This document shows, piece by piece, positions 1 through 64,000 of a stretch of DNA of 64,000 nucleotides. Every line of letters begins with the position of its first letter. Position 1 is the first letter of the stretch. Source of the stretch: a virus (taxonomy: Duplodnaviria > Caudoviricetes). The DNA lies in IMG/VR virus record IMGVR_UViG_3300031998_000027, positions 1 through 64,000 of that record; one strand, 5' to 3'. The notes below the pieces were generated by a model, which was not told the origin of the DNA, made no database searches, and saw nothing but the letters and a program-made list of their open reading frames with translations. The translations under genes were made by a program, and so were the position numbers.

Positions 1-3
1 ATT

Positions 4-195
4 TTGAGGGCGCGTTTTCCTTTTCTAAAGATTTTTTATATGCCCATGTCTGGCCACTATGTGGCAGGCGCGCAAAATACGTACTTCGACTGGACTGGAA
101 AAGTTACTCCTTCTGAGCCAGTCATACCTTTTGATACAATTAAAAAAGACGACCGTGAATGGTATTCGCGCCTTATTCGCGATTGTGTTATATAA
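4..195 (+). CDS. 3' part of hypothetical protein (probably starts before the window)
   Basis: Open frame from the window edge; TAA at 193-195 abuts the RNA gene. Confidence 0.45.
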   Translation: MRARFPFLKIFYMPMSGHYVAGAQNTYFDWTGKVTPSEPVIPFDTIKKDDREWYSRLIRDCVI

Positions 196-276
196 GGGGT
201 AGAGAAGAGTTTCGACTGCGGTTAAAGCCAAAGAGCACTCCGTAGGACGCGGGGGCGGTACCCGCCTACTTCACCA
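196..276 (+). ncRNA. tmRNA-like RNA consisting only of the tRNA-like domain (no tag reading frame)
   Basis: 5' GGGGTAG pairs with CTACTTC-A-CCA (G3.U70, A73, encoded CCA); stemless D-loop ending TTCGA; CTGCGG/CCGTAG stem; GGAC; T-arm GCGGG-GGCGGTA-CCCGC. Confidence 0.8.
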
Positions 277-327
277 AGGGTGATAGGACGCCCTAAAATT
301 TTTTGTTTTCAAAAGGAGGAAGGCAAA

Positions 328-630
328 ATGAAGTATTATTCAGACCTTACGAAAAAATTCTACGAAGACCCCTCTGAGTGCGAAAGTGCGGAGGAAGCCT
401 TCAAGGAAGAGCAGAAGAAGAAGGAAGAGGAGGCTCTTCAGAAATCTAACGCGCGCAAAGAGGCTGCAAAGAAGGTTGACGAAGCCTATAACAACCTCGT
501 TGCTGCGAAAAAGGAATATGAGAAGGTTCTTTCTGACTTCTGTAAGGAGTACGGAGCCTATCATACTTCCATTAATAAGGATAGTATCTCTGACTGGCTT
601 GATGCCTTTTGGAGCGGACTCTTTTTCTAA
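328..630 (+). CDS. hypothetical coiled-coil protein
   Basis: AAGGAGG SD before ATG 328; K/E-rich helical sequence. Confidence 0.75.
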   Translation: MKYYSDLTKKFYEDPSECESAEEAFKEEQKKKEEEALQKSNARKEAAKKVDEAYNNLVAAKKEYEKVLSDFCKEYGAYHTSINKDSISDWLDAFWSGLFF

Positions 631-640
631 TTTAAAAGGA

Positions 641-680
641 GAAAGCTCTCACTTTACTATAGTGAGGGCTTTCTTTTTTT
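641..680 (+). terminator. intrinsic terminator
   Basis: GAAAGCTCTCACT/AGTGAGGGCTTTC stem followed by a T-run. Confidence 0.7.
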
Positions 681-718
681 ACTTTTAAATAGCTTCTTAG
701 TAGCAAAGGAGGTACCGA

Positions 719-1336
719 ATGGAAAATGCTTATTTCATTAGTGTTCCAGAAGATGCGAATTTACAACTTCCAAGTCCAGAACTTTTAACCTATTACAAAG
801 GTTTAAAAGATAGAGAGTTTTGGCTTGAAGGAGAAATTTCAGAAGAAAATTTAGAACTCGCGCGACTTATTCTGCGCTGGAACAAAGAAGATGCAAAATT
901 AGAGCCTGCTGACCGCAAACCTATTAAAATTTATTTCAACAGTCCAGGTGGCGCACTTGATGTTGCGTATACACTCTATGATATAATTAGAATTAGTAAA
1001 ACACCTGTAATTGGAATAAATGTAGGATATTGCGCGAGCGCGGCCGCTTATATCTTTATTGCTTGTCATCAAAGGAGAATGAGTAAGCACGCCTATTTCA
1101 TCTTCCACCAGGGTTCTATGGCAGGACTTAGTGGAGAATATAAACAAATTATTGCATCGATAGAAGATTATCAATCACAAGTAGAAGAACTCTCTGCTTT
1201 AATAAAAGAAAGAACTCTTTATACTGATGAAGAAATTGCCAAAAATATTATAAATGAATGGTATATTCATCAAGAAGAAGCTTTAGAAAAAGGCGTTGTT
1301 CAATCTGTTATTAATGGCATTGAGGAGGTTCTTTGA
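719..1336 (+). CDS. clpP: ClpP-like serine protease (S14)
   Basis: KPIKIYFNSPGG, CASAAA nucleophile motif, FIFHQ. Confidence 0.85.
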   Translation: MENAYFISVPEDANLQLPSPELLTYYKGLKDREFWLEGEISEENLELARLILRWNKEDAKLEPADRKPIKIYFNSPGGALDVAYTLYDIIRISKTPVIGINVGYCASAAAYIFIACHQRRMSKHAYFIFHQGSMAGLSGEYKQIIASIEDYQSQVEELSALIKERTLYTDEEIAKNIINEWYIHQEEALEKGVVQSVINGIEEVL

Positions 1337-2160
1337 TTTTGGACGAAAAAGGATATAAAGAAATTACTCTAAGCGATGAAGAACTTGGGCAATTCTATGT
1401 TGAAATGCGCTCACCCATTGAAATTTTAGAAAATCAATATTTAGTTATAAAAGACAAAGATGGAATTGTAATTGATAAATATAAATTTCAAAATGGTGAA
1501 CTTAAAAAAGTTAATTTCCAAATTATAAATTCTACTTATATGGGCAAGATAAAGCCGAAGAATTTTGAGCAAGAGTTGGCGCTTGACCTCTTAAATAGTA
1601 AAGATGTAACTGTAAAACTTATAAGAGGCTGCTATGGTTCAGGTAAAGACTTCTTAATGTTTGGAAAAGCTTTAGAATTAATAGATGCCGGCGCCTTCAA
1701 AAAAATTATATATATTAGACCTAATGTTACTCTTAAAGATGTGCCAGATATTGGTTATTTAAGAGGAAATGAATTTGATAAGTTATCTTGGACGCTTGGC
1801 CCATTATATGATAAGGTTGGTGGGAAAGAAGAAATTGACCGCTTAATTGAAGAAGAAAGACTTGAATTAATGCCACTTCTTTTTATTAGAGGTCGTTCTT
1901 TTGAAAGTTCTATTGTCTATGTAACTGAAGGTCAAAATATTACAAATGAAATTGCAAAATTACTTCTTGGAAGAATTGGTCAAGATTCAATTCTAATGAT
2001 AAATGCAGATAACCATCAAACTGACTCGCGCATTTATGAAAAAGATAATGGAATTGTCTCAATGATTGAGAAGCTTAGTGGTAATCCTCTTTTTGGTTAT
2101 GTTTATTTAAGTCAGACCTTGAGGAGCGATACTGCAAACCTGGCCAATCTTTTGGATTAA
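1333..2160 (+). CDS. phoH: PhoH-family ATPase
   Basis: GCYGSGKD P-loop, IGYLRG, FIRGRSF, TEGQN, LGRIG. Confidence 0.8.
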   Translation: MILDEKGYKEITLSDEELGQFYVEMRSPIEILENQYLVIKDKDGIVIDKYKFQNGELKKVNFQIINSTYMGKIKPKNFEQELALDLLNSKDVTVKLIRGCYGSGKDFLMFGKALELIDAGAFKKIIYIRPNVTLKDVPDIGYLRGNEFDKLSWTLGPLYDKVGGKEEIDRLIEEERLELMPLLFIRGRSFESSIVYVTEGQNITNEIAKLLLGRIGQDSILMINADNHQTDSRIYEKDNGIVSMIEKLSGNPLFGYVYLSQTLRSDTANLANLLD

Positions 2161-2266
2161 TTTTGCCAGCGGCATTGCTGCTGTTTATATATACCGTAGG
2201 ACTTTTCTATTTTAATGGAGAAGTCCTACATTTTTTTTACTTTTTATAAAGAAGGTGGTGAGGTAT

Positions 2267-3886
2267 ATGCCAGCAATTAGAAGAAGACATGATACTCTTG
2301 GTCAGCTCTTCGTTTATTATGAGAGATTAGATACGGATAATGATGGAATAAATAGACCTTTATATCTTGCTGCAAAAAATGCTTTTTCTGCGGTAAGTAC
2401 TGAAATTGGTGATATTATACAAACTGCAAGTGTTATTCGAAAAATTGGTGAGGCAGAAAGGCAAAAAGAAGAGAATTTATTAAATACAATCTTTAATGCC
2501 AATGTTAATGTTGACCTTGATGATAAAGATAGTGTTAAAGAATTTATAAGTACCCTTAATGCTTGTATAGGGTTAAAGGAAGTTTATGAACGAAATGTAT
2601 TTTTAGTTCAGAATTCTAAAGGTCAAAAGAGTGTTATTAGTTTTTTCCCTACTTATTTTATGATGATTTGGGATGAGCGAGTGCCAGCAATTGAAGAAAC
2701 TATTAATTCTGCGATAGAACATATGAACCCAGGTGAAAATATTTTAGATATTATTCAACAAATATTAGAGCCGGCTTTAGAATCTATAGTCCCTGCTGCG
2801 ATTGAAAGAATGTTCCATGCAAGACCAGAACTTCGTAATCAAATGCCTCCAGAAATGCAAGATGCTTATTCTTCTTTATTAAATATGATTGGAACTGTTC
2901 AACAACAAGGAAGTTTAGCAAATCAACTTTCTAATATATATAAATTAGATGATATAAAGCAATTTTTAACAAATGAAATAGCTAATAAAAATCAATTTTC
3001 TTATAAAGGATTAGACGGATTAGTTAAGAAAAATTTTCATCAAAGAGGCGGCTTATCTTTAGAAGCAATAGAGAATACTGTTTTAAAAACTGTTGCCAAT
3101 GGTTTAAAAAATACTAATCCAAATATGAAAGTAGAAGTTTATGCAACTGGTGCAAGCGAAGTAAAAGCAGATAATATTCTTACTATTGGTATTGACCCAG
3201 AATTAATGGCAGAAACATTAGAAACTAATTTAGCTATTAGTAGAAAGAGAAATACTGATATGTTTAAAAAACTTGGTAATGATTTAAAAAATATTAAAAA
3301 TGGATATATAATATATAGCTCAGATAAAAACTACACTTATAATGAAGGGTTTAAAAGCCGTGGTGGTTTTCAAGGAGACAAAATTAGTTTAGATAGTTAT
3401 CGACAAATAATGAATTATACCAATAGAAATGCAAGAACTTTTGTTGGTACTATACTTCAAACCGCAAAAGGCGCAGTGGGAGACCCTTCTTTACAGGATA
3501 CCATGGAACAGGCCTTAGCACAAGATATTGCCTATTTTCTTTTTGATGATTTTAAAACAATAGGTGATGAAACTAAAGCTGGAGATACAAAGTCAATTCA
3601 TATTATGAATTTAAATGGAATTTTAATACCTCTTTCTTTCTTTTTAATATTATTTGCACGAGCTATAGAAGAAGAAATAGGTAATCCAGAGGATTTTGTA
3701 AAAGTAAATTTAAGTATTCCAGAAATTTTATTCCCCACTCAAGAAGAACAGTCAGAATGGCAAGAACAAAATGGCGCGAGCAGTTTTGATGCTTGGGTTT
3801 ATCAACGTGAATATGCTTTAGCTCAATCAAAAATTGAAGTACATTTCTTAAAAGAATTTAAGGAAATTATCTCTGAATATTTATAA
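2267..3886 (+). CDS. hypothetical protein (~540 aa)
   Basis: Long ORF with GGTGGTGAGG SD; no motif recognised. Confidence 0.8.
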   Translation: MPAIRRRHDTLGQLFVYYERLDTDNDGINRPLYLAAKNAFSAVSTEIGDIIQTASVIRKIGEAERQKEENLLNTIFNANVNVDLDDKDSVKEFISTLNACIGLKEVYERNVFLVQNSKGQKSVISFFPTYFMMIWDERVPAIEETINSAIEHMNPGENILDIIQQILEPALESIVPAAIERMFHARPELRNQMPPEMQDAYSSLLNMIGTVQQQGSLANQLSNIYKLDDIKQFLTNEIANKNQFSYKGLDGLVKKNFHQRGGLSLEAIENTVLKTVANGLKNTNPNMKVEVYATGASEVKADNILTIGIDPELMAETLETNLAISRKRNTDMFKKLGNDLKNIKNGYIIYSSDKNYTYNEGFKSRGGFQGDKISLDSYRQIMNYTNRNARTFVGTILQTAKGAVGDPSLQDTMEQALAQDIAYFLFDDFKTIGDETKAGDTKSIHIMNLNGILIPLSFFLILFARAIEEEIGNPEDFVKVNLSIPEILFPTQEEQSEWQEQNGASSFDAWVYQREYALAQSKIEVHFLKEFKEIISEYL

Positions 3887-3887
3887 T

Positions 3888-3916
3888 TTGACTTCTTTCC
3901 AAATTTGTGTTATAAT
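3888..3916 (+). promoter_or_regulatory. sigma-A-type promoter
   Basis: TTGACT-17-TATAAT with extended TG. Confidence 0.65.
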
Positions 3917-4069
3917 AAAATTAAGGAAATAAAAGAAAGGAGTCTTTTCAAATTCACTAATTGCCCATCTCTCTTAACTTTATATACTTAAAATCAAAGA
4001 TTTCTACTTATTTTTAGTGGATAAATTGGGATAAAAGGAGTCTTTAGTTTTAAGTCAAAGGAACGTTTG

Positions 4070-4102
4070 GAGAAGACTCTTTTTAGAGTCTTCTCTTTTT
4101 TT
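4070..4102 (+). terminator. intrinsic terminator
   Basis: GAGAAGACTCT/AGAGTCTTCTC perfect stem plus T-run. Confidence 0.75.
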
Positions 4103-4135
4103 ATTCACAAATCTTTCAAAAAGGGAGATGAATAA

Positions 4136-5266
4136 ATGGCTATTATTGTTCCTGCCGTTTCTGGCAAAATTATACACATAGGGCGCGCAGGAGAAAATCT
4201 TGCGACAACGGTTGCATTTGATGTAAACCAATGGTTAGAAGAATTTGGTACAGAAGGTACTTTTACACTTTTTGTTCAGCAAAATGGCGTTGGATATTAT
4301 GTGCAAGATATAGTACACACAAGTGGCGCGCAAGTTGAAACAGATGGTGGAATCGTACAATGGAATGTCGTTAATAGTAATACGATAAATGCGGGATTAG
4401 GTAAGTGTGAGTTAGCTTATGCTCAAGAATCTTCAACAGCTTTAAAGCCACTAATTGAAGGTTACGCAATTTCAACTAATTCAGTTATTAACTTTTATAA
4501 AGATTTAGCGGGAACTGAATTAATTGAACCAAATGAACTTTATAGATATAAAGATTTAACTCAAGATGCTAATCCATTATACTATTATTTTGATGGGATG
4601 CAATATATTGGTACTACAGAAGATGGCCCCGGCACGCATCAATCAATAGTTGTTAAATCAATTATCTTTGATATTGTTGTTACGAATTCACTTGATAGCG
4701 AGGCTGCTGGAGAAGTACCCGCGCCAATTGAAAGTTGGCTTAATCGTGTTTCAATTTTAACAGATAAAATTGAAAATGCTTCAGATTATGCAGTCCGCGC
4801 CGAAACGGCAATGACTTCTGCCGAAGCTAGCGCGACTGCCGCGAGTGGTTCACAAACTGCGGCGGCTGGAAGCGCGACTTTAGCACAACAATGGGCGATT
4901 GGCCCAAATGGGACGCCGGGGACGCCAACAGATCAACATAATGCTAAATATTACGCGACTTTAATACAAAGTTTACATGCTGGCACAGTATCAACTTTAG
5001 GGCCTGGCGCCTCAGCGACTGCTTCTGTCACACAAGGTCAGAACAATGATTTAGTATTAAATTTAGGTATCCCAAAAGGAGATGGGCTTCATGTGTCTGG
5101 AAGTGCAACCACGCCAGCTGGGTTACCTGCTGCATCCTCTCATGAGAAGGAAGTTTATTTAGTTGGCTCTGAACCGGGGTACTATTATTATTCAGACGGG
5201 ACAGATTGGATTAATTGCGGTCCAGTCGGCGGACTTGGTGGAACACTTTACACCTGGACGGTTTAA
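4136..5266 (+). CDS. baseplate/tail-fibre-associated protein (BppU-like N-terminus)
   Basis: IGRAGEN..VAFDV..W and WNV...GLGKCEL N-terminal pattern; Ala/Ser/Thr-rich stalk; heads the fibre cluster. Confidence 0.6.
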   Translation: MAIIVPAVSGKIIHIGRAGENLATTVAFDVNQWLEEFGTEGTFTLFVQQNGVGYYVQDIVHTSGAQVETDGGIVQWNVVNSNTINAGLGKCELAYAQESSTALKPLIEGYAISTNSVINFYKDLAGTELIEPNELYRYKDLTQDANPLYYYFDGMQYIGTTEDGPGTHQSIVVKSIIFDIVVTNSLDSEAAGEVPAPIESWLNRVSILTDKIENASDYAVRAETAMTSAEASATAASGSQTAAAGSATLAQQWAIGPNGTPGTPTDQHNAKYYATLIQSLHAGTVSTLGPGASATASVTQGQNNDLVLNLGIPKGDGLHVSGSATTPAGLPAASSHEKEVYLVGSEPGYYYYSDGTDWINCGPVGGLGGTLYTWTV

Positions 5267-5278
5267 GGAGGGTGAAAA

Positions 5279-5896
5279 ATGAGACTTAAAAATAGAAAAA
5301 GATATTTCACCCAATGGGATAGAGGGCAAAGAATTATTGTAGATGAATGTCCACCAGAAACTTATATTCACTTTTCTAATACTAGGTCTGAGCAAGCTTA
5401 TGTTGTTCAAACTGATAGTAATTTAGAGGCTGAGGTTCCTGATGTTCTTCTTCAAGAACCATATCCAATTACTGCTTGGATTTATCGTGTTGAAGGAGAA
5501 ATGAGATATACAGAGAATCGACGCGAATTTCAAGTTATTAAGAGGGCGCGCCCCGAAGATTATATTTGGAGCGATGATGATAGGAAATATTGGGATTCTA
5601 AGGTTGATAAAGAATGGGGCACACAATATGCGGGCAAGTTCTTATCGATTGGCGCGGATGGATTTGTTACTGTTTCTGATATTACAGATGTAACTGTTTC
5701 TGATAAGTTCTTTATTTTTGAGCAAGCTGTTGCTTCAAATAGATGGACTGTCAATCATAATTTAGACAAATATCCTTCGGTAACCGTGGTAGATAGCGCG
5801 GGGACAATTATTATTGGCGAAGTTGCTTATCTGTCACGGAATGATTTAAGAATCACTTTCCAGTCTGCTTTCTCTGGAAAGGCATATATGAATTAA
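5279..5896 (+). CDS. tail-associated structural protein
   Basis: FTQWDRGQ..IHFSN N-terminus; C-terminal WTVNHNLDKYPSVTVVD motif typical of phage tail proteins. Confidence 0.6.
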   Translation: MRLKNRKRYFTQWDRGQRIIVDECPPETYIHFSNTRSEQAYVVQTDSNLEAEVPDVLLQEPYPITAWIYRVEGEMRYTENRREFQVIKRARPEDYIWSDDDRKYWDSKVDKEWGTQYAGKFLSIGADGFVTVSDITDVTVSDKFFIFEQAVASNRWTVNHNLDKYPSVTVVDSAGTIIIGEVAYLSRNDLRITFQSAFSGKAYMN

Positions 5897-5909
5897 AGGA
5901 GGCTGTTAA

Positions 5910-8582
5910 ATGCAATTCTTAACGAATTTAGATTTAAGTAAAAATGAACTGCAAAATGCAGTTATACAAAATTTATCAGCTGCGCCAAGTAATCCAAGAG
6001 TTGGTCAGATTTATTATAATACAACAGACCAAATGACATATCAATGGAAGAGGACTTCTGCAGATGGTGTTACACCTGAAACTTATGCTTGGAAAGCTAT
6101 TGGCGGTGTTACGGCTGGTGATGGCTTAACTAATACAGATGATACTTTATCAGTAACAACTGGGAATGGTATTGAATTAACTGGTACGAGTCCAAATAAG
6201 GCTGTCGCAGTTAAGGCTTATGATGGTATTGCTGTTAGTAGTAATGGTGTTGCAGTTGATGTAGGTAATGGTTTACAATTAACTGGAACCAGTCCTAATA
6301 AAAAGGTAGCAGCAAAAGGTTATAACGGTATTAGTGTTGATTCTAATGGTATTAATGCTGATATTGATACAACGGCAGGTATGATTTTTACTGGTTCTAC
6401 CGCCGGTAGTAAAAAAATTGGAATTAACACTGACAGTACATTAGAGTTCAGTAATGGCGCTTTAAAAGTTAAAGTTCCAACAGATAACAATTTTACGACT
6501 GGTTTAAAGGAAAAATTAGAAGATATTGAGGCTGGCGCAGAAGTTAATACAATTGAAACGGTTAAAGTTAATGGAACTGCGTTGACTCCAGATGCTAATC
6601 GAGCGGTAGATGTTCCTACAATTCATACAGCAACTTTTGCTGATGATAGCACGAATACCGCGGCATCCCCCGTTAAATTAACTTTAACTGAGGGTTCAAA
6701 TAACGACACAATTACTGCCAACATTCCGAAAGTTGGCGCAGATAATGCTGGTGTATTACCAAAGGTTACTGGTAATACTAATTCTACAAAAATAGTCTCT
6801 ACTGATTACGTTTGGGATGCAACACAAGGTGATTATCGTCAATTACCCGCCGGCGCATTTAAGACCGGTACTGTTACTAGTGTCACAATTAATGCTACTG
6901 CCCCAGTTGTAAGCAGTTCTTCTTCTGCAATAACATCTAGCGGTACAAGAACAATTAGTTTAGCAGATGGTTATGGTGATACTAAAAACCCTTATGCGGT
7001 AAAAGCAGCCAATACTGTTTTAGCGGGACCTGCCTCTGGCGCCGATGCTGTACCTACTTTCCGTGCTTTAACTGTAGATGATATTTCAGACATTAGTGAT
7101 GATTATTTAGCTAAATCTGGTGGCACAATGTCCGGCGCCATCAATATGGGTAGTAATAAGATTACCTCTCTTGGCGCACCAACAGCAGATACAGATGCTG
7201 CTACAAAGAAATATGTTGATGATGCAATAACAAATCTGCCAGAGCCAATGATTTTCAAAGGTACTCTTGGTACTGGTGGTACGATTACTTCTCTTCCTAC
7301 TGCGGCCGCTAGTAATGAAGGCTGGACCTATAAGGTTATAACTGCTGGCACTTATAATAACCAAGCAGCAAAGGTCGGTGACCTTTTCATTTGTCGCAAT
7401 GTATCTGGTTCATTATATGAATGGACTTATGTGCCTTCTGGCGATGAGCCGAGTGGTACTGTTACTAATATAGCAACTGGCGCGGAATTAACTGGTGGCC
7501 CAATTACTTCTACTGGAACAATTGCTCACGCCACTTCAGGAGTTACGGCAGGAACCTATCCAAAAGTAACAGTTAATCAATATGGCCACGTAACTGCGGG
7601 GAGTAGCCTTGGTACCTCTGATATTCCCGATTTAAGTGGTACTTATGTTACTTTGACTGGAGATCAATATATTTCTGGTATAAAGACTTTCCAAAGTAGT
7701 ATCTGTATGGATACTCAGCCCATTATTCTTATGCATGGTGAGGATAGTTATTATTATACTAATGTTGAATTACAAAATATACAAGGTAATTTACGAGTTT
7801 GTAATTATAATGGGATGATGGCGACAGATGTTGTGATAACAGGTGTTGCTGAACCCCAAAACAATAATGATGCTGTTAATAAAGAGTATGTTGACCCATT
7901 TTTAGTTGGTTCTGCTGCTTTTGCTGATGACACTACAAATAATGCAAGTAGTCCAGTTAAATTAACTCTTTTTAATGGAAAACTTTGGGACGAAGAACAA
8001 GGAACTGCTGCTGTAGTTGCTACCGCAAATATCCCTAAAGTTTCTTCCTCTTCTGCTGGTGTACTTCCTAAATTCGTAAGCGGCGCGCAGTCTTCCACAA
8101 AGATAGCTGCAACTGACTATTTATGGGATGCCACGCAAGGTGATTATAGACAACTTCCATTAGGTGATTATGTAAAGGCAGACGGCACCGTCGCAATGAC
8201 CGGCGCCCTCAATATGAACAGTCATAAAGTTACTAATGTAACTGACCCAACTTCTGCCCAAGATGCAGCTACAAAGAACTATGTTGATACTGCAATTAGT
8301 GAAGTAACTGGTGGTTCGGTTAAAAAGAGAGTCGCTAATAACCCTGCATTAACTGCTTCGGGTGGTGTCTTTACTTGGACAATTGCTGCTGGAACTAGCT
8401 CATCACAAGCTCCACAAACCCCAGATGTGTCAGTCATGGTTTATGAGAATGGAACACCTAATAAACAAGTAATTCCAGAAATTGAAGTTGCTTCTACTGG
8501 TGCTGTTACAATTAAAATAAATGATACAAATGATACTGGCACATTAGCTGCTAGTACTTATCGTGCAGTTATGATAGCTTAA
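5910..8582 (+). CDS. tail fibre protein (890 aa)
   Basis: G/T/S-rich; repeated KIT..L..P....DAATK.YVD trimeric-fibre motifs; internal ~70-aa duplication. Confidence 0.75.
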   Translation: MQFLTNLDLSKNELQNAVIQNLSAAPSNPRVGQIYYNTTDQMTYQWKRTSADGVTPETYAWKAIGGVTAGDGLTNTDDTLSVTTGNGIELTGTSPNKAVAVKAYDGIAVSSNGVAVDVGNGLQLTGTSPNKKVAAKGYNGISVDSNGINADIDTTAGMIFTGSTAGSKKIGINTDSTLEFSNGALKVKVPTDNNFTTGLKEKLEDIEAGAEVNTIETVKVNGTALTPDANRAVDVPTIHTATFADDSTNTAASPVKLTLTEGSNNDTITANIPKVGADNAGVLPKVTGNTNSTKIVSTDYVWDATQGDYRQLPAGAFKTGTVTSVTINATAPVVSSSSSAITSSGTRTISLADGYGDTKNPYAVKAANTVLAGPASGADAVPTFRALTVDDISDISDDYLAKSGGTMSGAINMGSNKITSLGAPTADTDAATKKYVDDAITNLPEPMIFKGTLGTGGTITSLPTAAASNEGWTYKVITAGTYNNQAAKVGDLFICRNVSGSLYEWTYVPSGDEPSGTVTNIATGAELTGGPITSTGTIAHATSGVTAGTYPKVTVNQYGHVTAGSSLGTSDIPDLSGTYVTLTGDQYISGIKTFQSSICMDTQPIILMHGEDSYYYTNVELQNIQGNLRVCNYNGMMATDVVITGVAEPQNNNDAVNKEYVDPFLVGSAAFADDTTNNASSPVKLTLFNGKLWDEEQGTAAVVATANIPKVSSSSAGVLPKFVSGAQSSTKIAATDYLWDATQGDYRQLPLGDYVKADGTVAMTGALNMNSHKVTNVTDPTSAQDAATKNYVDTAISEVTGGSVKKRVANNPALTASGGVFTWTIAAGTSSSQAPQTPDVSVMVYENGTPNKQVIPEIEVASTGAVTIKINDTNDTGTLAASTYRAVMIA

Positions 8583-8597
8583 AAAGGAGGAAAATAA

Positions 8598-10298
8598 ATG
8601 GCCTCTTCAACAAGTGAAACTCTTCAAAATATAAAAGTACATAAGGTTCCAAACTTTGACGTTTGGGAAGACCAATATGGACAAACCAATGGGATTGGGA
8701 CGGATGACATAGTTGTCATCCCTCCCACCCAATTAGACCAACACATGATGACATTAGTGCCCGCGCCAGGTACATCTAATCCTGCAATGGATGGGACTGC
8801 AAGTCCTGGCGCGAGTTCAACTAAGACTTTTTCGAAGTCTGATCACGTTCACCCTACGGACACAAGCCGCGCGCCGACTAATCATGCGAGTTCTGCAACA
8901 ACCTATGGAGTGGGGAATAGTAGCAATTATGGACACTTAAAGTTATCAGACTCAACTAGCTCAACAGATGGAACTAGTAATGGCACTGCGGCGACGCCGA
9001 GCGCAGTTAAGGCGGCTTATGATTTGGCGAATGGGAAACAAGATATAGACCCAATTGGGACAATTAAACAAACCATAAGAACTGATTTAGAAAATAATTG
9101 GCATTTATGTGATGGTAGTAAGTTTAACCCAACTACTTATCCAGAGATTGCTACAATTTTAGGAAGAAGTTGGAAATGTTCTAGTAGGCAATCTCCAGTA
9201 TATACAACTTATCCACAAGCAAACCCTCAAATGTTATATAATGGTTGGTATTGGTTTTATGATACTACTAATTCCCAACATTGTTTTACAGATGAAAATT
9301 TCCAAACAGTTTCTAAAATAATTCCTTATTCCGTTATAACAAGTAATATTCCTAGTGGTTCTACTGGAGTAGATTCTTTAATTGGAGCAGAAATTGTCGA
9401 CGATAAAATTTTTATTGCTTATGAAGACCAAACCCAAAATGGCTATTATACTAATTATTTTATTATATATGTTTTTAATTTAAGTAATACTACTTTAGTT
9501 TCTGGATATCCAAAAAGAATTCTTTGTAGCGCAGATGATACTGAATATAATAGTTTTAGATATACTGGGAACTTTTTTTATTTTTTAGATCATTATAGAA
9601 ATGGTAATACAAAATGGAAAAAAGTTTGTTTATGGGATTTTAATAATCCTGATGTAGGCAATTCTTTAACGTTATATGATTATGATACTTATTCTTTTAG
9701 TGTTGTAGAAAATACTTTATTTTCAGTGCAATATTATAGTGATAGCTCTATTTATATTAGTGAATTAACAAAAACTGGGGCAAATACATATTCATGGTCA
9801 TCACGGGCTAGTAACGTTGCATATAATTATGTAGGTAGTGCAAGAACTTTTGATAATGATTATTATTATAAAATTAATAATAATAGTATTTGGTTAGTAC
9901 CAAAAACAGGAACTATAAGTGATAGTAATGTTTTATCTTATTCTATACCTAATAATGGGGGAATTTCTTATTTAATTCAAAGTGCTATCCCATCTTATGA
10001 TGGAAGTATCTTACAAATTATAGCTTATACATCTGAAAATAGTTCTTCTGTAACACCAAGACAGATATATAAAACTTCTTTTTCTGTTGCCGATAAAACA
10101 TTTGACAAACTTGAATATTTAGGTTTTAGTTTTGAACCAAGTAATCAAATGTATCCAAGTAGTTTTACCCCTAGATATTTTCCAAATTCTAGAATTATTT
10201 ATTATGGTAGTTATAATATACGTGACTATTTATTACCATATATTCAAGAATCTGAATGCAAAACTTATATAAAAATAGCAGAAAATCCTACTACTTAA
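8598..10298 (+). CDS. tail fibre with collar domain and aromatic-rich C-terminal receptor-binding region
   Basis: YGHLKLSD..AATPSAVKAAYD fibre repeat; PIGTI..WHLCDGS...YPEIATILG collar motif. Confidence 0.75.
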   Translation: MASSTSETLQNIKVHKVPNFDVWEDQYGQTNGIGTDDIVVIPPTQLDQHMMTLVPAPGTSNPAMDGTASPGASSTKTFSKSDHVHPTDTSRAPTNHASSATTYGVGNSSNYGHLKLSDSTSSTDGTSNGTAATPSAVKAAYDLANGKQDIDPIGTIKQTIRTDLENNWHLCDGSKFNPTTYPEIATILGRSWKCSSRQSPVYTTYPQANPQMLYNGWYWFYDTTNSQHCFTDENFQTVSKIIPYSVITSNIPSGSTGVDSLIGAEIVDDKIFIAYEDQTQNGYYTNYFIIYVFNLSNTTLVSGYPKRILCSADDTEYNSFRYTGNFFYFLDHYRNGNTKWKKVCLWDFNNPDVGNSLTLYDYDTYSFSVVENTLFSVQYYSDSSIYISELTKTGANTYSWSSRASNVAYNYVGSARTFDNDYYYKINNNSIWLVPKTGTISDSNVLSYSIPNNGGISYLIQSAIPSYDGSILQIIAYTSENSSSVTPRQIYKTSFSVADKTFDKLEYLGFSFEPSNQMYPSSFTPRYFPNSRIIYYGSYNIRDYLLPYIQESECKTYIKIAENPTT

Positions 10299-10317
10299 TC
10301 CAAAAAGGAGGCTATAA

Positions 10318-11349
10318 ATGTCTAATAAAATAATAACCCTCAACGGAAGCCTCCTAGTCTCTAATGGTTCTGCAATTCAAGTTGATGTAGGAAGTGGCGG
10401 TGGCGGTAACTATCAAACCAAAACCGTCAACCCTTCAACCTCTCAACTAGTTGTTGAACCAGATAGTGACTATGACGCCTTAAGTCAAGTTACAATAAAT
10501 GCAATACCAACCGGCGCGGCCGGCACTCCGATTGCGACAAAAGGGACTGTTTCCAATAACTCTGTTTCTGTAACACCAAGTGTTACAAATACAACTGGCT
10601 ATATTACTGGTGGAACAATAACTGGTACACCTGTTATTATAACTTCTCCCGAAATTACAACTTTAAAAATGGGTGCAATAAGACCTGATGCCGAATTAGT
10701 AAAAACTTGGAGTTGGGACGCTTATGCCGTTGATGATTGGGAGTTAACAATTCCTGCATATAGTACCACTGCCCAAACAATTAAGGAATCAGAGTCAGCA
10801 AGTGGAACTTATACATTAGATTATACCAATTATGATTATTTTATTACAGAAAGAATGTTCTCTATTCCAACTTATAGTGTTACATCACATAATAAAGGTA
10901 GAGTAGAGTATTGGATTGGATATTATGCTTATGAAGTAACAGTAATACCTGCCAATTCATTTATAGCATATATAGATGATTCTGTAAAATATACTTCAAG
11001 AAATACTACAGTGAGAGCGGCTGGTGCAGCATATACATCCTTATATTGGTCAAGCGCGACTGCTGTATCTCCATATAGTACAGCTGCATATAGTGTAGCT
11101 CAAGCTGCTGCTACTCCTACTATTTCAAGTGGTGTTTTAACTATGAAAACTCCTACTTGTACGATTCGTGGAAGTACAACTTATTTTACAAGCACATATT
11201 TTAACGCTTTAACTGATATTCGTTATCAATGGATAGCAGAATTATGGAGGGCACCAAAAAATAACTTTAATTTAAATGGTTGGGGAGTAGAACAAACAGT
11301 TAATCATATAATGGATTGCGTCAACTCAACAACTAAGAAATTAACTTAA
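10318..11349 (+). CDS. tail-associated protein
   Basis: T/S-rich; QTKTVNPST..V.PDSDYDALSQV module; context. Confidence 0.6.
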   Translation: MSNKIITLNGSLLVSNGSAIQVDVGSGGGGNYQTKTVNPSTSQLVVEPDSDYDALSQVTINAIPTGAAGTPIATKGTVSNNSVSVTPSVTNTTGYITGGTITGTPVIITSPEITTLKMGAIRPDAELVKTWSWDAYAVDDWELTIPAYSTTAQTIKESESASGTYTLDYTNYDYFITERMFSIPTYSVTSHNKGRVEYWIGYYAYEVTVIPANSFIAYIDDSVKYTSRNTTVRAAGAAYTSLYWSSATAVSPYSTAAYSVAQAAATPTISSGVLTMKTPTCTIRGSTTYFTSTYFNALTDIRYQWIAELWRAPKNNFNLNGWGVEQTVNHIMDCVNSTTKKLT

Positions 11350-11363
11350 AGGAGGTTGAGTAA

Positions 11364-13625
11364 ATGCCACAAGTCATTAATAATTTAGACTTAAAGAAAA
11401 ATGAAATACAAAATGTTGTACTTCAGCCTCTTTCTACTCCGCCAAGTGACCCAAAGCTTGGTCAAAAATACTTTAATACAAATGATAAAAATGAATATAG
11501 ATGGAATGGAACTGCTTGGGTTACATATCAAGCGCCGCTTTCAACAACCACGGCTAGTACAATTTCAATTCCAAATGGAATTGTTAAGGGTGATGGAAGT
11601 ACATTAACTGCGGCCACTGCAGGAACGGATTATCAGGCGCCGCTTCCTTCACAAGCAGGAAATTCTGGAAAATATTTAACGACCAATGGTTCTGTATTAA
11701 GTTGGGCTAGTCCTCCTGGCGCGCCAGTAACTAGCGTCAACACAAAAACAGGAGATGTGGTGCTTAGTGCCTCCGATGTAGGCGCGCAGCCTTCAATTAC
11801 TGCAAGTGGTATTCTTAAAGGTAATGGAAGTGGAACGATTACAGCAGCGACTGCTGGCACAGATTACCAGGCCCCAATCACATTTGATGGTACTTATAAT
11901 GCCTCTACTAATAAGGCGGCAACCGTTAGTACAGTAACTAATGCTATTAATGCATTAGATGGCGGCACTATTGGAACAGGTGGCGCAAGTAAAACTATTA
12001 CTTCTTTAAGTCAAACTAATGGTAATGTAAGTGCTACTTTTGGAGATATTAGTATTACTAAGTCACAAGTTAGTGATTTTCCCACTTCAATGACTCCTAC
12101 TTCGCATGCTTCTTCCAGCAATACTTACGGAGTTGGTACTGATTCTAACTATGGTCACTTAAAACTTTCTGACTCAACCACATCTACAAGTTCAACCTCT
12201 GGTGGTGTTGCCGCGACCCCGGCCGCTGTAAAAGCAGTCAAAGATGCAATTCCTAATGTTCCATCTTGGGCATTAGAATCTACAAAGCCTACATATACAG
12301 CTAGTGAAGTCGGTGCGGTTGCCACAACGGCTGTTGGTGCGGCGAGTGGCGTTGTTCCTCTTAACGCTTCAAGCAAGATAGATTCAACTTATCTTCCAAG
12401 TTACGTTGATGATGTTATTGAAGGATATTATAATTCAACAGATGGAAAGTTCTATGAAGAATCTACTTATACAACTGAGATAACAGGTGAAGCTGGAAAA
12501 ATCTATGTTGATTTAACTTCTAACTTAACCTATCGTTGGAGTGGGACAGAATTTGTAGAAATTTCAAGTGGCGGTTCTGTTGTTAGTTTTAGTAGAGATT
12601 TAACAAGTGGTACTAAAATTGGTACAATTACAATAAATGGTACTGGTATGGATTTATATGCGCCGACTGATACTGATACAAAGGTAACCCACACTAAAGT
12701 TACTCCGTCATCTTACACCTATTGGCGCACATTCCCATTTGGACAGCTATCTGCATCAACCGCAACAACTGCTTTTGCTACTACAGCAACAACTGGCATA
12801 GAATATAGTGTTGATAATATTAGATTCCAACCATCGGAAGGTATTTTAAGAATCATTAAGATGGCTTCTGGTGAGACTGCTGCGACAGGAAAAGCAGGCA
12901 CAGTAGATACTGTAAGAGGTACCTTTAAAGGACATAACTATACAGTTACAGCTACAAATTCAGATACCACAAACTATATGTCATCTGACTCTTCCAATAA
13001 TATTTGGTTCATGGTTAATAATGGTGCTGATTGTGTCCTTTGCCTTTATTCTAATGGCACCACCAAAACAGTTAGGTCAGGTGGTTCTGCGGCAGGTACT
13101 GTTGATTTAGGTACTAGCAGTAACAATTGGAAAGATATTTATTTATGTGGAACAATCTATAATAGTCCTTCTTCAACAACTGTTGCAAGCGGAGATAAAA
13201 TTCTTGTCAATGATACAAGCGCAGGAACAATTTCTAGTGGCATAACTTTAGGAAGTTCGACTACTCAATATTTAGCTAATGATGGTAGTTGGCAAAATAT
13301 CCCAACCGTTCCTACAAATTGTGAAGTAACTGTTACTCATATAGTAGGTACTTGGAATGTTGATACAACTTATGCTACTATGGTTGCTGCTCATAATGCA
13401 GGTGGAATTGTTTACTTTACATATGGCTCATATACCGCAATAGCATCATTTCATACAAGTAACACAGTAACAGCAAATATAATGTATATGGATAGTGAAG
13501 GAATTCATCAGATACAAATTGCAGTTAACTCTTCTGATGAAGTAAACTGTACAGAAACAGATTGTCCAATTTATAATGGTGAAGTTGTTGGTGACGCCAT
13601 AGTTGGCCAATCAGCTGTGACTTAA
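11364..13625 (+). CDS. tail fibre protein (753 aa)
   Basis: N-terminus paralogous to 5910; VTSVNTKTGDVVL, YLPSYVDDVIE and fibre-repeat motifs. Confidence 0.75.
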   Translation: MPQVINNLDLKKNEIQNVVLQPLSTPPSDPKLGQKYFNTNDKNEYRWNGTAWVTYQAPLSTTTASTISIPNGIVKGDGSTLTAATAGTDYQAPLPSQAGNSGKYLTTNGSVLSWASPPGAPVTSVNTKTGDVVLSASDVGAQPSITASGILKGNGSGTITAATAGTDYQAPITFDGTYNASTNKAATVSTVTNAINALDGGTIGTGGASKTITSLSQTNGNVSATFGDISITKSQVSDFPTSMTPTSHASSSNTYGVGTDSNYGHLKLSDSTTSTSSTSGGVAATPAAVKAVKDAIPNVPSWALESTKPTYTASEVGAVATTAVGAASGVVPLNASSKIDSTYLPSYVDDVIEGYYNSTDGKFYEESTYTTEITGEAGKIYVDLTSNLTYRWSGTEFVEISSGGSVVSFSRDLTSGTKIGTITINGTGMDLYAPTDTDTKVTHTKVTPSSYTYWRTFPFGQLSASTATTAFATTATTGIEYSVDNIRFQPSEGILRIIKMASGETAATGKAGTVDTVRGTFKGHNYTVTATNSDTTNYMSSDSSNNIWFMVNNGADCVLCLYSNGTTKTVRSGGSAAGTVDLGTSSNNWKDIYLCGTIYNSPSSTTVASGDKILVNDTSAGTISSGITLGSSTTQYLANDGSWQNIPTVPTNCEVTVTHIVGTWNVDTTYATMVAAHNAGGIVYFTYGSYTAIASFHTSNTVTANIMYMDSEGIHQIQIAVNSSDEVNCTETDCPIYNGEVVGDAIVGQSAVT

Positions 13626-13640
13626 TGGGGGTAGGTAAAA

Positions 13641-14336
13641 ATGCCAAATGATATTACAGTAACAAAAAATACTACCTCTGGTTCTGAAAGATGGGATATT
13701 CAATATACAGCAGACCAAGCAGGTACAATAGATAAAACACTATTAACCGCTGGTAAATTAATGGATAGAAACGAAAAAGTTTCTATTACAATCCCACAAC
13801 AAAATTTACCAACAACTACTTCTACTACTTCAAGTGGTACAAACAAGGCAACAATAGGTAGAAGTACATCTACAAGATATATAAATATTCCTACTGGATT
13901 TAATGATAGTGCTGCTTATTATACCATAAGTGCGGTTGCGAATGGCTCTGCAACAACTCCTGATACAACTATTTATTCAATCCCAACTATTTCCATTGAC
14001 AGTTCAACTGGTGGAATTACTGCTGTAAATAATGAAACACAATCAGTTACGCCCACGGTAGTTGCTGGATATGTAAGTAGTGGAACAGCAGGAACAATAA
14101 CAGTCAGCGGTGGAGCATCAACTACACTTTCTACAGTTAATGGAGCAACAATAACTCCAACTACTTCAAATCAAACCGCCGTTGCCGCAGGAAAATATAC
14201 ACTTGGAGCAATAACTGTTGCAGGAGATGCAAATTTAATTGCAGGAAACATCAAGAAAGATGTTCCTATTTTTGGTGTCACGGGTACTTATGAAGGTGCG
14301 GCGGAGTTACCCCTAGCAAATGAGGAGGGTTTCTAA
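13641..14336 (+). CDS. tail-associated protein
   Basis: T-rich; C-terminal GD.NLIA.NIKKDV.IFGVTGTYEG module. Confidence 0.6.
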   Translation: MPNDITVTKNTTSGSERWDIQYTADQAGTIDKTLLTAGKLMDRNEKVSITIPQQNLPTTTSTTSSGTNKATIGRSTSTRYINIPTGFNDSAAYYTISAVANGSATTPDTTIYSIPTISIDSSTGGITAVNNETQSVTPTVVAGYVSSGTAGTITVSGGASTTLSTVNGATITPTTSNQTAVAAGKYTLGAITVAGDANLIAGNIKKDVPIFGVTGTYEGAAELPLANEEGF

Positions 14337-16196
14337 ATGAGCTATGTGAGATTTTATAGTAGTTCAAGTTTCACATTAGGAACAAATGGAAATGCGAAAA
14401 AATGGAATGGTACTGATAGTAATGCTATGGAATACTCTCTTAATGCATCAACTTGGACTGCTTGGGCAGGTACTTCAGCTATAACTGCATCACTAGATTC
14501 TGTAACCAATACATATAATATTTATTTACGAGGAACAGGAAATACTAAATTAACCACAGCAACATCAGATTCGACAGAAGTATTAACTTATGTGTTTACT
14601 GGAGATGGATTAATTGATTGTGAGGGGACAATTGAGGCTTTGTTTGATTATACCACAGTTGATAATAATCAACATCCTACTATGGCTAATTATGCTTGTG
14701 TATCTATTTTTTATAATCAAACAATGCTCAGAACGCCTCCTGAACTAAGTTCTCCTAATTTATCTAATGGATGTTATGCTAGAATGTTTATGGGATGTAC
14801 GGCATTGGCTCAAGCCCCAGCACTGCCCGCAACTACATTGGCTACTTTTTGTTACTCTAATATGTTTAAAAATTGTTCATCGTTAGTTAACGCATCAATT
14901 TTACCCGCAACAACAATGGTAGCCAGTTGTTATAGAGGAATGTTCTCTAATTGTACATCTTTAGTTAGTCCCCCAATATTACCTGCGACTACATTGCAGC
15001 CCTATTGTTATTATTATATGTTTGAAAATTGTACTTCATTACTTATAGCACCAGACCTTCCGGCATTAACATTATATTCATATTGTTATCAAAATATGTT
15101 TTCTGGATGTTCTGCTTTAACTATTCCTCCTGCTCTTCCCGCAACAACCCTAGCAGCTATGTGTTATAACAGTATGTTTTATGATTCAGGTATAAAATTA
15201 AGTACTACACAACATGATGATTATACTCTAGCTTACAGAATTCCATCTGAAGGAACAGGCACCACAGCTAGTAATGCTCTTACTAATATGTTTTATGATA
15301 GTGGTGTAGACACTCCAGTAATCAATACAACTTATTATGTTAAAGACACTAAATATGCCACATACAAAAGCGAGTTAACTTCAATTGCAAATGCAATCAG
15401 GATAAAAGGTGGAACATCTAGTATATTAGATTACCCAGAAGACTTTATTACTGTGATAAATAACATACCATCAGAAGCAACACTTCAAGCCAAAACTAAT
15501 ATAATCCCAACTACATCTTCTCAAACAATTACTCCTGATAGTGGATATGACGGTTTAAGTTCAGTTCAGATAAATGGTGATACTGATTTAATAGCAAGTA
15601 ATATTAAAAAAGATGTTACAATTTTTGGTGTTACAGGTACTTATGAAGGTGGAGGAATGACTATAGTCACTACTCAAGATAGTCATGGCGGTGATATTCT
15701 TACTATCACTGGTGAACTGTCTTCTAGCTATAGTCTTATTACTTCTCAAGAATATGCAATTTCTAATTTTACAACTACTTCTGCTACATCTCATGCAACA
15801 ATTAATCTTGGTTCTTCCTATTATACCTCTAATAAAATAATTTATGTAAAAGTTAGAGATAAAGCGGGTCCACGAAATGGGTATTTTGTTGGTTGTGATG
15901 CTTATTACTTTAACTATTATGCAGCAAATAATTCCACAACTACATTAGCTGTTCGTCCAATAGTTATTCATAGATGTTCTTCTTCAGGGGCATTTACTTC
16001 ATATGCAACTGGTTCAAATACGGGTTATGGTGTTTACCCAAACTCAATTACAAGTGCTGGTGCATTAGGAATTTATAAAAGATATAGTTCAACTTATTCA
16101 CTTACAATAGATGGTACTTATGTTGTTGAAGTTTATGCATTAGATTTTGCTCCAACGGCTGGTAACCCATTCAGTTATAGTTATCCTACTTCGTGA
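14337..16196 (+). CDS. tail-associated protein with BspA-like leucine-rich repeats
   Basis: About six 26-aa repeats CY..MF..C.SL...P.LPATTL. Confidence 0.7.
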   Translation: MSYVRFYSSSSFTLGTNGNAKKWNGTDSNAMEYSLNASTWTAWAGTSAITASLDSVTNTYNIYLRGTGNTKLTTATSDSTEVLTYVFTGDGLIDCEGTIEALFDYTTVDNNQHPTMANYACVSIFYNQTMLRTPPELSSPNLSNGCYARMFMGCTALAQAPALPATTLATFCYSNMFKNCSSLVNASILPATTMVASCYRGMFSNCTSLVSPPILPATTLQPYCYYYMFENCTSLLIAPDLPALTLYSYCYQNMFSGCSALTIPPALPATTLAAMCYNSMFYDSGIKLSTTQHDDYTLAYRIPSEGTGTTASNALTNMFYDSGVDTPVINTTYYVKDTKYATYKSELTSIANAIRIKGGTSSILDYPEDFITVINNIPSEATLQAKTNIIPTTSSQTITPDSGYDGLSSVQINGDTDLIASNIKKDVTIFGVTGTYEGGGMTIVTTQDSHGGDILTITGELSSSYSLITSQEYAISNFTTTSATSHATINLGSSYYTSNKIIYVKVRDKAGPRNGYFVGCDAYYFNYYAANNSTTTLAVRPIVIHRCSSSGAFTSYATGSNTGYGVYPNSITSAGALGIYKRYSSTYSLTIDGTYVVEVYALDFAPTAGNPFSYSYPTS

Positions 16197-16206
16197 GGTG
16201 ATATAA

Positions 16207-16680
16207 ATGGCAGTAAGTAAAATTATTATAAATGGTGTAACTATTATAGATGTTACTAATGATACTGTTGATGCAACTAACTTATTAAGTGGATATACCG
16301 CATTAAAAAATGATGGAACTAGTATTACTGGGACAGCAAGTGGTGGACCAACAGTTTTAGTTGCTAGTGCCACTTTAAGTGCTGAAAGTGACACTATAAC
16401 TTTTTCAAACTTTAATTCATTACCATCATTTTGCATATTGATTAATTCAACTGCTAATACTTATAGTGGTTTAGGTCAAACGCTTTGCTTGAGCTACATG
16501 TCCCCAAATGTATCACCTAATCCCGCATCTAATTGGCACATTGATAGCGAAAATAAGGGTAAATTAAAATATGAGACAAATAGCTCTGTATCCATTGATT
16601 CATGGGGAAATCAATTAGTAATACAATCTCAATCTAGAAGGTTTCAGCCTGGAACCTTTATTCTATATTATATATTATAG
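16207..16680 (+). CDS. small tail-associated protein (paralog of 16693)
   Basis: MAVSKIIINGVTIIDVT.DTVD.TNLLSGYTA.KNDGT.ITG N-terminus. Confidence 0.7.
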   Translation: MAVSKIIINGVTIIDVTNDTVDATNLLSGYTALKNDGTSITGTASGGPTVLVASATLSAESDTITFSNFNSLPSFCILINSTANTYSGLGQTLCLSYMSPNVSPNPASNWHIDSENKGKLKYETNSSVSIDSWGNQLVIQSQSRRFQPGTFILYYIL

Positions 16681-16692
16681 GAGATTTGTAAT

Positions 16693-17151
16693 ATGGCTGT
16701 AAGTAAAGTAATTCTAAATAATGTAACACAAATTGATGTGACCGATAAAACAGTGGATGTGACTAATTTATTAAGTGGATATACGGCAACAAAAAACGAT
16801 GGTACTCAAATAACAGGTCAAGTTTCTCCATCAAGTTTAAGTATGGACACAACTACATTATCAACGGCAGGATATTCTTTAACTTTCTCTGGAGCTACAT
16901 ATACAGCTGTTCCGTCTTTTATAATAATTATACTTTGTACAAATGCTTCTAGAGGAGTATATCTTTATTATTATTCGGCTAATAGTACTTCGCCTTCACC
17001 TAGTGGTTGTTATTATGCAGAAACATTATCATCTGGATTTAGTTTAAATACATCTGCGCCAATTCCTACAGTTACTTCTCATAATGATTTAGATATTACT
17101 CTATCTAGTGCTTTCCCGCTGGGTACTTATATTATGTATTACATAATGTAA
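16693..17151 (+). CDS. small tail-associated protein (paralog of 16207)
   Basis: Same N-terminal ~43 aa, divergent C-terminus. Confidence 0.7.
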   Translation: MAVSKVILNNVTQIDVTDKTVDVTNLLSGYTATKNDGTQITGQVSPSSLSMDTTTLSTAGYSLTFSGATYTAVPSFIIIILCTNASRGVYLYYYSANSTSPSPSGCYYAETLSSGFSLNTSAPIPTVTSHNDLDITLSSAFPLGTYIMYYIM

Positions 17152-17198
17152 ATATAAATTATTGGAATTTATAAATTCCTTAAAAGGAGGCTCAAAAA

Positions 17199-17276
17199 AT
17201 GGGACCAGAAAAACCAATAAATCTTCCACCCTCAATGGAAGAAGAACTCTCAAACAATAAAGGAGATGATGAATAA
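17199..17276 (+). CDS. 25-aa acidic micro-ORF coupled to the endolysin
   Basis: AAAAGGAGG SD; MGPEKPINLPPSMEEELSNNKGDDE; TAATG overlap with the endolysin start. Confidence 0.5.
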   Translation: MGPEKPINLPPSMEEELSNNKGDDE

Positions 17277-18046
17277 TGGCTTATTCAAATAGCCCACTTG
17301 TCTCCTTCATACAACTTTCTCCAAATAATGGCGGCCTCCGCACTCATAAAATCGATACAATTTCAATCCACTGTATGGCTGGAAATGGTGCCATCGAAAC
17401 CCTTGGCACCCTTTTCTCCCAGCCAAGCCGCAAGGCTAGCTCTAATTATGGAATTGGTAGTGACGGCCGCATTGGAATGTATGTGGAGGAAAAAAATCGT
17501 TCATGGTGTACGTCTTCAACTGCAAATGATGACCGCGCAATTACAATTGAAGTCGCAAATATTGAGTCTCAAGAACCATTCCGTATATCAGCGGCCGCAA
17601 ACGAAGCCCTAATAAAGCTTCTTGTAGACATCTGTAAGCGCAATGGTATTGAAAGACTTCTTTGGCAAGCTGACCCATCTCTTATTGGTCAAGTCGACAA
17701 ACAAAATATGACTGTCCATCGTTGGTTTGCTAATAAATCTTGCCCAGGTCAATGGCTTTATAATCATCATGGACAAATTGCCGCAGATGTAAATAAAATA
17801 CTTGAATCAGAGGAGGATGAAGAGATGACTCAAGAGAAATTTAATGAAATGATGGAAGAATATAGGAAGAGTCTTCAGAATAATGAAGCTGGTTCATGGA
17901 GTAGAGAGGCGCGCGATTGGGCCACTTCCATCGGTCTGATAAAAGGTGGCGACCCACTTCCTAATGGTCAACCCAATTATATGTGGAGAGACCTTTTAAC
18001 TAGGGAACAGATGGCTACTCTTCTCTATCGTTTTAAGGATATGTAA
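17276..18046 (+). CDS. endolysin, N-acetylmuramoyl-L-alanine amidase (Amidase_2) with SLH-like C-terminus
   Basis: ISIHCMAG, ASSNYGIG, AITIEVAN, HRWFANKSCPG; W..A..W....GLIKG...TREQMATLLYR. Confidence 0.88.
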   Translation: MAYSNSPLVSFIQLSPNNGGLRTHKIDTISIHCMAGNGAIETLGTLFSQPSRKASSNYGIGSDGRIGMYVEEKNRSWCTSSTANDDRAITIEVANIESQEPFRISAAANEALIKLLVDICKRNGIERLLWQADPSLIGQVDKQNMTVHRWFANKSCPGQWLYNHHGQIAADVNKILESEEDEEMTQEKFNEMMEEYRKSLQNNEAGSWSREARDWATSIGLIKGGDPLPNGQPNYMWRDLLTREQMATLLYRFKDM

Positions 18047-18048
18047 CT

Positions 18049-18390
18049 ATGGCAAAGAAAAAGAAAAAGAAATCCCATCCTTTTCTCAAACACCTTGAGA
18101 AAATTGGATTTAGTAATAGATTAGCCGTTTATGTGTTGTTCTTTCTCTTAATTGGCTTAATCGGTGGCTTTGCGCTAGCAATATATAGCATAAGAGCTGA
18201 TTACCTTGGCGCGCTAGCTTGTTGGACAGTTGTATTTACTCCAATTGGAACTGCAACTTCAATTGTTCTAAGCCGCATTGTTGATAAGAGTAAAGCAGAA
18301 AATACAGTCGGTGGCATTAAATATGACCTCGCGCTCTCTGAACAAGAACAAAAAGAAGAAGAACCCTCAATAGAGAGTCCTGTTATTTAA
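18049..18390 (+). CDS. membrane protein, putative holin/lysis accessory
   Basis: Two hydrophobic segments; directly after the endolysin. Confidence 0.55.
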   Translation: MAKKKKKKSHPFLKHLEKIGFSNRLAVYVLFFLLIGLIGGFALAIYSIRADYLGALACWTVVFTPIGTATSIVLSRIVDKSKAENTVGGIKYDLALSEQEQKEEEPSIESPVI

Positions 18391-18402
18391 GGAGGCTTTG
18401 TA

Positions 18403-18804
18403 ATGGATACATTCTTACAAATTTTAATTCAATATGCAGCAGAAATTGTCGCTTTTATTTTAATTAGCGTAATCGGTATTCTTGGTAGTTATATTCTGAA
18501 GAAGATTAATGAGAAACACAATCTTCAAAATATTGGGATAGCTACCGAACAAGTTATAGCTGCGGCGCAAGAAACAGTCCGGCGCCTTCAACAAACAGTT
18601 GTTGAAGCTTGGAAGGCGGCCGCTCCTGATGGAAAGCTGACTCCTGAGCAGATTGAAAGTTTAAAAGAACAAGTTCAAGATATAACGCTTGACCAGCTTG
18701 GTCAACCGATACTGAACTTATTGGCTGGCGCCAAAGTTGATGTACTTGCAATGATTACTAATGCGGCGGAGGCTTATATAAATCAGTTAAAGACAGAGGG
18801 ATGA
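18403..18804 (+). CDS. putative holin
   Basis: N-terminal TM helix then helical soluble domain; lysis context. Confidence 0.6.
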   Translation: MDTFLQILIQYAAEIVAFILISVIGILGSYILKKINEKHNLQNIGIATEQVIAAAQETVRRLQQTVVEAWKAAAPDGKLTPEQIESLKEQVQDITLDQLGQPILNLLAGAKVDVLAMITNAAEAYINQLKTEG

Positions 18805-18815
18805 GGACATTTTAA

Positions 18816-18851
18816 GGAAGGAGAGAGGTTAATTCCTCTCTCTTTTCTTTT
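18816..18851 (+). terminator. intrinsic terminator ending the late operon
   Basis: GAGAGAGG/CCTCTCTC stem plus T-run. Confidence 0.65.
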
Positions 18852-18856
18852 ATAAT

Positions 18857-18886
18857 TTGATTTTTTTTGAAAATTCAGGTATAATA
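18857..18886 (+). promoter_or_regulatory. sigma-A-type promoter
   Basis: TTGATT...TATAAT followed by AAGGAG SD of 18919. Confidence 0.6.
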
Positions 18887-18918
18887 ATTATAGAAAAAGA
18901 TAAAAGGAGAAAAATATT

Positions 18919-21277
18919 ATGTATCCTACAATTGCAAGAGTTCGTTTTTGGGACCACTGGGAAGATAATACGAAAGAAGAGAACTATTTCTTCTATGCAA
19001 AGAGTATGTCAGATGCAATGGAAACTCTCACTAATTGGTTTGGTGACGATATGGATAAGGTTACACTTGAGCAATTTGATGTGAATCTTATTCCTGTTAG
19101 CGACGAATTTTGTGAGAGGGTTAGACAGGAGAATTGGTAATGAATAGAGAACCAAAATATTCACAAATAGTTTTTAATAAGGAGAAATTTGCTAATGAGG
19201 TAGATATGTTTACTGAAATTAGCATACAATTATGTATTCTTCTTAAACAAGGATACGCCGCTGTTGTCCGTTATGATGAACCTGGCCTCGGAATTGTTGT
19301 AATTGAGTTTGAACATGATGAAAACCTTGAATACTGGGGGTGTTCAACTCCAATGTGGGTTACAGCAGAAGAAGCGGAAGAAGTTTTGGATAGGAGATAT
19401 AAAATCGAAAGCGAAGAATAAGAAATGACGCGATGGTCGTTGTTGTAATTACGAACACAACCGGCGCGCAGTAAACGTATTACGAAAAAGTCTAATTAGC
19501 AGTAGAAAGCTTAAAATAAAGGGGTTTATTATGGGATATTATACTTACTATTCTCTTTCAGTTGAAAATGAAGTGCCGCATGAGGAAGTTGTAAAAGCAG
19601 CAAGAGCTCTTGCGGAAATTACTGGTTTTATTGAGCCAGAAAAAGTTAGCGATGCTTGGAATCCTTTTGACTTTATTTCTTACGATTCAATGAAGTGGTA
19701 TGACTGGGAAACAGATATGAATAAGCTCGCGCGTCTTTTTCCAGATATAGTTTTTTGTCTTTGGGGAGAGGGAGAAGAGCGTGATGATAATTGGCGCTTT
19801 TATATAAAAGGTGATAAAGCTGTTCTACAACATGGTGTAATAGTTTTTGACCCCAGACCTGAATGGAGTTATTAAGAATGTCAAAGAATTTTTACGATGA
19901 TTGGGATGCGCCCACTTGTAATCATTGCGGCAAAGAGATAAGTGACCGCGAAGATAGTTTGAATAAGGGGCTTTGTTCTGAGTGCGCCCGCAAGATGCAG
20001 CAGAAGAAAGACCGTCGTTATACGCAGAAAAGAAATTATAAAAATATGGAATGTGAGGATTTTTAATATGGGAATTAATTATTTTGACCTTATAAATAAA
20101 GATGTTTGGGACAGTTGGATTGAGCCTTCTCGAACTCGTCCTATAATAGAAATTGAAACGACTATTACTCCACGATTTAAGCCAAATCTTTTCCCTGAGC
20201 TTAAAAAGATTTATTTCAATAAGGAAAAGGGAGCAACTTGTGCGATATGGAGTGATGGTTCTAAGACTGTAATTCGACTACAGCCTGGTGATACTTGGGA
20301 TGAGGAAAAGGCAATCGCAATATGTTATATGAAGCGCGCACTTGGAAACAGCGGCCGCTTTAATGATACGCTTAAGAAGTTTTGTAATATAGACTAATTA
20401 AAAGAAAAGCAAATTAGTAAATCTAATTTGCTTTTTTTTCTTTTTTGTGATATAATATATATAGAAAGAAATAAAAAGGAGAGAAAAAAATGGACGAACA
20501 GGAAGCTTTTGAAATAGTATTTAATAAGTTAAAGGAATGTCCTTTATTTTGTGGAAAATATGATGCGGCTCATGGCGATGACCACTTTATGTATGGAGTC
20601 GGAACTGTAATGGAATATATTTCATACTATATTAGTGATGAAGTCGGAATGGTTTTTGAGGGTGAATTTGCTAATAATATAGTTGAAAGCAAGGAGAAAG
20701 CTAAAAATGGAATTTGAAAATGAACTTGATAAGCTGCGCGCCATGTTGGATGAAGCAGGAATTCCCTACGAGAACTACAAAAGAGAATGGCCTGAGGAAG
20801 CGCGCACTGTACCTGAACTTTTTAGCGGGAATGAAAGGTTTGTGCAGAATCAGATAGTCTATGGGCGTATTGATGAGGTAACTTGGAAGTTAGATGGAAT
20901 GTGCCAGTCTGGTTCTTATGGCGCAAAATATGGACTAATTGAAACGAGTGGACTTCTAGGAACTGATGCGGAAGGTGACCCGCTTGTCCTGCGCGCCGAT
21001 GATGTCTTTCAAATAATTAAAGAGGATTGGGAAAAGACGAATGCTTAGAAGAGATTTACTTGAAAACTTACCCAATGTTCCAAAACGAGGATTACTTCGG
21101 CGCCTTATTCTTCAAGCACCCGAGAATAACTTTAAAGATTGGTTAACTGATGCAATTTTAAGGGAAGATATTGTAGTGCCGATTGAATTTTGGGATATGA
21201 TTGAAAGCTTTGATAGTGATATTGAGAAAAATATCGTTTTTACTAAGGCTTGGGAGGCACTTGGTAAGGGAAGATGA
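18919..21277 (+). other. cluster of small hypothetical CDSs (18919-19140, ~19140-19421, 19531-19875, ~19878-20066, ~20068-20397, 20490-20717, ~20707-21048, 21041-21277)
   Basis: Tightly packed ORFs with SD sites and overlapping start/stops; no recognisable motifs. Confidence 0.65.
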
Positions 21278-21396
21278 AGAAAAGAGTTTTTGATTTGATT
21301 GGCACTATTATTGGTGTTTTGATTTTAGATTGTATATTTGTGCTTGGTGTAGTTTTTCTTTATAGATTGATTGAACTTATAAGGGGAATTGTGTAA

Positions 21397-21717
21397 ATGG
21401 ATGGATATGTAAATAAAAAAGATGTGTTTAATGAGATAGTTGATAGTTATCATATACGCACGGATATACAATTTAAAGCACTTCGTGAAGCACTGAATAA
21501 GGTTCCTATAGCTGATGTTGTACCAGTGCAGCATGCGCATTGGATTGAAAAGAAACATCCGCAGTATCCAGATATTTGTCATAATAAATATTTTTGTAGC
21601 CATTGTAATAAAACGGCTCCTACTTATTACCTTGATTATTCACATGAGATAATTTCAGAAAAATGGGATTATTGTCCTAACTGTTGGGCAATAATGGATG
21701 AGGAGGTAAATGAATGA
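21397..21717 (+). CDS. Zn-ribbon hypothetical protein
   Basis: ADVVPV.HAHW..CSHC..YCPNC.A.MD pattern common in Clostridia phages. Confidence 0.7.
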   Translation: MDGYVNKKDVFNEIVDSYHIRTDIQFKALREALNKVPIADVVPVQHAHWIEKKHPQYPDICHNKYFCSHCNKTAPTYYLDYSHEIISEKWDYCPNCWAIMDEEVNE

Positions 21718-21855
21718 GTAGATATGACCGAAGTGATTATGATGATATGATTTATGAACTGGACGAATTTTTAACTAATCATAAACCGTCAGAATTATTG
21801 AACTTAGTCATGACCGCTGTTGATTGGTGGGAAGAATGTAACATGGAGAAAGACG

Positions 21856-22170
21856 ATGAGCATACTGATTAAGGGCATGGAGATGCCGACAAGCTGTGGT
21901 GAGTGCCGCTTTGCGGTTGACGGATGGTGCTACGCCTACGGCAAACCGAACATTGAAGCCTTGTCTACCTATGAGCGCGCAAACTTTTGCCCCCTTGTTG
22001 CTGTACCCGCACACGGGCGGCTGATAGATGCGGATGCCGTCCAAGAAACGGTTTTGAAACTCGTTGAGGATGGATGGAATATCACACGAAACGATTATAA
22101 GCGGATGGACAATATCTTGTTTGAATGTCCGACCATCATACCAGCAGATAAGGAGGATAAGGATGCTTAA
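21856..22170 (+). CDS. hypothetical protein
   Basis: MEMPTSCGECRF..CPL...HGRLIDADA pattern. Confidence 0.65.
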   Translation: MSILIKGMEMPTSCGECRFAVDGWCYAYGKPNIEALSTYERANFCPLVAVPAHGRLIDADAVQETVLKLVEDGWNITRNDYKRMDNILFECPTIIPADKEDKDA

Positions 22171-22618
22171 AGGAGATTGCAGAATCTGCGTCCACGGCAG
22201 CGAGCCGGAAGATAGCGAGATTTGTGTTGAGTGTGGCATAGCGCGTGAGAACTATGCACCGATAAAGAAGGAAGAGGATAATACAATAATAGCCGACGAT
22301 TACATATCTCGTGAAGCAGCAAAGGCTATCTTAAAACAGCACGAGTACCGCTTTACTTGTGCAGATGAGGCTGATGGTTTTGGTGAGGTAAAGTGGGGCG
22401 AATATGTGATTTATGCCGATATGGCACAGAACTGCATCGGCTCAATTCCAGCTGCCGATGTTCAGCCGGTAGTACACGCGTATTGGACAAATAAAGAACG
22501 ATACCACAGTACACTCTTTGGAAATTGCTCCAATTGTGGGGAGAGTTCAGTTGCTGACCCCTATTGTTCTCACTGTGGCGCTAAGATGGATGGAAAGGTA
22601 GGTAAAACTAATGCCTGA
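22163..22618 (+). CDS. Zn-ribbon hypothetical protein
   Basis: YISREAA..PAADVQPVVHAYW..CSNC..YCSHCGAKMD; AGGAGG SD. Confidence 0.7.
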   Translation: MLKGDCRICVHGSEPEDSEICVECGIARENYAPIKKEEDNTIIADDYISREAAKAILKQHEYRFTCADEADGFGEVKWGEYVIYADMAQNCIGSIPAADVQPVVHAYWTNKERYHSTLFGNCSNCGESSVADPYCSHCGAKMDGKVGKTNA

Positions 22619-23528
22619 TATAGAAAATGTTTTTGAAACTCTTAGTGATATCTATACTAAGCAGGTAGAAGAAGCAGACCTAAAGGGATACGCAGACCTT
22701 TTTAAGAAGGTTACTGATTTGTTTTTTGAAGACCTTAATATCGATACTAATGATGTTCCATTTACTTTTACTGATATAGAATATCTTAATGGTTATTTTA
22801 TTTTTGGTACTGGAACTAATTCTGTTATTCATTTTCATATAAAAGAATGTCCTGGTTGGAAATTTGGAATATGGTGGGATGAACCAGAAGTAGATACAAA
22901 AATTTGTGGTCATTTTTTTGCTCAATATGAAGAAAATATAGATAAGTTTAAGCCATCAGCATCTATTATAAAAAATGATTTTTGTATTAAGGGTTTAACC
23001 ATAAATTATTGGGATACTCATTATATTAGAAAAGCAATTGAGTTTATAATGAATGAACCTTATCTTGCTTTTTGCCGTGATTATTATTGCTATGACTATA
23101 ATGAAACTTATGTTTCTAGAGAAGAAGCAAAAAAGATATATGATGATTGGCGAGCAAAAACAGATAAAGGAATTAAGCTAACTAAAAAGTGGGACGATAA
23201 AATTCTAAAATGGGTTAAAGATAATATACTTCCTATTTTTATTAACGCTGAAATTAAAGATATGGGAGAAGGATGGTCTCCAAGATATGAAGTTTTTGCT
23301 CCTTTTAGTGAAAATTCTGATATAGTTAATGCACCAGGGTGTTATTCTTGGTATGCTGATGAAAAGACAGAAGAAGACATAGAACTTTTAAAAGAATTTG
23401 ATGCTTTAATGGAAGCAGCGCAAAAAGAATTTAGGGAAGAAATAGATAGTTGTTATTTTTATCCTATTCATCAGAGTATTATTTTTTATAACAATGAGGA
23501 AGAAGAAAATGATATATCCTATACCTGA
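22611..23528 (+). CDS. hypothetical protein (305 aa)
   Basis: Long acidic/aromatic ORF. Confidence 0.7.
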   Translation: MPDIENVFETLSDIYTKQVEEADLKGYADLFKKVTDLFFEDLNIDTNDVPFTFTDIEYLNGYFIFGTGTNSVIHFHIKECPGWKFGIWWDEPEVDTKICGHFFAQYEENIDKFKPSASIIKNDFCIKGLTINYWDTHYIRKAIEFIMNEPYLAFCRDYYCYDYNETYVSREEAKKIYDDWRAKTDKGIKLTKKWDDKILKWVKDNILPIFINAEIKDMGEGWSPRYEVFAPFSENSDIVNAPGCYSWYADEKTEEDIELLKEFDALMEAAQKEFREEIDSCYFYPIHQSIIFYNNEEEENDISYT

Positions 23529-23663
23529 TGTACCAAGTGGTAAGTTAAGTGGTTAAAAGAAAAGGAGGGATTATCAAGATAATAAACGAAACTATCCTCC
23601 ATAAAAAAGTGCTAATTGCTAAAAAGCAATTAATAAATATTTTCTATTTAATGGAGGACACAA

Positions 23664-23861
23664 ATGACAAATGCACACAGAATCCAAACCCTAGCCAAAG
23701 AAGAACTATCGCTCTTTCTCGCTAATATCGTTGAATGCGGCAAAGGTTGCCCTGCTTCTTCTTGTTGTACTGATTTAGATATTTCGTGTAAAGTAATTTT
23801 TCTTAAATGGCTAAATAAAGATTATATTCCTACTGACTTTTTAGAAGCCTGGGAGTATTAA
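23664..23861 (+). CDS. small Cys-rich hypothetical protein
   Basis: GGAGG SD; MTNA.RI..L..EEL..FL..C..CP pattern. Confidence 0.6.
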   Translation: MTNAHRIQTLAKEELSLFLANIVECGKGCPASSCCTDLDISCKVIFLKWLNKDYIPTDFLEAWEY

Positions 23862-24001
23862 TTTGTGAATACAGCGCGAGTGCCGCAAATTTTTGGCATT
23901 CGCGCTGTTAACGTATGAGAAGTAACCAAAGAAACTTGAAAAATTCCAAAAATTCTGATATAATAAATATAGAAGATGAGAAAAGAAAGGGGAAAAATCC
24001 A

Positions 24002-24676
24002 ATGCATGACAGGATCGCTATCCGCAACCATTACATGGAAGTTCTTGAAGAGCTTTCTAAGATTGGTCTTGATACTTTTTTTGAGACTCGCGCTCGTTGT
24101 GAGTTTGATAATTTTGACTGGAATAGTGTACCGGGGTCCATTCAGCTTAGTGGCGGAGAAACTAAGGCTGTAATTTGGGATAATGAAATGCCTTATGTCC
24201 TCAAGATTCCTTATTTTTCTACAAAAACTGTGGATAAGAACTATTGCGACCGTGAGGTTGATTTCTATGCAGAAGCAGAAGAAGCTGGCCTTGAAGATTG
24301 TTTTGCTTGGTGCGACTTTCTTTTCTTCTTCCATAACTGCCCTGTTTACATAATGGAGTGGGCAGATTGCGATGAAGGCGCGATTGGAGATAGCGCTTAT
24401 GATGCCAGCTTCCGTTTAGCTTGCGCGCAGGAAGGAATTTCTGAAGGCTCAGAAAACTACGACAGGTTTGTAGATGAATTTTCTGATAGCTATTATAATT
24501 GTGACTGTGATACTCAAATTCTCGATCTTCTCGATGAAGTTTGGGGTTATCAGAAAGCTCGCGCCTTCAACGATTTTTGTTATGACCACGGCATTAATGA
24601 CCGCCATACTGGTAACTGGGGTTATGTTGACGGACGTCTTGTAATTATCGATTATTCTGGATATTATGGGGTGTAA
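24002..24676 (+). CDS. protein-kinase-like fold enzyme
   Basis: GETKAV, VLKIP, E in REVDFY, YIMEW, catalytic-loop-like DRHTGNWG, IIDYSG. Confidence 0.7.
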   Translation: MHDRIAIRNHYMEVLEELSKIGLDTFFETRARCEFDNFDWNSVPGSIQLSGGETKAVIWDNEMPYVLKIPYFSTKTVDKNYCDREVDFYAEAEEAGLEDCFAWCDFLFFFHNCPVYIMEWADCDEGAIGDSAYDASFRLACAQEGISEGSENYDRFVDEFSDSYYNCDCDTQILDLLDEVWGYQKARAFNDFCYDHGINDRHTGNWGYVDGRLVIIDYSGYYGV

Positions 24677-24678
24677 AA

Positions 24679-25221
24679 ATGAAAGTTCTTATTGTTGTAG
24701 ATATGCAAAATGATTTCATAGACGGCACGCTGGGTACGCCTGAGGCGTGCATGGCATTTCTTGAAACATCCTGTTATCTTGAAACTCATTCTGCTGAATA
24801 TGACCAGGTAATTTTTACTCGCGATACTCATCAGCTTGAAAATTATTCTGACTCGATTGAAGGAAAAAACATTCCCATTCATTGTATTGAAGATACCAAT
24901 GGTTGGAAAATTCCAGAAATTCTCTTTGAAAACACAAAAACCGAATATCATATTTACAATAAGTTTTCTTTTGGATATAGCAATAGTTGGCATTATCATC
25001 TTTGGGAAGATGATGAGGTTACAATTATAGGTCTTTGTACGGATATTTGTGTAATCACCAATGCACTGATGATACGCGCAGAGCGGCCGACTATCCCCAT
25101 TACAGTTATAAGCGATTGCTGCGCGGGCACTACCCCAGAAAATCACCAAAAAGCTCTTGATGTAATGAGAGCGTGTCTGATTGAGGTTATAAAAAATTTT
25201 CCAAAAAATCCGGAGGAGTAA
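24679..25221 (+). CDS. isochorismatase/nicotinamidase-family cysteine hydrolase (PncA-like)
   Basis: LIVVDMQNDF, TRDTH, HC, K, GLCTDICV. Confidence 0.85.
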   Translation: MKVLIVVDMQNDFIDGTLGTPEACMAFLETSCYLETHSAEYDQVIFTRDTHQLENYSDSIEGKNIPIHCIEDTNGWKIPEILFENTKTEYHIYNKFSFGYSNSWHYHLWEDDEVTIIGLCTDICVITNALMIRAERPTIPITVISDCCAGTTPENHQKALDVMRACLIEVIKNFPKNPEE

Positions 25222-25222
25222 A

Positions 25223-25417
25223 ATGGCAAGACAAATAAGTTTTAGACTTTTGGAAGAGGGCGCAGATGACATTTGTCTGGGCATTCTGTTTGATGAACGT
25301 TGGATAATTTGCGGATGCTGCGGCGCAGTAATAGACGCATATGAAGAGGATGTTGAAATTTTGCAAGAATTTGATGAATGGTGTCCTCTGGTTTGTGCTT
25401 ACGAAATTTATGGCTAA
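25223..25417 (+). CDS. small hypothetical protein
   Basis: GGAGG SD; IICGCCG motif. Confidence 0.6.
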   Translation: MARQISFRLLEEGADDICLGILFDERWIICGCCGAVIDAYEEDVEILQEFDEWCPLVCAYEIYG

Positions 25418-25419
25418 TA

Positions 25420-26310
25420 AAAAAAGTTGGATGTAGTTGATGGGCTCGCGCCTTCTACGTCCAACTTCTTTTTTTTCGGAAAATCCGACAGCTTTGCGCG
25501 CAACCTCTTCTAAAATTCCGAATTATTTTCCAAAAAATTCGGGAAAATCGACGGGCTCGCGCCAACTACGTTCTACAACTTCAAAATATTTTCCAGAAAA
25601 TCCTCAAAGCCGCGATATTTTCCAGAAAAAATTTCAAAATCTAAAATTTACTTTTTTTTCTAAAGTCTTCCTCAGTAAAATTAACTTTATAGTGGTAGGT
25701 GGGGGAACCTTACTGGAGGGGGTAGTGTGAACCGAGAGGAACTCAAATAACCGAACGGCGAACGAAGTGAGCGAACTAGAACCCCCGAACCTTCCCAACC
25801 CAACCCCAAAGTCTAGCTCCTGAATGTACACCATAGCGTTGCAAGCGAGCGAAAGCGAGCGCGCAGTTGACAATAGCGGCCAATTGGCCGGAGCGCGAAG
25901 CGCGAGGACCGAGTGGCTCGCGCCTCCCCGAAGGGGAGGAAGGAGGGGAGCGTAATCCAAAAACGAAGAAGCAGAACGTATACGTAATACGTATACGTAT
26001 AGAGTATTGCGGAGAAAATTTTGAGGTCCCAGTGTACGCACACTAGGGGCTTTTTTCGCTATGAAAGGAGACTCTGACGTTGTGGAAAAGGGCTAAGGGC
26101 TGAGAAAGAGAAAGAGCGTTTTTGTATGTGGGAAAAGAGTTTGGAAGGGATAGAAAAGAGATAGTTGGTATAGAAAAGAGATAGTTGGTACCTGGTCCAA
26201 AATTTTACGACTTTCAAATTTTAATTTTTTTGAAAATTTTAAACGTGTCAAATTTTGACGCGTAGCTAAAAAAGAAGAGAGGACTTTCGTCCTCTCTCTT
26301 TCTTTTTTGG
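25420..26310. other. long repeat-rich non-coding region, candidate origin/terminus
   Basis: No credible ORF; hairpins, palindromes, GCGAGCGAAAGCGAGCG, 20-bp tandem repeat; lies between convergent genes. Confidence 0.45.
26151..26190. repeat. perfect 20-bp tandem repeat
   Basis: TAGAAAAGAGATAGTTGGTA x2. Confidence 0.9.
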
Positions 26311-26311
26311 A

Positions 26312-26686
26312 TTACTCCGCGATGGGAAGAATCCAACCCTTCTGGGTACCCTTACCCTTAATCTTCACATCAACGGAGGCGCAGAGTCCCTGCTTGCGCG
26401 CCTGAACGAGCAGGCCAGAAACCTTCTGCGGGGTGATGTCGGTCGCGCCGAGAGCAGCGAAGAGGTCGGTAGCGGTCTGCGGCTTATCCGTCAGAAGCCC
26501 AACAATCTTCTCAGTCAGCGGAGCGTTCTCAAGGGCCTTCTTCGAGGGCTTAGCAGCGCGCTTAGCGTTAGCGGTGTGAATCTTCTCAAGCTGGAGAGAA
26601 GCAAAATCACGCAGCTCAGCGGGAAGCGTCTCGTTCTGGGCGATAGCGGTGAAGAAGGCGGGGCGGGTCATAGTAGCGTTAGTCAT
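26312..26686 (-). CDS. basic winged-helix DNA-binding protein (paralog of 35632)
   Basis: LTEKIVGLL..KPQTATDL....ITPQKVSGLL..A...G..beta wing; high-expression codon usage. Confidence 0.7.
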   Translation of the reverse strand: MTNATMTRPAFFTAIAQNETLPAELRDFASLQLEKIHTANAKRAAKPSKKALENAPLTEKIVGLLTDKPQTATDLFAALGATDITPQKVSGLLVQARKQGLCASVDVKIKGKGTQKGWILPIAE

Positions 26687-26694
26687 TTTAAAAT

Positions 26695-26734
26695 TCCTTT
26701 CTGTGCGTTAAGCACTTGGCGTCGGTCGCCACCC
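26695..26734 (-). promoter_or_regulatory. structured 5' leader motif, copy 1
   Basis: GGGTGGCGACCGACGCCAAGTGCTTAACGCACAGAAAGGA; covaries with the copy at 36016-36057. Confidence 0.6.
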
Positions 26735-27141
26735 AAGTTTTTTTGAAGTAGGAGAGTTACTTTCTCTCTCACTTTCTATAATAATTATAACTGAATTTTC
26801 AGAAAAAATCAAAGTTTCACAGCTTCTAAGGAAATTTGACAGCTTTTATGCGCGCAGCTTCTGTGTTTGTCAAATTTTCGTAGCTTTCGTAGCTTGCAGC
26901 TTATTAAAATTTGACACGAGTGAAAATTTGCGCGCAGAATTGGTAAAATTTGGAAATTTCTTGCTAAAAAATGGAAGTTCGCTGTCAAATTTTGACATAA
27001 AATGGGAAAATTTGGAAGTTTAGTCAACATAATACTACATTATGTAAACTTTTTAGGTCAAAATTTGACAAAAGTGAAAATTAGATGATAAACATCTAAT
27101 TTATTGAATTGACAATTTCGGGTATATATGTTATAATTGAC

Positions 27142-27231
27142 TTGTCAAGAGGGAAGGAGTGCGAGACTCCCGATAGTCCGACCCATAATAGGTTACTTCA
27201 CCGAAATAAAATTAGACTTCCCTCTTGACAA
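27142..27231 (+). ncRNA. candidate small RNA closed by a 15-bp inverted repeat
   Basis: Follows TTGACA-17-TATAAT; TTGTCAAGAGGGAAG...CTTCCCTCTTGACAA; internal GGAGT/ACTCC hairpin; no ORF. Confidence 0.45.
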
Positions 27232-27267
27232 AATAAAAAGATGTGGTATAATTAAAGGAGAAAAAAA

Positions 27268-28391
27268 ATGATTAAGAAATTTTTTGCAACAATTTTTTAC
27301 TATTGCTTTGGTCTTCGTCCTTACGCAATAATTTGTACCTCTACCAACCACCCCTCTGAACCAGTTTTTGTTTTTACTCACGAACTGCTTTCACAAAAAG
27401 AAGTTGAAAACATAAATGGATTTTATACAATCTATGATGATTTATCTATGGTTGATTTTGTGAATAAAATGGTGCAGTTTAAGACGATAGAAAGAGTTGG
27501 CTTTTGGGAGTATGTGCGAAGTCGCTAAGTTTCGCACAAAAGCCCGAGCAAAATTTTTCAAAAAACTATTGACATTTATTTGGTTGTATGTTATAATGAT
27601 TATGCTGAAAGGAGATAGAAATAATGAATTTGAAAGATTGTAGAACTAAACTTGTAGTAAAAGGAATGGCGTGGATTGTTTACGAAAAAAACAATTCTAC
27701 TCCTCGCTTGGTTGCAAAGTATCCTAATTTCAATAAGAAAACTAATGTACCTGTTGAAGTCCTTGATGCGTATCATACTAACATAGATACTACAAAAGAA
27801 TTTACTACTCCACGCGATTTTAATACTTGGGGTGTGCTAAAATGGTGGAGTAAAAATTCTCCTAATGTTTGTTATGTTTATACTAATTATGAAGAGGAGT
27901 TAAGATAATGGAAAGACAGAAGTTTATAAATGGCAAGTTTTATTTTGCTTGTAGTGACCATATGTGGGCGCGCCCTAATAATTATTATATGGGAGATGCC
28001 TTTGATACTTATGAAGAAGCACTTGCAAAAGCGATAGAAATGGCAGAAGATGGTTCGTTTGATGATTGTGGAGTTTTTTTCTATTATAACGATAAGTGGT
28101 GGGGAGAAATTAAGGTAAGGGATTATTAAAATGAATGAAGAAACAGGAGGATTGTAAAGAATGAAAATGAAAGTTCCTTGGGAAACTGGGGGTTGCCTTG
28201 TGGATAGTCTTTTGCTACTATACCTGTGGGCGGTTGAGTATCGTGAGAATTTTGATGTAGAAAAAATTGAGGAAACCATTGAGGAAGCAAGAGAATGGGC
28301 AAGAAATACTTTTGTATCTATTTGCAAAAGCATTGAGAAGCAGGAAGGGAAGGAATTTGATTTTGAAGTAGAGGACGAAGATGAAGAGTAA
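27268..28391 (+). other. four small hypothetical CDSs (27268-27528, 27624-27908, 27908-28129, 28161-28391)
   Basis: SD sites; TTGACA/TATAAT promoters at ~27225 and ~27569. Confidence 0.7.
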
Positions 28392-28559
28392 CTGCCCTTG
28401 TGATATTGACGGTTTTTGTCCATACGATGCACAATATATTAATACTTGTGAATGGTATTGCAGCGAGGAAGAACCGCAAGATGAACCTAAAATTTGGGAG
28501 GAAAATTAAATCCTCCTTAATTAGATGTATTACATCTAACAAAAAAGAGGAAAAGAGTT

Positions 28560-29093
28560 TTATCTCTTTCCCTCGGGAATTGCTATGAGAACATTGTTTA
28601 CATTCTTCATTACATAAATCTTATCCCATTTATGTTCCTTTGGATAAAAACATCTCTTGTCCTTATCTACAATAATCGGCTCTTCAAATTCCCTTTTCAT
28701 TCTACGGAGTTCCTCAATAGGAACAATTCTATTGCGCGAATGATTGTTTTCGGATTGCAAGAGTTCATCATCAATTTTTATGTAAACAAGATAATGATTT
28801 TTGAATTTTCCAAACCAATCAATAAACTGCAATCTCTTTACTGCGGTTGGCGCATTGGTATCAACAACAACAGTTTCCCCTCGCATTTCGGCTTCAAAAA
28901 TTGCCTTGTAGAAGTCTATCCAAACATTAAAGGAAATTTCTTCCTTATCATAGACATTCTTATCATTAGCATAATAAGGCGCATAAAAATCATCAATACT
29001 AAGATAAGTATATTCGTTCTGTTTTGCAAAAGCCTTTGCATAAGTAGTCTTTCCAGCACCAGAAAGACCGCACATTAGATACATATCTCCCAT
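28560..29093 (-). CDS. P-loop kinase (AAA_33/polynucleotide-kinase-like)
   Basis: MCGLSGAGKTTYA, LSIDDF, VVVDTNA....R, R.R.VP. Confidence 0.75.
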   Translation of the reverse strand: MGDMYLMCGLSGAGKTTYAKAFAKQNEYTYLSIDDFYAPYYANDKNVYDKEEISFNVWIDFYKAIFEAEMRGETVVVDTNAPTAVKRLQFIDWFGKFKNHYLVYIKIDDELLQSENNHSRNRIVPIEELRRMKREFEEPIIVDKDKRCFYPKEHKWDKIYVMKNVNNVLIAIPEGKR

Positions 29094-29111
29094 TTCTTTT
29101 CTCCTTCTTCC

Positions 29112-29315
29112 TTATTCAAGTATTATTGTGGGATTTTCATAGACAGTAACCTCATCATCGGGCGCAAAATGATATAGACTACCACTTTGAAGGCTTACTG
29201 AATTTAATTTAGTATAATCTGTTACCATAAAAATAGTTCCACTACGCTTAAAGACATCTCCAATAGATAATTCACCAAAAGTAGTCGTTCCTTTTGTCTT
29301 GTCAATAATATTCAT
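29112..29315 (-). CDS. small beta-rich protein, family A
   Basis: FGELSIGDVF..FM.T..N.V.L.SG.LY.F..DD.V; similar to 37060 and 38932. Confidence 0.7.
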   Translation of the reverse strand: MNIIDKTKGTTTFGELSIGDVFKRSGTIFMVTDYTKLNSVSLQSGSLYHFAPDDEVTVYENPTIILE

Positions 29316-29421
29316 TTTTCTTTCTCCTTTCTTATTACGCCTTAATTATACCATATTAGGATAGTTTTGTCAATAAACTTAATTAGATGTTATACATCTA
29401 ATTTTTTTGAGGAAAGGCGGA

Positions 29422-29745
29422 TTACTCCGCCTTTTCTCTCTTTGCCTTATCTTTGGCAATCTTTTTTGCCTTTGCTTCCTCTGCGGCGGCTTTCTTTGCG
29501 GCTTTATCTTCGCAGTCTATCTTGTACTGCTCTCGCCTACCATAGCCGTCATATTCCTCATCTGCCGTACCCTTAGGAACCTTGACTACGATTTCTACCC
29601 AGCCCTCTTCTCCATCGGTTGCGACAGTAGGAAAGTTAAGGGTATTGGAAGCTATCATTCCAACATCTTCGCCGTTGTCGGCAAAATTTTTCAGAAGAGC
29701 AGAAATGATAGTGGCGCGAATTTCATTCGCATTGGCAAGTTTCAT
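29422..29745 (-). CDS. small protein with K/A-rich tail, family B
   Basis: GEDV...SN...FP.V...G...W..IV.KVP.G...YDGY; similar to 35164. Confidence 0.75.
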   Translation of the reverse strand: MKLANANEIRATIISALLKNFADNGEDVGMIASNTLNFPTVATDGEEGWVEIVVKVPKGTADEEYDGYGRREQYKIDCEDKAAKKAAAEEAKAKKIAKDKAKREKAE

Positions 29746-29851
29746 ATAGTTTCTCCTTTCTTTCTTTGTAACCTTATTATACTACCTTTTATTATACTTG
29801 TCAAGACTCTTAATTAGATGTGATACATCTAATTAGGAGGTTGCTTGGGAA

Positions 29852-30514
29852 TTATTCCCAAGCACCTTTCCTCATCTTTCTGTGTTGACGGATACATTTG
29901 GCAAATATTTCTTTTTCTATTAGTACATCTTCAAGTCCTGTATGATTTTCGGTGAAGCTATTATCTCCACTTATATATTTGTAGAGAATTTCAGCGGTTG
30001 CCCTTACTTTTCCATTCTTTTGACAGTAGCCATTTTTATTACACCATCGTATATATGTTCTCTGTTTACAGATTGTATCTTGTGCCATTTTTAGTGTATC
30101 CCACAAGGGAATACCATAAGGAAGAAAAAATCTTACTTTTGACTTTGTTATATAACGAAGTGTATAATTTACTGCACGATAATCAAATGGAGCATTATGC
30201 GCTATGATAGCTTTTACATTATACTTTTTACACAAATCGTGTATATGTTTTCTTGCCGTATAAATGGAAACAATTTGACGAGAGCCCTTTTTTATATCTG
30301 CTTCATATATAGGTCTTTTCTCTGCATAATAGGCAGTATCAAAAAGAGCCTTATCAGCGCAAAATATATCGTATATGATGAAGCTAAAAGTTTCATAAAC
30401 TCGCCCTTTTTTATCGTGAATTGCCCCGCCAAAATCATACATTATAGGACATTCAAGACTATTTGCCGTTTCTGTATCAATCGTTAAATAATAATTTTTG
30501 CGTTTGTCAATCAC
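29852..30514 (-). CDS. DEDDh 3'-5' exonuclease
   Basis: IDTET, AHNAPFD, WDTL, HTGLED. Confidence 0.85.
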   Translation of the reverse strand: MIDKRKNYYLTIDTETANSLECPIMYDFGGAIHDKKGRVYETFSFIIYDIFCADKALFDTAYYAEKRPIYEADIKKGSRQIVSIYTARKHIHDLCKKYNVKAIIAHNAPFDYRAVNYTLRYITKSKVRFFLPYGIPLWDTLKMAQDTICKQRTYIRWCNKNGYCQKNGKVRATAEILYKYISGDNSFTENHTGLEDVLIEKEIFAKCIRQHRKMRKGAWE

Positions 30515-30629
30515 TTATTTTCTCCTTTCTTATTTACATACTGATTATACCATATAATTCAGATTTTGTCAAGAGAAGAATTAGATGTAATACATCTAAT
30601 TAGTAAGGGGTAGTTTTTTTACTATCCCT

Positions 30630-31547
30630 CTACCTCATAAGGTAAACATCAAAGCCTATATCTTCAAGAGCATTTATTAGACAATTTATATCATAATAAA
30701 GGTCATCATCGGGAGTGATGTAGCGCGCAGTATTCTTTACAAGACCATAAAATGCGCCAGCTATATACTCCTCTGTTTCTGTAAGATTAAGGTCGCCGCC
30801 TACTATTCTTTCCATTCTAAAACCTCCCATATTCCCATTCTTCGGGCTCAATTATAAAATCGGCATAAACTCTTTCTGCAAGCTGAAATATTAGCTTTAG
30901 ATTATCGTGAATATCACCAGGCGGTAGCTCTCCAAAAATGTCATAGCACATACTGCGGAAAGCATCGTAAATACGATTTTCGGTTGCGTTCATAGAGTAT
31001 TCTGTCTTCTTTTTAGAGGTAACTTTCATTTTCTTCTCCTTTCTTATTTACATATTGATTATACCATATAAAGTTAAGTTTGTCAATTCTTTTTTTTAGA
31101 TGTGATACATCTAATTTAGGACTTTGAGGGCAAGTCGCGCCCTCAAGTCCAACAAAAAGAAAAGAAAAGAAAAAGAAATTCTAATTTATTGCCGCGGCGA
31201 CTATTGCGATGATTATAAAAATGATAATCGCAAGACCAACGCCAATCCAAAGCGGCGCGAGTACCCATATCCATTTCCAATCAATAACTCCGACAAGTTT
31301 CAGTATTACAAATACTATTGTAAGGATAATATCAAGTCCAAATCCATTATATGTAGTCTTATTTTCCATTTTCTTTCCACCTTTCAATTTTTTCAAAATT
31401 TTTCTTTACACATTCAAGAGTTTTTATAAAAATTTCCCATTTTTCATCGTTTGCGATTTCTTCCCTATTTAGGTGTACAACTCCGCCCCAACTATCTTCA
31501 AATATTATAGGATAATTATAATCTGTAGGATTGTATAATACTTTCAT
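30630..31547 (-). other. small CDSs (30630-30815, 30817-31029, 31181-31369 membrane protein, 31359-31547)
   Basis: SD sites; two promoter units; LTIVFVILKLVGVIDW.W.WVLAPLW two-TM phage family. Confidence 0.65.
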
Positions 31548-31675
31548 TTTCTTTTCTCCTTTCTTTTCCCTTTTGACATCTTTATTATACCATAATTTTA
31601 GGAAAAGTCAATATTAAGAATTAGATGTGACACATCTAATTGATAAAAAAGGAAAAAGGTGGAAATTTCCACCTT

Positions 31676-33277
31676 TTACCTAAATGCCCTCTGCAAAGCT
31701 ATAAATACATTTTCATACAGTTCATCTGCATATCTTGTAGTGTAAATAATTTTTGCAGTTTTCATTTTATCAAAAATATATTTATTGCTTCTTTCGGCTA
31801 TTATCGTTGTGTTACAAGTATCAGCACAACAAAATACCATATCATTATCGGGTTCGCAATCTCCGTCAAAAAGAATGATATTGTAATTGTAAGTATTTCC
31901 CTTTTGTAGAGTACGGAAGATTTTTCCAAAATTTTCATCTACTCTATTTCCACCATTTGGATTTATCAGACGATGATTTTTATCTTGCAGTATCTCTCCT
32001 ACTCCACAATGGACAATATCAAGAGTAAAATTTTTGTTTTTTCTTTCTACTGCCGTAAGGGCAATAATTAGCTTGTTAACAACATCTTTATTACGATAAA
32101 AACTACCACTTACATCAATAAAAAGGTTGAGATGCAGACTACCAAAGCGGTTATTTCCTCTTGCTTCAAGTTTTCTCTCAAAAAAGCGATAATCTTCATT
32201 TCCACAATAACGAGGGTTAAGTATTCCACTATGTCCTGTCGTTCCGTTTCCACTACTGTTCTTTTTATTAAAGATACTTATTATATTCATAAGTCTTTCA
32301 GTAAGAGAATTATCTATAAAACCGCCAAAAGCATTTGAGAAAATTCTGTCGCCAAGTCCATTTTTGCCACTTTCTCCGTTTTCTTCTTCTTCTCCGTCTT
32401 TCGCATTTTTATTATCTTGGTGTTCGTTATTTACATTATCTTCGCCATTTTCACCACTTTCATTATTTTCGCCGTTCTCGCCATTTTCGCCATTTTGAGG
32501 AAGATTAGCTTTTTCACCATTTACATTTTCACTAATTTTTTCCTCACCTTTTGTGCTTTTGGAAGCATCAATATTTTCCTTATCTTCTTTTGTTACTCCA
32601 TTTTCGTCACTAAAAGTCTGTATCGGAGAAATTCCGTTTTTATCAAAATCTTTACAATCTTTATCATCTTCAAAATTTTGCGAAGCATAGTCAGAGGGAT
32701 TTTTGGAAAAATCTTCTAAAACTTTTTTCCAGAGTTTTTCAACATCATTATGATAGTATCTTACTGCCCAATCAATGTAATTATTCTTTGCAGATATAAA
32801 AGCATAATTTTTTATAATTTTCTCTACTGCTCTTACAAGAGGTTTTCTACCTATACGATGACGGCAAAGGACAAAAAACGCTTGTTCGGGGCTTGTAATA
32901 GGCTCGCCATTATAAGGACTAATTGCATTAAGCAGACCATTAAAGTCTGTATTCATATAATAGCCTTTTAACAGAGTTTCTATTCTTTCATCTTCAAAAA
33001 TATTAAGCCATTTTTCCATCTCTATAAGAGGAGTAAGGACAGCATGTGAAACTTCGTGATAAAGGACGGAGCGAATAGCTACTTCCTTATCAATTTCATT
33101 TGCGCTTGACAGAGCATCTACAATATTCTTGTAGGCAAAGGTTATCTTATCTTCAAGTGGATTATACCGACTTGTTTCTGCTTCATTATCAAAGCATACG
33201 GCAATTTTTCTTTTTGCATAATACCCTATGGGTAGAGTTTCTGCAATCTCTTTAATCTCTGCAAAACTAATTTCCAT
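31676..33277 (-). CDS. VWA-domain protein with N-terminal HExxH metallopeptidase-like region (CobT-like)
   Basis: YHEVSH, NIFEDERIE, acidic linker, MIDAS DVSGS, ILFDG. Confidence 0.75.
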   Translation of the reverse strand: MEISFAEIKEIAETLPIGYYAKRKIAVCFDNEAETSRYNPLEDKITFAYKNIVDALSSANEIDKEVAIRSVLYHEVSHAVLTPLIEMEKWLNIFEDERIETLLKGYYMNTDFNGLLNAISPYNGEPITSPEQAFFVLCRHRIGRKPLVRAVEKIIKNYAFISAKNNYIDWAVRYYHNDVEKLWKKVLEDFSKNPSDYASQNFEDDKDCKDFDKNGISPIQTFSDENGVTKEDKENIDASKSTKGEEKISENVNGEKANLPQNGENGENGENNESGENGEDNVNNEHQDNKNAKDGEEEENGESGKNGLGDRIFSNAFGGFIDNSLTERLMNIISIFNKKNSSGNGTTGHSGILNPRYCGNEDYRFFERKLEARGNNRFGSLHLNLFIDVSGSFYRNKDVVNKLIIALTAVERKNKNFTLDIVHCGVGEILQDKNHRLINPNGGNRVDENFGKIFRTLQKGNTYNYNIILFDGDCEPDNDMVFCCADTCNTTIIAERSNKYIFDKMKTAKIIYTTRYADELYENVFIALQRAFR

Positions 33278-33430
33278 TTTCTTTTTCCTTTCTTTTTTTT
33301 GTTCTCTTGTCTTATTGACAAGTCAATTATAGCATACAAAAGTCAAATTGTCAATAGTATTTCAAAAATAGGAATTAGATGTGATACATCTAATTCATAA
33401 AAAGAGAAAAGTGGGAATTTTTCCCACTTT

Positions 33431-34408
33431 TCAGACAAGAGCAGAGAAAAGGTCATCAGCAGACAGAGTAAACTTTTTAGTTACTGCACACCTATCGACA
33501 AGAGGTTCGGGCAGACCATAAGTCATTCCATTTACTGTCAAATTCATCGTGCCGATAATACTGAAATTTTCGCTTATCTCTATGACATTTCCCTTATAAG
33601 TGATAGCAGACTTATTATCCAAAAGACCTTGCAGAAAACGGAGTGTATCATAAGGAAGCAGATTTATCTCGTCCATAACGATTGTTCTTCCGTCCGTCAT
33701 AGCCCGCCAAAAGTCAGAGGGCTTGTAAGTTGCTTTTCCGTCCACAAAGACAAAATCTTCCATAAGGTCAGACGGAAGCATTGAGGAATTGCAGACAATA
33801 GGCTTGCTTCCACTTTCTGTCATAGCTATGGTGGTCTTGCCTGTACCCTGTGAACCGTAGTAAAGTCTAAATCTATGATTGACTACCTTTGTAGGCTCAA
33901 CAAGACTAATATCAAGGAGAATTTTTTCAAATTCCTTTGAAGTGATTTTAGCCTTTATCTCATTACAGTATGGACTATCAATCAATTCAAAGTAATTAGT
34001 TACATACTGCGTAGCAGACTGTCGGTTAATTTTAAGGTTAATAGCAAGTGTATTCACAAAACGGAAATTAGGCTCAAAATCAAATTCCTTGAAAAAGTCC
34101 ATAAGTCCTTTTATACCATTGATTGCCCTTTCCTTTTTCCTTTCATCAGTAAGAGTTTCTACAAGCTCTTCTTTCGTCATTCCAATCTCGGGATAAAAGA
34201 CCTTAGCGACATTTGGATAACGGCGAGAAAACATCTCCTCATCGTTTACAAAACTTGTTCTTGTTCTGTCTGCTTCATTTCTCATAGCACGATAAAAGTC
34301 ATCAAATTCTCTCTCGTGCGCTTTTACGGCAGAGGTTATCTCTACATTATTGAGATAATAAATTCCCTCTTTACTCTTGCGAAAATTAAAACTTGCGCTA
34401 ATAAACAT
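33431..34408 (-). CDS. MoxR/CbbQ/CobS-type AAA+ ATPase
   Basis: GSQGTGKT, IVMDEINL, IIGTMN, LPEPLVDR. Confidence 0.85.
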   Translation of the reverse strand: MFISASFNFRKSKEGIYYLNNVEITSAVKAHEREFDDFYRAMRNEADRTRTSFVNDEEMFSRRYPNVAKVFYPEIGMTKEELVETLTDERKKERAINGIKGLMDFFKEFDFEPNFRFVNTLAINLKINRQSATQYVTNYFELIDSPYCNEIKAKITSKEFEKILLDISLVEPTKVVNHRFRLYYGSQGTGKTTIAMTESGSKPIVCNSSMLPSDLMEDFVFVDGKATYKPSDFWRAMTDGRTIVMDEINLLPYDTLRFLQGLLDNKSAITYKGNVIEISENFSIIGTMNLTVNGMTYGLPEPLVDRCAVTKKFTLSADDLFSALV

Positions 34409-34584
34409 TTTTTTCTTCCTTTCTTTTTTTCTTTTTTTTTGTTCTCTTGTCTTATTGACAAGTCTATTATAACATATTTTGCGAAAAAGTCAATAGTTTT
34501 TGCAAAATAGAATTAGATGTAATACATCTAATTAGGAAGAAGGCGCGAGTTGGATAAAAATTCCAATTCGCGCCGTGTGATTTT

Positions 34585-35055
34585 TTAGAAAATCTTTTGA
34601 CATTCACTCGCAAAATATTTTGCGTTAAACTGATTACAAATTTCAGTTACTTTTCTTGTATCACTTTGTGTAGCACAATAAAAATTGAAAAGTGTATGTT
34701 TATCGCTAATTCTTATATAGCTATGCGGAATATCATCAAGAACATTATCAATCTTTTCTGTAAATTCAGTAGGAACAGTCACTTCCACTTTCCACATCTT
34801 GTCCTTTTTCATCTTTTCCTCTATCAGCTTTACGATGAAAACACCGATAACATTACAGACAAAAGTTATAACGCATTTCTGCCACATAGGAAAGTCCATA
34901 ACAGTATAGACAAGGACAATGTTATAAAACGCAAAGTAAGCACCGCTTATTAGGCTTGCAAGCGTTTTACCACTTTTTATAGTAGTGATTGAACGGACAG
35001 TAGAAAAGATAACATTGACAATGGAGAGAACGACAAACACAATAATAAATTTCAT
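34585..35055 (-). CDS. membrane protein (DUF5698/DUF2179-like)
   Basis: Three N-terminal TM segments (NVIFSTVRSI..IK.GK..AS) and a small soluble C-domain. Confidence 0.55.
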   Translation of the reverse strand: MKFIIVFVVLSIVNVIFSTVRSITTIKSGKTLASLISGAYFAFYNIVLVYTVMDFPMWQKCVITFVCNVIGVFIVKLIEEKMKKDKMWKVEVTVPTEFTEKIDNVLDDIPHSYIRISDKHTLFNFYCATQSDTRKVTEICNQFNAKYFASECQKIF

Positions 35056-35163
35056 TTTGATTTTCCTTTCTTTTTCTTTTTGTATACTAATTATAACAAA
35101 ATTTTAGGCAAAAGTCAAGATGGATAATTAGATGTGGTACATCTAATTAAAAAAACGGGGAAA

Positions 35164-35505
35164 TTACTCCCCGTTTTCCTTCTTCTTCCTCTTTGCGCTA
35201 TCTTTTTCTATCTTTTTTGCCTTTTCGGCTTCCGCTTTTGCCTTTTTTTCTGCCTTTTCCTTAACCTTTATTTTATAACTTTCCGCTACTCCATATCCGT
35301 CAAATCCGTCCTCATCTCTTGCGCCAGAGGGTACTTTTATGACAATCTGTATCCATTTGTCATTTCCCTCACTATCAACACAAGGAAAAGCACATTCATT
35401 TGAATTGGTCTGCATTACATCTTCGCCCTTTTCGGCATAGAACTCCATTATAGTCTGTAAGACCTTTTCACGAAGTTCATTATCCAAAACTCTATTATTT
35501 GCCAT
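35164..35505 (-). CDS. small protein, family B
   Basis: Paralog of 29422; AAGGA SD before MANNRV. Confidence 0.75.
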   Translation of the reverse strand: MANNRVLDNELREKVLQTIMEFYAEKGEDVMQTNSNECAFPCVDSEGNDKWIQIVIKVPSGARDEDGFDGYGVAESYKIKVKEKAEKKAKAEAEKAKKIEKDSAKRKKKENGE

Positions 35506-35631
35506 ATAAAATTCCTTCTTTCTCTTATTTTCTATAAAAATTATATCACAAATTTGCGAAAAAGTCAAATTTTTAATTAGATGTTGTACATCTAATTAGG
35601 GTGAGAGGGGAGATTTCTCTCCCCATTCTCA

Positions 35632-36006
35632 TCAGTCAATCCAATAGACCTTGCGAGTACCAACCTTGGGTATCTTCACATCGGCGCTATTGACTACGCC
35701 CTCGCCAACAAGCTGACGAGCGAGAGAGCCAGCCTTGTTGTGCGACTGTCCAATGCCCGCGCCAAGCTCAACCTCGGTGAACTTCTTGCCCTTGTTGTCA
35801 TTGAGATAGCCAATCAGAGCGGTCTTAATGGGAGCATTAGCTTCCGCCGTCTTGCTCGGCTTCTCAGCGCGCTTCGCCTTGCGCTTCTCAATGAGCGCAA
35901 GCTGACCCCTTGCCCAATCACGAGTATCCTCGGGCAGAGTGCTATTAGCGATAAGGGTGAGATGCTCAATCGTAGTCTTCTTCGGGGCGGTCTCGGTCAT
36001 ATCCAT
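35632..36006 (-). CDS. basic winged-helix DNA-binding protein (paralog of 26312)
   Basis: KRAEKPSK.A..NAP shared; FTEVEL..IG.S.NKA.SL.RQLV.EG..DVKI..G..K.W. Confidence 0.7.
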   Translation of the reverse strand: MDMTETAPKKTTIEHLTLIANSTLPEDTRDWARGQLALIEKRKAKRAEKPSKTAEANAPIKTALIGYLNDNKGKKFTEVELGAGIGQSHNKAGSLARQLVGEGVVNSADVKIPKVGTRKVYWID

Positions 36007-36015
36007 AGTGGTCTT

Positions 36016-36057
36016 TCCTTTCTGCACTTTTAGTGCGCTTGCGTTTGGTCGCAACCC
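36016..36057 (-). promoter_or_regulatory. structured 5' leader motif, copy 2
   Basis: GGGTTGCGACCAAACGCAAGCGCACTAAAAGTGCAGAAAGGA. Confidence 0.6.
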
Positions 36058-39000
36058 TTTTTTTTGAGGTTCCTGTCCTCTTTTACAAGGTTATTATATC
36101 ACAAAAGCTTTTGTTTGTCAATAGTTTTTTGAAACTTTTTTTGAAAATGTCTGTAGCCACATTTTCGGTTTTTAGTTTCTTTTCCCTCTTGACATTTATA
36201 ATTATATCACAAAATCCCAAAAAGTCAATAGGGTAGAATTAGATGTAATACATCTAATTAAAATTGAGGACAAAAAGTCCTCAAGAAAATGTGTTGAAAT
36301 AGACAAAGGTAAATACAGTGAGTACTGTAATAGCTGTTCCCATAAGAAAGCGGCCAAGCCGCTCATTTAATACCATTTGTCCAATTACATTAAGAATAAG
36401 GGTGATAAGATAAAGAACAAAAGTCCATTTCATTTTTATAGCTCCTTTCAAATAATACCCATACAAAAAAGGGTTATAAGACAATCCACTGCGACAACGC
36501 CAAATAGCGAGACAAAGCCGATGAGGGCTTCTTTTATTCCACAGTTTATAAACAAATCAATAAAAATCCAGATTAGTGCGACTATACCCGTGGCTATTAG
36601 AATGGATACCGCGATAATTGCTTTAATTTCCATTTTTTGAATTTTCTCCTTTTCTTTTTCTTTTTGTAATTTTATTATACTACATTTTCCAAAAAAGTCA
36701 AGAAGATTAATTAGATGTAATACATCTAATTAGAAAAAAAAGCAGGATTACTCCTGCTCTTTTTCTCTTTCCTTATAGAAGTGAATGATGGTATCCGCCA
36801 TATCATCAGCGATCATACAGGTAACCTTTCCATTATCCCAAGGGAAGCCCATTGACTCAACGAAGCCCTCGAGATGACCATAGTTATCACTATGACAGAT
36901 AACATCAGCGTTCTCAGCCCATTCAAAAACAAGCTGCGCGCCGTCATAGAGACGACGAAACTTAAAGGGAATATCATTCACGAGAAGTCTAACCCCTATA
37001 TGTTCAATGGTAGCGAGGTGAATAGCAACGGCTTTTGTCATTTTTTTTGAAAACTCCTTTTATTCTATTACTATAGTAGCGTTAATAACTACTACCTTAT
37101 CATTATTACTAAAATCATACCAAAATCCACTTTCCAAATTGATAGCTGCTCCTGAATTATTAATTTCATCAGTTTTCATAAAAGCTTCATCTTCATACCT
37201 AAAAATCGTTCCCTCTGTAATTTCGCCAAAACTAACCACATTTTTGTCAATAATTCTTGCCATTTTCTGAAATCTCCTTTTCTTTTTTTTATTTTGTACC
37301 TTTATTATAGCAAAAATTTTGAAAAAGTCAATAGGGTGATTTAGATGTAGTACATCTAACTAAAAAAAGGGAGAAAATCTCCCTTTCTTAGTACTCATCA
37401 AAGCCGCTGGCTTCAGCTTCCTCTTCGGTCAGCTTTCCCCCATAAAGGAGTTTGGGCGTTTCGCCCTCTTCGAGATAGAACTCAAGCTCGACAGCAAGCT
37501 TATCGACTATTGTCACTGCCTCACTAAGATAGTTCGCGCCGACAATGAACTGCTTACCGCTATTAAATTCTTCAAACAGATAGTACTTCATTTTGAAAGT
37601 CTCCTTTTCTCTCATCTTTGTACCTTTATTATAGCAAAAATTTTGAAAAAGTCAATAGGGAAAGTTAGATGTGATACATCTAATTACTCCCCTTTCGGGG
37701 ATTATTGTTTTAGCTTTTAATTTCTATAGTTACAATCGCTACCTGTAGAAGATGGATATTACCGACTTTAGGCCAATCATCATTCACTTTAACGCAATAA
37801 CCGCCGCGTTTCCCTTGTGTTATAGTCCATTTCTCATTACAGGTATATTCTTTATAATATCTATTGCGGATGATGTTTTTTGCCTTTTCAAAAGCTTCAT
37901 CTAAATTTAGAAAATAATGTTTTCTATTTACTAAGTATGCTCTCATGTTTCTCCCTTGCTTTCTGAATACAGTATAGCACACTTGCGGCTATTTGTCAAT
38001 ACCTTTTTCAAAATTTTTTTGCCCGGGCGAAAGCTGACCGCAAGGTCAGCAATCATCGGTATAGCACCCCATGTAAGGGTCAAAACCGCAATCCTCGTTA
38101 TAACCCCAATCTTCAAAATCGTTCTCAGGTTCACGCTCAATGGTGGCAACGACCTCGCCAGTATCCCAATCGCAGATGATGCCAAGCATAATGCGAGAGT
38201 TCTGCTCCATCTTGTATTCAATGAAGTCAGCACACTCACGCAGGTCATGCGGCATAGACTCGTTGCGGTAATCAATTACCTCATTGTTGGTATAGGCGAG
38301 GGAGCAATAGAAATGTCCGTAGTTCTCAAACTTGATAATCATTTTGTGATTTTCTCCTTTTCTTTCATCTCTGTACCTTTATTATAACACAATTTTTCAA
38401 AAAGGTCAAGTCTTAAAATTAGATGTGTTAAATTAGATGTGATACATCTAATTACTCCCCTTTCGAGGAGAAATTAGTTTTTATAATCGCATCAACAACC
38501 AGGCTGTGCGAGGGTAATTACCCTCGCTTGAAGTCTACATTGACATTAGAAGTAAATATCATTCTCAGTAGAGTAATAATCAGCGTAAGCAGAAGTACAA
38601 GCTTCCAACTGAAAGCGACAGTCCAAGTGCCGATAGCGACTACACCAAACATAGGAAGCAGAGCGCAAATCCCCCAAACAACTCCTGCAAAGCAGAGAAA
38701 AGACAGCGCACAACCTACAATCAGAGCAGTAATCCAAGACAGAATTTTCATTTTTTTTATCTCCTTTTCTTTTTTGTGATTTTATTTATTTTTTATCTCA
38801 TTTACAAGTATATTATAACACAATTTTCAGAAAAATCAAGTCTTAAAATTAGATGTGTTAAATTAGATGTGATACATCTAATTATAGAGGAATAGGGTGC
38901 GGTCGTCGCGCACCCTCTCCTCTTACTCCTTTTAGGTGAGGACCAGCTCGGCATTAACGGGCTGAACAAGCTCGTCAAGCTCTATGTGGTACAGCTCGCC

Positions 39001-40768
39001 ACTCGCAAAAAAGAGGGCGTTGCAGGCATCTCCGAAGCGGTCCTCTACGACCTCGGTTGCCATATAGACATCCTCGTCATAGATGAAAACATCGCCGACG
39101 AGCAGAGTACTGAGGGGGACCAGAGCAGTAGAAGTGTTGTTAGTGATAATCATTTGTTTTTTCTCCTTTTCTTTTTTTGTGATTTTGTTTGTTCTCTGTC
39201 TCATTGACAAGTCTATTATAACACATTTTTCAGAAAAGTCAATAGAGTGAATTAGATGTAATACATCTAATTATTCCCCTTTCGGGGAAAATTACTCAAT
39301 CTCGAGATATTCGTAGTTGAGCAGGTCACACAGCGCGCTATCAACCGCATTGGCAAGGTTTTCCAGCTCACCATGTATAGAGGAGTGGTCATAGATGCGG
39401 TTTATAAAAGCAAAAACCTCTTCCAAAAACGCGCGGTCTTCCTGAGTGAGAATAAGGGTTTCGGTTGTTTTGATAGTCATTTTAATTTTCTCCTTTTCTT
39501 TTGTTTTTGTACCTTGATTATACTACTTATTGCATAAGTTGTCAATATGGTAAATTAGATGTAATACATCTAATTATGGAGAGAGCCTTTACAGGCTCTC
39601 TATCTCTCCAGTCTGAACATTAAAGCGATAGTCGTTGATGTAGCAGTCTTTCGCTTCGTAATAGCTGCCCCTCTCGCCGTTCGGATAGCTTACATACTCT
39701 TTCATAAACGCGCCGATGTGCTTGCGGGTAGTCTGACTATAAGTGCCAGTGCAAGTAAGCCAGCCGTCATGTGTCAGCTCGCACACAAGAGTGACATAGC
39801 TGTAAAGGTAAATATTGCCGTCCTCGTCAATTTCAACATGGGCCTGTGCATAGGGCATCGCGGAAAGTTTCTTGATAATCATTTGGGAAAATCTCCTTTT
39901 CTTTTGTTTTTGTACCTTTATTATAACAGAAATTTTCGGAAAGTCAATAGTCTGAATTAGATGTAATACATCTAATTAAAAAAAAGTAGAGATTAAATCT
40001 CTACCTTTTTAATTATAAAGTGGTCATAAATCTCGCCCGTCTCGCGACTGACGAGAAGATATGTAAAACCATCTGTGACCGAAGTAGAGTAAAGAATTAC
40101 ATCAGCATCAGAATAGTCTTCGCGCGAACGATAGACATAGTCGCAAGCTTCGTTTAGGCTTCTGTAGGGAATCGGCGAGACATAAAGTTCGTCCTCGACG
40201 GGAGTGCGCGAAATTACGATGTAGCAAGTCATTAGAAAATCTCTCCTTTTCTTTATCTTTGTACCTTTATTATAACAGAAATTTTCGGAAAGTCAATAGT
40301 CTGAATTAGATGTAATACATCTAATTCGTGAAAAAAGGGGAAAATTACTCTCCCCTTTCAAGTTCCCTTAATTCATCGTGAAGTTTGAACCACTTTCTCT
40401 CGTCTTCGTAGTCCCAAAAATCTTTCATATCAAGGTCAAAGATTTTTTCTTTGAGTTCCTTTATTCTCTTTTCTTTTTCACTCATTGTAATAGCTCCTTT
40501 TAGAGTGCGTTGAAAATAATGCCGATGCAGACGACACCCAGCATGCCGACAGCGATGGCAATATAAACCACAGCGGACAGCGGATTGACATACACAGCAA
40601 GCGCAAGTATAATGGCGATGACGGCGAAGATGATGAGAAAAATATCGAAAATTGTCTTTTTCATTTTTGGAACTATCTCCCTTTTCTTTATCTTTTGTAC
40701 CTTTATTATAACAAAAATTTTTGGAAAAGTCAAGAGATAGAATTAGATGTACTACATCTAACTTAATT

Positions 40769-40876
40769 TTCTATAAATAAGGCAAATTACTCCGAGTGAC
40801 TTTTCATCCCCATCCCAAGGGCATTACCACAAGGGCTTAGCTACTGAGTGTCTTTCTTTTTGCCTTATTTATAGAA
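40769..40876 (-). ncRNA. candidate non-coding element bounded by an 18-bp perfect inverted repeat
   Basis: TTCTATAAATAAGGCAAA...TTTGCCTTATTTATAGAA; no ORF. Confidence 0.4.
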
Positions 40877-40890
40877 TTGAAAAGGGATTT

Positions 40891-41010
40891 TGTCAAGGGG
40901 ATTTCAAATTTCTTTGAATTTTTTGAGCAACACCACAAGCCTGCGCATGGCTTCTCTTGCGGTCTCTTTTCTCCGTTTGGGACTTTACGTTTATCTTTCT
41001 CCCCTTGACA
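40891..41010 (-). ncRNA. candidate small RNA closed by an 11-bp inverted repeat
   Basis: Behind its own promoter; TGTCAAGGGGA...TCCCCTTGACA. Confidence 0.4.
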
Positions 41011-42237
41011 CTTATATAATACTACTTATTTTATCTTTTGTCAATATCTTAAATTAGATGTAATACATCTAATTATGGAAAATGGGGAAAAATTCCCCAT
41101 CTTCTCAATATTTATATTTATCAAGTCCGCTCATTTCAGCTTCTATGTCAGACAGCTCGTCAATGAAAACGACATCGTCAATGTCTTCAACGACACCATC
41201 AGACCACAGGTCTTCAAGGATTGTTAGTGCATCAGCATAATCCTCTGCGCCAATGAGGAAGCGGAAACCCTCGCTAATTTCTTCAAACAGAAAATTTCTC
41301 ATTTTTTTTGAAAATCTCCTTTTCTTTTGTTTTTGTACCTTTATTATAAATGATAAATTCTAATCTGTCAATATGTGAAATTAGATGTGTCGTTTTAGAA
41401 TTAGATGTAATACATCTAATTATTTTAGGAAAAAAGAGGACTATTTTAGTCCTCTCTCCCATCAAAAAACCATTTTACGGAAAAATCCTCGAAAACCCAT
41501 TCTATGGAAATTCCGTCCTGAAACTCCCAAGAGCTTGCATACATTATGTAGCCGAGAGCCGCCTCAGCTTCTGCCGTGAGGTTCTGCTCGCAGATGTAGA
41601 CTTCTATGACCTCACCACCATCGTCATAGATGTCGCCGAGGTAAGAAAACGGCGCGAGCATATCAAGTATTTCATCGTAAGTCATTTTTGGAAAATCTCC
41701 TTTTCTCTTAAATTCTGTAATCATTATAAACGATAAATTCCAAAAAGTCAATAGTACGAATTAGATGTGATACATCTAATTTCTAAAAAGGGAAAAAAAC
41801 CCTTTTTAGTTTTATGACTTCATTTCATGATAAATAGTTTCCAGAATTTCGAAAAGTTCTGAATCATACTTGTAAGGAATTTCTATGCGATTAATATCCT
41901 CGCAATTTTTGAAAAAGATATGAACTACATTTGTGTAACGATTGACTGATACATTTCTGATTTCTTCACAGTTAATAATCTGATTTTCAAACTTTACTAC
42001 TTTCATGATTTTATAACCTTTCCATAATTTCTATAAAATTTTTGTCAAAGGTTTTTCAGAAAATATTTCACTTTTCTGAAAATTGGTCTATTATTATTTA
42101 ACTACTTAACCTCGTTATTTTGTACTCGGTACCGTTATTCTCGGTTCTCCCCTTTGACATAGACATATTATCACATATTTTAGGAAAAGTCAACGGAATA
42201 AATTAGATGTGATACATCTAATTAAAAAAAAGGAAGA

Positions 42238-42396
42238 TTACTCTTCCTTTTTCTCCCAGTAGCGGATATATACGCCCTTGTGCGCATCTGCGTAGGCGCG
42301 AGCTTCCTTGTAGCTCGCATAGTGCGCGATGACCTTCGCGCCGCGCATAGCGTCAAAGCCCTTGCTCTCGTCGACAGTAACACCATAGATAGACAT
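42238..42396 (-). CDS. 52-aa protein, family E
   Basis: MSIYGVTVDESKGFDAMRG; tandem paralog of 42535. Confidence 0.75.
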   Translation of the reverse strand: MSIYGVTVDESKGFDAMRGAKVIAHYASYKEARAYADAHKGVYIRYWEKKEE

Positions 42397-42534
42397 AGTA
42401 ACTCCTTTCGAGGCGGCCGCCCTTTTGTCGGCTCCGTTCCTCATTGTCTGTATGATACCACATCCGGCGACAACTGTCAATAGACAGAATTAGATGTGAT
42501 ACATCTAATTCCACCACAAAAGAAGAAGGGGAGC

Positions 42535-42693
42535 TCAGCTCCCCTTCACCGCCCAGTAGCGGATATACCGCGAGCGGCTCTCGTCCGCGTAGGCGCGGGC
42601 GTCCTCGTAGCGCTCGAAGTGCGCGATGAGCTTCTCCCCGCGCATGACATCGAAGCCGCGGCTCACATCGACAGTAATCCCATAGATAGACAT
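42535..42693 (-). CDS. 52-aa protein, family E
   Basis: MSIYGITVDVSRGFDVMRG; promoter and leader also duplicated. Confidence 0.75.
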   Translation of the reverse strand: MSIYGITVDVSRGFDVMRGEKLIAHFERYEDARAYADESRSRYIRYWAVKGS

Positions 42694-51712: not shown

Positions 51713-52750
51713 ATGGCTGCTACAATTGCTGAAATTAAAGAATTAGCTCTGCACGCTGCGAAGCGTACCGCTCCTGCCACCTTCTCCGTTGACCAGGTTG
51801 ATGCGGCTTTAGCTGATAGCTTTAAGGAGCTTGCTGGTAATATTAACCAGTTCATGAAGAATCGTTATGATATTTATCAAATTTTAATCGAGACCGTTGA
51901 TGAGGTTGTTCCTAACCGCGTTATTGATGCTGTTGGCATTTTTGCTGATGTTCGTCAAGTGGGCCAGGGCGACAAGGTTCTCTTTAAGCAGGCTGTTGGT
52001 AAGACCCGCGCTAAGAAGTTCTTAACGACCGTTGGTCTTTCTGGCGTGTATGAGACATTCCGTCTTGATACGACCACCTTTGAGCTGCCCATCCGTGCGA
52101 TTGGCGGTGCTTGCACCCTCGACTTTGAGCGTATGCTTGATGGCGCTGAAGTTATGTCTGAGTTCATGGAAGTCATGACCGATGCTCTGACTGATTCCAT
52201 CTATCTCGAGGTTCAGAAGTGCCTGCGCGCTGCTGTCAACACTATTAAGCCGACCGCTAACAAGGTTGTTGGTTCTTGGAATGCTGACCAGATGGTTCGC
52301 CTTTGCAACATTGTTAAGTCCTATGGCCAGGGCGCCACGATTTTTGCGCCGCCCGAGTTCATCGCTGCGATGGGCCCCGATGCTATAGTTCCTGTTGCGA
52401 CCGGTACCGGCCAAGGCATCTATCATCCTCAGGATATTGAGCGTATCCACTATCAGGGCTACATCAATATCTTCCGTGGCAATCCCGTTGTGTCCTTCCG
52501 TCAGTCTTATGTTGACGATGAGAACACCAAGGTCGCTATTGACCCGCAGTTCGCTTACATTCTTCCGACTGGCGGCGAGCGCATAGTCAAGGTTGTTCTT
52601 GAGGGCCAGACCCAGGTTTGGGATTGGACCAATAAGGACCAGTCCATGGAGATAGACTTCTACAAGAAAATCGGTGTTGGCATCCTTGCTACCCGTAATT
52701 GGGCTATCTATCAGAACACTGCTATCACCACTCCGGTGTACGGTGGCTAA
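51713..52750 (+). CDS. major capsid protein
   Basis: 345 aa, strongest codon bias, position, followed by a terminator. Confidence 0.8.
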   Translation: MAATIAEIKELALHAAKRTAPATFSVDQVDAALADSFKELAGNINQFMKNRYDIYQILIETVDEVVPNRVIDAVGIFADVRQVGQGDKVLFKQAVGKTRAKKFLTTVGLSGVYETFRLDTTTFELPIRAIGGACTLDFERMLDGAEVMSEFMEVMTDALTDSIYLEVQKCLRAAVNTIKPTANKVVGSWNADQMVRLCNIVKSYGQGATIFAPPEFIAAMGPDAIVPVATGTGQGIYHPQDIERIHYQGYINIFRGNPVVSFRQSYVDDENTKVAIDPQFAYILPTGGERIVKVVLEGQTQVWDWTNKDQSMEIDFYKKIGVGILATRNWAIYQNTAITTPVYGG

Positions 52751-52771
52751 GTCCTACGGTATATAAAAAAG

Positions 52772-52802
52772 TGGGGAAGGGGATTTCCCCTTCCCCTTTT
52801 TT
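52772..52802 (+). terminator. intrinsic terminator
   Basis: GGGGAAGGGG/CCCCTTCCCC plus T-run. Confidence 0.8.
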
Positions 52803-52839
52803 AAAATAAAAATTTTTGAGTGAAAAGGAGTATGAAAAA

Positions 52840-55800
52840 ATGGAAAACAAGCAAGTAGTTTTAACTAGTACAATTGACGCTTTTGTCAATGTTGATGTGC
52901 CAGAGTTACGTCTTAAGAGACTTTGGGAGCGCAAGGGCGCGAAGAAAACCATTCCTCTTGATGTACTGAGAGAGGCTTTTTATGAGCCAAGTGTTGAGTA
53001 TTTACTGCGGCAGGGTATCCTTTATATTGATGATTTAGATGTTAAGATTGAGCTTGGCCTTGAGGAAGAGTCCGCGAGAGAACCTAATGCGAAGCTTAAT
53101 ATTCAGATATTAAAGGACGAAGATATAAATCGTCTTTTAACTGTTGTTCCTATTTATGATTTTAAAGATAAGCTGAAGGATTATACGAAGGAACAGATTC
53201 AAGAAATCGTGGATTATGCAATAGCGCATGATTTTACTAACTTTGATAAATGTGAATATTTAAAGGAGCTTAGTGGTTTTGATATTATCAGAACTGTTCA
53301 GTTGAATCACCAAGATAAAGAGGGGGAATAATAAATGACTCCTTATTGGAAGGTCTATGAGGCCTTTCTTGCAAAAACTCTTGAAGATGAATGGGGTCAA
53401 TGGATGCCAGAAGAAACAGAAGCAGATTTACAAGCTATACTGAAAGGCGCGATTCCCTATTTTAAGTTTCCAAGAGTTAGTTTAGAAAGAGATGACCGCG
53501 GTTTTATTGAAGACTTGAATAATGAAGAAATTCAAATTCTTGCGACTTATATGAAGTGTGAATGGTTAAATCGGTCTATTATGACTTGGGAGAATGTAAA
53601 GCCGCTTTATGAGGAAAGAGACTTCTCTCAAGCAAATTTATTGGACAAATTAAAAAGTACCTTGGAATACGAGCGACTTAATGCCGCGCGCCTTGAAGGT
53701 TTTTATTATCGTTCAATAAAAGGGCAGTCTTATAAATATAGTAACTTGGCAGGAAGCACTTGATGACTTATGTTGAGTCTATAAAAGAAGGCTATTATAA
53801 TAAACTTCGTAATAAACTCTTTGGGTTACTTTGTGAATTTGAAAAAGGTAGAGAATGGGAGAAGTTCTTAGACTCTATTTTAATTGAATTAATGGGGTTC
53901 CCAGATGAGGAAAAAACCATTAATTATTTCACACTTTTTTATAAGATTTCAACCTTAAGATATTTGAAATATGAGTATTTTCGTTCAACAATTTTTGATT
54001 GTATGGATTTATTAGGCAAGGAGGGATAATATGGATAGGAAACCTCCGGTTGGCTATTATGATATTTATCTAAAAAGATTAAATAGATATGGGTTAAATT
54101 ATCAAGAAAGAACTCAAAAGAAAAGAGAACGCGAGTTTGAGGATTATATGCTTAAAAGCGTTTATCTAATTGAGTTTGAATATGATGATGAGACCCATCC
54201 AGGCATTTTTGAACGATATAAACAAGATGAAACTGAAACTTTACATTATCTTTTAACGCGCACTTCTCTTAATATGCCGAATGGTACGATTTTAATGTTA
54301 CCTAACAAAGACGATATTAAACAGCCTTGGATGATTTGGTATCTAGAGAGGATTAAAGCTAGCGGATATAATCGCTATATTATGTTAAGGATGACCCATT
54401 TTCTTACTTGGACAAGTAGGGATAAGGTTACAAGAACTTCTTGGGCATATATGTATGGTCAAGAAAATAATATGTTAAAAGATGAGCTACAATCGCGCAG
54501 CCGTATGGATACGCGATATACCGAAAATTTAAAGCTAAGTTTCTTTGTTATGCCTACTACTCCATATTTAAGAAAAGATGATTATTTAGAAATTGGTGAA
54601 GGACTTTTACAAGAGTCATATCGTGTAACCGGTTATGATATTCAATCTTCTGCGGGAGTTGAATATGTAAGTGTTGACCCAATTTATAAATATGATTTAA
54701 CTCCTCCACCTGAGCAAACACCTGAAGATAATCCAGAAGATTTCTATTGGTTAAATGGAGGTGGGTCATAATGGGAGTTAGAAATTGTCGAGATATAGGC
54801 GAAAATCTTCAAAAGATTGTAACTCGTTTAATGGCTAATGATAAATTAGTTAATCTGCTTTATTTTACAGATAAAGACCCACTTTCTCATAATCCTTTAC
54901 AAGAGGGAGAAAAGAGAGACCTAATCTTTGATAAGCTTATTAAAATTGTCCCACGACTTGGCGCTGAAGAGAAAGAATTAGCAACTTCTATAATTTCTAT
55001 CCGTGTTGTGCGCGGGCGCCAGAATAGTGAAAATAGTGAATTTAAGGATATGATAATTGAAGTTGAGACTTTTGTTCCTTTGACTCAATGGATGATTAAA
55101 GATTCTAATTTGCGGCCTTTTGCTATTATGGGCGAAGTTCAAGAAAGTCTTAATGGTAAGACTATTAATGGACTAGGAAAAATGGTTGGTGGAGATTTTG
55201 ACTTAAACTTTTTGTCTGAAGAAATATCTTGTTATGTGCAGATGTTTTATCTAACAAGTTATGAGTAATGAAACAACCTTTTTAGGGCTTCCTAAGGATT
55301 TTCATCATAAGTTTTTAATTTATCCGCCTACCGTTAAACAAGTTGTTGGCAATCCTAAATTCTCTCAATATAAGACATTATTAACCCTTTCTCAAGAAGA
55401 ATTAGAAGATGTCTTCATTAAAAATAATAAAGAAAAAGGGTTTAATGATTATGATAAGTTTAAAGTTCCTACACCTTTTGAATATTTATTTGCTAATAGT
55501 TATCATAATAAAGAAGTAGAAGAAATTGCTAAAGAAGCCTTCTATTTCTTTACAAAGCAAGAAATAACTTTTTTATTTGAAAAAGGCTTGATTTTAATTG
55601 GTAATTTAGAAGATGAATTAAAAAGAGTTAATGGTAATGTGGATGCATTAGTCTTTTTAAAAGAAGAAGAATTTTTTGAGTTTCAAAATGAAATTCGGAA
55701 TTGTCTTGGAGAAGATAAAGTAGACCCACCTGACCCAACGCTTCATCCTAGGGCGCGCCGCATGAAAGCACTTGCGCGCTATAGAGACAAGATAAAAGCT

Positions 55801-56031
55801 CAAAAAGGAATGGGAATTAATTTAGAGACAACTTTGGTTTCAATTTGCTGTATGGGAATTGGAATTACTCCACTTAATATTGGAGAGTTAAGCTATGCGT
55901 CATTAAGCGAAATAATGCGTCGATATCAAGAGAAAGAAAAATATGAGATTGATATCCGAAGCTTACAAGCTGGCGCAGATTCAAAGAAAATAAAACCAAA
56001 ATATTGGATTAGGAATTTAGAAAACAAATAA
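52840..56031 (+). other. head-completion/neck/tail-completion CDSs (52840-53331, 53335-53763, 53760-54029, 54031-54771, 54771-55268, 55261-56031)
   Basis: Coupled ORFs between MCP and tail tube; function inferred from synteny. Confidence 0.6.
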
Positions 56032-56053
56032 ATAATTAGGAGGCCATAAAAGA

Positions 56054-56953
56054 ATGAATATTCTTGATAGATATGGTATTAAAGAGGTCGCTGACGTTAC
56101 CTTCTATGACTTAAATGCTGATGGTACTCCGAAGCATCCTGTTTTATACCTGGACACCTTAAAGGTTACGACTATCGAGCAGACCGCCGAAGAGACTGAG
56201 GCCCGTGGCGGCAAGGGTAATGCGGCCCTTATAGCTTGGGACTATGGTAAGGAGATTAATGTTAGCATTGAGGATGCGCTGTTCTCTGCGAAGTCCATGG
56301 CTATCATGTTTGGTAATGGTACTGTTGCTGAGTATCTGACCACCACTGGTAATGATGCCTATAACGCCTTCATTATGAAGACCGAGCAGTTTAATCCGAC
56401 TGGCACTACAGTTCCCACGAATGGCGGTTCTGGTTATAGCGATACTAGCGGTTGGAAGGCTAAGTTTGAGGCTCCCGATGGCAAGCTTTATACCAAGTAT
56501 AATCCGAAGTTCTATGATGCCAATGGTAATGTTGCTACTGCCTTTATTGTTGGTCAGACTTACTTCTGCACCTATGATATAAAGGTCAACGGCGCTGTTA
56601 TTGAGATTTCTGCTAACAGTTTCCCTGGCACCTATTATGTCACTGGCGATACCTTTGCTCGTGCCGAGGCTTCTGGTAAGGATGAGTTCTTCCAGTTTAT
56701 TATCCCCAAGGCTAAGGTTCAGTCCGAGAACACCATTACGCTTGAAGCCGAAGGTGACCCCTCTGTCTTCAACATGAACCTGAAGGTTCTGCGTCCTGCG
56801 GACGGCATTATGATGAAGCTTGTTAAGTATGACCTGGCTGAGACTGGTACTGATAAGGCTGCTGAAGACCTTACCATTTATCACAACCACTGGTTAGACG
56901 TTCCTGCTACTACGGCGACTCAGGATGCCGAGTATCAGACCGACGATACCTGA
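56054..56953 (+). CDS. major tail (tube) protein
   Basis: High-expression codons; GIKEVADV.F, ARGG.GN..LI.WD, IIPKAK...L..EGDPS.F; terminator after. Confidence 0.75.
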   Translation: MNILDRYGIKEVADVTFYDLNADGTPKHPVLYLDTLKVTTIEQTAEETEARGGKGNAALIAWDYGKEINVSIEDALFSAKSMAIMFGNGTVAEYLTTTGNDAYNAFIMKTEQFNPTGTTVPTNGGSGYSDTSGWKAKFEAPDGKLYTKYNPKFYDANGNVATAFIVGQTYFCTYDIKVNGAVIEISANSFPGTYYVTGDTFARAEASGKDEFFQFIIPKAKVQSENTITLEAEGDPSVFNMNLKVLRPADGIMMKLVKYDLAETGTDKAAEDLTIYHNHWLDVPATTATQDAEYQTDDT

Positions 56954-57024
56954 GTAAAAATTTAATTTCGTTGAAAATGGGTGGATGGCCGGCGCTGTCC
57001 ACCCTTTTCTTTTAGGAGGAACAA

Positions 57025-57816
57025 ATGGAAAACGAGTTCTCACTTAAAGAATTGTATGAAGTGTTCTTAAAAACTACTTATCCTATGGAGATTGCAGGAA
57101 AGCAGTTTCAAGAGGGAGAAAACCTCTGCATATTTGATAAAATTCAAATAGCAAGTTTTAATGAGAGAAAGGAAGTTGTTACCGCGCACGGCGGCTTTGA
57201 AGATAGAGACCGAGTTTTTTGGGAGACAACCAAAGAAATTGATATAGATTTTTCTCAAGGAATTTTTAATAGTTTACAGTTTGCTCTTTTAAATAATTCA
57301 AAATTATTAAGAACTGTTGACAATACTGCTTTGAGAATTCCTATTAGAGAAAAAATTGAGAGTAATAGGCAAAAGAAAGTTATTTTAACAAAGGTACCTT
57401 GCGCACATACTGAGGTTTTCTTTTATGATGCACAGACGGGTGAAAGAGTAAATTTAACTTTTGTTCAGGAAAGAGCATATGAGGCGCCAACTGCTTTTAA
57501 AGAATATATTTGTGATTATTATTATGATTACGAAAATGGCGCGCAGTATGTTACAATAGGAAATAGAATGATAAATGGGTTCCTTCGCTTAGAAGGAAAA
57601 ACGCGAGTAAAGGATGATATTACAGGTAAAACTAGAACCGGAATTATAGAAATTCCTAAATTAAAATTAATGTCTGGTTTATCTATGAGATTGGGGAAAA
57701 ATGCGAACCCTGTGGTGGCTAATTTTAGAACCTTAGCTGTGCCAGTTGGGGCGAGAGAAAGTAGTTCTGTAATTAATCTCTATTTCCTCAATGATGATAT
57801 AGATAGTGATATGTAA
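57025..57816 (+). CDS. tail-tube paralog
   Basis: Aligns with 56054: LKEL.EV, AHGG...WE..KEI, G.T..KD..TGK....I.IPK.K. Confidence 0.6.
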   Translation: MENEFSLKELYEVFLKTTYPMEIAGKQFQEGENLCIFDKIQIASFNERKEVVTAHGGFEDRDRVFWETTKEIDIDFSQGIFNSLQFALLNNSKLLRTVDNTALRIPIREKIESNRQKKVILTKVPCAHTEVFFYDAQTGERVNLTFVQERAYEAPTAFKEYICDYYYDYENGAQYVTIGNRMINGFLRLEGKTRVKDDITGKTRTGIIEIPKLKLMSGLSMRLGKNANPVVANFRTLAVPVGARESSSVINLYFLNDDIDSDM

Positions 57817-57820
57817 ATAG

Positions 57821-57858
57821 AAATCAGCATTAATTTTAGATTAATGCTGATTTTTTTT
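57821..57858 (+). terminator. intrinsic terminator
   Basis: AAATCAGCATTAAT/ATTAATGCTGATTT plus T-run. Confidence 0.7.
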
Positions 57859-57873
57859 ATTGGAGGGAATAAG

Positions 57874-60800
57874 ATGGCTGATAAAAAGTTTAATATCACA
57901 TTTGATGTTGATGCTAATATTACGCCAGTAAAGAATGCGATAAGCGGGCTGCAAAGCGCACTTAGTAAGATTAATATACCCGAGAATTTTAAAAAGGGAT
58001 TAACAGATACTTTTACCAAATTAGATAATGAAATTAAGAATTTTGAGTCTATTGCTAGTAAGGGATTTACTAATCTTGCGGATGTCAATAAGGCCGAAAA
58101 GTCTTTTGATAGAGTTACAGATTTACTAAGTAAATTAAGAACTGAAGCTGCGCGATTAAAGGGAGTAGATCCAAACAAGTTATTACCGAAGGAAACGATT
58201 GATAAGACCAAAGCTTTACATTCTGAATGGGTTAAATTAAAGGCCGCGATGGATAAAGGTTTTGGTAATACTGCAGAAATTGCAAAGCAAAATCAAGAGT
58301 TAGATAAACAAAACAATAAATTAGAAGAACTTCAAGGTAAATATAATGACCTCGCCGCGGCGAATAAAACTATGGGTGCGAGAAGAGGAACTTTATCTCA
58401 ATCCTTAGATGCTGACACAAAAAAGGCTACAGAGCTTGTTGCAAGAATGCAAGAGCTTGAAAAAGTCAAAGGTGGTAACAGAACTGCTGAATATAAACAA
58501 TTAAGTGGCCAGTTGGAAGTTTTAAATGGTAGCATTAAGCGAAATCAAACTGAATATGATAACTTAGGTAAAAAAATTAATGAGAATAAAACAGCAATGG
58601 CTGGTTATTCTACTCAAATCACTTCAACTGGAAATACTATATCTCAGATTACTGCAACAATAGAACAGTTAAAATCTGCGGCGCAACAGACTCCTGAAGG
58701 TTTAAACCAGTTAAGAGAAAAACTCGCAGAGGTTAAAGGGGTTAATTTAAACGAAATTCCAACTGATATTGATGCAATTGGCAGAGAAATTCAAGATTTA
58801 AATGTTGATCAAGTTCGACAATTAACTCAGTCAATAGATGGATTAGAACCGCCATTAAAAGAAGCTACTAATGCCACTCAAGGCTTAGGCAATGCAATGG
58901 ACACAGCCTCTGGTCAAATGCGTGAAATGACCGCCAGAGAGAAAGAAATTGAACAACTTGCAAATCGAGTAAAGTATTTCTTCTCAATTGGTAATACTGT
59001 CCAACTTTTTAAACGAGCTGTTAAATCTGCTATTAATACAGTTAAAGAACTTGATGAAGTAATGACTCAAGCCGCTGTGGTTACTAAGTTTGATGTCAGT
59101 GGTATGTGGGCTCAATTACCTGAGTACACGAAGCGCGCGAATGAACTTGGTGTCACGGTTAAGGGTGTCTATGAAGCTTCAACTCTGTACTATCAACAGG
59201 GTCTTGAAACTGAGCAGGTTATTGGAGTTACAAATGAAACTCTGAAAATGGCTAAGATTGCTGGCCTTGACTATGCAACAGCAACTAACTATATGACTTC
59301 TGCCCTTCGTGGGTTCAACATGGAAGTTAATGAACTTTCTGCACAGAAAGTTAACGATATATATTCTCAGTTAGCGGCGAAGACGGCATCTAATGTCGAA
59401 GAAATTTCTATAGCTATGTCTAAAGTTGCTCCTCTGGCACATAATGCTGGTATGGAAATTGAGACAACTGCTGCAATGCTTGCTCAGATGATTGAGAAGA
59501 CTCGTGAAGCACCTGAGACTCTCGGTACTGCTATGAAAACTGTTATAGCACGCTTCCAAGAGTTAAAGAAAGACCCCGCGCTTATTGAGCCAGTTGATGG
59601 TGAAATGGTTGATGCTAATAAGGTTGAAACTGCACTTAATACAATTGGTGTTGCATTAAGAGATACAAGTGGCCAGTTTAGACAATTAGATGAGGTTTTT
59701 CTTGAGATTTCACAAAAATGGGATACTCTTGATGTTAATACACAAAGATATATAGCTACAATTGCGGCTGGTTCTCGTCAGCAATCTCGTTTTATTGCTA
59801 TGATGGCTGACTACGCAAGAACTACAGACCTTGTTAAATTAGCCAATAATTCAGCTGGAGCAAGTAGCGAACAGTTTGAAAAGACTCAAGCTTCATTAGC
59901 AACAGCTTTAAATAGATTAAAGAATGCTTGGGACCAGTTTGCAATGGGTCTGGCTAATAATGAAGTTATTAAAAAGGTTATAGATTTAATTACTGGATTT
60001 ATTAATATTGTTAATAAGGCTATTGATACGATTTCTCGTGGAAATAGTATCGTCAAGTCTATTCTTAATCTTGGTGCTTTATTGGGTGGAATTAAATTAG
60101 CAAAAGCTGCTTTTACTGGATTTTTTAATTGGTTACTAAAAGGAAGTAAATTAATTGGAGCTGAGGCTGGAGCCAGTTTTGGTGCGAATATTAGAAAATC
60201 ATTAAAATCATTAGAAAAGGCCTTTGCTAAAACAACTTGGGTTGGTCCAAACTTAACTGCAGCTAGAGTTGAGGTACAAAAATTAGCTGCGGCTGATTTA
60301 ACTACGGCAGATGCACAAGATAGATTATCTGCTGCGCAAGCAATATATAATAGGTTATTAAAGGAATCAATATCTGGTTTAACGTTGACTAATGCTCAAC
60401 AAGCCGCCGCTAATACGTTAATTGGTATGGGTGTTGATGAAACGTTAGCTCAAGCCGCTGCACTTAGCGGACTTACAAAAGAAGAAGTAGATGAAATTAT
60501 AACCAAGGGAATTAATAATAAAGAAACAGAAGAACAAATAACAGCAAGATTAGTTGAAGTTGCAACAATAAAAACAGAAGCCGGAGCAGAAGCTGGTTTA
60601 ATTACTACTCAAAAGATGGGTATTTTAACTAGATTAAAATATATAGGTCTTTTAATATTTGGTACTAGAAAACAAAGAGAAGACGCCTTTTCTAAATTAG
60701 GAATGGCTGGGGCGACTGCTACAGCCACAGCAGCTCAAGAAGCTTTTAATGCATCTCTTTATGCTTGTCCGATAGGCTGGATTATTGCTGGTATTTTAGC

Positions 60801-63800
60801 ATTAGTTGCTGCAATGACTATATTGGTAGTTCTTGTTGCTAAGAAATTTTCACTTACAGAAAAAATGAAAAATGCTGCAAAAGAAACCGATGCGGCAAAA
60901 GAGTCTGCTAATGAAGCCAAGCAAGCATATGATGATCTTTTAGGTGATAATGAAAAATATGATGAATTACAAAAGACTTTAGAAGATTTAACATATGGTA
61001 CTATAGAATGGAAACAAGCTTTAGTTGAAGTAAATAATCAGGTTTTAGAATTAATTAATAAATATCCAGCTTTAATTAAGTTTTTAGAAAGGGGCCAATT
61101 TGGACAGTTACAAATTAGTGAGGCTGGTTGGGATCAATTAATTAAAGAGCAAGAAAATACTATGTTAAATACTCAAGGAGCTTTAACTCTTGCTCGTAGC
61201 AAGGAATTTGAATATCAAGCCCAAAAAGCTTTACAAGATGCCAAATCATTAGCTATTTATACTTCATCTACTGTTACTGGAGGAAATGCTCCTGTTGCCT
61301 CTTATACTAGCATTTTTGATGAAGATACTTTTAATTATGTTAAAAAATTAGTAGATGAAGGTCAAGTTAAAGATTTTGCGGATTCTGTAAAAAATGCCGG
61401 AATTGCTAGTCTTTTATCTGCTGAAGAAATTGAAGATTTAGGACAAGCTTTAATTAATTATAGAAATGTCGTAATTGATACAAATAATAAAATAAATAGT
61501 AGTTTAGAAGCTTTCTTTATAACTGCTATCTCTGCTGATAAAAGCACTCTTTTAGGTGGATCTGCTGGTAATATAGCACACGCTTTTAGTAAAAAATATT
61601 CTACAAATAATGAAAGGAGTATTCAAGAAAAATCTGAAAGTATTTATAAAGATGATGGTTACGCAGAATTTCGTCATAATGAATATTTCCAACAATTAGC
61701 GGCGAAGTATGATGTTTCTGCTCAAATGGTTGGTAAAGATCTTGAAGATTTGCAGACATTATATAAAGCAGTAAAAGGAGTAGAGACCATACCTCAAGAA
61801 ATAGAAAAAAATAAACGAGCGCTTGCTAATGCAATAGCAGAAGTAGAATTATCAGAGGTATATACAGAAGCTATTAATAAATTTACAGATCAATTTATAA
61901 CCTTATCTAATAATGAGCAAGAAATTTTAAACCTTGTAATGTCTGAGGGTTTAAATTATATAGATAAAAATCCTGAGTATTTAGGAGATTTTTATAAAAA
62001 GAATCAAGAATTATTGGATCAGTTATATGGAAGTAAAGAGGGTTTTGTTCATGCATGGACCGAAGCGGTAGAAAATGGAAAACAGGAAATTGCAGAAGCA
62101 AAAGCAAAACTAATTGATACTGGTATTTTACCAAATGCAGATGAATTATTTGGAAAAGGATTAGATGCTGGCGCGATTTCTGGTCTTTCAGAAAATTTAA
62201 TAAAAGTTTTTGAAGTATCTGGTACTGAAGCTGCTTCTACTTTAGCTAATTCTATTCAAGATATAGTAAATCAAATTAGTAATCCAGAAGATGCTGCGAA
62301 ATTTGCAACAGTATTAAACAGTATTGATTGGTCAAAAACCGAACAAATTGAAGGATTAAGCGATAGTTTAAAAGAATTAATTACTTCTACGGACCTTTCT
62401 GAAGAGGACTTAAATGAATTAGAAAATCAAATGATTCTTCTTGCTAAAGCTACTAGGACAGTTGATTTAGAAAAAGTTGCTGATCAAATAAAATCATTAA
62501 GTAAAATTCAATATAATATTAAAAATGGCGAACAAAAGGGGACTTTTTCAGAAGAAGATTATAAAACTTTAATTGATGCTGGAGTTGCTAGCGCAGGAGA
62601 TTTTGTTTACAATTTAGCAACCGATTCTTGGGATTATATTGGCGGCTCAATGGAAGAGCTAAATATTGCATTAGATAATAACACAAAGGCTTTATTAGGA
62701 CAAGAAGATTTAGAGCGTGGTATTGAAATATCTAAGGCGGCAAGGCAAACTATTGAAGAAGTAGATACTGTTAATTTTAGTGATGCCACTAGCTTAGGAA
62801 ACGCTTTAGGGACATTTTTAGAAAAAACTGGAGGGAATAATGGAATTGTCTCCGAAGATTGGTTAAAATATAATCAAGGAGATGTCGATGCATTAGCTGA
62901 AAAATGGCGTGAAGTGGTTGGCGAAGCTGTTATGCTTGAAGACAGAGAAAATAAACTTTCTGATGTCATAAGAACAGGTGAGGTAACTCGCGCGCAGAAT
63001 AATAGTATTTCTTCTAATGTTACTAGAGCAATGGAAGCTACTGGTGGAACATTATCAGTTGAAAAAACTCCTATGATATTTGGTGCAAGTGAATATACTG
63101 ATGCATTATTGGCACAAGGGAAGGCTTTAGAAGTAGACCAAGAACTTCTTGACAAATTTAATAATAGTTTAAAGGAAGGACAATGGAGCTATGCAGGTCT
63201 TTATGCGCAACAAATAGCTAATATTGCCGCGACTTATGAAGAAGCAAAAGCAAATGAAATTGATATTGAAAGTGTTAAACAGCTTGCTGATTATTACATA
63301 AAAAATGGGACTCTTACTGAAGAACAAATTGATGAAGCAAATAAATTAGCTTTGGCTATTTTAAAACAAAAACAAGGTCTTGAATCTTTATCAGATAGTT
63401 ATGAAACTTGGTCTAATAATATTCGTACTATGGATAAAAATTCTGATGAATATCGGGATTCTGTAGAAGGTATGCGGAAGGCTATTAAACAATTAACTAA
63501 TACTTCTAAAGACTTATCAGATGAATTTTTAACTAACGAAGATACCCTACAAATGGTTCAAGATGTGTTAGATGGAACAGAGGGTTCTGTTGAAAAATTA
63601 CAAAAAGCTATTGGGCAAAATTTTCTTGATGGCTTAACTTTTAGCGGAGACCCGCAAGCTCTAATAGACGGTATTTTAGCCTATAATCCTGAAATTGAAA
63701 TTGGAACTACCATTAATAATAATGAATTTTTAAACGGCTTATATGATATGATGATAGATGCTGATGCTACTGTTGCGCAAATTCAAGATTTGTTTAATGC

Positions 63801-64000
63801 ATTAGGATGGGATCCAGAGTTTCAACAAGTTCCAATTCAATCTGATGCAGTACAAGATCAATTAATTGAGTATCAAGATCCTTTTACTGGTGAGACAAAA
63901 ACTTATAAAGTTAGTGCTGAAGAAGCCGCAGCTGGATACATAACAGTTCCTACTCCAAAAGGTAAATCGCATAATTTTACTAAAACTGGTTTTGATGCAA
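57874..64000 (+). CDS. tail tape measure protein (TP901-type core), truncated by the window end
   Basis: GGAGGG SD, ATG 57874; helical repeats; VKELDEVMT..AVVT..YYQQGL..MTSALRGF..D.YS.LAA.TASNVEEI core; missing from the ORF track because no stop lies in the window. Confidence 0.88.
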   Translation, partial: MADKKFNITFDVDANITPVKNAISGLQSALSKINIPENFKKGLTDTFTKLDNEIKNFESIASKGFTNLADVNKAEKSFDRVTDLLSKLRTEAARLKGVDPNKLLPKETIDKTKALHSEWVKLKAAMDKGFGNTAEIAKQNQELDKQNNKLEELQGKYNDLAAANKTMGARRGTLSQSLDADTKKATELVARMQELEKVKGGNRTAEYKQLSGQLEVLNGSIKRNQTEYDNLGKKINENKTAMAGYSTQITSTGNTISQITATIEQLKSAAQQTPEGLNQLREKLAEVKGVNLNEIPTDIDAIGREIQDLNVDQVRQLTQSIDGLEPPLKEATNATQGLGNAMDTASGQMREMTAREKEIEQLANRVKYFFSIGNTVQLFKRAVKSAINTVKELDEVMTQAAVVTKFDVSGMWAQLPEYTKRANELGVTVKGVYEASTLYYQQGLETEQVIGVTNETLKMAKIAGLDYATATNYMTSALRGFNMEVNELSAQKVNDIYSQLAAKTASNVEEISIAMSKVAPLAHNAGMEIETTAAMLAQMIEKTREAPETLGTAMKTVIARFQELKKDPALIEPVDGEMVDANKVETALNTIGVALRDTSGQFRQLDEVFLEISQKWDTLDVNTQRYIATIAAGSRQQSRFIAMMADYARTTDLVKLANNSAGASSEQFEKTQASLATALNRLKNAWDQFAMGLANNEVIKKVIDLITGFINIVNKAIDTISRGNSIVKSILNLGALLGGIKLAKAAFTGFFNWLLKGSKLIGAEAGASFGANIRKSLKSLEKAFAKTTWVGPNLTAARVEVQKLAAADLTTADAQDRLSAAQAIYNRLLKESISGLTLTNAQQAAANTLIGMGVDETLAQAAALSGLTKEEVDEIITKGINNKETEEQITARLVEVATIKTEAGAEAGLITTQKMGILTRLKYIGLLIFGTRKQREDAFSKLGMAGATATATAAQEAFNASLYACPIGWIIAGILALVAAMTILVVLVAKKFSLTEKMKNAAKETDAAKESANEAKQAYDDLLGDNEKYDELQKTLEDLTYGTIEWKQALVEVNNQVLELINKYPALIKFLERGQFGQLQISEAGWDQLIKEQENTMLNTQGALTLARSKEFEYQAQKALQDAKSLAIYTSSTVTGGNAPVASYTSIFDEDTFNYVKKLVDEGQVKDFADSVKNAGIASLLSAEEIEDLGQALINYRNVVIDTNNKINSSLEAFFITAISADKSTLLGGSAGNIAHAFSKKYSTNNERSIQEKSESIYKDDGYAEFRHNEYFQQLAAKYDVSAQMVGKDLEDLQTLYKAVKGVETIPQEIEKNKRALANAIAEVELSEVYTEAINKFTDQFITLSNNEQEILNLVMSEGLNYIDKNPEYLGDFYKKNQELLDQLYGSKEGFVHAWTEAVENGKQEIAEAKAKLIDTGILPNADELFGKGLDAGAISGLSENLIKVFEVSGTEAASTLANSIQDIVNQISNPEDAAKFATVLNSIDWSKTEQIEGLSDSLKELITSTDLSEEDLNELENQMILLAKATRTVDLEKVADQIKSLSKIQYNIKNGEQKGTFSEEDYKTLIDAGVASAGDFVYNLATDSWDYIGGSMEELNIALDNNTKALLGQEDLERGIEISKAARQTIEEVDTVNFSDATSLGNALGTFLEKTGGNNGIVSEDWLKYNQGDVDALAEKWREVVGEAVMLEDRENKLSDVIRTGEVTRAQNNSISSNVTRAMEATGGTLSVEKTPMIFGASEYTDALLAQGKALEVDQELLDKFNNSLKEGQWSYAGLYAQQIANIAATYEEAKANEIDIESVKQLADYYIKNGTLTEEQIDEANKLALAILKQKQGLESLSDSYETWSNNIRTMDKNSDEYRDSVEGMRKAIKQLTNTSKDLSDEFLTNEDTLQMVQDVLDGTEGSVEKLQKAIGQNFLDGLTFSGDPQALIDGILAYNPEIEIGTTINNNEFLNGLYDMMIDADATVAQIQDLFNALGWDPEFQQVPIQSDAVQDQLIEYQDPFTGETKTYKVSAEEAAAGYITVPTPKGKSHNFTKTGFDA

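What the first reader, a model, noticed from the sequence alone, without database searches (positions are those of the whole stretch)
196..276. Minimal 81-nt tmRNA: tRNA-like domain only, next to clpP
Seen: all tmRNA TLD hallmarks in standard order (GGGG start, G3.U70 Ala determinant, stemless D-loop ending UUCGA, short P2 stem, GGAC, T-arm, ACCA). However, an 18-nt loop replaces the whole pseudoknot/tag-ORF domain. The T-loop is GGCGGUA. Known: the TLD is what binds SmpB and is alanylated; GGCRGUA T-loops characterise alphaproteobacterial tmRNAs; tmRNAs lacking the mRNA domain are known from some mitochondria. Inference: a phage RNA that could enter stalled ribosomes without adding a degradation tag, or sequester SmpB, altering host trans-translation. 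A ClpP-like gene lies ~440 bp downstream.
Basis: partly seen in the sequence, partly recalled or inferred. Interest (0 to 1): 0.8.

Follow-up and report, generated by a model that had tools for sequence, protein, structure and literature searches.

The report
Phage tag-less mini-tmRNA gene
A 116-kb gut or rumen phage carries a real 81-base gene for only the alanine-accepting, tRNA-like end of the bacterial ribosome-rescue RNA (tmRNA); one such RNA is published from mycobacteriophage DS6A, and this copy has swapped its "elbow" for the type otherwise typical of Alphaproteobacteria.

Summary
Window 196-276 (+) folds as a tmRNA tRNA-like domain (TLD) with nothing else. It has a 7-bp acceptor stem with G3.U70, a stemless D-loop ending UUCGAC, a 5-bp P2 stem capped by 18 nt, GGAC, a 5-bp T-stem with loop GGCGGUA, A73 and an encoded CCA. 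A terminator hairpin follows directly.

ARAGORN and Rfam gathering thresholds miss it. Comparative evidence is strong: across 41 distinct phage sequences, 97% of stem cells pair and G3.U70 is invariant.

Four syntenic relatives carry an 81-nt TLD-only gene in the same slot. So it is not a deletion or an assembly artefact. Those orthologues have canonical T-loops, and the three scanned pass Rfam's tmRNA threshold. The window's copy has switched both T-loop and D-loop (GGG to GAG) to the alpha type, in a phage whose portal resembles those of Bacillota phages.

The kind is published once (mycobacteriophage DS6A, "TLD only"), and this scan has already reported it in other phages.

The likely role is inferred, not shown: alanylation, SmpB binding, and interference with or tag-less bypass of host trans-translation.

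The ClpP neighbour reflects synteny within this phage lineage, not a conserved partnership.

The parts
196..276 (+). TLD-only (tag-less) tmRNA gene, 81 nt
   Evidence: Sequence read and fold. Model R1 scores 89.9 bits and finds a single copy in the genome. Covariation is shown, and syntenic orthologues.
196..202 (+). Acceptor stem, 5' strand. It pairs with 266-272 as G1-C72, G2.U71, G3.U70, G4-C69, U5-A68, A6-U67, G7-C66.
   Evidence: The helix is 100% paired in 41 sequences, with double changes at three pairs and G3.U70 invariant.
203..216 (+). Stemless D-loop analogue ending UUCGAC. It carries GAG where the orthologues carry GGG.
   Evidence: GG is present in 88/91 D-loops of canonical-T-loop elements, but in only 1 of 9 alpha-type lineages.
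217..244 (+). P2 arm: 5-bp P2a (217-221 with 240-244), extendable by C216-G245. It closes an 18-nt cap made of an A-rich internal loop and a 2-bp inner hairpin (227-228 with 235-236).
   Evidence: All five P2a pairs show double changes. RNAalifold recovers P2 in 30 sequences. The cap is identical in orthologue L420.
245..248 (+). GGAC junction motif
   Evidence: Invariant in alignments A1, A2 and A5.
249..265 (+). T-arm: 5-bp stem (249-253 with 261-265) and 7-nt loop GGCGGUA (254-260), the alpha type.
   Evidence: It matches the Rfam alpha_tmRNA consensus. The stem is 100% paired, with double changes at all five pairs.
266..276 (+). Acceptor 3' strand (266-272), discriminator A273 and encoded CCA (274-276).
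   Evidence: A73 is conserved in the alignments.
277..311 (+). Intrinsic-terminator-like hairpin (277-294) followed by a U-rich tract. It ends the RNA-island transcription unit.
   Evidence: It is conserved in the orthologues, with compensatory changes in L421.
1..195 (+). 3' part of the 97-aa YunG-like ORF (starts at genome 116061, across the 127-bp assembly overlap). Its stop codon abuts G1 of the RNA gene.
   Evidence: The same ORF lies immediately upstream in L419-L422.

Best explanation
Window 196-276 is a functional phage gene for a tag-less mini-tmRNA. It is the tRNA-like domain of tmRNA closed by a short capped P2 hairpin, with no resume codon, tag frame or pseudoknots.

It sits at the 3' end of the phage's RNA island: tRNAs, ROOL RNA, tRNA-Met, tRNA-Glu and a small YunG-like ORF.

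The following steps are all inferred, not shown:
- It is probably co-transcribed with that island up to the terminator at 277-311.
- RNase P probably cuts it out at G1, and the 3' end is trimmed to the encoded CCA.
- Host alanyl-tRNA synthetase probably charges it through G3.U70 and A73.
- It probably binds host SmpB and EF-Tu.

Because it has no message, it cannot direct tagging. The most likely net effect is competition with host tmRNA for SmpB and for stalled ribosomes. That would damp ssrA tagging and proteolysis during infection.

Its elbow (D-loop GAG with T-loop GGCGGUA) is an alternative solution, normally seen in alphaproteobacterial and phage two-piece tmRNAs. In this lineage it replaced the canonical pairing of a GG D-loop with a UUCGANU T-loop.
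For: **Shown**
- Anatomy.
- Single copy in a complete 116-kb genome.
- Stem covariation and invariant G3.U70 in 41 distinct sequences.
- The same 81-nt gene in the same slot in four related phages, with compensatory changes in all three stems and in the terminator.
- The three orthologues scanned (L420, L421, L422) pass Rfam tmRNA gathering at 53.4-70.7 bits, against a threshold of 47.
- Other members abut tRNA genes: L253 lies 5 nt before a 13-tRNA array, and L056, L203 and L075 are next to a tRNA.
- In L423 the slot holds four tRNAs instead.
- A terminator lies directly after CCA.
- The phage has no SmpB of its own, so any SmpB partner must be the host's.
- The DS6A element has the same architecture.

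**From the literature**
- The DS6A form is reported as inhibiting endogenous tmRNA when expressed in E. coli (PMC11915505).

**Elbow switch**
- L422 shares the window's acceptor 5' strand and T-stem but has a canonical T-loop and a GGG D-loop.
- D-loop and T-loop types co-vary across the family.
Against: - No expression, processing, charging or SmpB-binding data exist for this RNA.
- The window copy has a G2.U71 wobble next to G3.U70, unique among the 41 sequences. This might weaken the acceptor stem or charging.
- Its fold energy is not better than shuffled sequence.
- It fails every curated detector.
- Whether a Bacillota-type host's SmpB, AlaRS and ribosome accept an alpha-type elbow is unknown.
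- Inhibition and tag-less rescue cannot be told apart from sequence.
- The A-rich internal loop and inner hairpin of the P2 cap recur across the family. SmpB titration does not explain that conservation.
Confidence: 0.6

Rival explanations
1. Tag-less rescue factor rather than inhibitor. Ala-TLD with SmpB enters stalled ribosomes and accepts the nascent chain. The peptidyl-RNA is then released by drop-off and peptidyl-tRNA hydrolase, or by an ArfB-type or release-factor-type protein. This would recycle ribosomes quickly for phage translation without translating a tag, as is proposed for message-less organellar tmRNAs.
For: - The full set of tRNA-like functional elements is conserved: 12-bp acceptor/T coaxial stack, G3.U70, A73 and CCA. 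A pure SmpB sponge would not need all of them.
- CDS-less tmRNAs persist in jakobid mitochondria together with SmpB, and in two plastids (PMC11915505).
- The gene sits among tRNA genes that boost phage translation.
Against: - Hudson et al. [quoted passage not shown]
- No release partner is identifiable in the phage.
- A ribosome left with peptidyl-TLD and an empty A site would still need a second rescue step.
Confidence: 0.25
2. A tRNA-like RNA with a role outside trans-translation. Examples are a decoy or substrate for a host tRNA- or tmRNA-targeting defence nuclease or modification enzyme, or another protein-binding RNA that uses the conserved P2 cap.
For: - The P2 cap architecture (A-rich internal loop plus small hairpin) recurs in 64 of 106 elements.
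- The cap is identical between the window and L420 while the stems changed, which suggests a selected surface.
- The elbow switch removes the canonical T-loop without destroying the gene.
- The gene lies in an island with other enigmatic RNAs, such as ROOL.
Against: - Every conserved unpaired motif (UUCGAC, GGAC, G3.U70, A73) is a tmRNA TLD hallmark.
- No candidate partner gene co-occurs with the element.
- No known defence system targets tmRNA TLDs, to my knowledge.
Confidence: 0.1
3. A non-functional remnant: either an attP fragment or host-gene scrap from integration into ssrA, or a decaying copy of a full tmRNA.
For: - Phages often integrate into ssrA and carry its 3' end. One search shows a genuine alphaproteobacterial tmRNA at a prophage edge, and L215 turned out to be the same.
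- The window copy has a wobble at pair 2-71.
Against: - The complete genome encodes no tyrosine or serine recombinase.
- The element includes the 5' half of the TLD, in standard order.
- Orthologues in four relatives keep the same length and compensate their stems.
- The new T-loop is exactly the functional alpha consensus and comes with the matching D-loop change, which is not random decay.
Confidence: 0.03

Closest known systems
Mycobacteriophage DS6A 'TLD only' tmRNA (tmRNA Website tmID 11587; Hudson, Lau and Williams 2014, PMC4131195; listed as a CDS-less form in PMC11915505)
   Same: - Phage-borne, about 81-83 nt, in standard order.
- GGGG start with G3.U70, a stemless D-loop ending in UCGAC, and P2a closing an A-rich internal loop plus small hairpin.
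- 5-bp T-stem, and no tag frame (JN698994.1 28478-28560).
- My model, trained without it, scores it at 40.1 bits. Rfam tmRNA scores it at 43.2 bits.
   Different: - DS6A has a canonical T-loop with a GG D-loop, GCAC instead of GGAC, and CUA instead of CCA at the 3' end.
- It is GC-rich and comes from an actinobacterial host.
- It sits between two protein genes, not in a tRNA/ROOL island.
- The window copy has the alpha-type elbow.
Two-piece (circularly permuted) tmRNA of Alphaproteobacteria and marine phages (Rfam RF01849, RF04321; e.g. Caulobacter and OM43 phage Melnitz, PMC9004378)
   Same: - T-loop GGCRGUA.
- A D-loop of the form A-rich, then AG, then UCGAC.
- Identical GGAC and T-stem logic.
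   Different: - In those genes the acceptor piece comes first and the 5' acceptor strand, D-loop and tag-coding piece follow downstream.
- Here the order is standard, the two halves are joined by an 18-nt cap, and no coding piece exists anywhere in the genome.
CDS-less organellar tmRNAs (jakobid mitochondria, Rfam RF02544; two ~65-bp plastid genes, PMC11915505)
   Same: Reduced to the tRNA-like domain, and presumed to act with SmpB without adding a tag.
   Different: They are organellar and AT-rich. RF02544 does not match the window element. They evolved by reduction of a resident tmRNA, not as a viral accessory gene.
Syntenic orthologues in related uncultured phages (L419:925-1005, L420:2871-2951, L421:2868-2948, L422:2872-2952)
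   Same: - Same slot after the YunG-like ORF, same 81-nt length, and a closely similar P2 cap (identical in L420).
- A terminator follows, and then the same downstream genes, including ClpP and PhoH.
   Different: They have canonical T-loops and a GGG D-loop. L420, L421 and L422 pass Rfam's tmRNA threshold (L419 was not scanned), while the window copy does not.

Membership tests
TLD-only (CDS-less) phage tmRNA, DS6A type | Standard-order tRNA-like domain (5' acceptor, D-loop, P2, T-arm, 3' acceptor) closed by a short hairpin, about 65-85 nt in total | tested here: met
   The DS6A locus has the same architecture.
TLD-only (CDS-less) phage tmRNA, DS6A type | Alanine identity elements G3.U70 and A73 | tested here: met
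   G3.U70 is present in 41/41 family sequences.
TLD-only (CDS-less) phage tmRNA, DS6A type | No resume codon, tag frame or pseudoknots, either in the gene or elsewhere in the genome | tested here: met
   - The cap is only 18 nt. Its reading frames are not conserved between the window and L283 (read from the alignment).
- No other tmRNA piece is found in the genome.
- Caveat: an unlinked tag template with no TLD features would escape these models.
TLD-only (CDS-less) phage tmRNA, DS6A type | Detectable similarity to the published member by a structure-aware model | tested here: met
   R1, trained only on alpha-type elements, scores DS6A at 40.1 bits with E = 2.6e-9 in a 451-nt search.
TLD-only (CDS-less) phage tmRNA, DS6A type | Expressed, charged with Ala, binds SmpB, inhibits tmRNA | not testable with these tools
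   Known only from the literature for DS6A and similar molecules (PMC4131195, PMC11915505).
Canonical one-piece tmRNA (Rfam RF00023) | Reaches the curated gathering score | tested here: not met
   The window gives no hit. Orthologues L420, L421 and L422 do reach it, at 53.4-70.7 bits against 47.
Canonical one-piece tmRNA (Rfam RF00023) | mRNA-like domain with tag reading frame, and pseudoknots | tested here: not met
   Only 18 nt lie between the P2 strands.
Two-piece alphaproteobacterial or phage tmRNA (RF01849, RF04321) | T-loop GGCRGUA with an AG-type D-loop | tested here: met
Two-piece alphaproteobacterial or phage tmRNA (RF01849, RF04321) | Permuted gene order with a coding piece downstream of the acceptor piece, and the gathering score reached | tested here: not met
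   The 5' acceptor strand lies upstream. The scores of 16.6 and 21.4 bits fall short of 50 and 47. Downstream of CCA there is a terminator and a protein gene.
tRNA (RF00005 / ARAGORN) | D-stem, and an anticodon stem with a 7-nt loop | tested here: not met
   The D-region is stemless and the P2 cap is 18 nt.
Mitochondrial tmRNA (RF02544) | Match to the family model | tested here: not met
   No match at 196-276. The only weak hit is elsewhere, at 19.7 bits against a threshold of 65.

The most novel reading that the evidence does not exclude
TLD-only tmRNAs are a large, mobile, tRNA-gene-like accessory class in phages, and their tRNA elbow exists in two interchangeable states. One state pairs a GG D-loop with a UUCGANU T-loop. 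The other pairs an AG D-loop with a GGCRGUA T-loop.

The window documents a switch between these states inside one orthologous lineage of Bacillota-type phages. If that switch is adaptive, it would reveal an unrecognised layer of phage-host conflict centred on ribosome rescue. For example, it might escape a host enzyme or defence that recognises or modifies the canonical T-loop, or it might tune SmpB or EF-Tu affinity. It would also show that the 'alphaproteobacterial' elbow is not lineage-bound.
Probability: 0.2. Interest if true: 0.7.

Novelty: new member of a known kind. Interest (0 to 1): 0.5.

Why it matters
Trans-translation is essential or near-essential in many bacteria and is a drug target. 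The held literature names only one natural viral RNA that consists of the tmRNA tRNA-like domain alone (DS6A).

This locus adds four things:
- It shows that such genes are stably inherited in a lineage of large gut or rumen phages.
- It shows that they behave like tRNA cassettes inside RNA islands.
- It shows that curated detectors can miss them when the elbow is of the alpha type.
- It gives a natural pair that differs almost only in the T-loop and D-loop (window versus L422), which is a ready-made experiment on what the tmRNA elbow contributes to SmpB, EF-Tu, AlaRS and ribosome recognition.

In one truncated scan, 111 of the first 120 IMG/VR loci returned by a single pattern were such elements (91 unique sequences). 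This suggests that phage interference with, or bypass of, ribosome rescue is common and under-annotated.

Tried and rejected
- **ARAGORN.** Default ARAGORN finds nothing at the site. Thresholds lowered to 70-80% give only obvious false tmRNA calls.
- **Rfam.** Nothing at gathering thresholds. RF00023, RF04321 and RF02544 over the whole genome give only tRNA-derived or weak partial hits.
- **Phage DNA search.** blastn of window 1-3000 against 50,697 phage records gave no match.
- **ClpP as a lead.** Using ClpP to find related loci returned only 38%-identical relatives with a different layout.
- **Genome-contig scan.** My one scan of this collection was effectively wasted. I therefore cannot say whether TLD-only genes occur in bacterial chromosomes.
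- **First viral scan.** An 82-nt class was a chance match inside a prophage coding sequence.
- **Low-scoring CM hits.** Hits below about 50 bits were phage two-piece acceptor pieces behind TATAAATA-type promoters, not TLD-only genes.
- **L215.** I first counted it as a member. It is a real permuted tmRNA in a provirus flank, so I dropped it.
- **Partner RNA for the cap.** I looked for an RNA that could pair with the 18-nt cap. The only 14-nt match (genome 76235-76248) lies antisense to a minus-strand ORF. The mRNA therefore carries the same sequence as the cap, not its complement, and I judged it chance.
- **Split tmRNA.** No separately encoded tag piece was found, but this cannot be excluded rigorously.
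- **attP remnant.** Rejected, because the genome has no integrase or resolvase.
- **ClpP partnership.** Rejected as a conserved association.
- **Distant portal relatives.** Phass-1 and an Enterococcus phage lack the element.

Full report
**What is there**

The window is the first 64 kb of a complete 116,286-bp IMG/VR virus record. It has 37% G+C and a 127-bp terminal overlap.

Positions 196-276 on the + strand read, in order:
- a 7-nt acceptor strand beginning GGGG;
- a 14-nt stemless D-loop ending UUCGAC;
- a 5-bp P2 stem closing 18 nt;
- GGAC;
- a 5-bp T-stem with the 7-nt loop GGCGGUA;
- the complementary acceptor strand, giving G3.U70 and also G2.U71;
- A73 and CCA.

The minimum-free-energy fold gives exactly this structure, but its energy is ordinary for the composition (z = -0.45). 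A stem-loop plus U-tract follows immediately at 277-311.

The element begins one base after the stop codon of a 97-aa YunG-like ORF. That ORF starts at genome 116061, just after tRNA-Glu.

Upstream on the same strand are eight tRNA genes (genome 111425-116046) and a ROOL RNA at 319.8 bits (genome 114503-115109). The element is therefore the last gene of an RNA island.

**Detectors**

ARAGORN and Rfam at curated thresholds report nothing. At permissive thresholds, only the T-arm and 3' acceptor strand resemble alpha_tmRNA and tmRNA_permuted (16.6 and 21.4 bits). RF00023, RF04321 and RF02544 find no other tmRNA piece in the genome. The phage encodes no SmpB.

**Is it more than chance?**

A pattern scan of IMG/VR for the D-loop end, GGAC, an alpha-type T-loop and CCA returned about 30 loci with the same ~81-nt architecture, in several unrelated sequence lineages. 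A second scan and a metagenome scan added more, including a human-gut contig.

I built a covariance model (R1) from eight of these. It finds a single copy in the window's genome.

On 15 alpha-type matches, 93% of stem cells pair and 11 of 17 pairs show double changes. One of those 15, L215, later proved to be an ordinary permuted tmRNA, so I dropped it.

On a broader set of 41 distinct sequences:
- 97.3% of cells pair, against 42-52% when partners are slid;
- the acceptor and T stems are 100% paired;
- 13 of 17 pairs show double changes;
- G3.U70 is present in all 41.

This set includes elements that were never used to train the model. The alignment was fitted to the model, which favours pairing. 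However, an independent MAFFT/RNAalifold run also recovers P2 and the T-stem, with compensatory changes at 11 of 12 pairs.

**Orthologues**

The neighbouring 100-aa ORF (328-630) has homologues at 66-86% identity. Four contigs carrying them keep the gene order YunG-like ORF, ~130-nt gap, that ORF, (in three of them an extra gene), ClpP, PhoH.

All four have an R1 hit of exactly 81 nt in the gap, at 55.9-61.3 bits. In each, the same terminator hairpin follows. Stems differ by compensatory changes, while the P2 cap is almost unchanged.

Relatives carry the same short form, not a full tmRNA.

In a fifth relative, L423, the slot holds four tRNA genes and no TLD. So the slot turns over like a tRNA cassette site.

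**The elbow switch**

The orthologues have canonical T-loops and GGG in the D-loop. The three that I scanned (L420, L421, L422) pass Rfam's tmRNA gathering score at 53.4-70.7 bits, against 47.

The window copy has GGCGGUA and GAG instead. L422 shares its acceptor 5' strand and T-stem, so essentially only the elbow differs.

Across the family the two features go together. GG occurs in 88 of 91 D-loops of canonical-T-loop elements. It occurs in 1 of 9 alpha-type lineages, most of which have AG at that place. Genuine two-piece tmRNAs of Alphaproteobacteria and phages show the same AG-type D-loop with GGCRGUA.

My reading is inferred from standard tRNA elbow geometry. The G19-C56 pair is kept, while the G18/U55 contact is replaced by A18/G55.

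The switch could have arisen by substitutions or by patch recombination with another TLD gene. The human-gut element in L056 and L203 has an identical T-arm.

**Host**

The alpha-type loop does not indicate an alphaproteobacterial host:
- The portal protein's nearest relatives are human-gut phages and Enterococcus, Bacillus and Brevibacillus phages, at 24-29% identity.
- The phage has strong AGGAGG-type ribosome-binding sites.
- It carries a ROOL RNA, as do its relatives.

The host itself was not identified.

**How large is the family?**

Of the first 120 loci, 111 carry a complete element with 7/7 acceptor pairs and 5/5 T-stem pairs. There are 91 unique sequences, all with G3.U70, and most are 78-84 nt.

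About 60% of the elements, including the window's, fold with a P2a helix, an A-rich internal loop and a small inner hairpin.

Several elements abut tRNA genes.

**What is known**

- Hudson, Lau and Williams (2014) list 'Mycobacterium phage DS6A (TLD only)'. They state that it is little more than the TLD, and that a similar molecule strongly inhibits tmRNA, perhaps by titrating SmpB, citing Mao et al. 2009 (PMC4131195). I could not read Mao et al. itself.
- The 2025 tmRNA database paper lists CDS-less forms in jakobid mitochondria, two plastids and DS6A (PMC11915505).
- I fetched the DS6A locus. The element (JN698994.1 28478-28560) is unannotated in the record and has the same architecture. It scores 40.1 bits with R1 and 43.2 bits with RF00023.
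- Full-text searches found no paper describing a family of such phage RNAs.
- Earlier agents of this scan reported the same kind in other phages. I used those notes as leads to the papers and checked the claims myself.

**Mechanism**

Shown: anatomy, conservation, covariation, genomic setting, and the absence of a phage SmpB, a tag piece and any integrase.

Inferred:
- co-transcription with the RNA island;
- RNase P and 3' processing;
- alanylation through G3.U70 and A73;
- binding of host SmpB and EF-Tu;
- competition with host tmRNA, so that stalled-ribosome products are not tagged.

I put 0.6 on this last step. The main rival is productive tag-less rescue (0.25). The two differ only in what happens after the RNA reaches the ribosome.

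Two features of the window copy need caution: the G2.U71 wobble, and the unknown compatibility of an alpha-type elbow with Bacillota factors.

**ClpP**

The 205-aa ClpP-like protein (719-1336) is real. It lies 45 kb from the terminase, portal and head block at 46-53 kb, so it is probably not the prohead protease.

It stays with PhoH in this lineage whether or not the TLD is present. It also pairs with PhoH in a distant phage. No ClpP, PhoH or YunG homologue lies within the fetched flanks of 23 other TLD-only loci.

The adjacency is therefore lineage synteny. A functional link to ssrA-tag proteolysis is unsupported speculation.

**Verdict**

The element is a genuine member of the phage TLD-only tmRNA kind. 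Its distinguishing point is a documented switch to the alpha-type elbow. This is of moderate interest.

Noticed in passing
genome 114503-115109 (+), outside the window; L202:6504-7110: A full-length ROOL RNA (RF03087, 319.8 bits) sits inside the tRNA island about 1.2 kb upstream of the mini-tmRNA. ROOL is also present upstream in relatives L420-L423 (298-333 bits).
   Followed up: partly
genome 111425-116046 (+); L202: There are eight phage tRNA genes: Lys-UUU, Gln, Lys-CUU, Ser-UGA, Ser-GCU, Thr, Met and Glu. A tRNA-Pro-like sequence at genome 115249-115322 is called only at a lowered ARAGORN threshold. Relatives have a good tRNA-Pro between ROOL and tRNA-Met, so this may be a decaying copy.
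   Followed up: no
L202:2284-2810 (genome about 110283-110809): A weak group I intron match (23.2 bits) overlaps an HNH endonuclease ORF (PHROG E = 1e-27). This fits another first-reader note of an intron-split tRNA-Leu in this genome.
   Followed up: no
L423:2452-3001: In one related phage, the slot between the YunG-like ORF and the 100-aa ORF holds four tRNA genes (Gly, Arg, Val, Leu) instead of the mini-tmRNA. The slot behaves as a cassette site for tRNA-like genes.
   Followed up: partly
L008, L015, L018, L031, L039, L075 and about 25 other IMG/VR loci: One nearly invariant alpha-type mini-tmRNA is abundant in environmental viral contigs. It has two alternative downstream flanks and often lies within about 100-200 nt of a contig end. 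This suggests either a recombination or assembly-break hotspot, or two phage sublineages.
   Followed up: no
L204:622-701 (-); L419:925-1005; L427:179-261: Some members do not encode CCA: a marine GOS read has AUAU after the acceptor stem, L419 has AUCA, and DS6A has ACUA. Those copies would need CCA addition. The window encodes ACCA.
   Followed up: no
L427 (JN698994.1 28478-28560): The published DS6A TLD-only tmRNA is not annotated in its GenBank record, and it scores just under Rfam's tmRNA gathering threshold (43.2 bits against 47).
   Followed up: yes
genome 76235-76248 (+); L298:2236-2249: A 14-nt stretch complementary on the + strand to the mini-tmRNA cap lies inside a minus-strand 307-aa ORF. 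The mRNA therefore carries the same 14-mer as the cap. About 0.004 such matches are expected by chance. I judged it coincidence.
   Followed up: partly
window 719-2160; L007:3100-4510: A ClpP-like protease and a PhoH-like ATPase are adjacent in this phage lineage. They are also adjacent, in the opposite order, in a distantly related viral contig, far from the head-morphogenesis genes. This may be a recurrent accessory pair.
   Followed up: partly
L294 (OQ749652.1, Phage Phass-1): The second-best portal match is to Phass-1, a 136-kb human-gut phage filed under 'Caudoviricetes code 15 clade' (TAG recoding). The window phage's long ORFs are open under code 11, so it does not appear to be recoded.
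   Followed up: no
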